From positions 128,001 through 192,000 of the forward strand of contig CAVPOC010000006.1 in NCBI GenBank assembly GCA_963706955.1: a stretch of 64,000 bases of DNA, in the 5' to 3' direction. The stretch is from an uncultured Verrucomicrobiae bacterium. Lineage in GTDB: Bacteria; Verrucomicrobiota; Verrucomicrobiia; Chthoniobacterales; Terrimicrobiaceae. The notes below the pieces were generated by a model. It did not search any database. It worked only from the letters and a program-made list of their open reading frames with translations, and was not told where the DNA came from. The position numbers and the translations under genes were made by a program. Below, piece by piece: positions 1 to 64,000 of this stretch (its first letter is position 1; each line of letters begins with the position of its first letter).

Positions 1-472
1 GAGAGTCTTCGTGTCGGTCAAGCGGTGGGTCAGAGTGCTTTCGATGTTAACTTGATTTGGCGCGCCCACGCGCGGTGGCGCGGTCGTCCCGGGAGACGAG
101 CATTTCCACATATGAGTGGCGCTGAAAGTCAATGCAAAGGGCAAACTTTCTCTGCTTCCATCGGGAGGCGCGCCACGCGTAGGCGCTGGCACCGTCGCCG
201 CTAAATCCTGAATGCGTCTTAGCAGGGCTGCAACGGGGTTTTTCGCAAAAGCGGCGAGCAATGGTTGCAGATCCTTTCCGGGCGGGCGATGAGTCTTGCC
301 CATGATCGGCGCATCCATTAGTTAGGCCGAGCTGCTGATGACTGCCCGTTTTCTTTTTCCAAATCCGCGCCACGCGAATGTCTCAGTGTCCGCTCGCGCC
401 CGAACCAGGGCAAGCGGCCAACATTCGCGAGAGACGGGCTGTGCCGGAGCGTAAACCGTATCGCACGATCCT

Positions 473-1408
473 ATGGAATGGTATTGGTGGGTAATTTTTT
501 TGCTGATCGTCGCCGTCCTCCTGGCGATGGATCTGGGACTCTTCCAGCGGAAAGCGCACGAGGTAAAGCTTTCCGAGGCGGTCCAATCCACTTCCCTACG
601 TGTTGCCCTGGGGTTGCTTTTCTGCCTCGGAATTTACCTCGGATGGATTGGCGGTTACGACACCCGGGACGCGGCTTCACAAGCTGGCTTGGAATTTCTC
701 ACCGGCTATCTGGTTGAGATAGCGCTGAGCATCGACAACGTTTTCGTCTTCGCCCTGGTTTTTCAGTATTTCCGTGTTCCCCCGATGTATCAACATCGCG
801 TTCTTTTTTGGGGCATTCTAGGAGCGTTGATTATGCGTGCGATCTTGATCTTCGCCGGAATCGCACTGATCGAGAGGTTCCACTGGGTGATCTACATATT
901 CGCCATCGTCTTGATCTATGGCGGCATCAAGATGATTCGCCATGACATCGAGCAAACCGATCCCACCAAAAATCCCGTCCTGAAGCTGTTTCAACGGCTT
1001 GTTCCGATTACACCGAAACTCCACGGCCACCATTTTTTTGTGAAGGAAGATGGCCGCTGGATGGCAACTCCGCTGTGCGTCGTGCTGGTGGCGATCGAAA
1101 CGACGGATCTAATTTTTGCGGTGGACTCGATTCCCGCGGTGCTAGCGGTGACCCGCGATCCCTTCGTAGTCTTTACATCCAATGTTTTCGCGATCCTTGG
1201 CCTGCGCGCGATGTACTTTGCCCTCGCTGGAATCCTGAAGCTTTTCAAATTTCTCCACTACGGCCTCTCGGCCATCTTGGTTTTCATCGGAGTTAAGATG
1301 CTTCTCTCAGACACACCGTATTCCATCGGAACTGTCCAGTCGTTGGTCGTCGTCTTTGCACTCCTAGTCGTATCGGTCTCGGCCTCGCTCATTGTTCGCA
1401 AAGAGTAG
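473..1408 (+). CDS. TerC/Alx family integral membrane protein (metal homeostasis)
   Basis: Hydrophobic 311 aa ORF with TerC motifs EIALSIDNVFVF, QHRVLFWG, ETTDLIFAVDSIPA, FTSNVFAILGLR. Confidence 0.92.
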   Translation: MEWYWWVIFLLIVAVLLAMDLGLFQRKAHEVKLSEAVQSTSLRVALGLLFCLGIYLGWIGGYDTRDAASQAGLEFLTGYLVEIALSIDNVFVFALVFQYFRVPPMYQHRVLFWGILGALIMRAILIFAGIALIERFHWVIYIFAIVLIYGGIKMIRHDIEQTDPTKNPVLKLFQRLVPITPKLHGHHFFVKEDGRWMATPLCVVLVAIETTDLIFAVDSIPAVLAVTRDPFVVFTSNVFAILGLRAMYFALAGILKLFKFLHYGLSAILVFIGVKMLLSDTPYSIGTVQSLVVVFALLVVSVSASLIVRKE

Positions 1409-1472
1409 TCGAAGTGGCGCAAGAGATGGGCAGGCTTGACCGCTGGGGGTCAGACCGCGAGGATGCGCCACC

Positions 1473-2240
1473 TTGAGCGTCCCGTCTCTCGTTCAACTTC
1501 GTTGGGATCTGGCTTTTCTGGCCGACAACCAAACCGTGCGCTCGAAACGTTTTGGTATCCCACGGGAGGCCAAGTCTGTGCGCTATCCGATTCGCTTACT
1601 TCGCTATTGGTTCGGGTATCATTTGCTCCGTGAGGAAGCGGAACGAAGATCCAGAGCGCTCGACGTCGCTGAGATTGGCGTCCATAGCGGACAGATGCTG
1701 GAATTTGTCCGATCTGCGCCTGCCGAAGTGCCCTTGCGGAAGTGGACGGCAGTTGATGCAGTGATGCTGTGGGAAAAGCTGCGCAAGGCGGGCTACGACG
1801 ACTTTTTTGAGGCGAATCTCGAAAATCCCTCCTTTGCGCTGCCCGCCGATTACGACGTCGGGGTGCTCTTGCATATCTTGGAACATTTGTTCGAGCCGGA
1901 GGCCGCGCTGCAAAAGGTAGCTCGGCAAATTCGACCGGGAGGTGCAGTGATCGGCGGCTTTCCGGTTGTCCCCGCGGCCTTTGCAAGGTTGCGAGAGCGC
2001 AAAGTCAGAAGAACGGCGGCTCCGATGGGGCACGTCAGCGTTTTCTCGCCGGCTCGCGTCCGGCGAATGGCGAAAGAAAATGGACTGCAGCTTGAGTTCC
2101 TTAGCGGCGCATTTTTTATCAGAAGCAAGGGGAGCCCGCTGGAGAACTTTGCACTGTGGGCACGCTTCAATCTTCTCTGGGGAGCGATTTTTCCAGGATG
2201 GCCGGGTGAGATCTACTGGCTGATGCGAAAGCCGACGTAG
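1473..2240 (+). CDS. class I SAM-dependent methyltransferase-like protein
   Basis: Motif I-like VAEIGVHSG, then YDVGVLLHILEH and IRPGG; TTG start uncertain. Confidence 0.75.
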   Translation: MSVPSLVQLRWDLAFLADNQTVRSKRFGIPREAKSVRYPIRLLRYWFGYHLLREEAERRSRALDVAEIGVHSGQMLEFVRSAPAEVPLRKWTAVDAVMLWEKLRKAGYDDFFEANLENPSFALPADYDVGVLLHILEHLFEPEAALQKVARQIRPGGAVIGGFPVVPAAFARLRERKVRRTAAPMGHVSVFSPARVRRMAKENGLQLEFLSGAFFIRSKGSPLENFALWARFNLLWGAIFPGWPGEIYWLMRKPT

Positions 2241-2274
2241 GACAGATCACGCCGTGACACCATAGCGGGCTTGC

Positions 2275-3636
2275 TTAAAGGGAAATACCTTTGCCTGGCT
2301 CGGGAATGATAACTTCCGTTTCGGGCAGTTCGCGATAAAGCTTGAGTTGAAACCATTCAATGGCGACTCGATCGCCATGCACGAGGATGATTTTCTTTGG
2401 GCGGAGAGCAATCGCGTAGTTGAGCAGACTCTCCCTGCTGGCGTGAGAGCTAAAATTGAATTCTTCGATGCGGCAGCGCAGCTTAACGGGGGGCAACTTG
2501 GTATCAAGAACGACCTCCTCACCAGATTGCGCTGCGCGAATGCGCCCCGCCGGCGATTCGGGGTCCGAATACCCGACGAAGAAGAGGCTTTGGTTCTCAT
2601 CGCTGAGCACACGTCGTGCAAAGATATTGGAAAGTGTGTTTTCCGTCATCATCCCGCTGGAGAGCGCGAAAATGCATTTTCGCCGCGGTGAGATGGTATG
2701 GACCTCGTTTCCCGAGAGAACGTATGGTGCCAGTTCCTGCAGGAGTTGCATTTCGGGGTGGGCGCGCTGCGGGTCACGGGCCATGGCATCATAGAGGCCG
2801 CTGAGCTTGGTGCTGAGACCGCCGATATATATCGGGACCGGTGCGAGTAAACCGCGCAACCGCATTCGCCAAAAGATGGCCAGCAGCTCCTGAGTCTTCC
2901 CCAGGGCAAAGAGGGGAATAGTCACGCTGCCGCCGCGACCGAAGGCTTCGCGGATCGCTCGAAGCAGCCGGTCTTCCTCGCTGGCGCGCGAGTACCCTAC
3001 GGGAGTTTCCGAATCGCCGCGGGTCGTCTCCATGACGAGCACATCGACACTTCCTTCGGGAAAGATGGCCCCACGAATAAGCGTCTGATTCTCGAAGTTC
3101 ACATCTCCCGTGTAAAAAATGGTCTTGCCTTCGGCCCGGATAATCACGCCCGCAGCTCCCAGGATGTGGCCCGAGTGAAAGAATTCGCAGCTCACCTCAT
3201 TGTGACGCTCTCCCCCAAGATCGTAGCGACGACCGGTGGCGCAGGGTTGCCAGGTCTGCCGGGAAAATTCCACGCCACGGTGAGTGAACAGCGGGTAGTT
3301 CGGAATGTCGCGCTCCTCCTTTTGTCTAAGCATCACATTGACGGAGTTGTGCAGCATGACGTCGGCGATGCGGGTGGTTGGTTCCGTCATGAGCACCTTG
3401 GCGTGGGTTTCACGTCGGGTCAGATAGGGGAGTGTGCCGACATGATCCTGATGGGCGTGGGTAACAATGATCCAGTCGACTTTCTGGTCGGGAATTAACT
3501 GGAAATTCGGTGTCGCGGTCAGCCCCTCCTTCTTCGGGTGCATGCCGCTATCCAGAATGATCGACTTCCCTTTCGTTCGCAGAAGGTAGCAATTCGCCCC
3601 GATCTCAACGTCCCTCGTCAGATTCCAAAACTCCAT
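2275..3636 (-). CDS. MBL-fold metallo-hydrolase, beta-CASP ribonuclease family
   Basis: THAHQDH, GHILG, YTGD, METT, FSSH and LVHG motifs. Confidence 0.9.
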   Translation of the reverse strand: MEFWNLTRDVEIGANCYLLRTKGKSIILDSGMHPKKEGLTATPNFQLIPDQKVDWIIVTHAHQDHVGTLPYLTRRETHAKVLMTEPTTRIADVMLHNSVNVMLRQKEERDIPNYPLFTHRGVEFSRQTWQPCATGRRYDLGGERHNEVSCEFFHSGHILGAAGVIIRAEGKTIFYTGDVNFENQTLIRGAIFPEGSVDVLVMETTRGDSETPVGYSRASEEDRLLRAIREAFGRGGSVTIPLFALGKTQELLAIFWRMRLRGLLAPVPIYIGGLSTKLSGLYDAMARDPQRAHPEMQLLQELAPYVLSGNEVHTISPRRKCIFALSSGMMTENTLSNIFARRVLSDENQSLFFVGYSDPESPAGRIRAAQSGEEVVLDTKLPPVKLRCRIEEFNFSSHASRESLLNYAIALRPKKIILVHGDRVAIEWFQLKLYRELPETEVIIPEPGKGISL

Positions 3637-3818
3637 CTACTTCACGCTATAATGCGGAGAAAATAAACTCAGGGAATGGAAAATTCATCTTTTCCGCACT
3701 TTCGCGCGGGAGAGGGTCACGAGGCGGACGGGTTCCCGGCGGTTAGGACCGTCCGCGTGGCCCGTTTTAGCGGCCTTGATTGGGGTGCCCACCGCGGCTA
3801 TCTTGGCGGTCTTTTCTC

Positions 3819-5399
3819 ATGAGCACAAAGCCAGTCACTCTCTACGACACGACTCTGCGTGACGGGACGCAGGGCACCGGAATTTCGTTCTCGGTGCTCG
3901 ACAAGATTCGTGTTGCCGAGAAGCTAGATGCCTTCGGAATCGACTATATCGAAGGCGGCTGGCCTGGCTCGAATCCAAAGGATGCCGCCTTTTTCGAGCA
4001 GGCCGCGGAGCGCGAGTGGGCGCATGCAAAGATCGCCGCCTTCGGAATGACGCGTCGCGGTCGCATGAAGGTGGAAGAGGATTCTCAGGTTGAGATGCTG
4101 CTGGCCGCCAGGACGCCCGTGGTTACGATTGTTGGAAAGACCTGGCCCCTGCATGTCGCCGAGGTATTTGGCGTCAGCCTCGAGGAAAATTTAGCCATGA
4201 TTGGCGATACCGTCCGGTTCCTCAAAGAGCACGGAAAAGAAGTCTTTTACGACGCCGAACATTTCTTCGACAGCTTTCGCGAGAATCCCGAGTATTCGTT
4301 GGCAACCATCCAGGCGGCCCATGAGGCCGGTGCCGATTTGATCGTGCTTTGCGATACCAATGGCGGGTCTCTGCCCGATTTTTTGGGAGAAGCAACCGGA
4401 AGAGCAGTGTCGCATTTGAATTCGCCGGTGGGGATCCACACCCACAACGATGGGGGATTAGGTGTGGCCAATGCGCTCGTCGCGATCAAAGCAGGAGCGG
4501 TCCAGGTTCAAGGCACCATGAATGGATATGGCGAGCGCGTCGGCAATTGCAATCTGACTACTTTGATTCCGACTCTACAGCTGAAACTAGGGATGAACGT
4601 GATCCCCGACATGAGCATGCTGCGCGAGGTCGCCGTGTTTGTTGACGAGTTGGCCAATGTGCCTCACGACATTCGCGCACCTTATGTGGGCGTGGCCGCG
4701 TTTACCCACAAGGGCGGACTGCACGTTCATGCGGTTCAAAAACTGGCGCGCACCTACGAACATGTTGATCCCACCCTGGTCGGCAATAGACAGACGATCG
4801 TTGTCTCGGATATGTCCGGCCAAACCAACATTCTCATGAAGGCGCGTGATTTCGGTCTCGAGCTCGACAAAGGCTCACCGGAGGTCGGACGGATCCTGCA
4901 GCAGATCAAGGATGCCGAGGCGCAAGGTTACGAATATGAGGCCGCGGAGGGATCCTTCGAGCTCCTCGTGCGCAAGGCACTCGGCAGGTACCAACCGCTC
5001 TTCGAGCTGAAGGAATATCACTGCCACTACCGTTACACGGGGCGGGGCGGTTCGGACCCCTGCGAAGCCACCGTCAAATTGCTGGTCGGCGGCGTTCACG
5101 AATACACCGTCGCCGAGGGAGATGGACCCGTAAATGCCCTCGACGCGGCTTTGAGGAAGGCACTGAAACCCTTCTACGACTGGACCGATGAGGTTCGGCT
5201 GGTTGACTACAAGGTGCGAATCGTTGACAGCGCGCGAGGAACGGCCGCCCGCACACGGGTTTTGATTGTCTCGACCGATGGACGCGATACCTGGGGCACA
5301 GTGGGAGTGTCGGACAACATCATCGAAGCGAGTTGGCGCGCGCTCGTCGACAGTTTCGAACTCCACGCATTAAGAGATCTGGAGAAGGCTGGCTCCTAA
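3819..5399 (+). CDS. cimA: citramalate synthase
   Basis: YDTTLRDGTQ, GGWPGSNPKD, HTHND, GYGERVGN, HKGGLH and a LeuA-type allosteric C-terminus (GDGPVNALD); ATG at 3819. Confidence 0.92.
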   Translation: MSTKPVTLYDTTLRDGTQGTGISFSVLDKIRVAEKLDAFGIDYIEGGWPGSNPKDAAFFEQAAEREWAHAKIAAFGMTRRGRMKVEEDSQVEMLLAARTPVVTIVGKTWPLHVAEVFGVSLEENLAMIGDTVRFLKEHGKEVFYDAEHFFDSFRENPEYSLATIQAAHEAGADLIVLCDTNGGSLPDFLGEATGRAVSHLNSPVGIHTHNDGGLGVANALVAIKAGAVQVQGTMNGYGERVGNCNLTTLIPTLQLKLGMNVIPDMSMLREVAVFVDELANVPHDIRAPYVGVAAFTHKGGLHVHAVQKLARTYEHVDPTLVGNRQTIVVSDMSGQTNILMKARDFGLELDKGSPEVGRILQQIKDAEAQGYEYEAAEGSFELLVRKALGRYQPLFELKEYHCHYRYTGRGGSDPCEATVKLLVGGVHEYTVAEGDGPVNALDAALRKALKPFYDWTDEVRLVDYKVRIVDSARGTAARTRVLIVSTDGRDTWGTVGVSDNIIEASWRALVDSFELHALRDLEKAGS

Positions 5400-5498
5400 G
5401 TTGTCGCGGAAGTGGACTCGAGAGAGCCGTGCGGCCATTGCTGCTGCTGCGCCTTGGTGCCTTCCGATCGCTGACGCGAAGCAGCACATTGAGAAAAT

Positions 5499-5564
5499 TT
5501 GTAGAGGCGCTTGTGCCAAGCGCCAGTAGATTTCGCTGGGCGCTTGACACAAGTGCCCCTACAA
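5499..5564. repeat. GTAG-type REP doublet (REPIN-like inverted repeat)
   Basis: ttGTAGaGGCGCTTGtgcCAAGCGCC followed by an inverted copy gggcgcttgacacaagtgcccCTACaa; each arm is itself a palindrome. Confidence 0.75.
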
Positions 5565-5639
5565 CGATTTCGGGTTACCAGTTTGTTGTCCTGCTATACC
5601 TCGTGGGACGATCGACAGGAGAACAGGAGGAAGCAAATT

Positions 5640-5930
5640 ATGTATGCAAGCGTCCGACGATACGATGGTGTGACCGATGTCCGTGAGGCAATTCGGCGCG
5701 TGAATGAAGGCTTTATTCAGATCGTTAGCGAGATTCCCGGCTTTGCCGCTTACTACTGGATCGATGCTGGAGACGGCGTAATGATCTCAGTGAGCGTGTT
5801 TCAGGATCGAGCAAGCGCTGATCAGTCCAACGCCAGGGCTGCGGACTACGTGCGAGAGAATCTCACCGCGGTCCTCCCAAATCGACCCCAGATCACAGCC
5901 GGAGAAGTTGTCGCGCATACGGCGAGATAG
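5640..5930 (+). CDS. small antibiotic-biosynthesis-monooxygenase-like (dimeric alpha+beta barrel) protein
   Basis: AGGAGG RBS before ATG 5640; MYASVRRY...IPGFAAYYWID...SVSVF pattern. Confidence 0.75.
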   Translation: MYASVRRYDGVTDVREAIRRVNEGFIQIVSEIPGFAAYYWIDAGDGVMISVSVFQDRASADQSNARAADYVRENLTAVLPNRPQITAGEVVAHTAR

Positions 5931-6076
5931 GTTTGTTTTTCAGGAAATTTCGTAGTGGCTGATCTCATCCGCGCGCTGCCGCGCCGGAGTTGGTGCCGGA
6001 TTGCCTTGCTGCTTTCGGCAGTTTCGGACTCGAGGTGGGCCTAAGGCGATGCCGATTTTTGGCGAGTGTTCATCGA

Positions 6077-7111
6077 GTGTTTGAGCAACTCTCTCGTTGT
6101 AGACTTGCCGGCTTCCTACTCCTGGCACTATTACTTTCCGGCTGCGTAAACCATCATCTCATCCACTCGCGTCGACCGCCTCCAGGTGCGGATCGCTGGA
6201 GCGAGTTGGTAACAAGCAGGACCCTGCGCATGCGTCTGGAATGGGTGCGGCCGGCGAAGCGCGGTCCACTGCCGGTGGTAATTGTCCACCCCGAGGCGGG
6301 ACACCGCGCTGTCGATATGCGCGGAATCCTCAACGACCTGGCGGGGGCAGGGTATCTCGCGGTTGGGGTCGATTATCAGCGCCGGAAAGGTTCTCGCTGG
6401 CGGCAGAGTCTGTTTCCGTGGCAAGATCCGGAGGACCCCAAACGGGTGATGGATCGGGTTCGCGCCTATCCGAATGTGGATCCCGAACGTATCGGCCTCC
6501 TCGGCTTCTCGCAGGGTGGCGTATTTAGCCTGCTCATCGCCGCCTACGAAGGAGGCGCGGCCGCGGTGGTTGCCTATTACCCGGTAACCGACTTCGAACG
6601 CTGGTTGGACGCGCCGGGCGCAGGGCTTGGGCGGCGACTTGTCTTTGGGTTGATCCGTATCGGATTTCGTCGAGCCAGTGGCGCGCGAAGCGACCAAGAG
6701 CTGCAAACTCTCCTGCGGCGGGCGTCACCGTTTTGGCAGGCCAAGTCAATTAGAGCTCCCGTCCTTCTCGTGCACGGCGACAGCGACGGCTCGGCCGATA
6801 TCGAGGAATCGCGTCAACTGGCGCGACGCTTGGCCGAGCTCAAGCGTCCTGTCGAGCTTCTTGTGATCCGCGGCGGCGGCCACGTCTTCAACTTTCGCGA
6901 CCCTACTCAAGCTGACCTCGCCTGGACTGCGACCCTTCGCTTCCTCGACCGCTATTTGCGGTCTGGGCGATCTTCCCTTTTGCGCAGTAGCAGATCATCG
7001 GGCACACCATGTCGCTCCCTGGCTGAAGTTCGACCTACAAATCGCTTCGGCGCAGGTGGTGGCGAGCCCGCGCGCGCATCTCCCGTAAAACAGACTCAGC
7101 TCGTGTGGTGA
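6077..7111 (+). CDS. alpha/beta hydrolase (dienelactone hydrolase / S9 peptidase-like), probable lipoprotein
   Basis: GFSQG nucleophile elbow, VHGDSD, GGGH; LLLSGC lipobox-like segment; start uncertain (ORF is open from 5990). Confidence 0.8.
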   Translation: MFEQLSRCRLAGFLLLALLLSGCVNHHLIHSRRPPPGADRWSELVTSRTLRMRLEWVRPAKRGPLPVVIVHPEAGHRAVDMRGILNDLAGAGYLAVGVDYQRRKGSRWRQSLFPWQDPEDPKRVMDRVRAYPNVDPERIGLLGFSQGGVFSLLIAAYEGGAAAVVAYYPVTDFERWLDAPGAGLGRRLVFGLIRIGFRRASGARSDQELQTLLRRASPFWQAKSIRAPVLLVHGDSDGSADIEESRQLARRLAELKRPVELLVIRGGGHVFNFRDPTQADLAWTATLRFLDRYLRSGRSSLLRSSRSSGTPCRSLAEVRPTNRFGAGGGEPARASPVKQTQLVW

Positions 7112-7584
7112 TCTTCTCCTCGGAGGGACAATTCGCGGCGCAAGCCCTCCTCGCCACGTGCCATGGCCCATCGATGGTTCCAACGGAAGAGCGGCTTAAA
7201 AAGAAAGGAAAGATATCTTAGCAACGGCTTCTCGGCCCGCAAACGCCAGTCAAAGGATATCTTCAAGTCGTTGGCGCGTTCCGTGAGTGTCCAGATGCCA
7301 CGTCCCACGAAATCACCGGTTGCTTCAATGGTGAAACCGTGGGGGCGGCGGGTTCGAACAATTCGCGCATTCCACCGGAGCCGGTAAGGTAGTTTGCCAC
7401 GCGTTACGAGTCGATAGCTTTGGCCAAGCCCGTCTTTTTCGGCAGAGTTCAATGGCGTTACGGCGAGGTAAACATCAGGCCACCAGCGAAGATAACCGGG
7501 CACATCCGTCAGAACTTCATAAGCGTTTTCGGGCGTGCCTTTGACCCGCCAGTGACTCAGAAACACGTAGTCGTTCGCTGGCAC
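7096..7584 (-). CDS. SRPBCC (polyketide cyclase/START-like) family protein
   Basis: YLRWWP, GKLPYRL, ATGDFVGRG, FRWNHRWAM. Confidence 0.8.
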   Translation of the reverse strand: MPANDYVFLSHWRVKGTPENAYEVLTDVPGYLRWWPDVYLAVTPLNSAEKDGLGQSYRLVTRGKLPYRLRWNARIVRTRRPHGFTIEATGDFVGRGIWTLTERANDLKISFDWRLRAEKPLLRYLSFLFKPLFRWNHRWAMARGEEGLRRELSLRGEDHHTS

Positions 7585-7615
7585 AGTGCGGGTCGAGGCT
7601 AAGGAAGGGTTGCGA

Positions 7616-8941
7616 CTAGCCGATTTGGCCGGTTTGCCCTAGAGCGTCTTCGCGATAAAATCGTGCGTAGAACTCCGGATCGAGCCGATGGGCTTGGAAC
7701 GCGAGCACGGTCCTGAAAGGACCTCCGCAAACTGGAAACCGCCCGTAGCGCTCATGCAGGTAGCGGCAGTAGGCGATTGTTGCCTCGATGGCCTTCGAAG
7801 AGTACGAGGGAATCCCAGCCTGAACCGCCGCACCATCGCGCCAGCCGGTCACTGCGCCGCCATCACGAAACGTTCCGCGGCCCTCCGCATACTTGTAGTC
7901 AAGGAAGGCGAGCACCGCCTCTTCCATGTCCCGATAGTAGGGTGGGCAAAATGGCTTCAGCAGCACGTTGTCGTTGTGTTCGAGTCCGATAGGCGTAGGG
8001 ACCTGAATGTCCGGCGATCCGCCCGACCCCAGACCGATGAGCTTTTGGAAGGAGATGTTTTCTGAGCGAAATCCTAAGGCAAGTGGCCAGATGAACGGAT
8101 GCGCGGCAAAGTGGGGAAAGCCTCCGAGCCCCAGGGCGGCACACATCAAGCCGAGGTTTTGATGGATGGCGCCTTGCTCGATGGCAACGAATTCACAGAT
8201 CCAAGTCTCGATAAAGCTCACCGTCAGCAAGCGTCCGGCTGCCGGATCATCGTGAAGGGATCCGCCTACGCTGCGGGCAAACTGCGCCACGCCCGCCGGC
8301 TGGTGTGCATTGCGGTCGTCCAGCACAAACATCGCGAAATCTTCGTCGAAGACAGAAAGCATTACGTTGATGTAAAGGGCCGTTAGCTCGGCGACAGGTA
8401 GGAAGTAGGTCGTGCCAGGAACATTCGCCATCCACTTGTTGAATGGAGCCACGAACGGCACTTGACAGGGGACATTCAAGCGGTGATCCGCGATCTCGAT
8501 GCGTGCTTTTTGGTAGAGCGGCACGAGTTCCTTTTTCCTGGCTGCCTCGATAAGCTCGGGAACCTCCTGGCGCGCGTAATCCTGTGGTCGCTTGAGCATC
8601 CAGGTGCCGGAATCGTTGAAGACGAAGACAGCACAATCGTGCATGGCGTCACCACTGGCGATCGTTCGGCCGATGAAATGCGTCATTATATTTCCACCAC
8701 TCGACTCGGGGGTGGTGGAACGCCCGTAGGGCAGTTCAGCGAGGGCGTAGCCAGTCACCCCGCAGGCGGCGAAGGCCAATGCAGCTTCCTGGTCCTCGGT
8801 GAGCGGATTCGGCGCGTGCTGACTTCGAAAGGCGAGTGGGCCAGTTGGCAGATTCATGCCCTGCGCGAAACGCCGCGACCTGCGGGCAAGCATTGCATCG
8901 ATGAGCAAGACGTCGTCTGGAGTGTTTGGTGGCGTCTCCAT
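7616..8941 (-). CDS. hypothetical protein with nitroreductase-like (FMN-binding) features
   Basis: N-terminal RRSRRF and later EQGAIHQNLGLMCAALGLGG, both typical of the nitroreductase fold. Confidence 0.6.
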   Translation of the reverse strand: METPPNTPDDVLLIDAMLARRSRRFAQGMNLPTGPLAFRSQHAPNPLTEDQEAALAFAACGVTGYALAELPYGRSTTPESSGGNIMTHFIGRTIASGDAMHDCAVFVFNDSGTWMLKRPQDYARQEVPELIEAARKKELVPLYQKARIEIADHRLNVPCQVPFVAPFNKWMANVPGTTYFLPVAELTALYINVMLSVFDEDFAMFVLDDRNAHQPAGVAQFARSVGGSLHDDPAAGRLLTVSFIETWICEFVAIEQGAIHQNLGLMCAALGLGGFPHFAAHPFIWPLALGFRSENISFQKLIGLGSGGSPDIQVPTPIGLEHNDNVLLKPFCPPYYRDMEEAVLAFLDYKYAEGRGTFRDGGAVTGWRDGAAVQAGIPSYSSKAIEATIAYCRYLHERYGRFPVCGGPFRTVLAFQAHRLDPEFYARFYREDALGQTGQIG

Positions 8942-8960
8942 GGAACAAGCGCTCGCTATC

Positions 8961-9689
8961 TCATCTCTTCAATTTGGCCCCGCCCTCGAGAGGGAAGCTC
9001 CGAAATTCGCTTTGACTAACGGATTCTGCCTCTTCGTAATCCAGGTGCCGCGGTTCGCCCCCGGGCTTTCGTTCGGCGTAATATGCCCTCCAAGTGCGAC
9101 GGGCAACTCGCGTGGTAATCGCCGTGACCGCCAGGGTGGCCGCAAGCCCAAGCCCGTAGAACGCCCAGGTAACTGGATCATGCGGTGTAACTCCGGCACT
9201 CGTGCGCAATGCTTTCCCGACCATCGCGCCCACGTAGGTGTAAGCCGCGCTCGGAGGAAGAAACCCGACAAATGATGCAACGGTGAATCTCCAAAAGGAA
9301 ATTTGAATAAGTCCCGCGGCGTAGCTGACCAGACTGTGAGGAATGATCGGCGACATCCGACTAATCAGAATCATCCGCCAGCCTTCCGAGGAGACTGCTT
9401 TGTCCAATGCCCGGAATTTCGCATTCTGACCGATCCTTTTCTGCATCCAATTTCTGGCCAGATAGCGACTGGTGATAAAATTTACCGCGGCGCCGACGGT
9501 GGAACTAACGGTCACCAGGGCGGTGCTGAACCAAAAACCATACACGGCGCCAGCGCCGATCGTCAGGATCGAACCCGGTAGAAAAAACACGCACGTGAGC
9601 GTGTAAAGGAAAATGAACCAGCCAGCGCCAACCCACCCACTCTGCGCGATCCACTCCATCGAGTGGTGAAGGAACTCGGAGAGGTTCAT
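8961..9689 (-). CDS. TVP38/TMEM64 (VTT/DedA-like) membrane protein
   Basis: LPGSILTIGAGAVYG, RMSPIIP, SYAAG motifs. Confidence 0.88.
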   Translation of the reverse strand: MNLSEFLHHSMEWIAQSGWVGAGWFIFLYTLTCVFFLPGSILTIGAGAVYGFWFSTALVTVSSTVGAAVNFITSRYLARNWMQKRIGQNAKFRALDKAVSSEGWRMILISRMSPIIPHSLVSYAAGLIQISFWRFTVASFVGFLPPSAAYTYVGAMVGKALRTSAGVTPHDPVTWAFYGLGLAATLAVTAITTRVARRTWRAYYAERKPGGEPRHLDYEEAESVSQSEFRSFPLEGGAKLKR

Positions 9690-10070
9690 TTCTACGGACG
9701 GGCGCAGCGCAGCAAATTATCTTCGCTCAAAAGCTCCGCCCACGAAACCAAAGAGTTCGCGAATCTTTTCCAAGTAGTTCGAACGAGTGAGACCTGGCAG
9801 GGTATGCCGATTGGATCGAGCGCGTGCATATCACACGTCTAGCGAATGCTCTGGGCATTCGATAGCGCAAAATGGCTGAGCAATTTGGCACGCGGATTTC
9901 TCGTGATCGCGCTTGCGTAGCGCTCTCCTCGGAATTCGCGTCTCCGCAAATTTCGTCATTCGCCGATGTAACGGGCCGTGTCCCGGCCAGCGCGCGCCTA
10001 GGTGGGTCCACCGCAGAGACGCCTCGACGTGAGGACACGGTCGCTATCGATCCGCGAATCCTATCCGCCG

Positions 10071-10103
10071 AAAGCAAAAGGGCGGACTGGTGGTCCGCCC
10101 TTT
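10071..10103 (-). terminator. intrinsic terminator after rplQ
   Basis: Hairpin AAAGGGCGGAC-N5-GTCCGCCCTTT followed on the minus strand by a U-rich tract, about 20 nt after the rplQ stop. Confidence 0.8.
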
Positions 10104-10122
10104 CGGTAGGTGTTCGGGGACC

Positions 10123-10590
10123 CTATTTCTTTGGAGACTTTTCCTCCTCTGAGCCTGAAGACTTGGCTGCTTTCTTGGAGGTCTTGGTATCTGTGTCTGA
10201 GGCTGTTTGATCGCCCGCATTAAGGTCGACCCATTCGATAAAGGCCATTAGTGCGGAGTCGCTCGACCGCGGCCCAAGTTTGACAACGCGGGTGTAGCCA
10301 CCATTTCGCGTGGCGCTGCGAGGAGCGATTTCAGCGAAGAGCTTCCCCACTGCCTTGACGGTGCGAGTGCTGTTATTGTGAAGCAACGCCAGGGCACGTC
10401 TGCGCGCATGCAGTCCGCCGCGTTTGGCCAAGGTTACCATTTTCTCGGCCAGCGGGCGAACCGCCTTGGCTTTGGCCAGGGTGGTGGTGATTCGTCCATG
10501 CTCAATCAGGCTGCAGGTTTGGTTAGCCAGCATGGCATTTCGGTGTTCGGCAGTGCGACCCAGTTTAACTGTTTTGCGGCGATGGCGCAT
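10123..10590 (-). CDS. rplQ: 50S ribosomal protein L17
   Basis: MRHRRKTVKLGRT...ITTTLAKAK...NGGYTRVVKLG. Confidence 0.98.
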   Translation of the reverse strand: MRHRRKTVKLGRTAEHRNAMLANQTCSLIEHGRITTTLAKAKAVRPLAEKMVTLAKRGGLHARRRALALLHNNSTRTVKAVGKLFAEIAPRSATRNGGYTRVVKLGPRSSDSALMAFIEWVDLNAGDQTASDTDTKTSKKAAKSSGSEEEKSPKK

Positions 10591-10597
10591 GATGGAC

Positions 10598-11602
10598 TTA
10601 CTTAATTTCGCCCGCCGGGTCGACGAGGCCGGTTTCGAACTTCATTCCAAGACCCAAACCGAGCTGCTGCAGCTTATCCTTTATTTCGTTAAGGGACTTC
10701 TTTCCAAAATTGCGGTACTTGAGCATTTCGGCTTCTGTCTTCATCGCAAGCTGGCCGACGGTGGTGATGTTGGCGTTGTTGAGACAATTGGCCGCGCGCA
10801 CGGAGAGTTCGATCTCGTTCACGCTCATGTTCAAGAGCTTCTTGAGCCTGGTGTTTTCCTGACTAACCTCCTCTGGCGTCTCGTCGAATTCGACCTTATT
10901 GTCGTCGTAACCGACGAAAACATCCAAGTGATGCCGAAGGATGGCCGAGGCCTGAAGAAGCGCCTCGTCCGGGGTGATGCGACCGTCGGTCCACACATCG
11001 AGGATCAACTTGTCATAATCGGTCCGCTGTCCAACACGTGTATTCTCGACCGCATATTTTACCCGGGTCACTGGCGAGAAAATGGAGTCAATCGCGATCA
11101 CTCCGATTGGCTGGTCGAGGTGCTTATTCTCGTCACCGGAGGCAAAACCGCGTCCGACCTTGATCTCGAGCTCGACGTCAAACTTTTGTTTTTTGTCGAG
11201 CGTGCAGATGTGCTGATCGGGGTTGACGACCTCGACTCCCTGCGAGCATTGAATATCGGCGGCGGTTATCACACCCTCTTTCGTTATCGAGATGGTCGCG
11301 GTGCGAGCTTCGTGATCGGGCGCCTTAAATTTTACCTTCTTGAGGTTCAGGATGATATCGACGACGTCTTCGACCACCCCAGGCAGGCTGGTAAATTCGT
11401 GCGGCGCTCCTTCGATGCGCACAGAGGTAATGGCAGCCCCTTCCAGCGAGGAGAGCAGGACGCGGCGCAGGGAATTTCCCAAGGTGTGGCCGTAGCCGGC
11501 CTCAAACGGCTCTGCGATGAATTTTGCGTAAATGTCGGTAGCCGAGACCTCATCCTTAACGAGGGTCTTCGGCATCTCGAATCTTCCGAGACGAACTGGC
11601 AT
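10598..11602 (-). CDS. rpoA: RNA polymerase alpha subunit
   Basis: EPFEAGYGHTLGNSLRRVLLSS, IDSIFSPV and alpha-CTD LSVRAANCL...NFGKKSL. Confidence 0.99.
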   Translation of the reverse strand: MPVRLGRFEMPKTLVKDEVSATDIYAKFIAEPFEAGYGHTLGNSLRRVLLSSLEGAAITSVRIEGAPHEFTSLPGVVEDVVDIILNLKKVKFKAPDHEARTATISITKEGVITAADIQCSQGVEVVNPDQHICTLDKKQKFDVELEIKVGRGFASGDENKHLDQPIGVIAIDSIFSPVTRVKYAVENTRVGQRTDYDKLILDVWTDGRITPDEALLQASAILRHHLDVFVGYDDNKVEFDETPEEVSQENTRLKKLLNMSVNEIELSVRAANCLNNANITTVGQLAMKTEAEMLKYRNFGKKSLNEIKDKLQQLGLGLGMKFETGLVDPAGEIK

Positions 11603-11741
11603 GTTTTTAAAATCTATTCGCCGGGTTTCCCTGGGCGCTCACTAGCGCAGCGTCGAAGACGTGCGCTCCAGGACCAACGGCGCGGTTAATCAAGCGCGGG
11701 TGAGCACCAGTAGCGCCTCTCCTCGCAATGTCAAGGTGAAA

Positions 11742-13706
11742 TCAGGCGGAAGCCCGGGCGCTGGCATCAGCCTTTACTTCCTTCCAGAGCCGTTCAAGTG
11801 AGTCCGTCACACGCTTTTTGGTAGCTTTCAGGTCGTCCGTGGAGATGGTCTTCCCGTCGGAAAGCGGCTCGGCAGCAAACATATAATACTTGATTTTTGG
11901 TTCGGTTCCGGAAGGCCGCACCGCGATGCGCCTGTTGTCAGCCAGCGTGATCATGAGCATCGCTTCAGGGGGAATTCGATCGCCCTCGGAATCATGAATG
12001 GTTTCCGTGGCGAAGTTGGTCGTCGAACTGACCGCGGCCCCATCGATCGCCGTGGGAGGCTTGGAGGCGTACGAATCGACGAGTTTCTTGATCTGCGCGG
12101 CTCCTTCCGCTCCTTCCATCGTTAGGGATTCGCCGCGCTCAAGGTAGAAGCCAAACTCCGAAAAGATGCGATCGAGAAGACCCACCAGCGTGGTCCCCTG
12201 GGATTTGGCATAAGCCGCGACCTCGGAAATCATCACTGCTGCGCTGTTGCCGTCTTTGTCGCGCACGAAGTCTGAACCACTATAGCCGTAGCTTTCCTCA
12301 CCCCCAAACACATAGAGAGAGGAATGCTGCAACCGCAGCTTGCGGGTGACGTCTTCTGACAATTCGGCGTAGTTATTCCGAAGCTCGGCAGGAATTTTCT
12401 CCTCGTACTTGCGCAGTTTCTCTCCGATGTACTTGAATCCCGTGAGCGTCTCGACGCAGCGGATGCCGGACTTTTCGGCGATGGCCTTTTGCAGGTCCGT
12501 GGTGACAAAAGTCTTGATGATGACCCCGTGCGACTTGTTGTCGTCGTTGAGTATGCCCTTTTCAAAATGCTTCATCGCCCGATACCACGCGATCAGAGAA
12601 CCGATCTGATTTCCGGTGAGGAGCGTCATTTTGCCGGCGGTGTCCCTGACGGCGATCCCCATTCGATCGCAGTCCGGGTCGGTCGCGATCACGAGGTCGG
12701 CGCCGCTTTCGTCCGCGAGCTTCATAGCCATCGTTAGAGCCTCGGCATTTTCTGGATTTGGCGATTTCACGGTAGGGAACCGGCCGTCTGGCACGTCTTG
12801 TTCGGGAACGGTCTGACAGTGGAAACCAAGGCGATCGAGCATCGGCTTAATGATCACCCCTCCGACACCATGGAGCGCGCTGAAGACCACCTTAAAGGAG
12901 CCTTGGGCCCGGATTAGCTCTGGATCGAGCGGCAGGGTGGCTAAGCGCTTCATGTAGGCTTCGTCGATCTCGGAACCCATTGCGATCACCTTTCCTTGCT
13001 CGGAAGCAGGGACCGGTGTGTAGACATCGCTCTCTACCGCATTGACTTTTTGGATGATTCCCGAGGCATAGGGCTCAACCACTTGACCGCCGTCTTCAAA
13101 GTAAACCTTATAGCCGTTGTACTCCGGTGGGTTATGGCTTGCGGTTATGTTGATTCCAGCCTGTGACTTTGTGTGACGCACCGAAAAGGAAAGCTCCGGA
13201 GTTGAGCGGGGCCCCTCGAAAAGGTATGCGTTGCATCCATTTTCGGTGATAACTTTGGCGGCAAGTTCAGCAAATTCGCGCGAGAAGAAGCGAGTGTCGT
13301 GGCAGATGCAAATAGACGGCTTTCCGCTGCGTCGCTCTTTGGCAAAATACTCCTTTACATAGGCGACCAACCCCTGAGTTGCGCGGCTGATGTTATAGTA
13401 GTTCATCGCATTGGTGCCCGCGCACGGAAACTCCGGGCGCCCAAGAGCCTGCGGAGTGCCTTTTTCTGCTTTGGTCACCGCGGGACTGATGGTCTTGCCA
13501 CGGAGACCGCCGGTTCCAAACGCCAGCGTCCGGAAGAACCTGTTATCCAGCTCCTTCCAATTACCGGTCTCAACGAGCTCGGCGATGGAAGCCTCGCTGA
13601 TCGGCGATGTCGTCTTGGCGAGAAAGGGGAGTAGATTTTTAGCGGAGGATTCGAGAAGTTGTCCGCCTGAGGCGGCTGCCTGGATTTTTGCGGTGAGGTC
13701 GCTCAT
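11742..13706 (-). CDS. phosphoglucomutase/phosphomannomutase family phospho-sugar mutase
   Basis: FGTGGLRG, TASHNP, DPDCDR, GEES, RPSGTEPKIK. Confidence 0.93.
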   Translation of the reverse strand: MSDLTAKIQAAASGGQLLESSAKNLLPFLAKTTSPISEASIAELVETGNWKELDNRFFRTLAFGTGGLRGKTISPAVTKAEKGTPQALGRPEFPCAGTNAMNYYNISRATQGLVAYVKEYFAKERRSGKPSICICHDTRFFSREFAELAAKVITENGCNAYLFEGPRSTPELSFSVRHTKSQAGINITASHNPPEYNGYKVYFEDGGQVVEPYASGIIQKVNAVESDVYTPVPASEQGKVIAMGSEIDEAYMKRLATLPLDPELIRAQGSFKVVFSALHGVGGVIIKPMLDRLGFHCQTVPEQDVPDGRFPTVKSPNPENAEALTMAMKLADESGADLVIATDPDCDRMGIAVRDTAGKMTLLTGNQIGSLIAWYRAMKHFEKGILNDDNKSHGVIIKTFVTTDLQKAIAEKSGIRCVETLTGFKYIGEKLRKYEEKIPAELRNNYAELSEDVTRKLRLQHSSLYVFGGEESYGYSGSDFVRDKDGNSAAVMISEVAAYAKSQGTTLVGLLDRIFSEFGFYLERGESLTMEGAEGAAQIKKLVDSYASKPPTAIDGAAVSSTTNFATETIHDSEGDRIPPEAMLMITLADNRRIAVRPSGTEPKIKYYMFAAEPLSDGKTISTDDLKATKKRVTDSLERLWKEVKADASARASA

Positions 13707-13860
13707 GAGATCAGGGGAGTTTGATCTTCGGCATAGCATTCGCACAGCCGACTGCAAAGTTCATTTCGATATCTCTTGCGCTCGAGCTTCGGCGTCCAAA
13801 CAGTTTCGCTCACCATCAATTGACAGGCGCGGATTCCCATTTAGCGTCCAAGCCAATAAG

Positions 13861-15045
13861 ATGTCTCAAGAACTGAAATCGGAGCGAATTCGCTTTGTCT
13901 CTCACGCGCCCGGGCACTGGCCGGACGTGCCGATCGAGAAGTGGAATGACTGGAAGTGGCAGTTAAAAAATCGGGTCTCCTCTCTCGCCAAGCTGGAGCA
14001 GTTGATGCCCCTGACAGCGTCCGAACGCGCTGGCGCCCTGCTCGCCGGGAGCAAGCTTTCGCTCTCGATTACGCCGCACTTCTTCAACTTGATCGACGTG
14101 GAGAACACCGAGTGTCCGATTCGACGGCAGGTTGTCCCGCGAATGGAGGAGGGGTATACTGCACCGTGGGAAATGGCCGATCCCTGTGGGGAAGATAGCC
14201 ACATGCCGGTGCCAGGCTTGGTCCATCGCTACCCGGACCGAGTTCTCTTCCTGGTGACAGACCGTTGCGCTTCGTATTGCCGCTATTGCACCCGCAGCCG
14301 AGTGGTCAGCGGCGCCGGGGAGCAAGAGCTGCACACAAACTTTGACGAGGCCTTCGCGTATCTCGAGAAGCACACCGAGGTGCGTGACGTGCTCTTCTCC
14401 GGTGGCGATGCCTTGCTTTTCTCGGACGACAAGCTTGAGGAACTGTTGCGTCGTGTTCGGGCGATTTCGCACATTGAGTTCGTCCGGATTGGGACGCGGG
14501 TGCCCATCTTTTTACCGCAACGCATCACGGCGGAGCTCTGCCAGATGCTGCAGAGATACCATCCGCTCTGGATGAGCGTGCACGTCAATCATCCGCGTGA
14601 GTTGACCCTTGAAGTGCGCGAAGCACTTGGCCGCCTGGCTGATCATGGAATTCCCTTGGGCAACCAGAGTGTGCTGCTGGCGGGAGTCAACGATGATGTC
14701 GCGACGATGCGCCAGCTTGTCCATAAGCTGCTCCTCTGCCGCGTCCGTCCGTATTACCTCTACCAATGCGATCTGATCAAGGGCTCATCCCACCTGAGGA
14801 CAAGTGTGGCCAAAGGTATTGAAATCATTGAGGGATTACGTGGCCACACCTCTGGATACGCAATTCCTCAATACGTCATTGATGCGCCGGGTGGTGGCGG
14901 GAAGGTCCCGATAAATCCGGGCTACGTCCTGTATCACGACGCTGAGAAAGTCGTGATCCGCAACTTCGAAGGCAAAGTCTTTGAATACCCGGAGCTGCCG
15001 GCTCCGGTGACAGACCACCACCAGACCGAACTCTGTTCGAGCTGA
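13861..15045 (+). CDS. kamA: KamA family radical SAM protein (lysine 2,3-aminomutase-like)
   Basis: WNDWKWQ, HRYPDR, CASYCRYC, SGGD, DAPGGGGK; ATG at 13861. Confidence 0.88.
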   Translation: MSQELKSERIRFVSHAPGHWPDVPIEKWNDWKWQLKNRVSSLAKLEQLMPLTASERAGALLAGSKLSLSITPHFFNLIDVENTECPIRRQVVPRMEEGYTAPWEMADPCGEDSHMPVPGLVHRYPDRVLFLVTDRCASYCRYCTRSRVVSGAGEQELHTNFDEAFAYLEKHTEVRDVLFSGGDALLFSDDKLEELLRRVRAISHIEFVRIGTRVPIFLPQRITAELCQMLQRYHPLWMSVHVNHPRELTLEVREALGRLADHGIPLGNQSVLLAGVNDDVATMRQLVHKLLLCRVRPYYLYQCDLIKGSSHLRTSVAKGIEIIEGLRGHTSGYAIPQYVIDAPGGGGKVPINPGYVLYHDAEKVVIRNFEGKVFEYPELPAPVTDHHQTELCSS

Positions 15046-15085
15046 TATTCCGCCTAGAAAAGCGAAGGTGCCCGGACGCCGGATG

Positions 15086-15748
15086 TCATCGTAATGCGGC
15101 GATCTCCCCCGCCACGTCGTTTGCCCGGAAGATGGATGTTCCCGCAACCATGACATTAGCGCCGGCTTCGCGCGACGCGCGGGCGGTGGCAACATTGATT
15201 CCTCCATCTACTTCAATGTGGTAGTGCAGCTTATGGGCGGCCCGCCAATCCGCACCGGCGCGAACCTTATCCAAAGCCTCGGAAATGAAGGCCTGCCCGC
15301 CAAAGCCCGGATTCACCGTCAGGATGAGCAGCACATCGATAAGGTCAAGAAAGGGTCGCGCCTTTTCGAAAGGGGTGGGTGGGCTGACGGCGAGTCCCGC
15401 TTTGCAGCCTGCCGAGCGAATTCGACTGAGGGTCTCGGCGACGTCGTGGTCAGCCTCCACATGAACGGAGATCGAGCTCGCCAGGTTTGTGAATCGCGAG
15501 AAGAACCTGTCCGGTTTCTCGAGCATCAAGTGAACGTCCAGGGGAAGCTCGGTGTGCCGTGAAGCGGCTTCCACAACATCCGGACCGAAAGAAATGTTGT
15601 CGACGAAATGCCCATCCATGACATCGCAATGGATCCAGTCCGCTCCGCCTTCGGTCACGCGCTCGATTTCCTGGCCGAGCCTCGCGAAGTCGGCGGCAAG
15701 AATCGAGGGAGCCACGATGGTGTTAAGGGGTTCCATGTGGTATTTCAT
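15086..15748 (-). CDS. rpe: ribulose-phosphate 3-epimerase
   Basis: APSILAADF, HCDVMDGHFV, DVHLM, NPGFGGQ, VDGG; start may be 15733. Confidence 0.96.
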   Translation of the reverse strand: MKYHMEPLNTIVAPSILAADFARLGQEIERVTEGGADWIHCDVMDGHFVDNISFGPDVVEAASRHTELPLDVHLMLEKPDRFFSRFTNLASSISVHVEADHDVAETLSRIRSAGCKAGLAVSPPTPFEKARPFLDLIDVLLILTVNPGFGGQAFISEALDKVRAGADWRAAHKLHYHIEVDGGINVATARASREAGANVMVAGTSIFRANDVAGEIAALR

Positions 15749-15750
15749 AG

Positions 15751-17185
<1,435 letters not shown>

Positions 17186-17189
<4 letters not shown>

Positions 17190-19696
17190 GTGTTTTCGCT
17201 GGTCCGCTTTCGCCCGACGCGCACAAATCCGCAGCGTTGTGCCGCGGCGTCGACGAGCTCCGCAACTCGCTTCTTTAACCGATATCCTCGCGCGAAGAGA
17301 AAGCAGACTGCGACCAGATAAGGAATCCAGAGCCACCAATGATTTCCTGGCACGAAGAGTTGACGATAGCCAAGAATGATGAGCACCACGACGTTGATCA
17401 GGAAGGTGGTCGCGACCATTTGTGTGGCGAGCTTAATTCGCGTCAGGCACTTGGGGCCGCCATGATATTCGGTCACGCTACGCAGCTTGATACCCCACCA
17501 AAAGCTGCCATAGACCTGGACATCCCAGTCCTTCCAACCCGTATCGATCGAGTAGTTCCACCCTTCTGATTGAAGTGCCCTGACGATTTCCGGCAGAAGT
17601 CGCTCACGGCCCTCACCATTCTCGGACCAGAAATTTAGCTTCGAGATACTGCCGCGCGTCGGCGTGTAGTTTCGCTCCGGTGAAGCGATAACTGCCGGGG
17701 GCGTGCGCTTGAACTTCAGCCAAGTGAAGTAGCGCGACCAGCCGCGGGCGAGCGGCTGGGCAAGCGCCAGGAAAGCGACCAGCAGGCGCGCGCGGATCGT
17801 ATCATGCTTCGGCTCGAGCTTGGCGTGAATCATGTAGGAAAGCGCGACAAGGAATGTCCCGCCAAACATGAGGTATGGTACAATTCGTAGAAACGGCAGA
17901 GGAATCGAGAGGCCGAAAACAAACAGGGTCAGGGCCACCCATTCGATGCTGCTCAAATAGGCGGCAAGGTCAGACTGAGGGGTCGGATAAATCGACTGAA
18001 AGAGTCCCTGTCCGAAAATCCCATGATAGATGATTGGCCGATTTACCAGCCAGGTGAAACGCGGTGCACCATAGATCTGGCCTTTCCACTTGGCGGTCCC
18101 GGTGGGACCAAAGAAAACAAGATGCTTGAAACGAAGGAGCGATTCCGCTTCTCCGTACCCCTGTTGTTGCCTTCGGAAACCAGGTAGCGTGAACCGTCGG
18201 TAGTGCCAAACGACAGCCGCGGGACTGAAGCCGATGATTTGGCCCTCTTGCTGGAGCCGCCAGCAAAAATCCACATCATCGCCAGCCTTGCGATACTCCG
18301 GATCAAATCCGCCAACTTTCTCGAAAGCCCATTTATAAAACGCCATGTTGCAGCCGGGGATGTGCTCCGCAATGACATCGGACAAGAGCACATGATTGGG
18401 GCCACCGGGCGCAGCAGCGACACAGGCCTGTATCCAGTTCTCGGCGGGAGGTGAGATATTAGGACCGCCAACACCCGCGAAATCTCCGCTCAACAACGTG
18501 CCGACCATAAAGTAAAGCCACTCCGGATCAGCCATACAGTCGCTGTCGGTGTAGGCAATAACTTCGCCTGTGGCGGTTCGGGCACCAACGTTCCGAGCTA
18601 CACTTAGGCCCGAATTTTCCTGCCGGATGTTGACCACCCCGGGATGCCTCGTGGCAATTTGCTGCGTGTGGTCCTCTGATCCATCATCAACAAGAATCAC
18701 TTCGTAATCGGGATATTCCAGATGGTGCAGCGATTCGAGGCATCGATCGAGGGTCTTGGCGCCATTGTATGAACAGACAACCACCGAAACCCTTGGATAG
18801 CGTCGCAGGCTGACCTTCCGAGTCATCGAGCCGTGGTTGGCGAAGAGCTCCTTTACGGTCGAATAGGAGAGCTTGGGGGTCCGATCACGGCCCACCAACC
18901 CGAACGCCCAATCGGTGATCTCCTGGCCACCGCGAAACCACTCGTCAGTCCAGGCATAAATGATCGTCCCTGCCAGACCACCGCGAACAACGCTCTCAAT
19001 GTGCCAGCGCAGCATCTCGGCTTGCTCGTCCTCGGAGTGGCGGATGGTGTCCATACCGAACTCGCCGAGGAGGAGCGGCTTCTCCTCGGCCAGGTTCTGC
19101 AGGCGCGCCAGGTAACTCTCGAAATCAGATTGGCGATGCAGGTAAACGTTGAAAGTCGCGAAATCCGAGTTTTGCGGAAGCAGATATTCGGTGGGAGGAT
19201 AACTCGCGTAAGAAAAAAGCGCGCTATCATCTTCCTCGCGGCCGATGTTGATCAGATTTTCCACGAACTCGGTCACTTGCCGCGGACCTAGCCACCGGAC
19301 CATCGTGCTGGGAATCTCATTTCCTACGAGGTAGCCAAACACGGCGCCATGTCCGGCATTCTGGCGCACGCCCTCGGCGACGGCACGTTCGGCATCGCGG
19401 CGTATTTTGCCATCGTTGAGAAATTCAAGATGTTCGCTCCAGGGGATCGAGATAAGCGCGCGCAGTTGAAATTCTTCGCAGAGGTCGAGAAACCACGTCG
19501 GAGGCACGTAATAAACCCGAATTAAGTTAACCCCGGCTTGAGCCATAAGCAGGAAGTCGCTCCGAGCCTTCTCGGGCGTGCCGAAATGTGCACCTTCGGC
19601 GTCGGGCGCGAACGGACCGTAGGTGACTCCTTTCACAAAGAACTTTTGATCGCGCTCGAAGAAGAACTTCGCGCGAGTGCGCACCCGATGGTTCAC
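17186..19696 (-). CDS. fusion of a GH-A clan (GH2-like TIM barrel) domain, a family 2 glycosyltransferase and a C-terminal membrane domain
   Basis: N-terminal GNE and GEFG motifs; GT2 SVVVCSYN, DDGS, TDSD, GDDVD; C-terminal TM helices. Confidence 0.85.
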
Positions 19697-19802
19697 GGCG
19701 ATACCGCTAGGGGAGTTGATACCACTTGTCCAGTGGGCAAAATAGGCGCGCTGCGGATGATGGAGTTATTTCGGCCGGAGCACGTTCGGTTCGGCGGCCC
19801 AA

Positions 19803-21080
19803 TCACTCGTAACAGGCAGCTCGAACTGCGGCCGCCGCGATGCCAACGCTTTGCTCGATGTCCGCTTCGCTGTGCGCTAGGGAGAGAAATCCAGCTTCAA
19901 ACTGAGACGGCGCGAAATAAACGCCGCCATCAAGGCAGGCATGGAAATACCGGGCGAAGCGCTGTCGGTCGCTGCGAGCGGCTTCTGTAAGGTTGCGAAC
20001 AGGTCCTTCGCAAAAGTAGAGGCAAAACATGGAACCGATCCGATGGAAGGTAATTGGCCGCCCCGCAATAGCGCGGCGGATGCCTTCTTCGAAGTGGGCT
20101 CCCAGTTCTTCCAAACGCGACCACCCGCCTCGCCGAATTAGTTCATTGATCTGCGCGAGGCCAGCCGCCATGGCGACCGGATTTCCTGACAATGTCCCTG
20201 CTTGGTAGACCGGTCCGTCCGGCGAAAGTTGATCCATGATTTCCGCGCGCCCGCCGAATGCGCCGACCGGCAGGCCGCCGCCGATGACTTTGCCGAGCGC
20301 GGTGAGGTCCGGCCTGACATTATAGAGCTCTTGAGCGCCACCGGGGGAGAGGCGAAAGCCGGTCATAACCTCGTCGAAAATGAGAAGTACCCCTTCCAGG
20401 TCGCATTGAGCACGCAATCCTTCGAGAAAACCGGACTCTGGAAGATACAATCCTGCATTGGCTGGAACTGGTTCCAAGATGATTGCTGCCACTTCGCCGT
20501 GGTTGGCTTGAAGGGCCTCTTGAACAGCGCCAAGATCGTTGAACGGAAGGACAATGGTAAGATCTGCGAGTGCCGCGGGAACGCCGGCGCTGTCAGGTCG
20601 ACCATGGGTGAGGGCGCCGCTGCCGGCCTTGACCAGCAGAGAATCGACATGTCCATGGTAGCACCCTTCAAACTTGATGATTTTGTCCCGCTGGGTAAAC
20701 CCTCTTGCCAACCGGAGGCAGCTCATCGTCGCCTCGGTGCCGCTATTGACCATCCGGACCCGTTCGATCGAGGGAACGAGACTACAGATCATCTCCGCCA
20801 TTTTCACCTCGAGCGGATTCGGAATCCCAAAACTCAGACCTCTCGAGGCGGCGCCGCAGACGGCGGCGACCACTGCATCCGGAGCGTGCCCGAGAATGGC
20901 CGGACCCCATGTGCCCACGTAATCGATCAGCTCTCGTCCCTCGATCGTAAAAACCCGTGCTCCCTCCGCTCGAGAGACAAAGAACGGCTCACCACCCACT
21001 CCTCGAAACGCTCGCACCGGTGAGTTCACACCGCCCGGAATGACGCGCATTGCGCTTTGAAAAAGCTCGTGTGAATTCAT
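19803..21080 (-). CDS. hemL: glutamate-1-semialdehyde 2,1-aminomutase
   Basis: PGGVNSPVRAF, NSGTEA, YHGH, DEVMTGFR, GKVIGGG, QAGTLSGNP. Confidence 0.97.
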   Translation of the reverse strand: MNSHELFQSAMRVIPGGVNSPVRAFRGVGGEPFFVSRAEGARVFTIEGRELIDYVGTWGPAILGHAPDAVVAAVCGAASRGLSFGIPNPLEVKMAEMICSLVPSIERVRMVNSGTEATMSCLRLARGFTQRDKIIKFEGCYHGHVDSLLVKAGSGALTHGRPDSAGVPAALADLTIVLPFNDLGAVQEALQANHGEVAAIILEPVPANAGLYLPESGFLEGLRAQCDLEGVLLIFDEVMTGFRLSPGGAQELYNVRPDLTALGKVIGGGLPVGAFGGRAEIMDQLSPDGPVYQAGTLSGNPVAMAAGLAQINELIRRGGWSRLEELGAHFEEGIRRAIAGRPITFHRIGSMFCLYFCEGPVRNLTEAARSDRQRFARYFHACLDGGVYFAPSQFEAGFLSLAHSEADIEQSVGIAAAAVRAACYE

Positions 21081-21164
21081 CAGCCAGATAAAAGCTTGCC
21101 GGTAGCCGATGCGCAAATGGGAATGATGATCGTCGCGGAGCGGCCCGACTCATCTTCCAGGACA

Positions 21165-21917
21165 ATGAAACAACCGCAGATTGAAGATCGCTTACTCGCG
21201 CGCAAGCGGCCCCAGTCCGGTTCCCTCCTCCGAATGCGCTGGGAGCAGCTGTTGTTTCTACATTGGGCGTGGGATCCCGCCGAAATCCAGAAGACACTTC
21301 CCCGAGGATTGTTTGTTGATACCTTCAACGGCCAAGCCTGGCTGGGCATCGTGCCTTTTTTCATGAGGAGGGTTCATCCCCGGGGATTGCCTTGCATTCG
21401 CTGGTTGTCCGATTTTCTCGAACTGAACGTGCGCACCTACGTTTTCAACAACTCCGGGCGGCCAGGTATTTGGTTTTATTCGCTGGTATGCAATCAGCCC
21501 CTCGCCGTGGAGCTTGCCAAGCTCTGCTTCCATTTGAACTACGTTCACGCGCGCATGCATGCTCAGGTCGATCAAAGTGCAATCTGTACCTATCAGGCGA
21601 AACGACGTCAAATGCCAGAGGCACAGTTTCGCTTCGAGACGAGATCAGGTCCGAAGAGAGAAACTCAACCGGGTTCGCTAGAGTTCTTTTTGGTCGAACG
21701 TTACTTTCTTTATTCAGCTGATCGCAGAAGCCGCCTCTATTACGGGCAAGTTCATCACCGGCCCTATCGCATCGGTCCTGCCCTTGTCGAAAAATGGAGT
21801 TTCAATCCCGCGGCGGCGGACGGATTCTCCGCTCCCGAGCGCGGACCTGACCACGTGGTCGCAGCGGAGGACCTCCAAGTCGAAGCCTGGCCAATCATCC
21901 CTGATCCGGATTCGTAG
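21165..21917 (+). CDS. YqjF/DUF2071 family protein
   Basis: MRWEQLLFLHW, FLELNVRTYV, PGIWFYSL, FLVERY. Confidence 0.85.
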   Translation: MKQPQIEDRLLARKRPQSGSLLRMRWEQLLFLHWAWDPAEIQKTLPRGLFVDTFNGQAWLGIVPFFMRRVHPRGLPCIRWLSDFLELNVRTYVFNNSGRPGIWFYSLVCNQPLAVELAKLCFHLNYVHARMHAQVDQSAICTYQAKRRQMPEAQFRFETRSGPKRETQPGSLEFFLVERYFLYSADRRSRLYYGQVHHRPYRIGPALVEKWSFNPAAADGFSAPERGPDHVVAAEDLQVEAWPIIPDPDS

Positions 21918-21982
21918 CTCTGCACTGAGAGTTCGCTACTTTTGCATTTTAAGCGTTGGGTTTCGCGGTTAGACTCATGTGT

Positions 21983-22369
21983 ATGGTTAAGAAATTGGAT
22001 CACACGCGTTACCGCGTCACCGACCTGGAAAAGACCGTTCACTTCTACAAGGATGTGCTTGGGCTCGAAGAGGTCAGGCGCAGCACCAGTGGACGCGGTT
22101 CGCAGTTGGTTTTTTTTAAAGCGCCGGAGAGCGAGGAGCTCATCGAGATTTGCAAGTATGATGCCAGCGGGCCGGTCCAGGTTGGACCCGATCTGACGCA
22201 TTTGGCGTTTGTCGTGGACGACATCGAGGCGTTCGCGCGCCATTCGTCCGCCCTGGGATACCCGCTGAGCGACGGTCCGCACACGAGCTCAGACGGATCG
22301 GTCATCGCCTTCGTCGACGCTCCTGAGGGCTACGAGGTTGAGCTCCTTCAACGCGGCAAGAGGGTCTAG
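21983..22369 (+). CDS. VOC family protein (lactoylglutathione lyase-like)
   Basis: HTRYRVTDLEK..FY, HLAF, DAPEGYEVEL. Confidence 0.88.
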   Translation: MVKKLDHTRYRVTDLEKTVHFYKDVLGLEEVRRSTSGRGSQLVFFKAPESEELIEICKYDASGPVQVGPDLTHLAFVVDDIEAFARHSSALGYPLSDGPHTSSDGSVIAFVDAPEGYEVELLQRGKRV

Positions 22370-22432
22370 CTTGTTTCCAAGAAAATTCGCGGTGGGTTGT
22401 GCAGGCTGCGGTATTAGAACCGAGCGGAAATT

Positions 22433-22582
22433 GGCGGGATCTCCTAATGGTAGAGGCGGCAACCCAGGCCGCCCGGCCGTCTACCATTTCAAAGAACGAA
22501 CAACCCGGCCGCTAATGCCCTGATCGGAGGCATCCCCCATACCTCCGATTATATCCCTGCGACCGGGCTGTTCAATTGTGAG
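22433..22582 (-). ncRNA. candidate structured RNA resembling an IS110-family non-coding end (bridge-RNA-like), no transposase
   Basis: 15 bp stem, 9/10 nt internal loop, 11 bp stem; second bulged hairpin; all three stem mismatches are G-U on the minus strand; ends in AGGAG RBS with no start codon. The family assignment is a resemblance from memory. Confidence 0.55.
22548..22575 (-). promoter_or_regulatory. sigma70-like promoter TTGAAC-N16-TATAAT
   Basis: Minus strand TTGAAC (22575-22570), 16 nt spacer, perfect TATAAT (22553-22548). Confidence 0.45.
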
Positions 22583-22591
22583 GAACACATC

Positions 22592-22608
22592 AGCAGAATA
22601 CGTGCCAA
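22592..22608 (-). promoter_or_regulatory. sigma54-like -24/-12 promoter
   Basis: Minus strand TTGGCACGTATTCTGCT, GG-N10-GC spacing exact, one mismatch to TTGGCACG-N4-TTGCW. Confidence 0.5.
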
Positions 22609-22669
22609 TCCTCGCGCAAAGAAGCGGTCTAGGATGTTCCATTCTGTTGCTGAGGCACTTGGCGACAAG

Positions 22670-24413
22670 TTACGTAAGCGGGCGCGCACCGAGAGCATCT
22701 CGAATGTTCCAATTTGCGCAGCGAAGTCGATTCCTGGCGTCTGCTTCGCTAAGTCCAAGACGCGTCGCAACGATGCGGGCCGCGCGATCACGCAGTTTCT
22801 TGTTGGAGGGTTGCAAGCAGGTCATGAGGTTGCCCTCGACACGACCGAGTCGAACCATGGTGCAGGAAGAGATTATGTTCAGGGCCACCTTCGTCGCGGT
22901 GCCAGCCTTTAGTCGGGTCGATCCGGAAAGGAGCTCAGGTCCCGTGGGAAGGTCGATCTGGACATCCGCGCGGACGAGATCTCTTTGGCGCAGCGGATTG
23001 CAGGTCAGCAAAATGGTTGCGGCGCCGCTCGCGTGGGCGGCTTCAAGTGCCCCGAGCACAAAGGGTGTTCTTCCACTCGCGCTTATTCCACAAACGACAT
23101 CTCGACCAGTGACGCCCCGTTCCTTGATGGCCAGCGCTGCAGCGACCTCATCATCTTCGGCCCCTTCCACGCTCGCTTGCATCGCCGACATTCCCCCCGC
23201 GATGATAGCTTGAACGCGATCGGGAGGAACTCCAAAGGTCGGAGGCATTTCACTTGCATCGAGCACACCCAATCTTCCACTGGTTCCCGCGCCCACGTAA
23301 AAGAGTCTGCCGCCTCGTTTCAGCGCTTCCGTCGTAACCTCGATTGCCTGGGACAACGGCTCAATGCACGCCGCCAGAGCCTCTTCCACCCATTTTTCCT
23401 CACGGACAAACAACAAGACAAGCTCTCGGATCGGCATCCGGTCGAGGTTCTCCGAACGTTGATTAACTTGCTCCGTGGATGCTTCTCGCAGGGAGCTTTC
23501 AGCGAGATCTGTGGGTTCTTCAGCGATCACCACGGCCGTGTTGACGGCTAGGAAGGCAGCGCCGAGACTCGGGGGTGTTCGGCAGACCGAAACTTGACCG
23601 CCTGGCCATTCCCGCTTGAGGGCCGCGCCGAACATCCGTGCATAGAGAGGTTGATTAATGAAGACACCTCCCATCAGCTGAATAGGAGGTTTCTGGTAGC
23701 CAAGCCTGCGGCAGACAGCAGCAGTCAGACGGGCCAATGCTTCCGACCCCTCTTTCAAGATTTCACCAGCTTCGGCCTCGTGTTCAAAAAGCAATGGCGT
23801 AAGCCGCGCGAGATCATTCTTCTGCGCAGTCTGAGCCCAATTGGTGAGTTCGCGCAGTGTGTTTAGACCCAAAGTGCGAAGAACGTCACGCGCCAGGGCG
23901 GTGATTCGACGTCCCGTGTCAAAGTCGAAAAGTACCACGGCGAAGGGCACGAATCGCCAAGTCGTAGCCGCCGCCGCTGTCGCCAAGCAGATGCCCCCAT
24001 CCCCCCGCGCGATCTTCATTTCCTGAAAAACGGCCGGTGATGGCGGATCCGGTTCCCGCGATGATTGCGATTCCATCTCCTTCGCCAAAGGCAGCGGCAA
24101 ATCCCGATTCCCGATCACCGCCCACTCGAATCGCCGCATTCGGCCACACGGAGGAGCCAATCCTCTTGAGGTGGCGTCGGTCCTGGAGGGTTGCGCATCC
24201 CGCCATAAAAAGCCCTACGCACGAGGCTTCGGTTGGGAGAACGGACAGCAGTCTGCTCAGGTCCTCCGGCGCGAGCAATTTCATGCTTCCTGGGCCGAGG
24301 AGGCCTTTTCTGACGGGAAACAATTCGCCGGATCGCATTTCGCAGAGCGTCCAGTTGGTCTTGGTCGCTCCTCCGTCGATTCCCAGGATAAGTTGCTTTG
24401 AGACGCGGCTCAC
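22670..24413 (-). CDS. murQ: BadF/BadG-type amino-sugar kinase fused to N-acetylmuramic acid 6-phosphate etherase (one frameshift near 23940)
   Basis: N-terminal GIDGGATKT, IAGTGS, GGWGHLLGDSGG; C-terminal TEQVN, GAGTSGRLG, GAED, STRLKAGTATK; the two ORFs join on removing one base. Confidence 0.88.
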
Positions 24414-24434
24414 AACTAGATTTCATAATACTTC

Positions 24435-27820
<3,386 letters not shown>

Positions 27821-27830
27821 TGTGCAAAAC

Positions 27831-28283
27831 CTACCGCATCGGCTGCCCTGCCTCGTAGCGGGCGAGTTGCTCGATTCTCCCGGCATGCCGACCGCCCTCG
27901 AAGGTAGACGTCAGCCAGATATCGACGATTCGCAATGCCATCTCAATTGAGATCATGCGCTCTCCGAGCGAGAGCACGTTGGCGTTGTTATGTTGCCGCG
28001 AGAGTGCCGCTGTTTCGTCGTTCCAGCAGAGCCCGCAACGAACGCCCTTTACCTTGTTCGCCGCCATAGCCTCGCCGTTGCCCGATCCGCCGAGAACGAT
28101 GCCCCGCTCTGCTTCGCCTTTGGCGACAGCTTCGGCCGTGGGAATGATCCACAAGGGGTAGTCGGTCGAATCGGCGTTGTGGGTGCCGAAGTCGACGACT
28201 TCATGTCCTTTTTCCTTGAGGTATGCGACGATGCGTTGCTTGTAGTTGAATCCAGCGTGATCCGAGCCAATGGCGATTTTCAT
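27831..28283 (-). CDS. rpiB: ribose 5-phosphate isomerase B
   Basis: GSDHAG, DYP, GGSGNG, HNNAN, FEGGRH. Confidence 0.95.
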   Translation of the reverse strand: MKIAIGSDHAGFNYKQRIVAYLKEKGHEVVDFGTHNADSTDYPLWIIPTAEAVAKGEAERGIVLGGSGNGEAMAANKVKGVRCGLCWNDETAALSRQHNNANVLSLGERMISIEMALRIVDIWLTSTFEGGRHAGRIEQLARYEAGQPMR

Positions 28284-29245
28284 GCAGGTTGAGCGTGGTG
28301 GGCAAAAGGCGTTTGCGGTTGAAGGTCGAGAGTTCGCAGAAGATCACGGTCCGCGTCGGCGGCAGGGTTGGAAGCGGTAAGAAGTTTGTCGCCGTAGAAG
28401 ATCGAGTTCGCGCCGGCAAAATAGCAAAGTGCCTGGGCCTCGCGCGAGAGGCGATTGCGACCTGCCGACAGGCGCACTTTTGCCTTCGGCAACGCGATGC
28501 GGGTGGTGGCAATGAGCCTGACGAGTTCGAAAGTATCAACTGGTTCACAATGCTCGAGAGGAGTTCCCGGCATCGCGACAAGACAGTTAATGGGAACGCT
28601 CTCCGGCGGCGGGTCGAATGAACAGAGCACCTCGAGCATTCTCACGCGGTCGTCTTCGGTTTCGCCCATGCCGATAATGCCTCCGCAGCAGACACTCATG
28701 CCGGCGCGTTGCACGGCGCCAATGGTATTCAGACGATCTTCGAAGGTGTGCGTGCTGACGATATTGGGATAATAGGCAGGAGAGGTGTCGATATTGTGAT
28801 TGTAAGCGGTAACGCCCGCCTCCTTCAGCTTTTGCGCTTCGGCGTCGCTCAGTTGTCCGAGCGTCACGCAAACCTCCATTCCCAATTTGCTTACCGCTCG
28901 CACGGTCTCGAGCATTTGTTCAAATTTTCGCTCGCCATCGCGCACTCCCCTCCAAGCCGCACCCATGCAAAATCGAGTTGACCCGTTTGCCTTCGCCCGA
29001 TGTGCGTAGGGAAGCACTTCCTCAACGCTCATCAAGCTTTCGCGTTGCAGGCCGGTGCTGTAGCGCGCGCTTTGGGCACAGTAGGCGCAATCCTCGCTGC
29101 ATCCACCTGTCTTGACGCTGAGCAACGTGCAAAGTTGCATCTCGTTTTCCGGCCAGTTCCCAGCGTGAATTCGCCGGCTGTCCTGAAGCAACTCGAAAAG
29201 CGGCCGCCGATAAATTAGCTGAAGCTCAGAGAACGACAATTTCAC
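28280..29245 (-). CDS. bioB: biotin synthase
   Basis: CSEDCAYCAQS, RFCMGAAW, YNHNIDT, PESVPIN, GANSIF. Confidence 0.97.
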   Translation of the reverse strand: MKLSFSELQLIYRRPLFELLQDSRRIHAGNWPENEMQLCTLLSVKTGGCSEDCAYCAQSARYSTGLQRESLMSVEEVLPYAHRAKANGSTRFCMGAAWRGVRDGERKFEQMLETVRAVSKLGMEVCVTLGQLSDAEAQKLKEAGVTAYNHNIDTSPAYYPNIVSTHTFEDRLNTIGAVQRAGMSVCCGGIIGMGETEDDRVRMLEVLCSFDPPPESVPINCLVAMPGTPLEHCEPVDTFELVRLIATTRIALPKAKVRLSAGRNRLSREAQALCYFAGANSIFYGDKLLTASNPAADADRDLLRTLDLQPQTPFAHHAQPA

Positions 29246-29281
29246 GCGTGCGTCTTTCTTAACCGCGATGCTACGCGGGCG

Positions 29282-30664
29282 TCAACGTTTCGCGGTGATC
29301 GATTCCACTTCGCCGTCGTGAAAACGGGTTCGCAGCAAAGTTTCCTCCGCAATCGCTTGAGACGAGGTATAGGGTCGGCCGCTGGCATCCATCGTGATGG
29401 TATATCCACGCGTGAGGATCGCTTGCGGGTTGAGCGCATGGAGGACAGCCACCGCCCGATCCAAGCGCGCCTGCCGCGCGATGATCTCGCGGCGGGTCGC
29501 CTCGCGAATCCGTTCGGCAAGGAGTTGGCAACGGAGTCGGCGGTCACCGATTGCCTGGGCAGGCGCTTTTGCAAGCAGACGACTGGCCAGCCGGTCGAAT
29601 CGATTCCGCTCTCGCTCAAGGCGCAGGACGGCACTTCGATTCATTGCCTCGGAGCGACGGTCCAGTGTTTGCAGGAGCTCCAAGAGTCTCCGACCCGGTT
29701 CGCGGAAAAGCGCGGACCTGCGGCTGGCATCCAAGCGCGCTCTGAGCAACTCCAGCCGGCTCGTGCAGGCGCGCCGTAGACGGAAAAAATCTTGCCGCAG
29801 CCGGGCGAGGACCTCCAGTCGATCGGCCGCGAGAATCTCCGCCGCTGCGCTCGGGGTGGGGGCCCGAAGGTCCGCGACGAAATCGGCGATCGTAAAATCA
29901 ATCTCGTGACCAATGGCGCTGAGGACAGGAACCGGTGAGGCCGCAATGGCCCGTGCCACCATCTCCTCATTAAACTCCCAGAGATCTTCGATACTTCCCC
30001 CGCCGCGCGTAATCACAATCACATCCACCGCCGGAAGCCTGCCTCGGCTCCGATCGCCGAACTCCCGAATCGCCCGTGCAATCTCTAAACTGGCGCCGCG
30101 ACCCTGGACGCGGACAGGATTAATGAGGACCTCGATTCCTGGCTGGCGGCGATGAAGGACCTTGAGAAAGTCGCGAATCGCCGCGCCCGTCGGCGAGGTG
30201 ACCAGCCCAAGCCGTCGCGGAAACCGTGGCAGGGGGCGCTTGCGCGCAGGTTCGAAAAGTCCTTCACCAGCCAGCTTGCGCTTTAACGCTTCGAATTTGG
30301 CCTGCAGTGTCCCCGCGCCGCGCGCCTGCACCAGGCGAACGATCATCTGATACTGGCCGCGTGGCTCGTAAACAGAAATCAAACCAAGAACCTGCACGCG
30401 CTGTCCGTCCGCGAGCTGGATCCTGGGCAAGGTGGCTGCGGTCCCACTGAAGAGCACGCAGTGAAGCTGACAGCTATCGTCCTTCAAAGTGAAATACTGA
30501 TGCCCGGACGACTGTCTCCGGAGATTGGAAACTTCTCCTTCCACCCACAGTTCGCCCATTTCCTGCTCAATCAACTCGCGGAGGCGCCTTGTCACCTCTG
30601 TCACGGAGTGAACTTTTGGTTCGGGCGTAGATGCCGTCTGGAAGAGCGCGAGGTCGAGCTGCAT
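29282..30664 (-). CDS. xseA: exodeoxyribonuclease VII large subunit
   Basis: GEVSN, SGHQYFTLKD, RGGGSIEDL, GHEID, APTPSAAAE. Confidence 0.96.
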   Translation of the reverse strand: MQLDLALFQTASTPEPKVHSVTEVTRRLRELIEQEMGELWVEGEVSNLRRQSSGHQYFTLKDDSCQLHCVLFSGTAATLPRIQLADGQRVQVLGLISVYEPRGQYQMIVRLVQARGAGTLQAKFEALKRKLAGEGLFEPARKRPLPRFPRRLGLVTSPTGAAIRDFLKVLHRRQPGIEVLINPVRVQGRGASLEIARAIREFGDRSRGRLPAVDVIVITRGGGSIEDLWEFNEEMVARAIAASPVPVLSAIGHEIDFTIADFVADLRAPTPSAAAEILAADRLEVLARLRQDFFRLRRACTSRLELLRARLDASRRSALFREPGRRLLELLQTLDRRSEAMNRSAVLRLERERNRFDRLASRLLAKAPAQAIGDRRLRCQLLAERIREATRREIIARQARLDRAVAVLHALNPQAILTRGYTITMDASGRPYTSSQAIAEETLLRTRFHDGEVESITAKR

Positions 30665-30902
30665 AATAAAAAGACTCAAGCTTCGAGGCGCGCGACTTCG
30701 TGAGCGTTTGGGGCAATCGGATTCATCGCTCGTGTAAGAAAGTGCCGCAAGCCGCCATCGTCAACTCTGAGGCTCGCAGCATTCCCGGCACAGGCATCCT
30801 GCGGATGTTCGGCCGAGCCATTGCACAGCGCCGGACCGCTTGTCAGGATGTATCGTGCAGGGTAAAAAGGAAGTGACGCGATCGCCGCGGCGCTTAAACG
30901 TG

Positions 30903-31412
30903 ATGAACACACTTTCGCAGACCGACGCAAACTCTCTAAATCCTAACGACCGAGCAGAGGTGGTCCGCATGGCGCGGCAACTGCTCAAAGGCAACAATCC
31001 GGGTGTCTTGAGCACGGTCGATGAGAGCGGGATGCCGCAGTCGCGGTGGATGGCGACAATGTCATTCGAGGATTTTCCCAATTTGTATACGTTAACGGCC
31101 GCCAACAGCCGGAAGGTGGCTCAAATTAGAGAGCACCCGATCGTCCAGTGGATGTTCTCGGATCGGGATTTTAGCTTCGTTGTCAATCTCAGCGGCCGGG
31201 CGGAACTTTTTCTGCGCGACGCGGAAACCATGAAACGAGTCTGGGACCAGATCGTCGACAAATCGCGCGCTTATTTCATGAATGCGACCATCGACAGCCC
31301 CGGATTCGTCGTAATTCATACAAAAGTGGAAATGGTCGAGTGCACAATTCCCAAGCGCGTCCTGAGGTTTGTCATCGATCCCCAGGAGTTCGCTGCGGTT
31401 TCCGGCCCATAG
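30903..31412 (+). CDS. pyridoxamine 5'-phosphate oxidase-like / general stress protein (FMN split barrel)
   Basis: LSTVDESGMPQSRWM, SRKVAQIREHP. Confidence 0.7.
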   Translation: MNTLSQTDANSLNPNDRAEVVRMARQLLKGNNPGVLSTVDESGMPQSRWMATMSFEDFPNLYTLTAANSRKVAQIREHPIVQWMFSDRDFSFVVNLSGRAELFLRDAETMKRVWDQIVDKSRAYFMNATIDSPGFVVIHTKVEMVECTIPKRVLRFVIDPQEFAAVSGP

Positions 31413-31424
31413 GTAACCAGTTTC

Positions 31425-32501
31425 TCAGAGAACTGCCGCTGAAATCGAGTAGATCGGAGGAAGATTATCCGCGATCACGCGCCACGAGTCGCCTTGATCG
31501 TTCGATCCAAACAGCTTTCCGGTGTTCGTCCCGAAATATACTCCCGCCGGATCCAGCGAGTCGGTCGCCATGCCCTCGCGATATACTCCCACGTAGGCAT
31601 CCTTTTGCGGCAGACCGTTGTCCAGTGGCTCCCAAGCGTGACCGCCATCTCGACTTCGATAAACGCGCAACTTTCCTCCTGACGGGCACCGAAATTCCGC
31701 GCCTTGCAGCGGGATTACGTAAAGCGTTTCTGGCTGTTGGGGATGAACCGCCAGCGGAAAACCAAAATCGGAGGGCAGCCCTGACGTGATTTCCACCCAA
31801 TCTGCGCCAGCATTCCTGGTCCGGTAGACTCCGCAATGATTCTGCTGGAAGAGAAGCGAACCGTCCTCGCCGGCGAGAAGGAGTTTGTGGACGCACTGGC
31901 CGAATTCTGGAAACTTGTCCGGAAGAAATTCGGCTCGTGTTCCCTTGTTGGCGGGTTGCCACGTTTCCGCGCTGTCCTCGCTCCGGAAAACCCCGACGGC
32001 AGAGATCCCGACAAACATCCTGTTCTGGTTCGCGGGATCTATGACGATGGAATGCAGGCAGAGGCCACCTGCACCCGGTTGCCATCGAGATCGGCTGGGG
32101 TGGTTCGTTAGCGACGAGACCTCGGACCAGGTTTCGCCGCCATCAACGCTCTGAAAAAGCGCCGCGGGCGCAACTCCGGCGTAGATAACGTTCGGTTCAC
32201 TCGAGCGGCCCGGTTCAATGTGCCAAATTCGCTCGAGCTGATACTCCGAGTTCGCTTGGAACGCAGGGTTTTGCTGCGCGGTTTGCCAAGATCGTCCGAA
32301 GTCCGGCGAGCGACTGATCTCGCAACCGAACCAGGAATCGTTCACAGCTGCGAAAATCAAGCCGGTGCGACGATCGTAGATGGCATGGTTAATCTCACGC
32401 CCCGCATGGAACGGTCCGGTGAGTTCCCAGCGGCTCCGATCCAGGCTAACGAGCAAGAACAAGCCCTTTTTCGTGCCAACTAGCAGCAGACATTTATTCA
32501 C
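31425..32501 (-). CDS. BNR/Asp-box repeat beta-propeller protein (sialidase-like)
   Basis: Repeated S-x-D-x-G-x-x-W motifs, GTKKGLF, QQNHCGVYR. Confidence 0.85.
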   Translation of the reverse strand: MNKCLLLVGTKKGLFLLVSLDRSRWELTGPFHAGREINHAIYDRRTGLIFAAVNDSWFGCEISRSPDFGRSWQTAQQNPAFQANSEYQLERIWHIEPGRSSEPNVIYAGVAPAALFQSVDGGETWSEVSSLTNHPSRSRWQPGAGGLCLHSIVIDPANQNRMFVGISAVGVFRSEDSAETWQPANKGTRAEFLPDKFPEFGQCVHKLLLAGEDGSLLFQQNHCGVYRTRNAGADWVEITSGLPSDFGFPLAVHPQQPETLYVIPLQGAEFRCPSGGKLRVYRSRDGGHAWEPLDNGLPQKDAYVGVYREGMATDSLDPAGVYFGTNTGKLFGSNDQGDSWRVIADNLPPIYSISAAVL

Positions 32502-32537
32502 GCAGACTCGATAATAAGAGGCATAAGAGTCGTGTTA

Positions 32538-32928
32538 TCAACGACTATGTTCGACAGGGAGGCTCGCCAGAAACGACTCTCCACGTGTTTGGAGCCGTTC
32601 CTGTAGGCGCTCTGTGCAGGTGCAGTTGCTGCAGGCCCATCAGCTCGGTGCCATTTTCATGACGACAATTGCGGCGTGAGTGAGCGTCCTTGATCTCGAT
32701 CAGCTCAAAGAATTCTTCCCAATAGGGGCGTTCCTCTTGAAGTGGAGCCGCACAATAACAGACCTCAACCCAAACAGCGGTCCCGTCTTTCTGCAGGCGA
32801 GCCTGTTCCATATCATCGAGGTATTCGTCGCCGGCGATTGAGCCTTGACCGAGAGTGCCCTCCTGAATGGCTTTCGCGAGAGCTTTTTCCTTTCCGCTCT
32901 TTACTCGGGCTTTAACCAGGTAGCGCAT
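32538..32928 (-). CDS. small Cys-rich hypothetical protein (frameshift near 32640)
   Basis: EVCYC..PL.EERPYWE; removing one base restores WACSNCTCTERL ending at TGA 32538. Confidence 0.65.
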
Positions 32929-32994
32929 CTCTCAAGATACATGAAGCGTCGCCGCACAACACCGTTGGCAGGTCGGCGTGACGATATAGGTCTC

Positions 32995-33933
32995 CTACCG
33001 ACTCAACTCGAGCATTCGGCGAACTGATCGCTCGGCTTTCAGGCGAATGGGTTCCGGGATGGTTATCTCGGGCTCCAGATAATCGAGGCAGTCGCGCAAC
33101 TTCTCCAGAGTATTAAGCTTCATATACCGGCAATCGTTACAGGCACAGAGATCTGTGGGACCGGCAATGAACACTTTGCCTGGCACTTCCTTTCGCAGGC
33201 GGTGGAGCATGCCACTCTCGGTGACGATGATGAATTCGTCAGCCGAACTCTCCCGGCAGTAGCCGACCATTTTTTCGGTCGAGCATACTTCGTCAGCAAG
33301 CATCCGCACGGCGAAGGTACACTCCGGATGTGCGACGACCTTCGCGTGGGGATACTGGCGCCGGATCGATGCAATGCTATTGCGGGTGAACTCGACATGG
33401 ACGTAGCAGTTGCCCTGCCAGAGATCCATCTTTCTGCCTGTTTTTTCCATCACCCAAGCGCCGAGATTCTGATCCGGCACGAAGAGAATCGGTCGATCCT
33501 TCGGAGCGCTTTCGACAATTTTGACGGCGTTACCACTGGTGCAAATTACGTCCGCAAGGGCCTTAACGCCCGCGCTGCAGTTTATGTAGGCGATCACGTA
33601 GTAGTTTTTCCCGCGGTTGGCATCGAGAAAGGCGGCCAGCTGCTCCGGAGGGCAGGAGTCCGACAACGAGCAGCCCGCATCCATGTCGGGGATCACGACT
33701 GTCTTGCTCGGATTGATGATCTTTGCCGTCTCGCCCATGAAATGCACTCCGCAGAAAGCGATGACATCGGCCTTTGTTTCCGAAGCTTTGTAGCTCAAGC
33801 CGAGCGAATCTCCGACGAAGTCGGCGAGATCTTGAATAGGGCCCACTTGATAATTGTGGGCAAGGATAACCGCATTTCGCCGCTCCTTCAGATCGAGAAT
33901 TTCTTCAACAATGTCCGTGGCGACAGCTGTCAT
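32995..33933 (-). CDS. nadA: quinolinate synthase
   Basis: LAHNYQ, CGVHFM, AGCSL, YIN, CTSGNA, CYVH, HPEC, CRYMK. Confidence 0.96.
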   Translation of the reverse strand: MTAVATDIVEEILDLKERRNAVILAHNYQVGPIQDLADFVGDSLGLSYKASETKADVIAFCGVHFMGETAKIINPSKTVVIPDMDAGCSLSDSCPPEQLAAFLDANRGKNYYVIAYINCSAGVKALADVICTSGNAVKIVESAPKDRPILFVPDQNLGAWVMEKTGRKMDLWQGNCYVHVEFTRNSIASIRRQYPHAKVVAHPECTFAVRMLADEVCSTEKMVGYCRESSADEFIIVTESGMLHRLRKEVPGKVFIAGPTDLCACNDCRYMKLNTLEKLRDCLDYLEPEITIPEPIRLKAERSVRRMLELSR

Positions 33934-34045
33934 GCTGCAATTTCACAGATATTTGACTGGCTTCAAGTCGCATCCCCCTGCTCCGCGCGTCACGAGCTGG
34001 CGCAGAAGCCTGGCGGACAGCTCTCGAGTTGAAGGAGAGGGGGTC

Positions 34046-34978
34046 TTACGACAGTGTCTTCAGAGCGTCGGTGAGGCTGGCGACGTTTGAGATGGAAATT
34101 ACAGGCGTGCCTTTGCGGATCCGGCCGACGAGTCCTGCGAGAACGCCGCCGGGGCCAAGCTCGATCAACTGAGTGCAATGAAGATGATCGAGCAGATAGT
34201 TAACACTCTCCGTCCAACGGACGCTGCCCGTTACCTGCTCCGCGAGAGTCCGCCGGATCTCTTCCGGTTCACGGACCGCCTGTGCATTGACGTTGCAGAC
34301 CACCGGCACCTCTGGAGACTTGATTGAGGTTTCTGCCAGAACCTTTTGAAGCTTGAGATAGGCATTTTCCATTAAGCGCGAGTGAAAAGCACCTGCGACC
34401 TGAAGCTCGACGGCTTTGCGAGCTCCATACTCTTTTGCGAGCGAGACGGCCCGGGCGATTTTGGAGGCCTCGCCTGAGAGAACGATTTGGCCTGGGCCGT
34501 TGAGATTGGCCACGTCGACACCAGCTGCCGCCGCGAGTTCGCGAACTCGCTTTTCCTCGCCTCCAATAATTGCCGCCATACTGCCCTGCGTATTTTCACA
34601 AGCTTCCTGCATGGCCTGCGAGCGCTTGGCAACCAATTCCAAACCGGTCTGGAAATCGAAGGTCCCCGCGGCAGCATGGGCCGTGAATTCCCCAAGTGAG
34701 AGTCCCGCGGCCGCATGAAAAACAAACCGCGGTAGCTTCTCTTTAAGGACGGCGAGACACGCCAGACCATGCACATAGAGAGCGGGCTGGCAAACCGACG
34801 TCTTGGTCAGCTCGTCTGCTGGACCGTCGAAGGTGGTCTGCGAGAGGGGAAAACCGAGAAAATCGTCGGCCTGTTTAAAAACGTCGGCTGCGACCGGGAA
34901 CTCGGTGGCCAAATCCTTGCCCATGCCGACGGCCTGGGCGCCCTGGCCGGCAAACAGCAACGCAATTTTCTTGTTCAT
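34046..34978 (-). CDS. fabD: malonyl-CoA:ACP transacylase
   Basis: FAGQGAQ, GLSLGE, GAFHS, ELGPG. Confidence 0.95.
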   Translation of the reverse strand: MNKKIALLFAGQGAQAVGMGKDLATEFPVAADVFKQADDFLGFPLSQTTFDGPADELTKTSVCQPALYVHGLACLAVLKEKLPRFVFHAAAGLSLGEFTAHAAAGTFDFQTGLELVAKRSQAMQEACENTQGSMAAIIGGEEKRVRELAAAAGVDVANLNGPGQIVLSGEASKIARAVSLAKEYGARKAVELQVAGAFHSRLMENAYLKLQKVLAETSIKSPEVPVVCNVNAQAVREPEEIRRTLAEQVTGSVRWTESVNYLLDHLHCTQLIELGPGGVLAGLVGRIRKGTPVISISNVASLTDALKTLS

Positions 34979-36084
34979 AGGGTGATCTTGAGGAGAAGGG
35001 CGGCTCTTTTCGCCGCCGCACGCAACAGTTCTGCCGCATGGGCGCGAGACTCTTCAAGCGTCAATGGTCCGTTCGCGATCGGGATACAGGCGTCAAAGCC
35101 AGGTAGCTCTCCTTCGATGATGCCGGCGAACCCGATAACCGGCTTGTCATGGCGCTGCGCCAGTTGGGAGATTTCGAATGGGGCCTTGCCTTGGAGCGAC
35201 TGGGCATCCAGCCGTCCTTCGCCGGTGATAACAAGGTCTGCCGCCGACACTCGGCTCTCCAAATCCATCAGACGTGAGATCGCATTGAAGCCGGATTCGA
35301 GCGTAGCCTGCAAGAACATGAACAAGCCAAAACCGAGTCCCCCAGCGGCACCGGCCCCTGGGACGAGGCTCAGATCTTTTCCAAATTGCTCGCTGCACAG
35401 GCGAGCGAGGTGAGACAAGGATTCCTCCAACGTCGCGAGCATCTCGGGCGATGCGCCCTTTTGCGGGCCGAACGTCCGCGTGGCTCCGGCAGCACCCAGC
35501 AGCGGATTACTAACGTCACAGAGGCCCGTCACACGGCAGGAAAGCGGCGTATCCGGAGGGACGATTTTGCTGATTTTGCGAAACTCTGCTGGATGCGGGG
35601 CGAGTGTGTTGTTCGCCGCATCAAGAAACTTCCATCCCAGCGCGCTGGCCATCCCGACTCCAGCGTCGTTCGTGGCACTTCCGCCCAAGCCCACAAGGAG
35701 TTGCTCTGCTCCGTGAGCCATCGCGTCCGCCATCAACTCGCCGGTCCCGAGCGTGTGAGCATGCAACGGGTCGCGTTCACCGGGCTTGATTCGCCAAAGT
35801 CCGGACGCGGCGCTCATCTCGACGACGGCGAGCTTTTGATCGCCCATCCATGCATAAGAAGCATTGACGGGACGCTCAAGGGCATCATGTGTTGCGACCT
35901 CCACCCATTCACCGTCTGATGCACTGAGGAAAATTCCAGCTGTTCCCTCGCCGCCATCCGCTACCGGAACAATGTCGAAGTTTGCCTCCGGAAAAACGGT
36001 GATGAAGCCGTTGTGAATAGCATCCGCCGCCTGTTGCGCGGTGAGAGATTCCTTGAATTTGTCGGGGGCGATGAGGATCCGCAT
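34975..36084 (-). CDS. glycerate kinase (GlxK/GarK family)
   Basis: APDKFKESL, ADGGEGT, GGSATND, GAGAAGG, TGEG. Confidence 0.92.
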   Translation of the reverse strand: MRILIAPDKFKESLTAQQAADAIHNGFITVFPEANFDIVPVADGGEGTAGIFLSASDGEWVEVATHDALERPVNASYAWMGDQKLAVVEMSAASGLWRIKPGERDPLHAHTLGTGELMADAMAHGAEQLLVGLGGSATNDAGVGMASALGWKFLDAANNTLAPHPAEFRKISKIVPPDTPLSCRVTGLCDVSNPLLGAAGATRTFGPQKGASPEMLATLEESLSHLARLCSEQFGKDLSLVPGAGAAGGLGFGLFMFLQATLESGFNAISRLMDLESRVSAADLVITGEGRLDAQSLQGKAPFEISQLAQRHDKPVIGFAGIIEGELPGFDACIPIANGPLTLEESRAHAAELLRAAAKRAALLLKITL

Positions 36085-36170
36085 CAGCTTCCTAAGAATT
36101 GCAAGCTACGTCGAAACACTTCGCGTGAACTGAGAAAATCAAGTGGTCTTCCTGACGATCATTCGCGACG

Positions 36171-38648
36171 ATGGTGCCTATCGAGCACATGCCTTTGCTT
36201 CACCATGCTTGGGAAACTTGCCAGACGCGAGTTTTTCTCGCCAAATCCAGAATTCCCTGTCGCACAGTCGCTTGGTTAGTCGGGATCATTTTCCTTTTTG
36301 CGATCAGCTGGGCTGCCGCTGAAAGCTCGCCGGAGCAGTCCCCTGCGGCGACGCCGAAGGCGAGTCCGGAGCCAACACCCCTACCGCTGGCAAACGTCCT
36401 TTCGGAGGCGCAATCAACCATGACCACTCTCGAGGAGGTCGATGCGAGTGTCTCGAGGGTTCTCTCCAGCACGGACGGCATCGTCACTCGGCTGTCGGAA
36501 CTCAATGGCGAGATCGACCCGAGATTGGCGGAAGACACGAAGCTCCTGACGACCAGTCCCTCCCTTGATATCCTGTATCGCGTCAAGCTTACGTGGGAGG
36601 ACTTTAGTCGCAATCTGTCCGTCCTGGCTCGAGAACTTACTCAGCAGGCCATGAGCCTGGAGCAAGAATTGGTCGATTTGGGCCGATTGGCCAAGATTTG
36701 GCAGAGCACGCTCGACGCTGCCAAACAGACTAACGCTCCGGTCGAGCCCCTGCAGACTGCCGTTAATTCGATCGAGCAGAGGCGCCAGGCGGTCGAGGCA
36801 AGCCGCGCACGTGTCCTGACTTTGCTGAGCCAGATTTCCGATGAGGAAACCCGCATACGAAGGACGCTCTCATCCATCGAGCAGTCACAAGTCCAGGCGT
36901 TGCGGGATCTTCTCGTTAGAGACAGCCCCCCGATCTGGAGGCTCAAGCCAGGATTAGGACGGGAGTGGCAGAATCGGAGCACACAGTCGTTTGCTTCTCA
37001 AGTGAAAGCTGCGACCGGGTTCGGCAAGCGACTTCCTTTTTCCTTTGTCATTCACGCCGCGCTTCTGGTGGTGATCGCTCTGCTTCTCCAAAAAGTGCGT
37101 TCCAGCGTGCGAAAGTTGGCAAAAGAGAAGCCAGAGCTCGAGCGGGCCGTACCGATCCTTGATCTGCCAATTTCCACCGCCTTTGTGCTCACCATCCTCG
37201 GCAGTCCGCTGATTTATCCGCAAGCCCCGCGTTTGATTCAGGCGCTCTTGGGTAGCCTTTCTCTGATTCCGACCATCGCCATTCTGCGACGACTTTTGGA
37301 CCGGAGCTTGTCGCCGATTCTGTACTGGATTGTGATCATGTACTTCGTTGATCAGCTCCGGATGCTCGTGGTCTCACTGCCGGAGCTAGCCAGGCTCTTG
37401 TTTCTCGCTCAAATGCTCGGCGGGTCCCTGTTCCTGTTGTGGCTGCTGAAAAGCCAGCTTCTCAAGGCGAGAATTGCCGAAGCCAGCGCTCGGTTCACGA
37501 AGGCGATTCGTGCCATGGCCATGATTGGGCTTGTCTTTCTGCCGGCGGCAGCGCTCGCCAATGTTCTTGGGTACGCGGATCTGGGCAACTTGATCGGGAT
37601 GATTTTCCTGAGAAGCGTTTACGTCGCGGCGCTGCTTTATACTGTCATACGGATCCTCGAGGGGCTCATCATAATCGCGCTTGAGATTCAGCCGCTTGCC
37701 TCCCTGCGCGTCGTCACCTTGCATCGTCACCTGCTCCAGCGACGCGCGTCTGGAGTCCTCGAAGTCCTGGCGGTGCTGTTTTGGCTGAATTTGATGCTCG
37801 GTTTTTTCGGCCTAACCACCCCTTTGATGACATGGTTACGAGCGGCTCTCACCGCAAGCGTGACGATCGGTTCGCTTAGTGTTTCGTTGGGCGGCATCCT
37901 CGCCTTTGTCATCGCAATCTGGGGATCTTTGCTCATCTCGCGCTTCGTCCGCTTTGTGTTGGAAGAAGATGTTTACAGCCATCTCGTGCTCGATCGTGGA
38001 ATTCCTTATGCCATCTCGACGATGCTCCACTATGTGATTCTGCTCGTCGGTTTTTTTGTGGCTTTGGGAGCTCTTGGGATCGACCTGACCAAGATTACTA
38101 TTCTCGCCGGAGCCTTCAGCGTGGGCATCGGTTTTGGATTGCAGAACGTCATCAACAACTTTGTCTCCGGTCTTATTCTCCTCTTTGAGCGCCCGATCAA
38201 GATTGGCGACATCATCGAAGTGAGTGGAAATATCGGAGAGGTTCGCCAGATTGGCATTCGCGCGAGCATTATTCGAACCAAGGATGGCTCGGAGGTCATC
38301 GTTCCGAATGGGCTGCTCATCTCGGGCCAGGTAACGAACTGGACGTTATCGGATCGAGGGCGGGCGGTTGAAGTCTCCGTCACAGTGGCCCCGACCGCCG
38401 ATCTGCAGCAGGTGGCCGATTTGCTCAAGAGCATTGCTGCCGATCATGCCGATGTGGCCAAAGATCCCCCGCCGCAGGCGCATGTAACCAGCATCACCGC
38501 AACCGCCGTTGCCTTTCAGCTTCGCATCTGGACGGAACGAAATGAGGCCTGGGCGCAGGTGCGCAGCGATCTTTCCGTCGCCATCAACCAGGCACTTGCC
38601 CGTGAGAAAATCTTGATGGCACCAGAAAGTCGCAACAAGACCTCCTAA
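36171..38648 (+). CDS. large MscS/MscK-like mechanosensitive channel
   Basis: Periplasmic helical N-terminus, many TM helices, GIGFGLQN..NNFVSG, ERPIKIGD, VPN..VTNW; start uncertain. Confidence 0.9.
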   Translation: MVPIEHMPLLHHAWETCQTRVFLAKSRIPCRTVAWLVGIIFLFAISWAAAESSPEQSPAATPKASPEPTPLPLANVLSEAQSTMTTLEEVDASVSRVLSSTDGIVTRLSELNGEIDPRLAEDTKLLTTSPSLDILYRVKLTWEDFSRNLSVLARELTQQAMSLEQELVDLGRLAKIWQSTLDAAKQTNAPVEPLQTAVNSIEQRRQAVEASRARVLTLLSQISDEETRIRRTLSSIEQSQVQALRDLLVRDSPPIWRLKPGLGREWQNRSTQSFASQVKAATGFGKRLPFSFVIHAALLVVIALLLQKVRSSVRKLAKEKPELERAVPILDLPISTAFVLTILGSPLIYPQAPRLIQALLGSLSLIPTIAILRRLLDRSLSPILYWIVIMYFVDQLRMLVVSLPELARLLFLAQMLGGSLFLLWLLKSQLLKARIAEASARFTKAIRAMAMIGLVFLPAAALANVLGYADLGNLIGMIFLRSVYVAALLYTVIRILEGLIIIALEIQPLASLRVVTLHRHLLQRRASGVLEVLAVLFWLNLMLGFFGLTTPLMTWLRAALTASVTIGSLSVSLGGILAFVIAIWGSLLISRFVRFVLEEDVYSHLVLDRGIPYAISTMLHYVILLVGFFVALGALGIDLTKITILAGAFSVGIGFGLQNVINNFVSGLILLFERPIKIGDIIEVSGNIGEVRQIGIRASIIRTKDGSEVIVPNGLLISGQVTNWTLSDRGRAVEVSVTVAPTADLQQVADLLKSIAADHADVAKDPPPQAHVTSITATAVAFQLRIWTERNEAWAQVRSDLSVAINQALAREKILMAPESRNKTS

Positions 38649-38839
38649 TCACCGAAGTCTTTGTGCAATGCCTCAGTGATGACACTCACATCCGGCCCGG
38701 TGACCAATTCCGGTCTGTCAATTCCCGTGAAAAGGACCTCGGCGACCTCCTTCCCGCCTTGCTCTTGAAGTTTAACGGCTGTGACGTGATCAAGGTTAAA
38801 ATAGGTATTGGACTCCTTGAGAAAAAGAAACCGTGCCAT
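38645..38839 (-). CDS. small hypothetical protein
   Basis: 64 aa with protein-like composition (YFNLDHVTAV), filling the gap and converging on mscS. Confidence 0.6.
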   Translation of the reverse strand: MARFLFLKESNTYFNLDHVTAVKLQEQGGKEVAEVLFTGIDRPELVTGPDVSVITEALHKDFGD

Positions 38840-38946
38840 TTCAGTTTTCTATTGTCCGCTCCTCAAACCGTCAAGCGAAGCGGGGAGTCATGCTCGTCCA
38901 GAGAGGCTATTGATCAAGCGCGCAGCCGTGATACTCTGGATGATCA

Positions 38947-39144
38947 ATGAAGGTTTCTGACCACAAGATTGTCACTGCTGCTAATTCGAAGAAAGTTGCC
39001 AACGCCGTGATGGCGTATCTGCGTGAGGGATGGGAGCTATTCGGCACTCCTTTTCCGGCGCCGGATGGCATTGGCCAGGCGGTCGTGAAACGAGACGCCT
39101 TTTCGCCCAGCAGCGAGGTTCCATCGACTCTGAAGCCGGAGTGA
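38947..39144 (+). CDS. small DUF1737-like protein
   Basis: V..YL.EGWELFGTP...QAVVK pattern. Confidence 0.6.
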   Translation: MKVSDHKIVTAANSKKVANAVMAYLREGWELFGTPFPAPDGIGQAVVKRDAFSPSSEVPSTLKPE

Positions 39145-40257
39145 AGAGATTGGCGTGTGGCCGACCAGAGAAGCAGTCGTGAGATTGCCTGGGTAATTGC
39201 TTGAGCTCGCGAGAGAGCGGATTAACTTTTCCGACCATTTCGCCACCTACGGGGCGTCCGACAGGTCTGCAATGGTACCTAAGCTTGAGAGTCAAGAAGC
39301 GCTTCAAAGATGATCGAACGATTTGATCAAGCGAGCATGCATCTGAGTTATCCGCAGCCAACGCCAGATAGACAATAAAATCGGGCTCTCAATCAAAAAT
39401 TGGGGACATGGGGTCACTAAAGGACCACCATGCCCCTGTGTGTGATAATGGACTAAGAGGCTAGCGCGTTTTGCGGAGCGAAAGCAACAGGCAAGTGTTC
39501 GTGCACTCGGAACTAGAGAGGAACCGGATTGCTGTCGGTTCTGCGCCAGCCGCCGCACCGAATCTTCGGCGCTGGTGGGCTAATTTCTGTCAAGCCTCTG
39601 CTTCTTGGGAGCAATGAGGACTGCTGTAAATATAACCTTTAGTCGTCGGCTATTTATTGAGCGTCGACGTGTACCCCGTCCACATTTTCGATATCCGCGA
39701 GGCCAAGATCGCCAGGGAAATAGCGTTCGAGAAGTGGAAGGTGGTAGCGGAGATCCCTTTGCTTCGCCCGGATTTGGTGACAGCCACATCTAGCTAAGTT
39801 GGTCCATTTTTTTGGTAAGAAAGATAAATGCCGTTCGGCCTGATTTCGGTTCAGACTTAGAGCACTATGTAATCACGGCCTGTGGGACATAACTGTGCCG
39901 TCGCAGGGCGTTTGGACGTCAGGGCCGCCGCGGGGAGGAGGGCGGGAGGTGCGTAAATATCACCTCGGGTAAGTAGAAAGTATTTCGGCAAAGACCTTTA
40001 GCTCGAGAGGAAACTCGTCTCTGGCTTGGCGAGATCAAGTTGAGGCTGCTCAGCTTATCGGGCAGTTGCCTACCGAGCTTCGAGAACGCAGAGCAGACTG
40101 AAAAGGGCGGCATTCGCCGGTCATTAGGTTCCGTTGCCGTTTATTGCGGCCAGAGTCTCACTTGTCACTATTTCATTGACTGTTCCGGCAAAACGCTATT
40201 ACTTGCAGTGTCGGTTTGATAGAAATCGACAATAACTCACTCGCGTGAGGAGGGCTT

Positions 40258-41571
40258 ATGCCTTCTGCTTCTAATTGCAATTATCGTCTCGGCGCTAAGC
40301 GCCTGACGATAAAATTAGTTGGGATTAACGCTCTGATGGCAGCAGCGCTGCTGACCATCACTGTTGTTGGGAGAGCTTCGGTTGACGAAGTTGCGCGGTG
40401 GAATCAAGTCGCCACCGATGCCACCGTAGCAGCCAAAATCAACCCGCTCGCGGAAAGTCGCATCTTTGCGATCCTCCACGTGGCGATTCACGACGCAGTA
40501 AATGCCGTAGAGCCTCGTTATGAGCCATATCAGCCGAAGACATCTCCACCCCCGGCCGGCGCCTCGGTCGAGGCAGCCATCGCCGGCGCCGCGCACGCTA
40601 CGCTTGTCGCTTTGCTTCCGGACTCGCAAGCAACCTTTGACGCGGCCTTGCAGGAAACGCCTCGTGCCATCACCGACGATTCGAGAGCGGCAGGTCTGGA
40701 GGTCGGACGAACTGCTGCCGCGGCGATTCTCACGGCACGGCAAAACGACGGTGAGAATCGAACTGTGGAATACACTCCGGGAACGAAGGCCGGCGACTAC
40801 TGTCCGACTCCGCCGGACTTTAAACCCGCAGCCTTGGTGCAGTGGGGGAGCGTGACGCCGTTTGTGCTGAAGTCAGCCGATCAGTTCCGCTGTCCCGATC
40901 CGCCGGCGGTGAACAGTCCGCGTGCTTTTGCGGACCTTGAGGAAGTCAAGGCGATCGGCGGAAGCAAGAGTGCCACGCGGACTGCCGAACAAAGCGAGAT
41001 CGCCCGTTATTGGTATGAGAGTTCACCCCAGGGTTGGAACCGCATCGCGCGCGAGGTGTTGGCTGCACGGCAATTCGACGTATGGGAGAGCGCCCGACTC
41101 TTTGCACTGTTGAATCTAGCGATGGCCGACGGCTACATCGCCGGTTTCGATAGCAAATACCATTGCAACTACTGGCGCCCGGCCACTGCCATCCGGGCAG
41201 GCGGCGACAGCGAATGGCTGAGCTATCTTCCGACCCCGCCGGTACCGGATTACCCCTCAACCCATACGGTGGAAGGGGCTGCTGCGGCTACGGTGATGGC
41301 CCGGTTCTTTAACACAGACTTCATCAGTTTCTCGATGACCAGCGGGGCCCCCTATCCGGGCATCACCCGCAAATTCTGGAGCTTCTCGGAAGCAGCGCGA
41401 GAAAATGGTGCCTCCCGTATCCTTTGCGGAATTCACTTCTCGACCGCAGTGAACGCCGGCTATGTCCAGGGCGAACGCATTGGGGAATGGGCTTTCGAAA
41501 ACGCATTGCGGCCCGAAAAGGCTCAGCAGGCAATCGCGGCCTCTCCCGTTTCGGAAAAGCGGGATCACTGA
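40258..41571 (+). CDS. vanadium-dependent haloperoxidase / PAP2 superfamily protein, probably exported
   Basis: HDAVNA, KYHCNYWRP, DYPSTH, SRILCGIHF; hydrophobic N-terminus; GAGGAGG RBS. Confidence 0.85.
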   Translation: MPSASNCNYRLGAKRLTIKLVGINALMAAALLTITVVGRASVDEVARWNQVATDATVAAKINPLAESRIFAILHVAIHDAVNAVEPRYEPYQPKTSPPPAGASVEAAIAGAAHATLVALLPDSQATFDAALQETPRAITDDSRAAGLEVGRTAAAAILTARQNDGENRTVEYTPGTKAGDYCPTPPDFKPAALVQWGSVTPFVLKSADQFRCPDPPAVNSPRAFADLEEVKAIGGSKSATRTAEQSEIARYWYESSPQGWNRIAREVLAARQFDVWESARLFALLNLAMADGYIAGFDSKYHCNYWRPATAIRAGGDSEWLSYLPTPPVPDYPSTHTVEGAAAATVMARFFNTDFISFSMTSGAPYPGITRKFWSFSEAARENGASRILCGIHFSTAVNAGYVQGERIGEWAFENALRPEKAQQAIAASPVSEKRDH

Positions 41572-41619
41572 AGCTGCGGAGCATCAGGACATTGGCCAGT
41601 CACTCTCGGACGGCCGGTA

Positions 41620-42045
41620 AATCTGGCACTGAGTTCCGCAGAAATGGGAACTTGGGATTGGGACCTGCCAACTGGTGTGTTTTGGTGGGACGAGAGGATG
41701 CATGCCCTTTTCGGGCTGGCTCCAGGCGCATTCAAGGAGAGCTACGAGGACTTCCTTGGTTTGATCCATGAAGAGGATCGCGAGAGGATTCGCGCGTGCG
41801 ATTGCGGAACGCGCCGCCGTGGATACCGAATTTCAGCTTGCCTGGCCGTCGCACGGAAGCATGTGATGAGTCACGGGTACACTGAGACGACGATACGGAG
41901 ATCTCGCGAATCGTCGGAGTAGCCTGGGACATCGCGGAGCGTCGCCAAACCGAGCTAACTTTGGACAAAGAGCGCAGTTTGCTGGCTACGTTGATGGATA
42001 CCCTGCCATACACGTTCTATTTTAAGGACTAAGAAAGCCGGGTTC
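41620..42045 (+). pseudogene. PAS/PAC sensor gene remnant
   Basis: MGTWDWD..WWDERMHALFG..IHEEDR, then in another frame IVGVAWDIAERRQTE..LMDTLP..YFKD followed by a stop; several breaks and in-frame stops. Confidence 0.75.
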
Positions 42046-42226
42046 GCAGCGGAAACTTTCCGCGGCGTCAGCCATTTGGCCAGGCACAGCTGAAGGTCAA
42101 AGAAGAGGCCAAGGCGTCGGAGTAGCCAAGTCCAGGGCTAGGACTGGATCAGATAGGAACCGTCTCTACGGTAACTGGCACCCTTGCGGCTTTTGACGCT
42201 CTCCGTGCTTGGTCTTAAACTGAGCT

Positions 42227-43288
42227 GTGACGATTCCGACCGAACCTATCGGAAGTATTCCGCGTCCCTTCAAATTGCTTCATGCCATCAAACGATATGG
42301 CGGCTTGCATCCTCGTTTAGAATCGCTTTACGAGGAAGCCATCCGGGACACGATCGAACAGTTTGAGGCAACGGGGTCGCCGGTTATTACCGACGGGGAG
42401 CAACGAAAGTATCACAACTTCGCGACTTACTGCATAGAGGGGCTGCCGAATACCGCGCCAGATGGGTTCGAATTGCCATTCGCCGATGGACATTCTCGTC
42501 GTTGGCGGCGTCTCACAGCTGGTCCATTCCGCTATATGATGCATGGTTACGATTTCCTTGATCGGGCGATGAAGTATGCGCATGTCCCAGTCAAACAAGC
42601 CATCATTTCACCCTCGGCCTTAAGTCTGATGTATCCCACGGAGAATCTTCCCGACTACTCTCGGGAGGAATTTATCGCGGACTTGCTGGGCGAGCATGAA
42701 CGGGAGATTCGCGGGTGCCTCGCTAAAGGAGCCCATAATGTCCAGATCGATTTCACCGAGGGTCGTCTGGCGATAAAGCTTGATCCTTCCGGATGGCTAT
42801 TGAACGGCTTCATCGAGCTGATCAATATCGCGCTAAGCCGTTTTTCCAAGCAGGAGTGTAGGCGTATTGGAGTTCACACCTGCCCAGGATCGGACAGGGA
42901 TTCGACCCATAGCGCGGATGTGGACTATGCCGAACTACTGCCACGCTTGTTCGAGCTGGAGGTTGGAAATTTTTACATCGCGCTAGCTGCCGAACCGGAT
43001 CGCATCCGCGTGCTGAGGATCATCAGGAAATGCCTCAGACCTGGAAGGCGGGTCTTCATCGGTGTGGTCTCGCCCATCGATCCGCGAGTGGAAAGTCCCA
43101 AAGAAATACGAGACCGTATTCTGGAGGCAGCGCGATATATTCCGGTCGAACAACTCGGAACCACCGACGACTGCGGTTTCTCACCATTTTGCGATGACAC
43201 TTCGACCACGCGCGGAAAGGCGTTTGCGAAGATTCGCTCGCGTGTGGAGGGGACGACCTTGGCCGAAGAAATAATTAAAGGAAAATAA
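42227..43288 (+). CDS. cobalamin-independent methionine synthase II family (MetE C-terminal-like) protein
   Basis: PTEPIGSIPRP, TDGEQ, QIDFTE, HTCPG, DDCGFSPF. Confidence 0.88.
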   Translation: MTIPTEPIGSIPRPFKLLHAIKRYGGLHPRLESLYEEAIRDTIEQFEATGSPVITDGEQRKYHNFATYCIEGLPNTAPDGFELPFADGHSRRWRRLTAGPFRYMMHGYDFLDRAMKYAHVPVKQAIISPSALSLMYPTENLPDYSREEFIADLLGEHEREIRGCLAKGAHNVQIDFTEGRLAIKLDPSGWLLNGFIELINIALSRFSKQECRRIGVHTCPGSDRDSTHSADVDYAELLPRLFELEVGNFYIALAAEPDRIRVLRIIRKCLRPGRRVFIGVVSPIDPRVESPKEIRDRILEAARYIPVEQLGTTDDCGFSPFCDDTSTTRGKAFAKIRSRVEGTTLAEEIIKGK

Positions 43289-43898
43289 ATAAGATAAAAT
43301 CTGAAGGCGAACTCGAAAGGATCCGTTTAACTTTTCGCGACGAAGTTTTCTTTACATTTGAATTTTGCGCCCCTTGCTCGCATTCTTCGGAAGCCATGGG
43401 CGGTAACTCGTCGACAAAAACGCTCTTCTCCGACTCAGCTGAGAAATGCGCCGTCACCTAATTCGAATGAAGGGCACAGGGGCCGGCGAAATCGGTCCTG
43501 ATGAGGAGGGTTGCTTTGGTGGTCTTTTCTACTCGAAGAGTCGGATTTCCGTATTTCAAAGCGCACGCTGAAACGAAAGACCTTCTTTTCCTCTGAGTAA
43601 ATCTATCCGGTCTGCAGATCAACACGCAGTGGCACGCCAATCCGCGTTACGTCCGCTGTTACATGAAAGCCGCGCTCGGTAAACATGTCGATCGGCATCG
43701 CCAAGGCGACCGAGTCATCGAACAGCCGGTCTTCAGAGTTGATGTCGGCGATCCTTGAGACCGCGTGGAGAACCATAATGGGCATCATCTAGCCTTATGA
43801 ACTCGATCACCCGCTCGAAGATTTCTGGCTTCTCCACCTCGTAGCCGTCCAACCTGTGCACGACGGATAGCTTAACAACACGACATTGTGTGATAAAA

Positions 43899-43986
43899 CG
43901 GTGAGGGAGGGATTCGAACCCTCGGAGCCCTTTTGGAGCTCGGAGCTTTAGCAAAGCTCTGCTTTCGACCACTCAGCCACCTCACC
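43899..43986 (-). tRNA. tRNA-Ser (anticodon GCT)
   Basis: GGTGAGGTGGCTGAGTGGTCGAAAGC, anticodon arm GAGCT-TTGCTAA-AGCTC, long variable arm, GGTTCGAATCCC, acceptor CCTCACC-G; CCA not encoded. Confidence 0.96.
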
Positions 43987-44083
43987 ATTTGAAGCCCAGG
44001 AGCCGAAATATTCGGGGATTTCAGGGAAACGTCAAACGCCGAATGGCCAGCGGATCAGAGTCCTTTCTAAGAACTGGCTTTCC

Positions 44084-44106
44084 GGCAGAGACGCCTCTGC
44101 CTACAA
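44084..44106 (-). repeat. single GTAG-type REP-like palindrome
   Basis: Minus strand ttGTAGGCAGAG-gcgt-CTCTGCC. Confidence 0.4.
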
Positions 44107-44116
44107 GGTAGCGCGG

Positions 44117-44965
44117 ATGAGGACCGTTCGAGTTAGAGTGCCTGCGACGACTGCCAACATCGGCCCGGGTTTCGACTGTCTGGGGATTGCTCTCCAGATC
44201 TACAACTGGATTACTGTCAGTCGTGACTCCTCGAAGGATGCAAACCCAATGGCCGAGGCCGCCTGTGCGGCATTTTTCAGGCGAACCGGGCAACGACCGT
44301 TTTCGATTCGATGCGATATTTCCGGCGATGTGCCGCGTGCGCGAGGGCTCGGAAGCAGTGTGACGGTGCGCTTGGGCGTGCTGCATGGCTTGAATCAGCT
44401 CTCAGGCTCGCCGCTAAACCGCGAGGAGATTTTCAAGCTCTGCGCAGAACTCGAAGGTCATCCCGACAATAGCGCGCCCGCCGAGTTCGGAGGCTTTACG
44501 ATTGCGCGGCCGGATGGCACGCTGCAACGCTACCGTGTCGATCGAAAGCTCGAGTTTGCCTTGCTGATTCCGGACTTTGAGGTCTCGACCGCGGATGCTC
44601 GCAGCGTTCTTCCAAAGATGGTGCCACTAAGGGAGGCGGTCATTTCCCTTTCGAATGCATGCGCAATCGCTGGAGCGTTTGCCAGCCGGGAGTATGAAAA
44701 ACTTGTTGGATGCTTTGATGACCGACTGCACCAGCCGTTTCGTCAAAAATTGGTTCCCTTTTTGGCACCGGTGATCGAAGCAGCCAGCAGGGCTGGCGCT
44801 CTCGGCGGTTGGCTCAGCGGTTCGGGATCCACCGTGACGTGCATTGGTCTCGGCGCCTCCGGCCGTATTGCGGATGCGATGCTTGCCGCCTGCAAGATTC
44901 AAGGCGCTCGTGTCGTCACAACTCATGCTGATAACGCCGGGGTGCGGACCTCGATTCGGGAGTGA
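44117..44965 (+). CDS. thrB: homoserine kinase
   Basis: PATTANIGPGFD, PRARGLGSS, EGHPDN, LSGSGS. Confidence 0.94.
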   Translation: MRTVRVRVPATTANIGPGFDCLGIALQIYNWITVSRDSSKDANPMAEAACAAFFRRTGQRPFSIRCDISGDVPRARGLGSSVTVRLGVLHGLNQLSGSPLNREEIFKLCAELEGHPDNSAPAEFGGFTIARPDGTLQRYRVDRKLEFALLIPDFEVSTADARSVLPKMVPLREAVISLSNACAIAGAFASREYEKLVGCFDDRLHQPFRQKLVPFLAPVIEAASRAGALGGWLSGSGSTVTCIGLGASGRIADAMLAACKIQGARVVTTHADNAGVRTSIRE

Positions 44966-44968
44966 TCT

Positions 44969-46156
44969 ATGCGGCGGTGGCTGGAAGGTCTCGAGACGTT
45001 CGCGATCGACGTCATCCTGGAACGGCGGTATGGCCGGCGCGCCGACGTTCTCCGCTGGATCCTGCATGGGCTGGCCGCAATCTATCGCGTCATCGTGCAA
45101 ATCCGGCTGGCACTCTACCGGAATCGCTATCTGCGTCCCCGCTCGCTTGGCTGTGTGGTCATTAGTGTTGGAAATCTCACCGTCGGTGGCACTGGCAAGA
45201 CGCCGGTTGTCGAGATGCTTGCCCGTGCATTACAAGCAGGTGGCCGACGCGTCGCGATTCTCAGCCGGGGATACAAGAGTGTTCCGCGCCCGCTGCTCTT
45301 GAGGGTATGGGAGGCAATCTTTCATAAAAAGGCCGTCTTTGCACCGCGGGTCGTCTCGGATGGAAATTCTCTGCTCTTGGACTCCCGAACCTCCGGCGAC
45401 GAACCCTTCATGCTGGCCAATAACTTGCGCGGCGTTGTCGTGCTCGTGGACCCCGACCGCGTGACCAGTGGACAGTACGCCATCGACAGCTTTGGCGCCG
45501 ATACGCTGCTGCTTGACGACGGCCTCCAATACGTTCGGATGCGGCATGGCATCGAAATCGTGCTCATTGACAGTCAGGCACTCTTTGGAAATGAGTATCT
45601 TCTTCCCCGCGGCACCTTACGCGAGCCACCGCAAAATCTGCGCCGGGCCACCCATATCTTTCTCACAAAATGCACCGACCGGAATAATGGTGCCTCCATC
45701 GCGCGAATTCGGCAGTACAACCGGACGGCGGATATCATTGAATGTGCCCATCGCCCGCGCCACCTACGCAATCTGGTCACCGGCGAGATCAAATCCCTCG
45801 AGTTCTTGCGCGATCTGGAAATTGGATCCATTTGCGGGATTGCCATTCCTGAAAGTTTCGAGAGTGCGTTAAATGACTTGGGGGCCAAAGTCACCGTCTC
45901 AAAGTTCTACACCGACCATCACCGATACAGCATTCGAGAGATCGAAAACTTCATCCGGCGATGCGGCCGACGGGGCTTGGCAGCCATCATCACGACCGAA
46001 AAGGACGCCGTGCGCATTCCACGAATTCTTGAGCCTGAGGTTCCCATTTATTATCTCCGAGTAGAAATCGAGATTCTCGGCGGCCAGGAAACGTGGGTCC
46101 GGTTTGTCGAGAGGCTGACGACAAAGCAGCAGCTGGTGGCGCCGCTCCGCTTATAG
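44969..46156 (+). CDS. lpxK: tetraacyldisaccharide 4'-kinase
   Basis: [36 protein letters not shown]. Confidence 0.93.
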
Positions 46157-46168
46157 CGCGAGAAAACT

Positions 46169-46870
46169 CTAAGAAGTCGCCCCAGACTTGCCGAGGACCT
46201 CAAGGTACGTTCGGTTAAGGATTTTGTTGGACTCCGGATCAAGTGTCTCCACTCGCATCTGTTTGAGCATCCATTGGCCGTCGATCTTTTGGGCAGAGAT
46301 GACTTCGAATCGACGAAGAAGCTTTCCCTCTCGATTGTAGCCCTCGATTCGAAGAAGAGCACCGCTCTCTTGATCGATCCAGAGACGGGCCACTCCATAT
46401 TGAGATGAAGTTCTCCAAGCTTGCAGTTCAATCTTCCACGCCTTCCGCGAACGAATCGTGTCCTCACCCAGAAGTTTTGGCCGTTTCCAATAGAGAAATC
46501 TCAGGAAAAGATCTTCATAAGTGATGCCGGTGCCGCGCACAGAATCGTCATAGCGAGCAGGCTTCACTGGTGCCGTCTTGCCGCCAACACGCTCGGAGAG
46601 GGACGAGGAATCTTCGCGTAGTTCAAGAATGAGCTCCTGGTCTGGATTCTGGAAGCGGTAGCGGATCGCTTCATCGACGATGATCTCGAACGGCATGTTG
46701 ATCGAACCTGTCCGCAACTGCGCTTCCAGGGAAATCTTCTGACCGACCGGATTTAGCCGCGCTGCGCGCAGGATGGCCTCAGCATCGGGTTCGCCACGGC
46801 AAACTGTCACGAACGAGAAGGCAGCGAACATCGCAAGTGGCTTGCGAAATCGTCCGGAACGGAAAATCAT
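46169..46870 (-). CDS. outer-membrane lipoprotein-sorting (LolA-like) protein
   Basis: Signal peptide-like N-terminus, GTGITYEDL, LWID, KIDGQW. Confidence 0.65.
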   Translation of the reverse strand: MIFRSGRFRKPLAMFAAFSFVTVCRGEPDAEAILRAARLNPVGQKISLEAQLRTGSINMPFEIIVDEAIRYRFQNPDQELILELREDSSSLSERVGGKTAPVKPARYDDSVRGTGITYEDLFLRFLYWKRPKLLGEDTIRSRKAWKIELQAWRTSSQYGVARLWIDQESGALLRIEGYNREGKLLRRFEVISAQKIDGQWMLKQMRVETLDPESNKILNRTYLEVLGKSGATS

Positions 46871-46895
46871 CTCGGAAGGCTAACTGTGGCCTTGC

Positions 46896-47543
46896 ATGGA
46901 TCAACAGATACTTTTCCTGATCAATCACGATTGGGCGCATCGAGCGCTCGACCGCGTGATGGCGGTGATGTCGAGTCTGGATTTCTGGTTGCCATTCCTA
47001 ATTGCGGTGGCAGTGGTTGCCGCAATTTGGGGCGGCTTCCGCATGCGCATGATGTTGCTCACGGCGGGTTTAGCGATTGCCGTGACCGATGCGCTGGTGG
47101 TCCGAACATTAAAGGATTTGGTGGGGCGTCCGCGACCACATGAAATGCTTGCGGGCGTGCGGACGCTCGACCTCGCCCCCACGACGCCGCGTTTCCTCGC
47201 CTTGGTTAAGCCACTGAAGGAGGAATACTCCGGCGAGCGCATTCGTCCCCCGCGCGGGAATTCGTTTCCGTCGGCGCATGCAGCCAACAACTTTGCGGTG
47301 GCCACAGTCTGCGCAGTGTTTTTTCGACGATGGGGGTGGCTCCTCTTTTTACCAGCAATTCTCGTAGCCTATAGTCGTGTCTATGTGGGCTCCCATTGGC
47401 CATTCGATGTCCTAGTGTCCTGCCTCCTCGGGTTGGGGCTGGGATTGTTGGTCGTTGTCGGCGTCGAGGCGCTCTGGCGGCGATGGGGAGGGTCGTTTCT
47501 TCCACAATTGCACACCGCTTACCCAAGCCTTCTCTCTGCGTGA
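46896..47543 (+). CDS. PAP2 family membrane phosphatase
   Basis: K..VGRPRP, SFPSAH, SRVYVGSHW. Confidence 0.9.
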   Translation: MDQQILFLINHDWAHRALDRVMAVMSSLDFWLPFLIAVAVVAAIWGGFRMRMMLLTAGLAIAVTDALVVRTLKDLVGRPRPHEMLAGVRTLDLAPTTPRFLALVKPLKEEYSGERIRPPRGNSFPSAHAANNFAVATVCAVFFRRWGWLLFLPAILVAYSRVYVGSHWPFDVLVSCLLGLGLGLLVVVGVEALWRRWGGSFLPQLHTAYPSLLSA

Positions 47544-49036
47544 GCGCGCCGCGAACGCTTCTTGTCTTCGCCCTGCTAGCGACTATTGCGCGCTTGGGGT
47601 TTGTGTGGTTGACGGAGCCGTCGCCAGCGGATGCCTACTACTATCTCTGCTCACAGCGACTTGCTCCGGCATATTTCGACGGGCCGGCCGGCACAGCATT
47701 GCTGACTGAACTCGCGAGTGTCTACGGGAAGTCCGACGTGATCTGGCGAATGACTGCTCCGCTCTGGAGCCTTATCGCGACGTGTGCCTGCTTCGGTTTC
47801 GTTCGACAACTTTCTGACGCACGCCGAGGAGCGTATGTGGCTCTCGTCTTGAATGTGGTTCCCATCTTCAATTCCGCCGCGTTGCGCCTCGGCCCCGAGC
47901 TTCCGACTCTGACGTTTGTCACCCTCGGCATGCTGGCTGCGTGGAGGGCATCCGGCGCCGAGGCAGGCAAGCTCGTCTGGTGGGTCGGATCTGGTCTATT
48001 CTTCGGTCTGGCGACCTGCTTTGCGTATGCCGCGGTCGCGATCGTGCCCGGAGTCGTGACGTTCGCCATGTCCTCTGCCAAACGGCGGCGCTCCGTGGAT
48101 TTCTACGGGATGTGGGCACTGCTCGGAATACCTGCGCTATGCCTCGCGCCAGCCCTCGTCTGGAACGCGAGCAATGACTGGATTCCCATCGCCGGCGGAA
48201 CATTTCGAACGCTGTGGGAATTCGATTTGAAGCGTTTGGGACCTGCTCTCTCAGCCTTGTTGGTGGCATTTTCTCCACTCTTGTTTGCAGCGATGATCCT
48301 CGGCTGGTTTCACGCTCTCGTTGAGTCGCGAACAGGCCATGTCCGCTCGCGGTTTGCCTTCTGGAGCGCCGCGCCTTCTGTTCTTATCGGGGCTTATTTC
48401 CTGCTCCGCGGAAGTCCAGCCACTGTCTACTTTCTTCTCGTCGCGCCTTTGCTCCTGTTCAAGGCAACGGATTTGTTCGCCTCGGAAGGGCGCTTGTTTG
48501 TCATTCTGCGATGGGCAGCGGTCATCGTTGCGGTTGCCTTTTCTGGGTTGGCCATTTATGCGAGCTGGCAAGAGGGACGTGGCTGGCGGGCGGCGGCCTT
48601 GGAGATGGGTCGCGCTTTTCTCGAAAAGTCCAGACAAGGCCAGGATGACTTGTTCCTTATCGCTGAGGACGAGAAACTGGCCTCGGTGCTTGGATACCAT
48701 CTCAGGGATGCTCTGGTAGCGCCGGCCGGACATCCCACCGTCTACGTCCGAGAATCGCAAGATGTCTCCAACCAATTTGCCCTGTGGCCCACTTATGGCG
48801 ATTTCACGGAGACCGACCGGGTTGTTGATGAATATTTTACCGAACAGCAAGCCGAGAATCCCTTCCTGGGTCGCAGCGCTCTCTACATTACCCACGAACG
48901 AGATGCCGATCTCCCGCAATCGATACGAGGTGCCTTTGATTCGGTGGTCCTCTTCCGCGAAATCCCGGGAACCGCAGCCGATATTCGACCACTTTACATT
49001 TATCTCTGCCTTGTTTACCAAACCTTGCCTTTGTGA
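47540..49036 (+). CDS. ArnT/PMT-like (GT-C fold) membrane glycosyltransferase
   Basis: DAYY...YFDGP, many TM helices, P.LVWN; GTGA overlap with the PAP2 gene. Confidence 0.75.
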   Translation: MSAPRTLLVFALLATIARLGFVWLTEPSPADAYYYLCSQRLAPAYFDGPAGTALLTELASVYGKSDVIWRMTAPLWSLIATCACFGFVRQLSDARRGAYVALVLNVVPIFNSAALRLGPELPTLTFVTLGMLAAWRASGAEAGKLVWWVGSGLFFGLATCFAYAAVAIVPGVVTFAMSSAKRRRSVDFYGMWALLGIPALCLAPALVWNASNDWIPIAGGTFRTLWEFDLKRLGPALSALLVAFSPLLFAAMILGWFHALVESRTGHVRSRFAFWSAAPSVLIGAYFLLRGSPATVYFLLVAPLLLFKATDLFASEGRLFVILRWAAVIVAVAFSGLAIYASWQEGRGWRAAALEMGRAFLEKSRQGQDDLFLIAEDEKLASVLGYHLRDALVAPAGHPTVYVRESQDVSNQFALWPTYGDFTETDRVVDEYFTEQQAENPFLGRSALYITHERDADLPQSIRGAFDSVVLFREIPGTAADIRPLYIYLCLVYQTLPL

Positions 49037-49770
49037 ACTCTCCGACCCTTTCCATCGTCGTCCCTCTTTTCAATGAGGCCGACAATGTCAGCCTTCTTCA
49101 GCAGGAGATCTCTGCTGCCCTCGGAGATCGCAGCTACGAATTGATTCTTGTGGACGACGGCTCGACCGATGGCACGGCCGCGCGCATCCAGCGAAGTCCC
49201 AATGTCCGGGTGTTACAATTTAAAAGGAACAGTGGTCAAAGCGCGGCGATGCTGGCGGGAATGCGTGCCGCCCGAGGCGCGTCTGTTGTCTTGCTGGATG
49301 GCGATTTACAGAATGACGCGCGAGACATACCCAGCTTGCTCTTAGAAATTGAACGCGGTGCCGACCTGGTTTGCGGCTATCGGTTAAAGCGCAAAGATAC
49401 GTTGGTCAAGAAACTGACCAGTCGCATCGCGAATGCTGTGCGGAGTCGATTCGTCGGCGATGGGGTTCGAGACACAGGTTGTACGTTGAAGGCGATGCGC
49501 CGCGTGTGCGTGGATAGTTTAGTGCCCTTCAAAGGCGTGCATCGATTCATTCCCGCGTTCGTGAAGAACGCCGGGTTCAAGGTCGTGGAAGTTCCCGTCA
49601 ATCATCGGCCGCGCCAATTTGGCGTCAGCAAGTATGGTTTGGGCAATCGCGCAGTCCGCGCGACGCTAGATATGTTTGGGGTACGCTGGCTGCAATCGCG
49701 CACGCTGAACCTGGCGGTGGACGAAGTAAATAAAACGACCGAGAAGGAACCATTACAAGCTGCCCCGTAG
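49033..49770 (+). CDS. family 2 glycosyltransferase (polyprenol-phosphate glycosyltransferase, ArnC/DPM1-like)
   Basis: VPLFNE, DDGSTD, NSGQSAA, DGDLQND, DTGC, HRFIP. Confidence 0.9.
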   Translation: MNSPTLSIVVPLFNEADNVSLLQQEISAALGDRSYELILVDDGSTDGTAARIQRSPNVRVLQFKRNSGQSAAMLAGMRAARGASVVLLDGDLQNDARDIPSLLLEIERGADLVCGYRLKRKDTLVKKLTSRIANAVRSRFVGDGVRDTGCTLKAMRRVCVDSLVPFKGVHRFIPAFVKNAGFKVVEVPVNHRPRQFGVSKYGLGNRAVRATLDMFGVRWLQSRTLNLAVDEVNKTTEKEPLQAAP

Positions 49771-50946
49771 TCCGCGGACGCTATTATCCGGCGCACGGTC
49801 CCAAAAATAGCGCTTGAGAAGCACCTTAACTGTGGCGGTGAGAGGCACCGCTAGGAGGGCGCCGAGGAGACCTCCGAGGATCAAGCTCCAGCCAAGCACC
49901 GAAATAATGACGGTGAGCGGATGCAGGCCGACAGAATCGCCAACGATCTTGGGCGCAATGACCATCCCATCGATATTGTTAGTGGCCAGAAAGATGATTG
50001 TGACCAGCACAGGATGCCACCAATCCCCGAACTGCGCAGCTGCGATGATCACTGCGGGAATCCAGCAAATCATCATGCCGAGGTAGGGAATCAGCCCGAG
50101 CAGTCCAACCATCAGGCCGATCAGCAATGAGAACTCGAGCCGGACAAAGATGAGAAGGGAAAGGCCGATCAGCAAGCCATCGATCAAGCTGACGAGCAGT
50201 TGACCGCGAAAAAAGTTGATCAGGTAGTTATTGATTTCGTTGAGCAGGGAAACGATCTCGCTCTTGAGAGGGGATGCTCGCAGAGGAAGATACTTACTCC
50301 AATTCTGGGAAATTGAGTGGCCTTCCTTCAGAAAGAAAAATAAAAAAATCGGAACCAAGATAAGGCTGAGCAGGAAGCCGAAGACGCCCAGAAATCCTCC
50401 CAGGCTCCGCTGCAGGAACTTGCCTGTTGCCACCGCGATATCGGGAAGTTTTGTTTGCAGCCAGCCAATGCCCTCACCGATGGCCGCGGCTAAGTAACCC
50501 TTAAAGGGCGCGCTCGCGACCTGATTCTCAGGTTTTTGAAAGATCGGCAGCTCGGCCAGACGTTTTACGTTTTCGACGGTTTGGTCAATCAGCGCCTGGG
50601 CGCGCTCGATATATTCGGGCATACGCGTGGCAAGTTGCTGCCCTTGATTTCCTACCGCCGGAATGATGTAGATGAGAATGCCCGCGACCATCGCGATCGA
50701 CACGCTAAAGACCGCGATCACAGACATCGTGCGCGAGAGGCGGCGCCTCTCCAGCCATGCCACCACCGGGTCCAGCAGGTAGGCAAGAATTGCCGCAATC
50801 GCAATGGGAACCAAAATCGGTTGGAGGTACCACATGGCATTAAAGATGAGCCATCCCAACAGTGTCACGACGGCGCCAATTGCCACGAATGAGAGCGCTG
50901 TAACCGCCGACCAGAACATCTTCTTCTGGAAAGGCGTAGGTGACAT
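49753..50946 (-). CDS. AI-2E family transporter
   Basis: AYLLDP, RGQL, IPYLG, PKIVGDSVGLHP, LAVP; ATG at 50946. Confidence 0.9.
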   Translation of the reverse strand: MSPTPFQKKMFWSAVTALSFVAIGAVVTLLGWLIFNAMWYLQPILVPIAIAAILAYLLDPVVAWLERRRLSRTMSVIAVFSVSIAMVAGILIYIIPAVGNQGQQLATRMPEYIERAQALIDQTVENVKRLAELPIFQKPENQVASAPFKGYLAAAIGEGIGWLQTKLPDIAVATGKFLQRSLGGFLGVFGFLLSLILVPIFLFFFLKEGHSISQNWSKYLPLRASPLKSEIVSLLNEINNYLINFFRGQLLVSLIDGLLIGLSLLIFVRLEFSLLIGLMVGLLGLIPYLGMMICWIPAVIIAAAQFGDWWHPVLVTIIFLATNNIDGMVIAPKIVGDSVGLHPLTVIISVLGWSLILGGLLGALLAVPLTATVKVLLKRYFWDRAPDNSVRGLRGSL

Positions 50947-51096
50947 AGAAGGGCAATTAGCCGAAGAAAGGGTGGGAATCCAAGACAAAGCGCCCCGTGG
51001 TGCCGAAGAATGGGTTGCGTATATTCGCGGTGCATCCACACCTGGTTTGGGTAACTTCCGTGGGTTGATCCTTTTCCGCGCTATGACCACCACTAG

Positions 51097-52188
51097 ATGA
51101 AGAGCCTCTTGCGATTCCTTCTTTTTGTTCTGATCTCTGCGGCTGCGGTCGGCAGTGTCTACATCTGGAAGCAGACACGGCCCAACGGTCTTGGCGAAGC
51201 CGACGACCAAATGACAGCCCACAGTTCGCTGCTCTCAAGGCTCGATCGGGAGTTCACCGCCCTGGTCAGCCGGGTCTTGCCTGCAGTTGTGAGCATTGAG
51301 GCCATTCCCGCCGCCAGCGTAGATCCACGCGTCCAGATGCTGCGCTTTCTCTTCGGTGGAGACCAACCGAACCTTCGTCCGAGCGGCTCCGGAGTCATTG
51401 TCTCAGAGAACGGCCATATCGTAACGAATCTTCACGTGGTCAACAACGCCCGCGCTGTTCAAGTGCAGCTGGCGGACGGCCGCACTCTACCGGCGAAGTT
51501 TGTCGGGGCAGATAGTCCCTCTGACATCGCCCTACTCAAGATTGAGGCGGAAGGACTGCAAGCGATGCCTTTTGGCGACTCGGACAAGGTAAACGTGGGG
51601 CAAATGGTTTTTGCCGTCGGCAATCCCCTGGGGCTGCAAGAGACCGTGACTCAAGGCATCGTCAGCGCCAAGGGTCGCCGCGCGTTGAGCGAGGCGGCCA
51701 ACGAGTTCTTTCAAACAGACGCGGCGATAAACCCGGGCAACTCAGGGGGACCTTTGGTAAATCTTGACGGCGAGATGATCGGGATCAACAATTCGATCTC
51801 ACCGCAAGGCCAGGGGATTGGCTTTGCCATTCCCTCCAATACCGTCAGGCGTGTTTTTGAAAGCATCCGCGATTTTGGGCGGTTTATCCGACCGTGGTTC
51901 GGCGCTTACATGCGCTCCTTGACACCGCAGCTCGCGCAGCAACTCGGGTTGCCAGACGCCTCCGGAGTCTTGATATTGCTCGTCTATGAGGGGTCTCCCG
52001 CGGAGAAGGGCGGAGTAAACCCCGGCGATGTCATTATCGAGTTTAATGGGAAAACCATTCGCGATCTCATCGATCTACGAAACCGAGTTGCCGAGACCGA
52101 TATTGGACAGGAAATTGCCATGCGCGTGAGGCGCGCGGGCAAGGAACTGATGCTGCGCACCGTGGTCGCCGCCGAGCCGACGAGATGA
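51097..52188 (+). CDS. HtrA/DegQ family serine protease with one PDZ domain
   Basis: GSGVIV, TNLHV, DIAL, TDAAINPGNSGG, C-terminal PDZ. Confidence 0.92.
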   Translation: MKSLLRFLLFVLISAAAVGSVYIWKQTRPNGLGEADDQMTAHSSLLSRLDREFTALVSRVLPAVVSIEAIPAASVDPRVQMLRFLFGGDQPNLRPSGSGVIVSENGHIVTNLHVVNNARAVQVQLADGRTLPAKFVGADSPSDIALLKIEAEGLQAMPFGDSDKVNVGQMVFAVGNPLGLQETVTQGIVSAKGRRALSEAANEFFQTDAAINPGNSGGPLVNLDGEMIGINNSISPQGQGIGFAIPSNTVRRVFESIRDFGRFIRPWFGAYMRSLTPQLAQQLGLPDASGVLILLVYEGSPAEKGGVNPGDVIIEFNGKTIRDLIDLRNRVAETDIGQEIAMRVRRAGKELMLRTVVAAEPTR

Positions 52189-52234
52189 CGTATCGCCCTT
52201 TATTTTTCGACAGATTTCTTTAGGCTTAGCATTC

Positions 52235-53270
52235 GTGTCCAGCTCGACAAACACCAATACGCCAATTCCCAGGCAGCCGATCGGTGCGACGTTCATTGTC
52301 GCAATCGGCGTGCTCGGGGCGGTGGCGATCATTCAATTTGTCGCCGTGGCGTGGCACTATATTCCGCTCCTGCGTCAGCAGGCGACACAGCCGGCCGGAG
52401 CGCAGCCTCTCGCTCAGAGCGCTGCTGTCGCCGCCGCGCAGCCTACTCCGCAGTCTACGCCGACTCCATCAGCCGAAATGCACAAAGCGCAGAAGCTAAT
52501 AGCTGAGGCAGATCGGAGCTTACGGGTGGGGGACTTTGAAAATGGCTTAAAGGTGCTAGATGAATTAGGCAAACTGATGCCTGGCGACCCAACGGTGCTG
52601 TTGCGCAAAGCACAGGTCTTGGAGCGTCTCGATCAACCCGCGGAAGCGGTGCTGCTGCTTGAGGAAGCCTTGAAGTATCCGGGGTCTTCCGCAGGAAGTG
52701 CGAGCCCAGACACAGGCTAAGATCGACCAACTCTCCCAGACGCTGGCTGCCCGACCGGGCACAAGCCCGGCCCCCGAGGTGGCCCCTGCTCTACCTGAGG
52801 GGGGAGGAGCAGATATTCGCGACGACATTGGTCTGCAGCCCGGCGCCAGTCTCGGCATTGTTGATGCGCGTCTTCGAGAGGGCAAACCCGGCACCAAATC
52901 CTTGATGCTCGCGGTGAAGTCTGGCCCCGGCTCCTCTATCAATGTGCAGGATGTCAAGATTCACGTGTATTTCTACGAGCAGACGGAAGACGGAGAGGTG
53001 GCGCTGACCGAATCGAAGGTCGTTCCGCAATGGCTAAGCCCGCCAGTCGACTGGAGTTCCAACGAACCTGAATTACTTGAGGTGCAATACACCCTGCCTG
53101 ACAGTGGCCTGCCCGGCAGCGCGGTCGAGAACGGAGCGACCGGGAGAAAATTCTTCGGGTACATTATGGGGGTATATTACAATAACGAATTGCAGGACTT
53201 CCGTGCCGATCCTGCCAGCATTGCCAAGGACTTTCCGCTTCAGTTGTATCTCAAGGAAAGCGGGGAATGA
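52235..53270 (+). CDS. membrane-anchored TPR-containing protein (frameshift in a G run near 52683)
   Basis: TM helix, Pro/Ala linker, TPR-like helices; removing one G gives KYPGLPQEVRAQ and joins the two ORFs. Confidence 0.7.
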
Positions 53271-55503
53271 AGATCTTAATCGTCGATGACGAGCCTGGCC
53301 TCGCTGTCGGTCTGGCAGCGTGGCTGGAGGAAAGCGGTTGGGGCACACTTGGCGTGGCCACGACCAGTGACGAGGCGGTGGAATGGATCAACCGCAACGG
53401 GAATGTCGATGTCCTGGTTTGCGATGTCGTGCTCAAGCCTCTCGACGGATTTACGCTCCGCGAGAGCATTCAGCCGCATCTGCCGAAGATGCAGACTATT
53501 TTCATCTCCGGGTATGATCTTTCGGAGCACGCCGCGCGCATGCACGGATGTCACTTCCTTCCGAAGCCGGTTAGTGGCGAGTCGCTCGACGACGCGCTTC
53601 GGAGTCTGTTTAAGTCTCAGGGGGAGCCGACCCTGGTTCAGCCGGCACCTATCGTCCGCGTGGTCTCGGGATCCGCTCCTGCGCGTCTGGTCAGGGCAAC
53701 TCCAAGGCCGGATGCCGTGGCGACCGCAAACGGAGCTGGCGCTAACGCTGGCAAGTCAGTGCAGGCGCTGGGCGACCGTCGAGTCGAGCGAAACTCCTCG
53801 GGCCGGAGTCGCAAAGGGCTTCTATCCCATCGCTAAGAAACCGGTTCAGATGCGCGAGAAGCAAGTGCTTCCAGCCGACGACCTGGTAGGCGTCGATATC
53901 GGAAACTATCATCTCGAGGCAAGGCTCGAAGAAGGAGAATACGGTCCAATCTATCAGGCCATTCAAAAGAATATGGGACGCAAGGTTCGTCTCTATACGC
54001 TGGACAGGAAGTCAGCCCAACGAGAGTTCAGAAATCGAGCGTTTCATGGCGAACGCGAGCGCAAAAGCAAACGTTCAACACCCTTATGTCGCCGCTGTCT
54101 ATGAGGCCGGTGAAGATAGCGGCGTATACTTTTACTCCGGCGAATTCGTTCCGGGTCGTTCTTTGCAGGCGGTTCGTGAAGCTGGTGATTTCCTGGACGA
54201 GGGAACGGCCCTTCAAGTGATCAGAGTTGCCAGCGAGACGTTGGCTTACTTTTCTCGCGAGAGCATTGGCCACACCGCTCTTTCGCCAAGTTGCCTGCTT
54301 ATATCTCCGAACGGTCGAGTTCGACTGGCAAACATTGCCACGCATAAAGTCGATGCGACGTCTGCGAGAGCGGAGGAAATGCGCGACTTGGGACGAATCG
54401 TCGCTGGCGTGCTTTCGGGATCGCCGCAGAAACTTGGTGTGCGGCGTTTGGCCAACTCTTTGGCGTCCGGGGAAACTGCCTACGCGGATTGGAACGGCTT
54501 GTTGCAGCAAATCGCCTTGATGGAACCGGCAGCCACTCCCGAAGATGCTTACAAACTTGACGCTCAGGAGCGAACAGCCACTCGTGTCATTCAGGCGGCG
54601 AAAAATCGGCAGCGAAGAAGCATGATCGCGAGTTCCGCGGTCTCACTCTGTTTGCTGGGTCTGGCACTCGGCTTTCTCTGGTGGTTTCTTTTTCGGCCCA
54701 AGGGCGGTGATCTTCGCATCTCCAATCGGATGATCCAAATTCCGGCTGGCGACTTCATTTATCAGAATGGTGAAAAGCTTAGCCTGCCCACGTTTTACAT
54801 CGATGAGTTCGAGGTGACAATTGGACAATACGCTGAGTTTCTTAAGTTCCTTGAGCAGCATCCGGAAGCAGCAGCGAAGTTCGAACACCCCGATCAGCCA
54901 AAAGGCAAGTGGCATCTGCCGGTCGAATGGGCCGACGAAACTCTGGCGACTGGACCGATGCCAGGTTATTACACCAGAGCTAAGCAATGGGGCAGATTTC
55001 GTGATGCTGCCCTCGACGTAAATTGCCCGGTCTTTGGGGTCGATTGGTTCGATGCCTATGCTTACGCTAAGTGGAAGGGCCGGAGGCTGCCCACCGAGCA
55101 GGAATGGGAAAAAGCCGCCCGCGGAACGAAAGGGTTTAAGTATCCATGGGGGAGTGAAGCCGACCTAACCAAGTCAAACAATGGAAACGATCTGGATCCA
55201 AATCCCCAGCGGGGTGGGGAAAAGGACGGTTACAAGAGGTGGTCGCCGGTCGATGCCAAAATGGAGGACAAAAGTCCGCTCGGGGTTGTCGGACTTGCGG
55301 GAAATGTTTCTGAATGGACAGCTTCGTCCGGTGAGGATCCCCGGATGCAAGGAAACAAGATACCCGTCATCCGTGGCGGAAATTGGAAGAACCCGGACTA
55401 TAGCATCACGCGCCGCGTTCTCCTGCTGACGAGCTTGCAAGCTGACGATGCGCTGGGTTTCAGGACAGCGTCCGATTCCCCGCCAGAGCGGACCGCGAAA
55501 TGA
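53267..55503 (+). CDS. receiver domain + degenerate Ser/Thr kinase + TM + FGE-sulfatase (SUMF1-like) domain protein (frameshifts near 53770 and 54020)
   Basis: REC ILIVDD/CD/SG/KP; kinase-like GNYHL..LEEGEYG..QHPYVAAVYEAGE; FGE-like EVT..Y, RLPTEQEWEKAARG, GNVSEW, RGG, GFR. Confidence 0.78.
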
Positions 55504-56540
55504 GGAGAGCTGTCCGCGAGAGATCCGCGCCTACCCTTGCCGGACTTGCCTCAGGCGAGTCTGAAAGAATCGAGAAACTCACCCGGAGCGCGCACCTCCT
55601 CGGTGGTCACACGACTTGGCAAGGCCTTGGCTTAGGGTTGTTGCTTGGCCTCGTGCTGCTGGTCCCCGCCACCGCCCAGGTGCAGGTGGACGTCGCCTTG
55701 AAGCGGTCTCTCTACATGGTTTACGAACCGCTGATCTGCAACGTGACGATTACAAATCTAAGTGGAGGCACTCTGACCCTGGCAGACGCTCCTCGTGAGA
55801 AATGGTTTGGGTTTCAAATCGAAACCGTGGATGGCCGGCCTTTGCCGCCGATCAATCCTCAATATCAAAATCAAACGGTCGAAATCGAAGCAGGTCAGAG
55901 GCTCGTGCGGTCCATAAACATTACTCCGCTCTATCCGCTGAGTGAATTTGGCACCTACCGTGTCCGGGCGGTAGTTTATGTATCGCAACTCGGCAAGTAT
56001 TTCGTTTCACCTCAGCTGAACATCGAGATAACCGAAGGGCGCCAGCTGTGGCAGCAGACGGTCGGAGTGCCGGAAGGGCTCGGCCAAGGAAGAGCGCGAA
56101 CATTTACAATCCTGGCGCATCGTCTGCCGCGGACGACAATGCTCTACCTGCGGGTCGAAGACAAGGAGGCAGGAGTCATCTATTGCACGACGCAGGTTGG
56201 ACGTTTCATAACTTTCGCCAGTCCTGACATTGAATTAGATGGCGGAAACCAAATCCACATCCTCCAGAACACCGCTCCAAAGGCATTTTTGTATTCCCAC
56301 TTCGACGTGAATGGAAAGGTGCTCAAACAACAGGCTTACCAGGCTTATGATGCCAGACCTTATCTCGTTAGGAAACCGGATGCTTCGGTAGCAGTGGTCG
56401 GAGGAGTTCCCTATGATCCGAAGGCGCCGCCGCCGGAACAGCAGTTGCCTAAACTCAGTGACCGGCCGATTCCGTTGCCGACACCACAGGTCAAGGCGAA
56501 ACCGGAGGATAAGAGGCCAGAAAATCTACTTTCGCGCTGA
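55500..56540 (+). CDS. exported hypothetical protein
   Basis: Signal-peptide-like LLLGLVLLVPATA, beta-rich body; ATGA overlap with the upstream gene; real start may be later. Confidence 0.7.
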   Translation: MRRAVRERSAPTLAGLASGESERIEKLTRSAHLLGGHTTWQGLGLGLLLGLVLLVPATAQVQVDVALKRSLYMVYEPLICNVTITNLSGGTLTLADAPREKWFGFQIETVDGRPLPPINPQYQNQTVEIEAGQRLVRSINITPLYPLSEFGTYRVRAVVYVSQLGKYFVSPQLNIEITEGRQLWQQTVGVPEGLGQGRARTFTILAHRLPRTTMLYLRVEDKEAGVIYCTTQVGRFITFASPDIELDGGNQIHILQNTAPKAFLYSHFDVNGKVLKQQAYQAYDARPYLVRKPDASVAVVGGVPYDPKAPPPEQQLPKLSDRPIPLPTPQVKAKPEDKRPENLLSR

Positions 56541-57480
56541 GTTCGGGAACCAGGTAGCGATCAGGATTCTTGATCTGCACCTTGATTTGGAGCGTTCCCT
56601 TCTGCCGATTCGCTTCGGGAGCTATTTCGGCGACATAGCCATCATAAACATGCGATGGGTACGCTTCCGGTGCAACGCGGCAGGGTTGACCCAGCCATAC
56701 TTTCGAAAGATCGCTCTCGTTGAGATCGATCTCGACTTGAAGATCTTGCGGATCGGCAACGGCTAGCAGGGCGGTGCTGGGCCCCTTGTCGCCTCCAAAG
56801 CTTTGGGGAGAGACAAGCTCGTTTTCGTCAGCGAGTTTCTCAAGAACCACCCCGTCGATCGGAGAGCGAATAACAGTCCAAGCCAATTGCCAGCGAGCGA
56901 AGTCCAGCAAGCCTTGGGCCTCACGGAGTCCAGCGTCAGCGCCGGTGAGTTCAGCCTGGGCGTCGTCGAGTTGCTGCGCGGATTCGACGCGTTGCTCACG
57001 CAGAGTTTTGAGGCGATTGAAGCGTGTCCTGGCAATTTGGAGGGCCGCTTGAGCACGGGCGATTCGACCTTCGGCTTCGGTGACGCGGGCGCGCTGCTCG
57101 GAATCATCAAGTAGGACGACGACTTGGCCCTTTTTGACGGGATCGCCTTTCTTCGCCCCAATCCAGCGAACAATGCCCACGAAACGTGGGCTCAATTCGA
57201 TTCGCTCGCGGTTTATGATGTAACCGCTAGTCGTCAACAGGATGCCCGTTTGATCCGGTGGGGAAGGCGAGGCGACCGGGCTCGGAGCCGAGGAGGAGTC
57301 GGCCTGGGACGGTTGAGTCTGCGAGACCAGGCGCTTGGAATCGGAAACACGCGGCCAGGCAAACCAGGCTGCCGCTACCAAGATGAACGCGATCGCCAAA
57401 AAGATAAGTATCGCATGGGAGCCTCTTGAAGAACGCTGCTCCCGAGGGATGCGAAGTTTCTCAAGATCGTCGCGTTTCAT
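56491..57480 (-). CDS. efflux periplasmic adaptor subunit (HlyD/MacA-like)
   Basis: N-terminal TM, KKGDPVKKGQ, coiled coil, IRSPIDG. Confidence 0.9.
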   Translation of the reverse strand: MKRDDLEKLRIPREQRSSRGSHAILIFLAIAFILVAAAWFAWPRVSDSKRLVSQTQPSQADSSSAPSPVASPSPPDQTGILLTTSGYIINRERIELSPRFVGIVRWIGAKKGDPVKKGQVVVLLDDSEQRARVTEAEGRIARAQAALQIARTRFNRLKTLREQRVESAQQLDDAQAELTGADAGLREAQGLLDFARWQLAWTVIRSPIDGVVLEKLADENELVSPQSFGGDKGPSTALLAVADPQDLQVEIDLNESDLSKVWLGQPCRVAPEAYPSHVYDGYVAEIAPEANRQKGTLQIKVQIKNPDRYLVPELSAKVDFLASYPPVSP

Positions 57481-57506
57481 GCCTTAGACACAATCCGATA
57501 TTTGCG

Positions 57507-58667
57507 TTAGATCGCTTTGAGCGCAGAGATGACCGGCAATCTGGCTGCTCGGATCGCCGGCAGCAAGCTGCCGATTAGACCGACCACAATCGAAAAAGCC
57601 ATTCCTTGCACGATCAGCATCGGCGTAATCCGAAAATCGAATACGGTTTCACTAAACGTCTCAAAGCTTAGGGTTCCGACACTCCAGCCGTTGAAGACAA
57701 GAGAGAAGATGCATCCGAGGACTCCACCGATAAGGGCGAGGAGAGCTCCTTCGAGGAGAAAACCAACGAGGATGCTCTTCCTTCTGTATCCAAGAACTCG
57801 CAGTGTTCCGATCTCTCGCGTGCGGGCTCCGACAGCTGCATACATAGTGTTCATCGCCGAGAAGACCGCGCCGATGGACATGGTACTCGCCAGAAAGCTG
57901 CCGAGAATTTTAATCAGTCTCACGGCGCCGATCTGCTCCTTATAATATTCAACCTCCGGCAATGCTCGCATCTTAAACCGCTTATCATTCTCCAACTGAG
58001 CGACAATCCTTTCACGGGCTTCACTGTTCTCCGGTCGCAAGAGAACGCTCGAATAGTTTTCCCGGTCGAAGATCGAGCGCGCTTCATTCGCATCCATCCA
58101 AATCTCGGAATCGAAAGCGCTTCGCCCGGCGTCAAAAAAACCGACAATCGTGAGTGTGGCCGGTCCGGTGGTAAAGGACTGTCCGATTTGCATCTCAGCG
58201 AGGCGCGCGGCAAGGCGCTCACTGATGACGACTTCGCGCCTTCCTGGAGTGAACCAACGGCCCTGGGTGAGCTGAACCTGAGGTCGGAGAAGCGCTCCCA
58301 TTGGAGAGACTCCCCGAACGATCGCATTGGCTTCACCCCCTCCGACGCGGGGGACATTGATCACCAAGCTCAAGTCGCTTGATGCCAGAGGCACACCCGC
58401 GGAGTCACGCTCGATTCCCTCAACGTAACGGATGATCCGATATTGTTCGGAGGTGATCTGACTGGTCGACTCTGCAGTGGCGCCGCGACGGACAACGAGG
58501 AGGTTCCGAGGGTCCCCCGTGTTTCCACTTGATTTTTCCAAACCAACGGCGAGCGACTGGATGACCACATAAACAGCCACGACCAGCGCGGTGCAAAGAA
58601 CCGTTGCCAGGGTGGCACGCCAACGAACGAGAACGCTGCGAAGATTATAAGTGAGCGGCAGTTTCAT
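57507..58667 (-). CDS. MacB/FtsX family ABC transporter permease
   Basis: RTREIGTLRVLG, PAIRAA. Confidence 0.9.
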   Translation of the reverse strand: MKLPLTYNLRSVLVRWRATLATVLCTALVVAVYVVIQSLAVGLEKSSGNTGDPRNLLVVRRGATAESTSQITSEQYRIIRYVEGIERDSAGVPLASSDLSLVINVPRVGGGEANAIVRGVSPMGALLRPQVQLTQGRWFTPGRREVVISERLAARLAEMQIGQSFTTGPATLTIVGFFDAGRSAFDSEIWMDANEARSIFDRENYSSVLLRPENSEARERIVAQLENDKRFKMRALPEVEYYKEQIGAVRLIKILGSFLASTMSIGAVFSAMNTMYAAVGARTREIGTLRVLGYRRKSILVGFLLEGALLALIGGVLGCIFSLVFNGWSVGTLSFETFSETVFDFRITPMLIVQGMAFSIVVGLIGSLLPAIRAARLPVISALKAI

Positions 58668-58693
58668 GGCGATGCGAGATGTCGTGTTCCAGA

Positions 58694-59824
58694 TCAATCG
58701 AGCGTCTTCAACCCTTCGACGACGCTCATGCGGGTAACCGACCAGGCGGGAGCAAGCATCGAGATGATTCCGAGCAACCCTCCGATCAAGAAGGCGAGCG
58801 CGGAGATGCGGGGAGTCAGCTCAAAGACAGGGAAAAAGGCGAATTTTCCCGAACTAAAGAGAATGGCGGCCCCGCCGATACCAATGACTGCTCCGGCGAA
58901 AGCCAACCCGAAACTTTCGGCGAGGATGCAAGCCACGAGCTGGTGACGGCGAAATCCGAGCGCCTTCAAGACCGCAAGCTCGCGAAAGCGTTCTCGAATG
59001 GCCATGCTCATGGTGCTAGCCGTGACGAGCGCCAGCGTGAAGACAACAACGGTGCAAATGGAGTTGATCAACAGACTGATGTTTCCCCACATCGAGACAA
59101 AACTCATCTGAAACGCACGCTCCGTCTCGGCGCGGACTTCGGCGGAAGTGTTGGCAAAGGCGGCATTGATCCGCTGAAGAAGATCCGGGACCACCTCGGC
59201 GCTCTCGGCTCGGAGCCACCACATGCCCACCTGGCCCCAATTCTTCATGGCCTCGTCGAAATACTTCTGATGAAACCACATGTTGGTATCATCGATCGTG
59301 CCTTCGTAGATTCCGGCGATGCGAAGCTGGAGGTCGACCGGATAAATTGTTCCGACGAGGGTGACTCGGTCGCCTACCTTGAGGCCATAGCGCTGGGCAG
59401 TGTCCTTGCCGACGATGCACGCGTCTCGAGCGCGTTTCCATTCCTCCAGCTGATCAGCCGGGATTTTGGCCTCGCCAAAGAGTTGCAGAAACTTCTCCGG
59501 ATCGACGGCAAACTGTGCAAAGCCGAGACTGTCATCATCTTTGAACTTTCCTCCGAAAAAGGTGAAGGGGGTGACGGCGGCGACCCCGGGCATTCGCGAA
59601 ATGACTGAAAGTTGTCGAGCGGGTAGAGGGTTGGCCAGGGAAATCTTGTTGCGCACGGCGATGCGCAATGAGGCGCTGACATCCTCAGGAGGAATGGTCA
59701 TTTCCCTGATCGCCACCTGCAGTGTCACAAAGAGGAAGAGGCTGATGGCAACGCTGGCGACAGTTAAAAACGAGCGCCGCTTGTTTCGTAGGGCGTTCTT
59801 GAGGATGAATCCACCGAGCGACAT
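58694..59824 (-). CDS. MacB/FtsX family ABC transporter permease
   Basis: RNKRRSFLT, RERFRELAVLKALGF. Confidence 0.9.
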   Translation of the reverse strand: MSLGGFILKNALRNKRRSFLTVASVAISLFLFVTLQVAIREMTIPPEDVSASLRIAVRNKISLANPLPARQLSVISRMPGVAAVTPFTFFGGKFKDDDSLGFAQFAVDPEKFLQLFGEAKIPADQLEEWKRARDACIVGKDTAQRYGLKVGDRVTLVGTIYPVDLQLRIAGIYEGTIDDTNMWFHQKYFDEAMKNWGQVGMWWLRAESAEVVPDLLQRINAAFANTSAEVRAETERAFQMSFVSMWGNISLLINSICTVVVFTLALVTASTMSMAIRERFRELAVLKALGFRRHQLVACILAESFGLAFAGAVIGIGGAAILFSSGKFAFFPVFELTPRISALAFLIGGLLGIISMLAPAWSVTRMSVVEGLKTLD

Positions 59825-60528
59825 CAAACGACTCCTTGGACTTCTATTTCCGGAAGCAGGCGTCCTTTCTCGAGATGAAGCGAACGCGTTCCATGGCTGG
59901 CAGCTCTCGGGTCATGGGTGACCATGATGACGGTTTTGCCCACCTCGCAGCTGAGCGCACGCAGGATCTCCAGCACGGCTTCGGCAGAGTTGGCGTCAAG
60001 ATTTCCGGTCGGTTCATCGGCGACGATCAAATTGGGATCGGTGACAATCGCACGCGCAATGGCGACGCGTTGCTCCTGTCCGCCGGACAATTGCTTCGGC
60101 AGATGATGCGCTCGATCGGAAAGGCCGACCAAGTCAAGGGCGGCAGCGACCATTTCGCCGCGGCGAGATGCGGAGAGTGCAGTCAAAAGGAGCGGAAGTT
60201 CCACGTTCTCCGCGGCCGTCAGGACGGGGATGAGATTGAAGGTTTGAAAGATGAATCCGACGTTTTCATTTCGCCAATCCGCTAGCTCGGATTCGCTTAG
60301 CTTCGCCACATCGACCCCTTGGACATGGCATTCTCCTTCGGTTGGTCGGTCGATACCGGCGATGATGTGAAGCAAAGTCGATTTGCCGGAGCCGGACGGA
60401 CCCATCAAGGCTAGAAACTCACCGCTCTCGATATCGAAGCTTACGTCATCGAGTGCCCGCACCTCTGTCTCGCCTGCCCCATAAATCTTGAAGAGGTGTC
60501 GAATGGAGACGATCGTATTCATTGGCAA
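59824..60528 (-). CDS. ABC transporter ATP-binding protein (LolD/MacB-type)
   Basis: [30 protein letters not shown]. Confidence 0.95.
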
Positions 60529-60653
60529 TTCTGGCTTTAGAAGCTTAGAGCGCGCGCGCGTTCATTCAACGGAGGGTTGAAATTCCCTGGGCGACGCGTT
60601 CGCTCGCGCTGGCGGAGCTTCGCCAAGCTGCGCTCGGGCAGAGGGCCCTTTGG

Positions 60654-61130
60654 TTAGGATGGCGGCTGAAGCATGCGCACCTTCGGATCGCGCTGGCGTT
60701 CCAGCTGGTAGATATTTGGCGGCTTGATCGACCTCACTTCAGCTCCTAGCAAAATGAACTCAGGGTAAAATCCATTGCTGGCAGGCTCATAGACGGTATC
60801 GCCGGAAAAGTATCCGGCAAGGCGGTACTCGTAATCGTTATCGGTCCCGAGCTTTCCTTGGGCGCGATCAGGGGCAAGCTTGCGCTGTTCATTCAACATG
60901 ACGAGGCGGGCTGTGCTCCAAGGCTTGCCCGGCTCCCGCACCCAGCCCCACACCTTGTAGTCCACCTTGTACATGCGACGACCGATAAAGTAATTGCCCG
61001 GAGGTTCGCTGCGGATGGATTGACTTGCGGCGGCGCGCCCTGCCGCGGCGGTATCGATTGTTTCGCAACCTGCTAGCGCGATGAGGCTGAGAGCGATGAC
61101 AAGAACGCTTACTCTCACGAGACGCCGCAT
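60654..61130 (-). CDS. hypothetical lipoprotein
   Basis: MRR-hydrophobic-LAGC lipobox. Confidence 0.72.
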   Translation of the reverse strand: MRRLVRVSVLVIALSLIALAGCETIDTAAAGRAAASQSIRSEPPGNYFIGRRMYKVDYKVWGWVREPGKPWSTARLVMLNEQRKLAPDRAQGKLGTDNDYEYRLAGYFSGDTVYEPASNGFYPEFILLGAEVRSIKPPNIYQLERQRDPKVRMLQPPS

Positions 61131-62041
61131 TTCGCCAAAAACGGTTCGATCCATTCCGCAAGCTCCTCTTCGGTTCTGATCTCGAACTCCTCCGTTAACG
61201 CGAATAGATGCCAGGTCTCGTGGTGATTAGCAGCCTGGCCAGGATTTAAGGTAACCACGGGACCGAGAGTTTCGATTTCCAGGATCTCGGAATCGGCAAA
61301 CGTTTCAAAGTTGCAGCCTCCGTCGGGATAAAGCGCTCCGGGGTCATATTCGAAAGTCTTTATGAATAAGCTATCGCTCAGAACATAGCCAATCCACCTC
61401 TCGCGGTGCGCCAGACCAATCTTGATCGGCGGGTAGTCAGCGGCCTGCCTAAGCAGCCAGAACTTCGTTCCCAGTGTGAGCCTCAAGTCGGAAAGGTCTG
61501 TGTATGCCCAAAGAACAACGCCACGGTTTGGCAAGAGGTCGCGCGGATGCACTCCGAGGGGCGGTTGCGGGATGATCTCGAGCCCTTCCGGCCTCATCAC
61601 CGTCAAGGCCCAAGGCGCGAGGGTAATTGGCAGCTCACCTTCGTTTACGACGGTATGGCGTAAAGAAACGCGTGTGCCTTGGGCGGGGCACAAAATGCCC
61701 AGCGTCTTACGAAGCCGCTGTGGCGTCTCCTGAATGGCTTCGACGACGGTTTCTCCGGAGAAATCGTCGTGACGCCAGTTCGCCGGACCATTGTCAAGAT
61801 GATAGCTGAGCGCCGCATCTTCCGGCGCCAGCCAGAGGCGGTGGCCGCCCCTGGATCGCCATTCGGCTTCCCCGGAAGTGCCGATTTGGTTCTCGAATAT
61901 TTTCAGGGTGTTTTCGCCGAAGGGGGTCTTATAGACGAGAATGCGGGGACCCACATCCGTTGTCACGAGCAACTCGAAATCGTCATTGGCGAGCCGAAGG
62001 GTATTGTTCCAACCTTCATAGGAGATGATCTCAGGATTCAT
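61115..62041 (-). CDS. hypothetical protein, galactose mutarotase-like (DUF4380-like)
   Basis: DVGPRI, GGHRLW.APE, YPDGGCNFE, EIETLGP. Confidence 0.7.
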   Translation of the reverse strand: MNPEIISYEGWNNTLRLANDDFELLVTTDVGPRILVYKTPFGENTLKIFENQIGTSGEAEWRSRGGHRLWLAPEDAALSYHLDNGPANWRHDDFSGETVVEAIQETPQRLRKTLGILCPAQGTRVSLRHTVVNEGELPITLAPWALTVMRPEGLEIIPQPPLGVHPRDLLPNRGVVLWAYTDLSDLRLTLGTKFWLLRQAADYPPIKIGLAHRERWIGYVLSDSLFIKTFEYDPGALYPDGGCNFETFADSEILEIETLGPVVTLNPGQAANHHETWHLFALTEEFEIRTEEELAEWIEPFLAKCGVS

Positions 62042-62284
62042 GAGCAGTCATTTGCGCAGTTATCGACCAGTGACGATCGATTGCAAGAGCGTGAACGTTC
62101 AGCGGACACAGACTCGGTTGTCGCACACTCGAACCTGCATGCGACCAGCCCGCGCCTGCGAGCGTATGACGAATCATGTTGGGGATAAACTCTGCCGCGC
62201 TGTTCGATTTGTGCCAGAGCGGGCGCGAGATGTTGCTGAACAGCGGCAGTAAGCATCATTACTTGGCGATGCGCCAGCGGGAAG

Positions 62285-63335
62285 CTAGGCAGCACGATGT
62301 TGGTGTGTCAAGATCAGTCCTGCCACCTGTCGATTGTAGCCGGTGGTCACAATAAGAGCATTTCCTCCACCCGATTCTTCGAGGGCCAGAACCCCAGTGA
62401 TTATCTGCTGCAATGTCGAGCAGGCGAATGATTCACCGAGGACAGATTTGGGAGTCAAAATCCGTGCGGAGGGAAGATACTTGCCAATGCATTTTCGCTC
62501 CAGCAGATCAAACCGGGTGCCCGAGGCGCAGGAGATAAAGAGGTCAACCGGCGATCGTTGCAGAAGTTCTGTGAGCATTGTCTCGAACTTTTTCTCCGCC
62601 TCAGCCTCTATCGAATAAGAATAGCCGGGATGCGTCGCAGATATTCGGCAGCCATTTGCTTTTCCGGTGAGAACGATGGCGGCTGCTCCTTCGGAAAAGA
62701 CGCAAGCGGAGTTGTTGCCGTCCTGGATGAGGCCCCAGCGGCTGTAGGCCTCACAAGTGATCCAATCGAGCTCCTGAGCCGCAGCGACCAGGCACGACTC
62801 TGCCTCGCCCGCGGCGATCAATTCACACGCGGTTTGGACTGCAGAGAGTCCGGCCGCCGCGTCGCCAACCAGGGTGAGCACTTCGCACTCAAGTCCCAAA
62901 CGCGCGGCAATATGGCTCGCCGGCGCATTGTAAACAGTTTCCGGGAAAAGCAGAGGGCTGCCGGCGCCTTCCCCGCGCTCGACGATTTCCGCGAAGAATT
63001 TCCGCGTATACACCACTCCGCCGTCGGAAGATGCAAACACCAGAGCGGTGCGCTTTAACGCCTCGGGCCCCATCTTTGCGGAAGCCACCGCGTCGACCGA
63101 GGCGGTGACCGCTAGGTGGGAAATGATGCTGGAGCGGCGCAAACGCGGCACCGTCGCCGTCTCCTTAACCGAAGTCATCCGGCACACGAAGCACGGGGAG
63201 GCGTCGTCCATCCACCGGGCTCGTGAGGAGTTCGGGTTTCGCCTGGTTATTCCTGCGAATTGCTGACCAAGTCGAGCGGAGATCGCGTCCCCAAGGGGTA
63301 ACCCAACCCATGCCAGCGATCGCTGCGATCATCAC
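62285..63335 (-). CDS. beta-ketoacyl synthase-like protein lacking the catalytic Cys (chain-length-factor-like; frameshift near 63170)
   Basis: IAGMGWVTPWG N-terminus, SPLLFPETVYNAPASH, GDAAAG in place of TACAS, SEGAAA; GTGA overlap. Confidence 0.75.
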
Positions 63336-64000
63336 GAATGTCGTTCCAAGACCACTGCGGCATTGGCGCCGCCGAAGCCAAAGGAATTCGAAACTATCCG
63401 GCGAATCTGACCGGGCCGTATCCTGTTGGCGACGATGTCGAGGGCGAAACTCGGATTGTGTGAAATGGATGTTCGCCGGCAGAAATTCCTCGCGGAGCGC
63501 GAGACAACAGAAGGCGGCCTCGATCGCACCTGCGGCGCCGAGAGCATGGCCGGTCATACTCTTGGTGCTGCTGACGGGAGTATGTGGGCAGAGAGCGAGG
63601 ATGGCGCGCGCTTCACTCGAATCGTTCAGCGGCGTGCCGGTTCCATGGGCATTGATATAGTCAACACTGGCGGGATCAGCATTCGCGGACTCAAGGGCAC
63701 GCCGCATCGCCGTCAATGGTCCCCAGCCCGAGGGATGTGGTTGCGTCAGGTGGTGGGTGTCCGCACTGCTGCCATATCCGGTGATACTGAGATCGGAATC
63801 GTCTTTCTCGAGACAAAATACCGCCGCGCCTTCGCCGAGAGATAGTCCGGTGCGTGCCGCGTCGAAAGGGCGGCATTTCTCAGCCGTGGTCGCGCGGAGA
63901 CAGTCAAATCCTGCAAAAACCAGCTGCGACAAGGCATCATACCCTCCGGCCAGGACGCGGCGCGCACTCCCCACACGAATCATCTCACAGGCAAGCCCCA
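63332..64000 (-). CDS. beta-ketoacyl-ACP synthase (FabF-like), 5' end outside the window, frameshift near 63450
   Basis: CRPFD, GEGAA, INAHGTGT, KSMTGHALGAAG, SNSFGFGG.N. Confidence 0.9.

Follow-up and report, generated by a model that had tools for sequence, protein, structure and literature searches.

A probably nitrogen-induced small RNA of the Chthoniobacterales with an invariant G-run loop and a plausible pairing partner in the 3' end of hup

The Chthoniobacterales, the order to which the bacterium studied here belongs, hold very abundant soil bacteria. Seed-based control through 3' untranslated regions (UTRs) is a rare exception in bacteria, and decoy RNAs of the CsrB/RsmZ and CrcZ types present repeated purine loop motifs and are encoded by multiple sibling genes, with sigma-54 control in CrcZ. 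NrsZ of Pseudomonas is a stand-alone small RNA (sRNA) with an RpoN promoter and NtrC control, in which a conserved motif in the loop of a stem-loop carries the function; the number of motif hairpins varies between species, and the proposed target is the 5' UTR of rhlA (PMC4253122). The hairpin G-tracts of RsaI (RsaOG) of Staphylococcus pair with C-rich RNA motifs, and one of its partners, RsaG, belongs to the 3' UTR of an mRNA; RsaI is controlled by CcpA, possesses a second, CU-rich targeting region and is not known to have multicopy siblings (bioRxiv 10.1101/278127). GlnZ of enterobacteria, which is linked to the nitrogen response of NtrC, is an sRNA that is set free from the 3' UTR of glnA and represses sucA (PMC9731577). 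Finally, IS110 elements encode bridge RNAs with two guide loops, the first of which is poorly conserved, behind a sigma-70 junction promoter (PMC11208160), and the stand-alone ssr9 MITE of P. putida exists in multiple copies with IS-end boxes on its flanks (PMC12288879).

We compared these systems with a structured element lying on the minus strand of the window (the whole stretch of 64,000 nt that was analysed, from contig CAVPOC010000006.1 of an uncultured Verrucomicrobiae bacterium). The element resembles NrsZ in that an RpoN box lies upstream together with an enhancer common with nitrogen-assimilation genes, in that a conserved loop motif is the predicted functional part and in that the number of motif hairpins varies between lineages; NtrC control would also be shared, as predicted from the enhancer. 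It differs from NrsZ in its unrelated sequence, in its phylum, in having a G-run where the loop of NrsZ has ACAGGCAG, and in its candidate target. With RsaI it shares the hairpin G-tract and may share the contact with C-rich RNA, whereas its control, its single targeting motif and its multicopy siblings are different, and there is no sequence or Rfam match between the two; the origin and the target of GlnZ also set that sRNA apart. By analogy, the RNA probably works like NrsZ in its control and may work like RsaI/RsaG in its contact, as a member of neither family. We found no description of it or its siblings in Rfam 15 or in the open-access literature, and we regard them as an undescribed, well-supported sRNA family, likely nitrogen-induced, for which a pairing partner is plausible.

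Table 1. Features of the sRNA locus (window coordinates).
Feature	Position	Strand	Remarks
VOC/glyoxalase gene, convergent neighbour	21983..22369	+	in 14/16 close loci
Second bulged hairpin, another G-rich loop	22446..22488	-	lineage-specific 3' extension, 11/74 homologues
Predicted small RNA core	22491..22581	-	about 90 nt; fold z-score and family models
U-rich tail after P1	22491..22497	-	at least 4 U within 9 nt past P1 in 65/74 homologues
Outer stem P1, 3' arm	22498..22512	-	covariation
Internal loop, 3' side, with AGGG	22513..22522	-	GGG in 61/74 homologues
Inner stem P2, 3' arm	22523..22533	-	covariation
Apical G-run loop GGGGG	22534..22538	-	predicted functional seed; GGGG or longer in 73/74 homologues
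Inner stem P2, 5' arm	22539..22549	-	sequence variable, covarying
Internal loop, 5' side, with AGGG	22550..22558	-	GGG in 64/74 homologues
Outer stem P1, 5' arm (starts GAACAGCC)	22559..22573	-	compensatory changes
Sigma-54 -24/-12 promoter box TTGGCACGTATTCTGCT	22592..22608	-	conserved in homologues
Possible IHF/HU bending site	22649..22662	-	degenerate here; TAA-N4-YTGAT-like block in most close relatives
BadF-type kinase and murQ-like SIS gene, upstream neighbour	22670..24413	-	frameshift-split into two ORFs
Predicted enhancer, imperfect palindrome of TGY-N10-RCA type	22705..22720	-	inside last murQ codons

An earlier note, made from the sequence alone, had described a 15-bp stem, an internal loop of 9/10 nt and an inner stem of 11 bp on this strand, and these hairpins are real (table 1). 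The core (22581-22490) has a folding energy of -47.4 kcal/mol (z = -7.07, equalled by none of 200 shuffles), all five apical G having an unpaired probability of 1.0; over 22370-22610 the z-score is -3.19 for the minus strand vs -2.03 for the plus strand. The three stem pairs that are not Watson-Crick are G-U on the minus strand, from which selection at the RNA level had been proposed; over 74 homologues the outer stem contains 47 G-U vs 2 A-C cells, which bears this out and fixes the RNA strand. Homologues with covarying stems were found for both core stems. When 16 close copies are aligned without fitting, 98% of the cells are paired and 9 of the 37 pairs have changed on both sides, and a plain MAFFT alignment of 34 copies displays compensatory changes in 5/12 outer-stem pairs. 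The corresponding figures for 74 copies, from a model-fitted alignment biased towards the modelled structure, are 12/12 outer and 10/10 inner pairs, with 98.6% of the cells paired in the outer stem and 81.2% in the inner one. The apical G-run is the most conserved feature, ahead of the internal loop. The RNA is predicted to start 12 nt past the -12 GC of the promoter box and to end at the U-tract, P1 and the U-rich tail being likely its own terminator. The second hairpin of the earlier note is present and covaries among close relatives, but it is lineage-specific (11/74 homologues); other lineages have instead a 5' hairpin followed by GGGGA. An orphan ribosome-binding site noted beyond it (TAGGAG) is kept in 3/16 close relatives and was abandoned. 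So was a small peptide, for which an SD-like word and an AUG in the inner stem open a frame of 14 codons: close relatives do not keep this frame intact, and distant homologues lack the AUG. As for a known housekeeping RNA, Rfam scans gave no relevant match to the element at E-values up to 10 in the window, nor at E-values up to 1 in 13 divergent homologous loci, which covers the 6S, SRP, YrlA, GlmY/Z, NrsZ and RsaI families among others, and the SRP RNA is located elsewhere in the host genome. A 6S RNA candidate also lies elsewhere (C9:8145-8327), at 41 bits, under the gathering score of 46.4. A weak match to the Rfam model narK (E-value 4.1, 22559-22606), whose conserved 5' part aligns on the sigma-54 box, hints that this model partly describes a -24/-12 promoter.

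The host genome contains one copy of the element, by blastn as well as by covariance model. A DNA search gave a single match in each of 16/61 genomes, including 14 of the 18 congeners, and the same site is occupied here and in 15 close relatives, with one copy each. Three successive rounds of covariance models, run on the same 151 genomes of the order, gave matches in 20, 71, and then 91 genomes, the last set representing 12 of the 16 families, one of which has two to three copies. Outside the order, model R2 found nothing in 131 genomes of other orders, and model R3 found no real copy among 146 outside genomes, its three weak matches of 37-43 nt being bare terminators without G-loop or promoter. 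Judged from these loci, the RNA is vertically inherited at one site, other families included. The kinase-murQ pair lies upstream in 16/16 close homologues and is absent from most distant loci; because its gene neighbours differ from one lineage to another and in many cases are convergent, the RNA stands alone, and with a promoter of its own it is the stand-alone structured RNA that had been proposed. A terminator or cis-acting leader without separate RNA function would account for the resemblance of P1 and the U-tract to an intrinsic terminator and for the convergent genes flanking them here; however, the element has a sigma-54 box and an enhancer of its own while the gene context changes around it, the genes downstream vary and in many cases are convergent, and the conservation of the loop sequence and of the inner stem exceeds what a terminator needs. 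We consider this explanation very improbable. Part of 21900-23400 was matched in 24 sequencing runs. We compared the assembled contigs of four mixed RNA runs, contigs that cannot give ends, strand, or level: those of one run cover 22430-22520 and include a murQ contig, those of another fall mainly in the VOC gene and reach the element only in partial pieces, and two runs gave the VOC gene only. The kinase-murQ, rpoN (C5:1-1137), and mdh genes are each frameshift-split in this assembly, and the single frames of kinase-murQ and rpoN in relatives suggest indel errors.

The earlier note had interpreted the element as an internally deleted IS110 (a MITE) or as a stand-alone bridge RNA that would work with a recombinase encoded at another place. 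Its stem does carry an internal loop similar in size to those of the bridge RNA and MITEPpu9-ssr9 (PMC11208160, PMC12288879), two IS110 remnants with stop codons are present in the genome, and stand-alone IS110-linked sRNA copies are known in P. putida (PMC12288879). Sequence comparison nevertheless largely refutes this interpretation, which we now hold to be extremely improbable. Neither blastn nor covariance models gave a match to the two host IS110 loci or their ends, and no transposase match was found in 73/73 homologous loci (0.9-5 kb). A single copy at a fixed site in close relatives argues against mobility. There is one internal loop, not two, and instead of variable guides both of its sides keep a GGG that is conserved across 12 families. 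The promoter is also of another class, a sigma-54 box and not the sigma-70 junction promoter described for bridge RNAs (PMC11208160). The two IS110 remnants have a near-identical left-end sequence, which is unrelated to the RNA.

That the element is equipped with a promoter, as had been claimed, holds for the conserved sigma-54 box and not for a sigma-70-like match at 22575-22548, which falls inside the hairpin and whose -10 hexamer is not kept in relatives. The box matches the RpoN -24/-12 consensus as given in PMC4253122. It was found in 16/16 close homologues, in 19/19 further matches of model R1 and in 16/17 more distant loci, and a strict pattern recovers it in 68 of the 74 copies of the alignment; lying outside every covariance model, it validates the matches independently. 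We found no RpoN DNA-binding domain in the host assembly, where the rpoN gene is present, frameshifted and cut by a contig end; RpoN is encoded in 18/18 congeners and in 146 of the 151 genomes of the order. We consider it very probable that the element is a real sigma-54 sRNA.

For the predicted enhancer we used a palindromic matrix trained on amtB upstream regions only (27/30 amtB loci). The site scores 13.4 with this matrix, is located 112 nt before the sigma-54 box, is kept in close relatives and ranks third among the 147 sigma-54-like boxes of the genome; an Asn AAT codon within it belongs to the 4 codons that are invariant among 168 invariant degenerate murQ positions. Scores of at least 10 were obtained for 33/71 RNA promoters vs 1/71 control windows further upstream, that is, for 12/14 murQ-linked promoters (control 0/14) and 21/57 others (control 1/57), counts that include related, hence non-independent, genomes and murQ-linked sites that are coding as well; the same score is reached in 7 of 1500 random windows, and 36 of the 57 RNA promoters not linked to murQ are without a strong match. 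Within the host genome, 8/147 sigma-54-like boxes carry the motif: those of amtB (part of the training set), PII, this RNA, and glutamine synthetase (two overlapping boxes), one at a gene for a urea/sulfonate-type ABC binding protein, one at an unannotated gene, and one without a nearby gene. Three full-length NtrC-like activators are encoded in the host. Because the enhancer is common to the RNA and the nitrogen genes, we infer that the RNA is probably under nitrogen control. At amtB, a sigma-54 box is found in 27/30 loci; behind it come a short hairpin in the leader and a start region that is A/C-rich and without SD. The possible bending site of table 1 was recognized by the IHF/HU consensus; the host gives a single HU/IHF-family match despite its sigma-54 enhancers.

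A comparison of the host with G160, a genome of another family, exposed a second family of RNAs, about 55 nt long, consisting of GUUCUGGGGGGAACA and then a 15-bp terminator. These siblings have the same G-loop and closing stem as the sigma-54 RNA, and their terminator begins like its P1. They occur in 51/64 genomes of the order, in one to six copies, some of them tandem, with a sequence invariance partly forced by the search pattern; the reversed pattern gave none in all 64 genomes. The host has four copies (C2:+43050, C8:-572969, C9:+130337, and C10:+218061). Siblings are also present in the family where the sigma-54 form was not found, and in a family scored 0/4 by the pattern two genomes do carry a sibling with a varied tail. 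Outside the order, the matches in 3 of 337 genomes have a mismatch and lack the terminator. Many copies begin about 35 nt past a TTGC word, and most have sigma-70-like promoters; a sigma-54 box lies directly upstream of 2/32, which ties the two RNA forms together. The one sibling copy scanned against Rfam gave no match. Matches to a GGGAGG variant of the motif outside the order were dismissed as chance matches without terminator. A phage link was also rejected: a sigma-54 box is missing from all 33 matches that a loose pattern gave in viral contigs, one of which has a sibling copy at its end.

The reading that we favor, with a probability of roughly 0.45, is that a nitrogen-induced sRNA would pair through its G-run loop with C-rich mRNA 3' ends. 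The candidate partner comes from a complement screen of the host against 2.0 of about 2.1 Mb of G160. In both genomes UUCCCCCC, the exact complement of GGGGGGAA, follows the stop codon and precedes a long terminator of hup, a gene (C5:-20015 in the host) whose product was assigned to the HU family. Of 769 ortholog 3' ends, hup alone reaches a duplex energy of at least -14 kcal/mol in strength in the two genomes, where 0.17 such ends would be expected; this lead arose when several motifs and windows were screened. HU relatives were fetched afterwards from 3 genomes and 80 metagenome loci, and in this independent set 29/34 scorable rows near the host HU reach -13 kcal/mol or better vs 0/22 other rows, two genomes of other orders being among these 22. 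The HU tree comprises 57/85 rows, of which the 35 near the host HU do not form a supported clade and the metagenome rows are without taxon; the 28 rows outside the tree are the most distant, and none of them has TTCCCCC. In its conserved form, the tract behind hup reads UUUCCC(C/U)CC. Its changes are mostly C to U, which would be tolerated because G-U pairs form, and since the seed is invariant, compensatory change between the two RNAs cannot be seen. The hup gene lacks a G-rich SD that could pair with the tail. Cofolding a sibling RNA with the hup tail gains 8.0 kcal/mol; the sigma-54 RNA gives no gain and leaves five G exposed, in a program that cannot form loop-loop contacts.

As a partner hup would not be the sole one, because at a threshold of 1e-10 no HU match was obtained in G068 and G086, two of three further genomes of the order and both near-complete, which carry the sibling RNA and, in G068, also the sigma-54 form. 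Two genomes of other orders do give an HU match. C-rich tracts are also found after other, genome-specific genes, in G160 after genes that, from their sequence, we take to be ilvC-, sod-, rpmA-, and ppdK-like. Against a mononucleotide shuffle these tracts are not in excess (2/31 vs 2.0, and 6/26 vs 3.3 with a maximum of 6), and being genome-specific they may represent a general signal, rich in pyrimidines, that a protein reads at 3' ends. The tract may be a class of targets, or a protein's pyrimidine signal with incidental complementarity. No conserved TCCCCC was found at gene starts (-40..+30 or -100..+45) among 749 ortholog pairs. We rejected two further targets: across 29 other genomes the C-run that precedes sucB is not conserved, and the rRNA operon contains no run above four C.

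Under the favored pairing reading, nitrogen shortage would act through an NtrC-like activator to cause sigma-54 transcription of a rod of about 90 nt, which would terminate at its own U-tract and present the G-run seed for a loop-to-single-strand contact. The seed, together with those of the siblings, would then pair in trans with C-rich 3' ends, best seen in hup, and either alter mRNA stability or neutralize a C-rich RNA cut from the mRNA 3' end, while the siblings would feed other signals into the same partner. This amounts to a testable circuit, with a promoter and enhancer of the amtB/PII/glutamine synthetase type, an invariant seed, siblings, and a named candidate partner, in a host in which our searches did not find the usual sRNA helpers (Hfq, CsrA, and RapZ). 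If true, 3'-end pairing would connect HU, a nucleoid protein, with nitrogen status and show sRNA action where translation rarely uses Shine-Dalgarno sites. A wider version, an order-wide G-seed sRNA network with one nitrogen/sigma-54 member and several sigma-70 members targeting C-rich 3' elements of hup and other mRNAs, in a lineage that would have neither Hfq nor CsrA and would make little use of Shine-Dalgarno sites, seems to us rather unlikely, and we are equally doubtful that seed control via 3' UTRs would be its main mode.

The main rival explanation would have the sigma-54 RNA and its siblings act as decoys sequestering a G-run-binding protein, for instance an RRM protein, in the manner of CsrB/RsmZ or CrcZ. 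Single-stranded GGG is repeated at the apex and on both sides of the internal loop, with an extra GGGGA in the 5'-extended forms, the siblings are multicopy and under different promoters, and stem lengths are conserved; moreover, the host has two RRM genes, and families of sRNAs are bound by RRM proteins in Bacteroides (PMC11697453). On the other hand, the motif here is a G-run and not GGA, and CsrA was found in none of the 19 genomes of the genus (6/61 relatives have it). Hfq and RapZ were not found in the host genome, which is 92.5% complete, nor was Ro60/TROVE found in it or among the scanned neighbours; the results for RapZ and Ro60/TROVE speak against a GlmY-type decoy and a bacterial Y RNA, respectively. 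No conserved G-run site, at which such a protein would act as a repressor, was seen at mRNA starts among 749 ortholog pairs, and a decoy leaves the complementary hup tract unexplained. We therefore hold the decoy to be possible, though doubtful. A Shine-Dalgarno mimic, whose G-loop would bind the 3' end of 16S rRNA and hold small subunits during nitrogen starvation, is improbable. The 16S rRNA keeps its CCUCC tail while an SD-like word precedes 11% of 2751 crudely called ATG genes, and one homologue has a GGGAGG loop; yet pairing between loop and 16S tail gives a duplex of only -8.4 kcal/mol, and 73/74 loops have a plain G-run where GGAGG would pair better.

REP-like repeated hairpins occupy many intergenic sites of the host genome (e.g., C1:+182716, C3:+314484, C3:+587877, and C8:-246000). 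They are often preceded by GTAG and have CCCCC or GGGGA loops according to strand, and transcribed copies could pair with the G-loop RNAs too.
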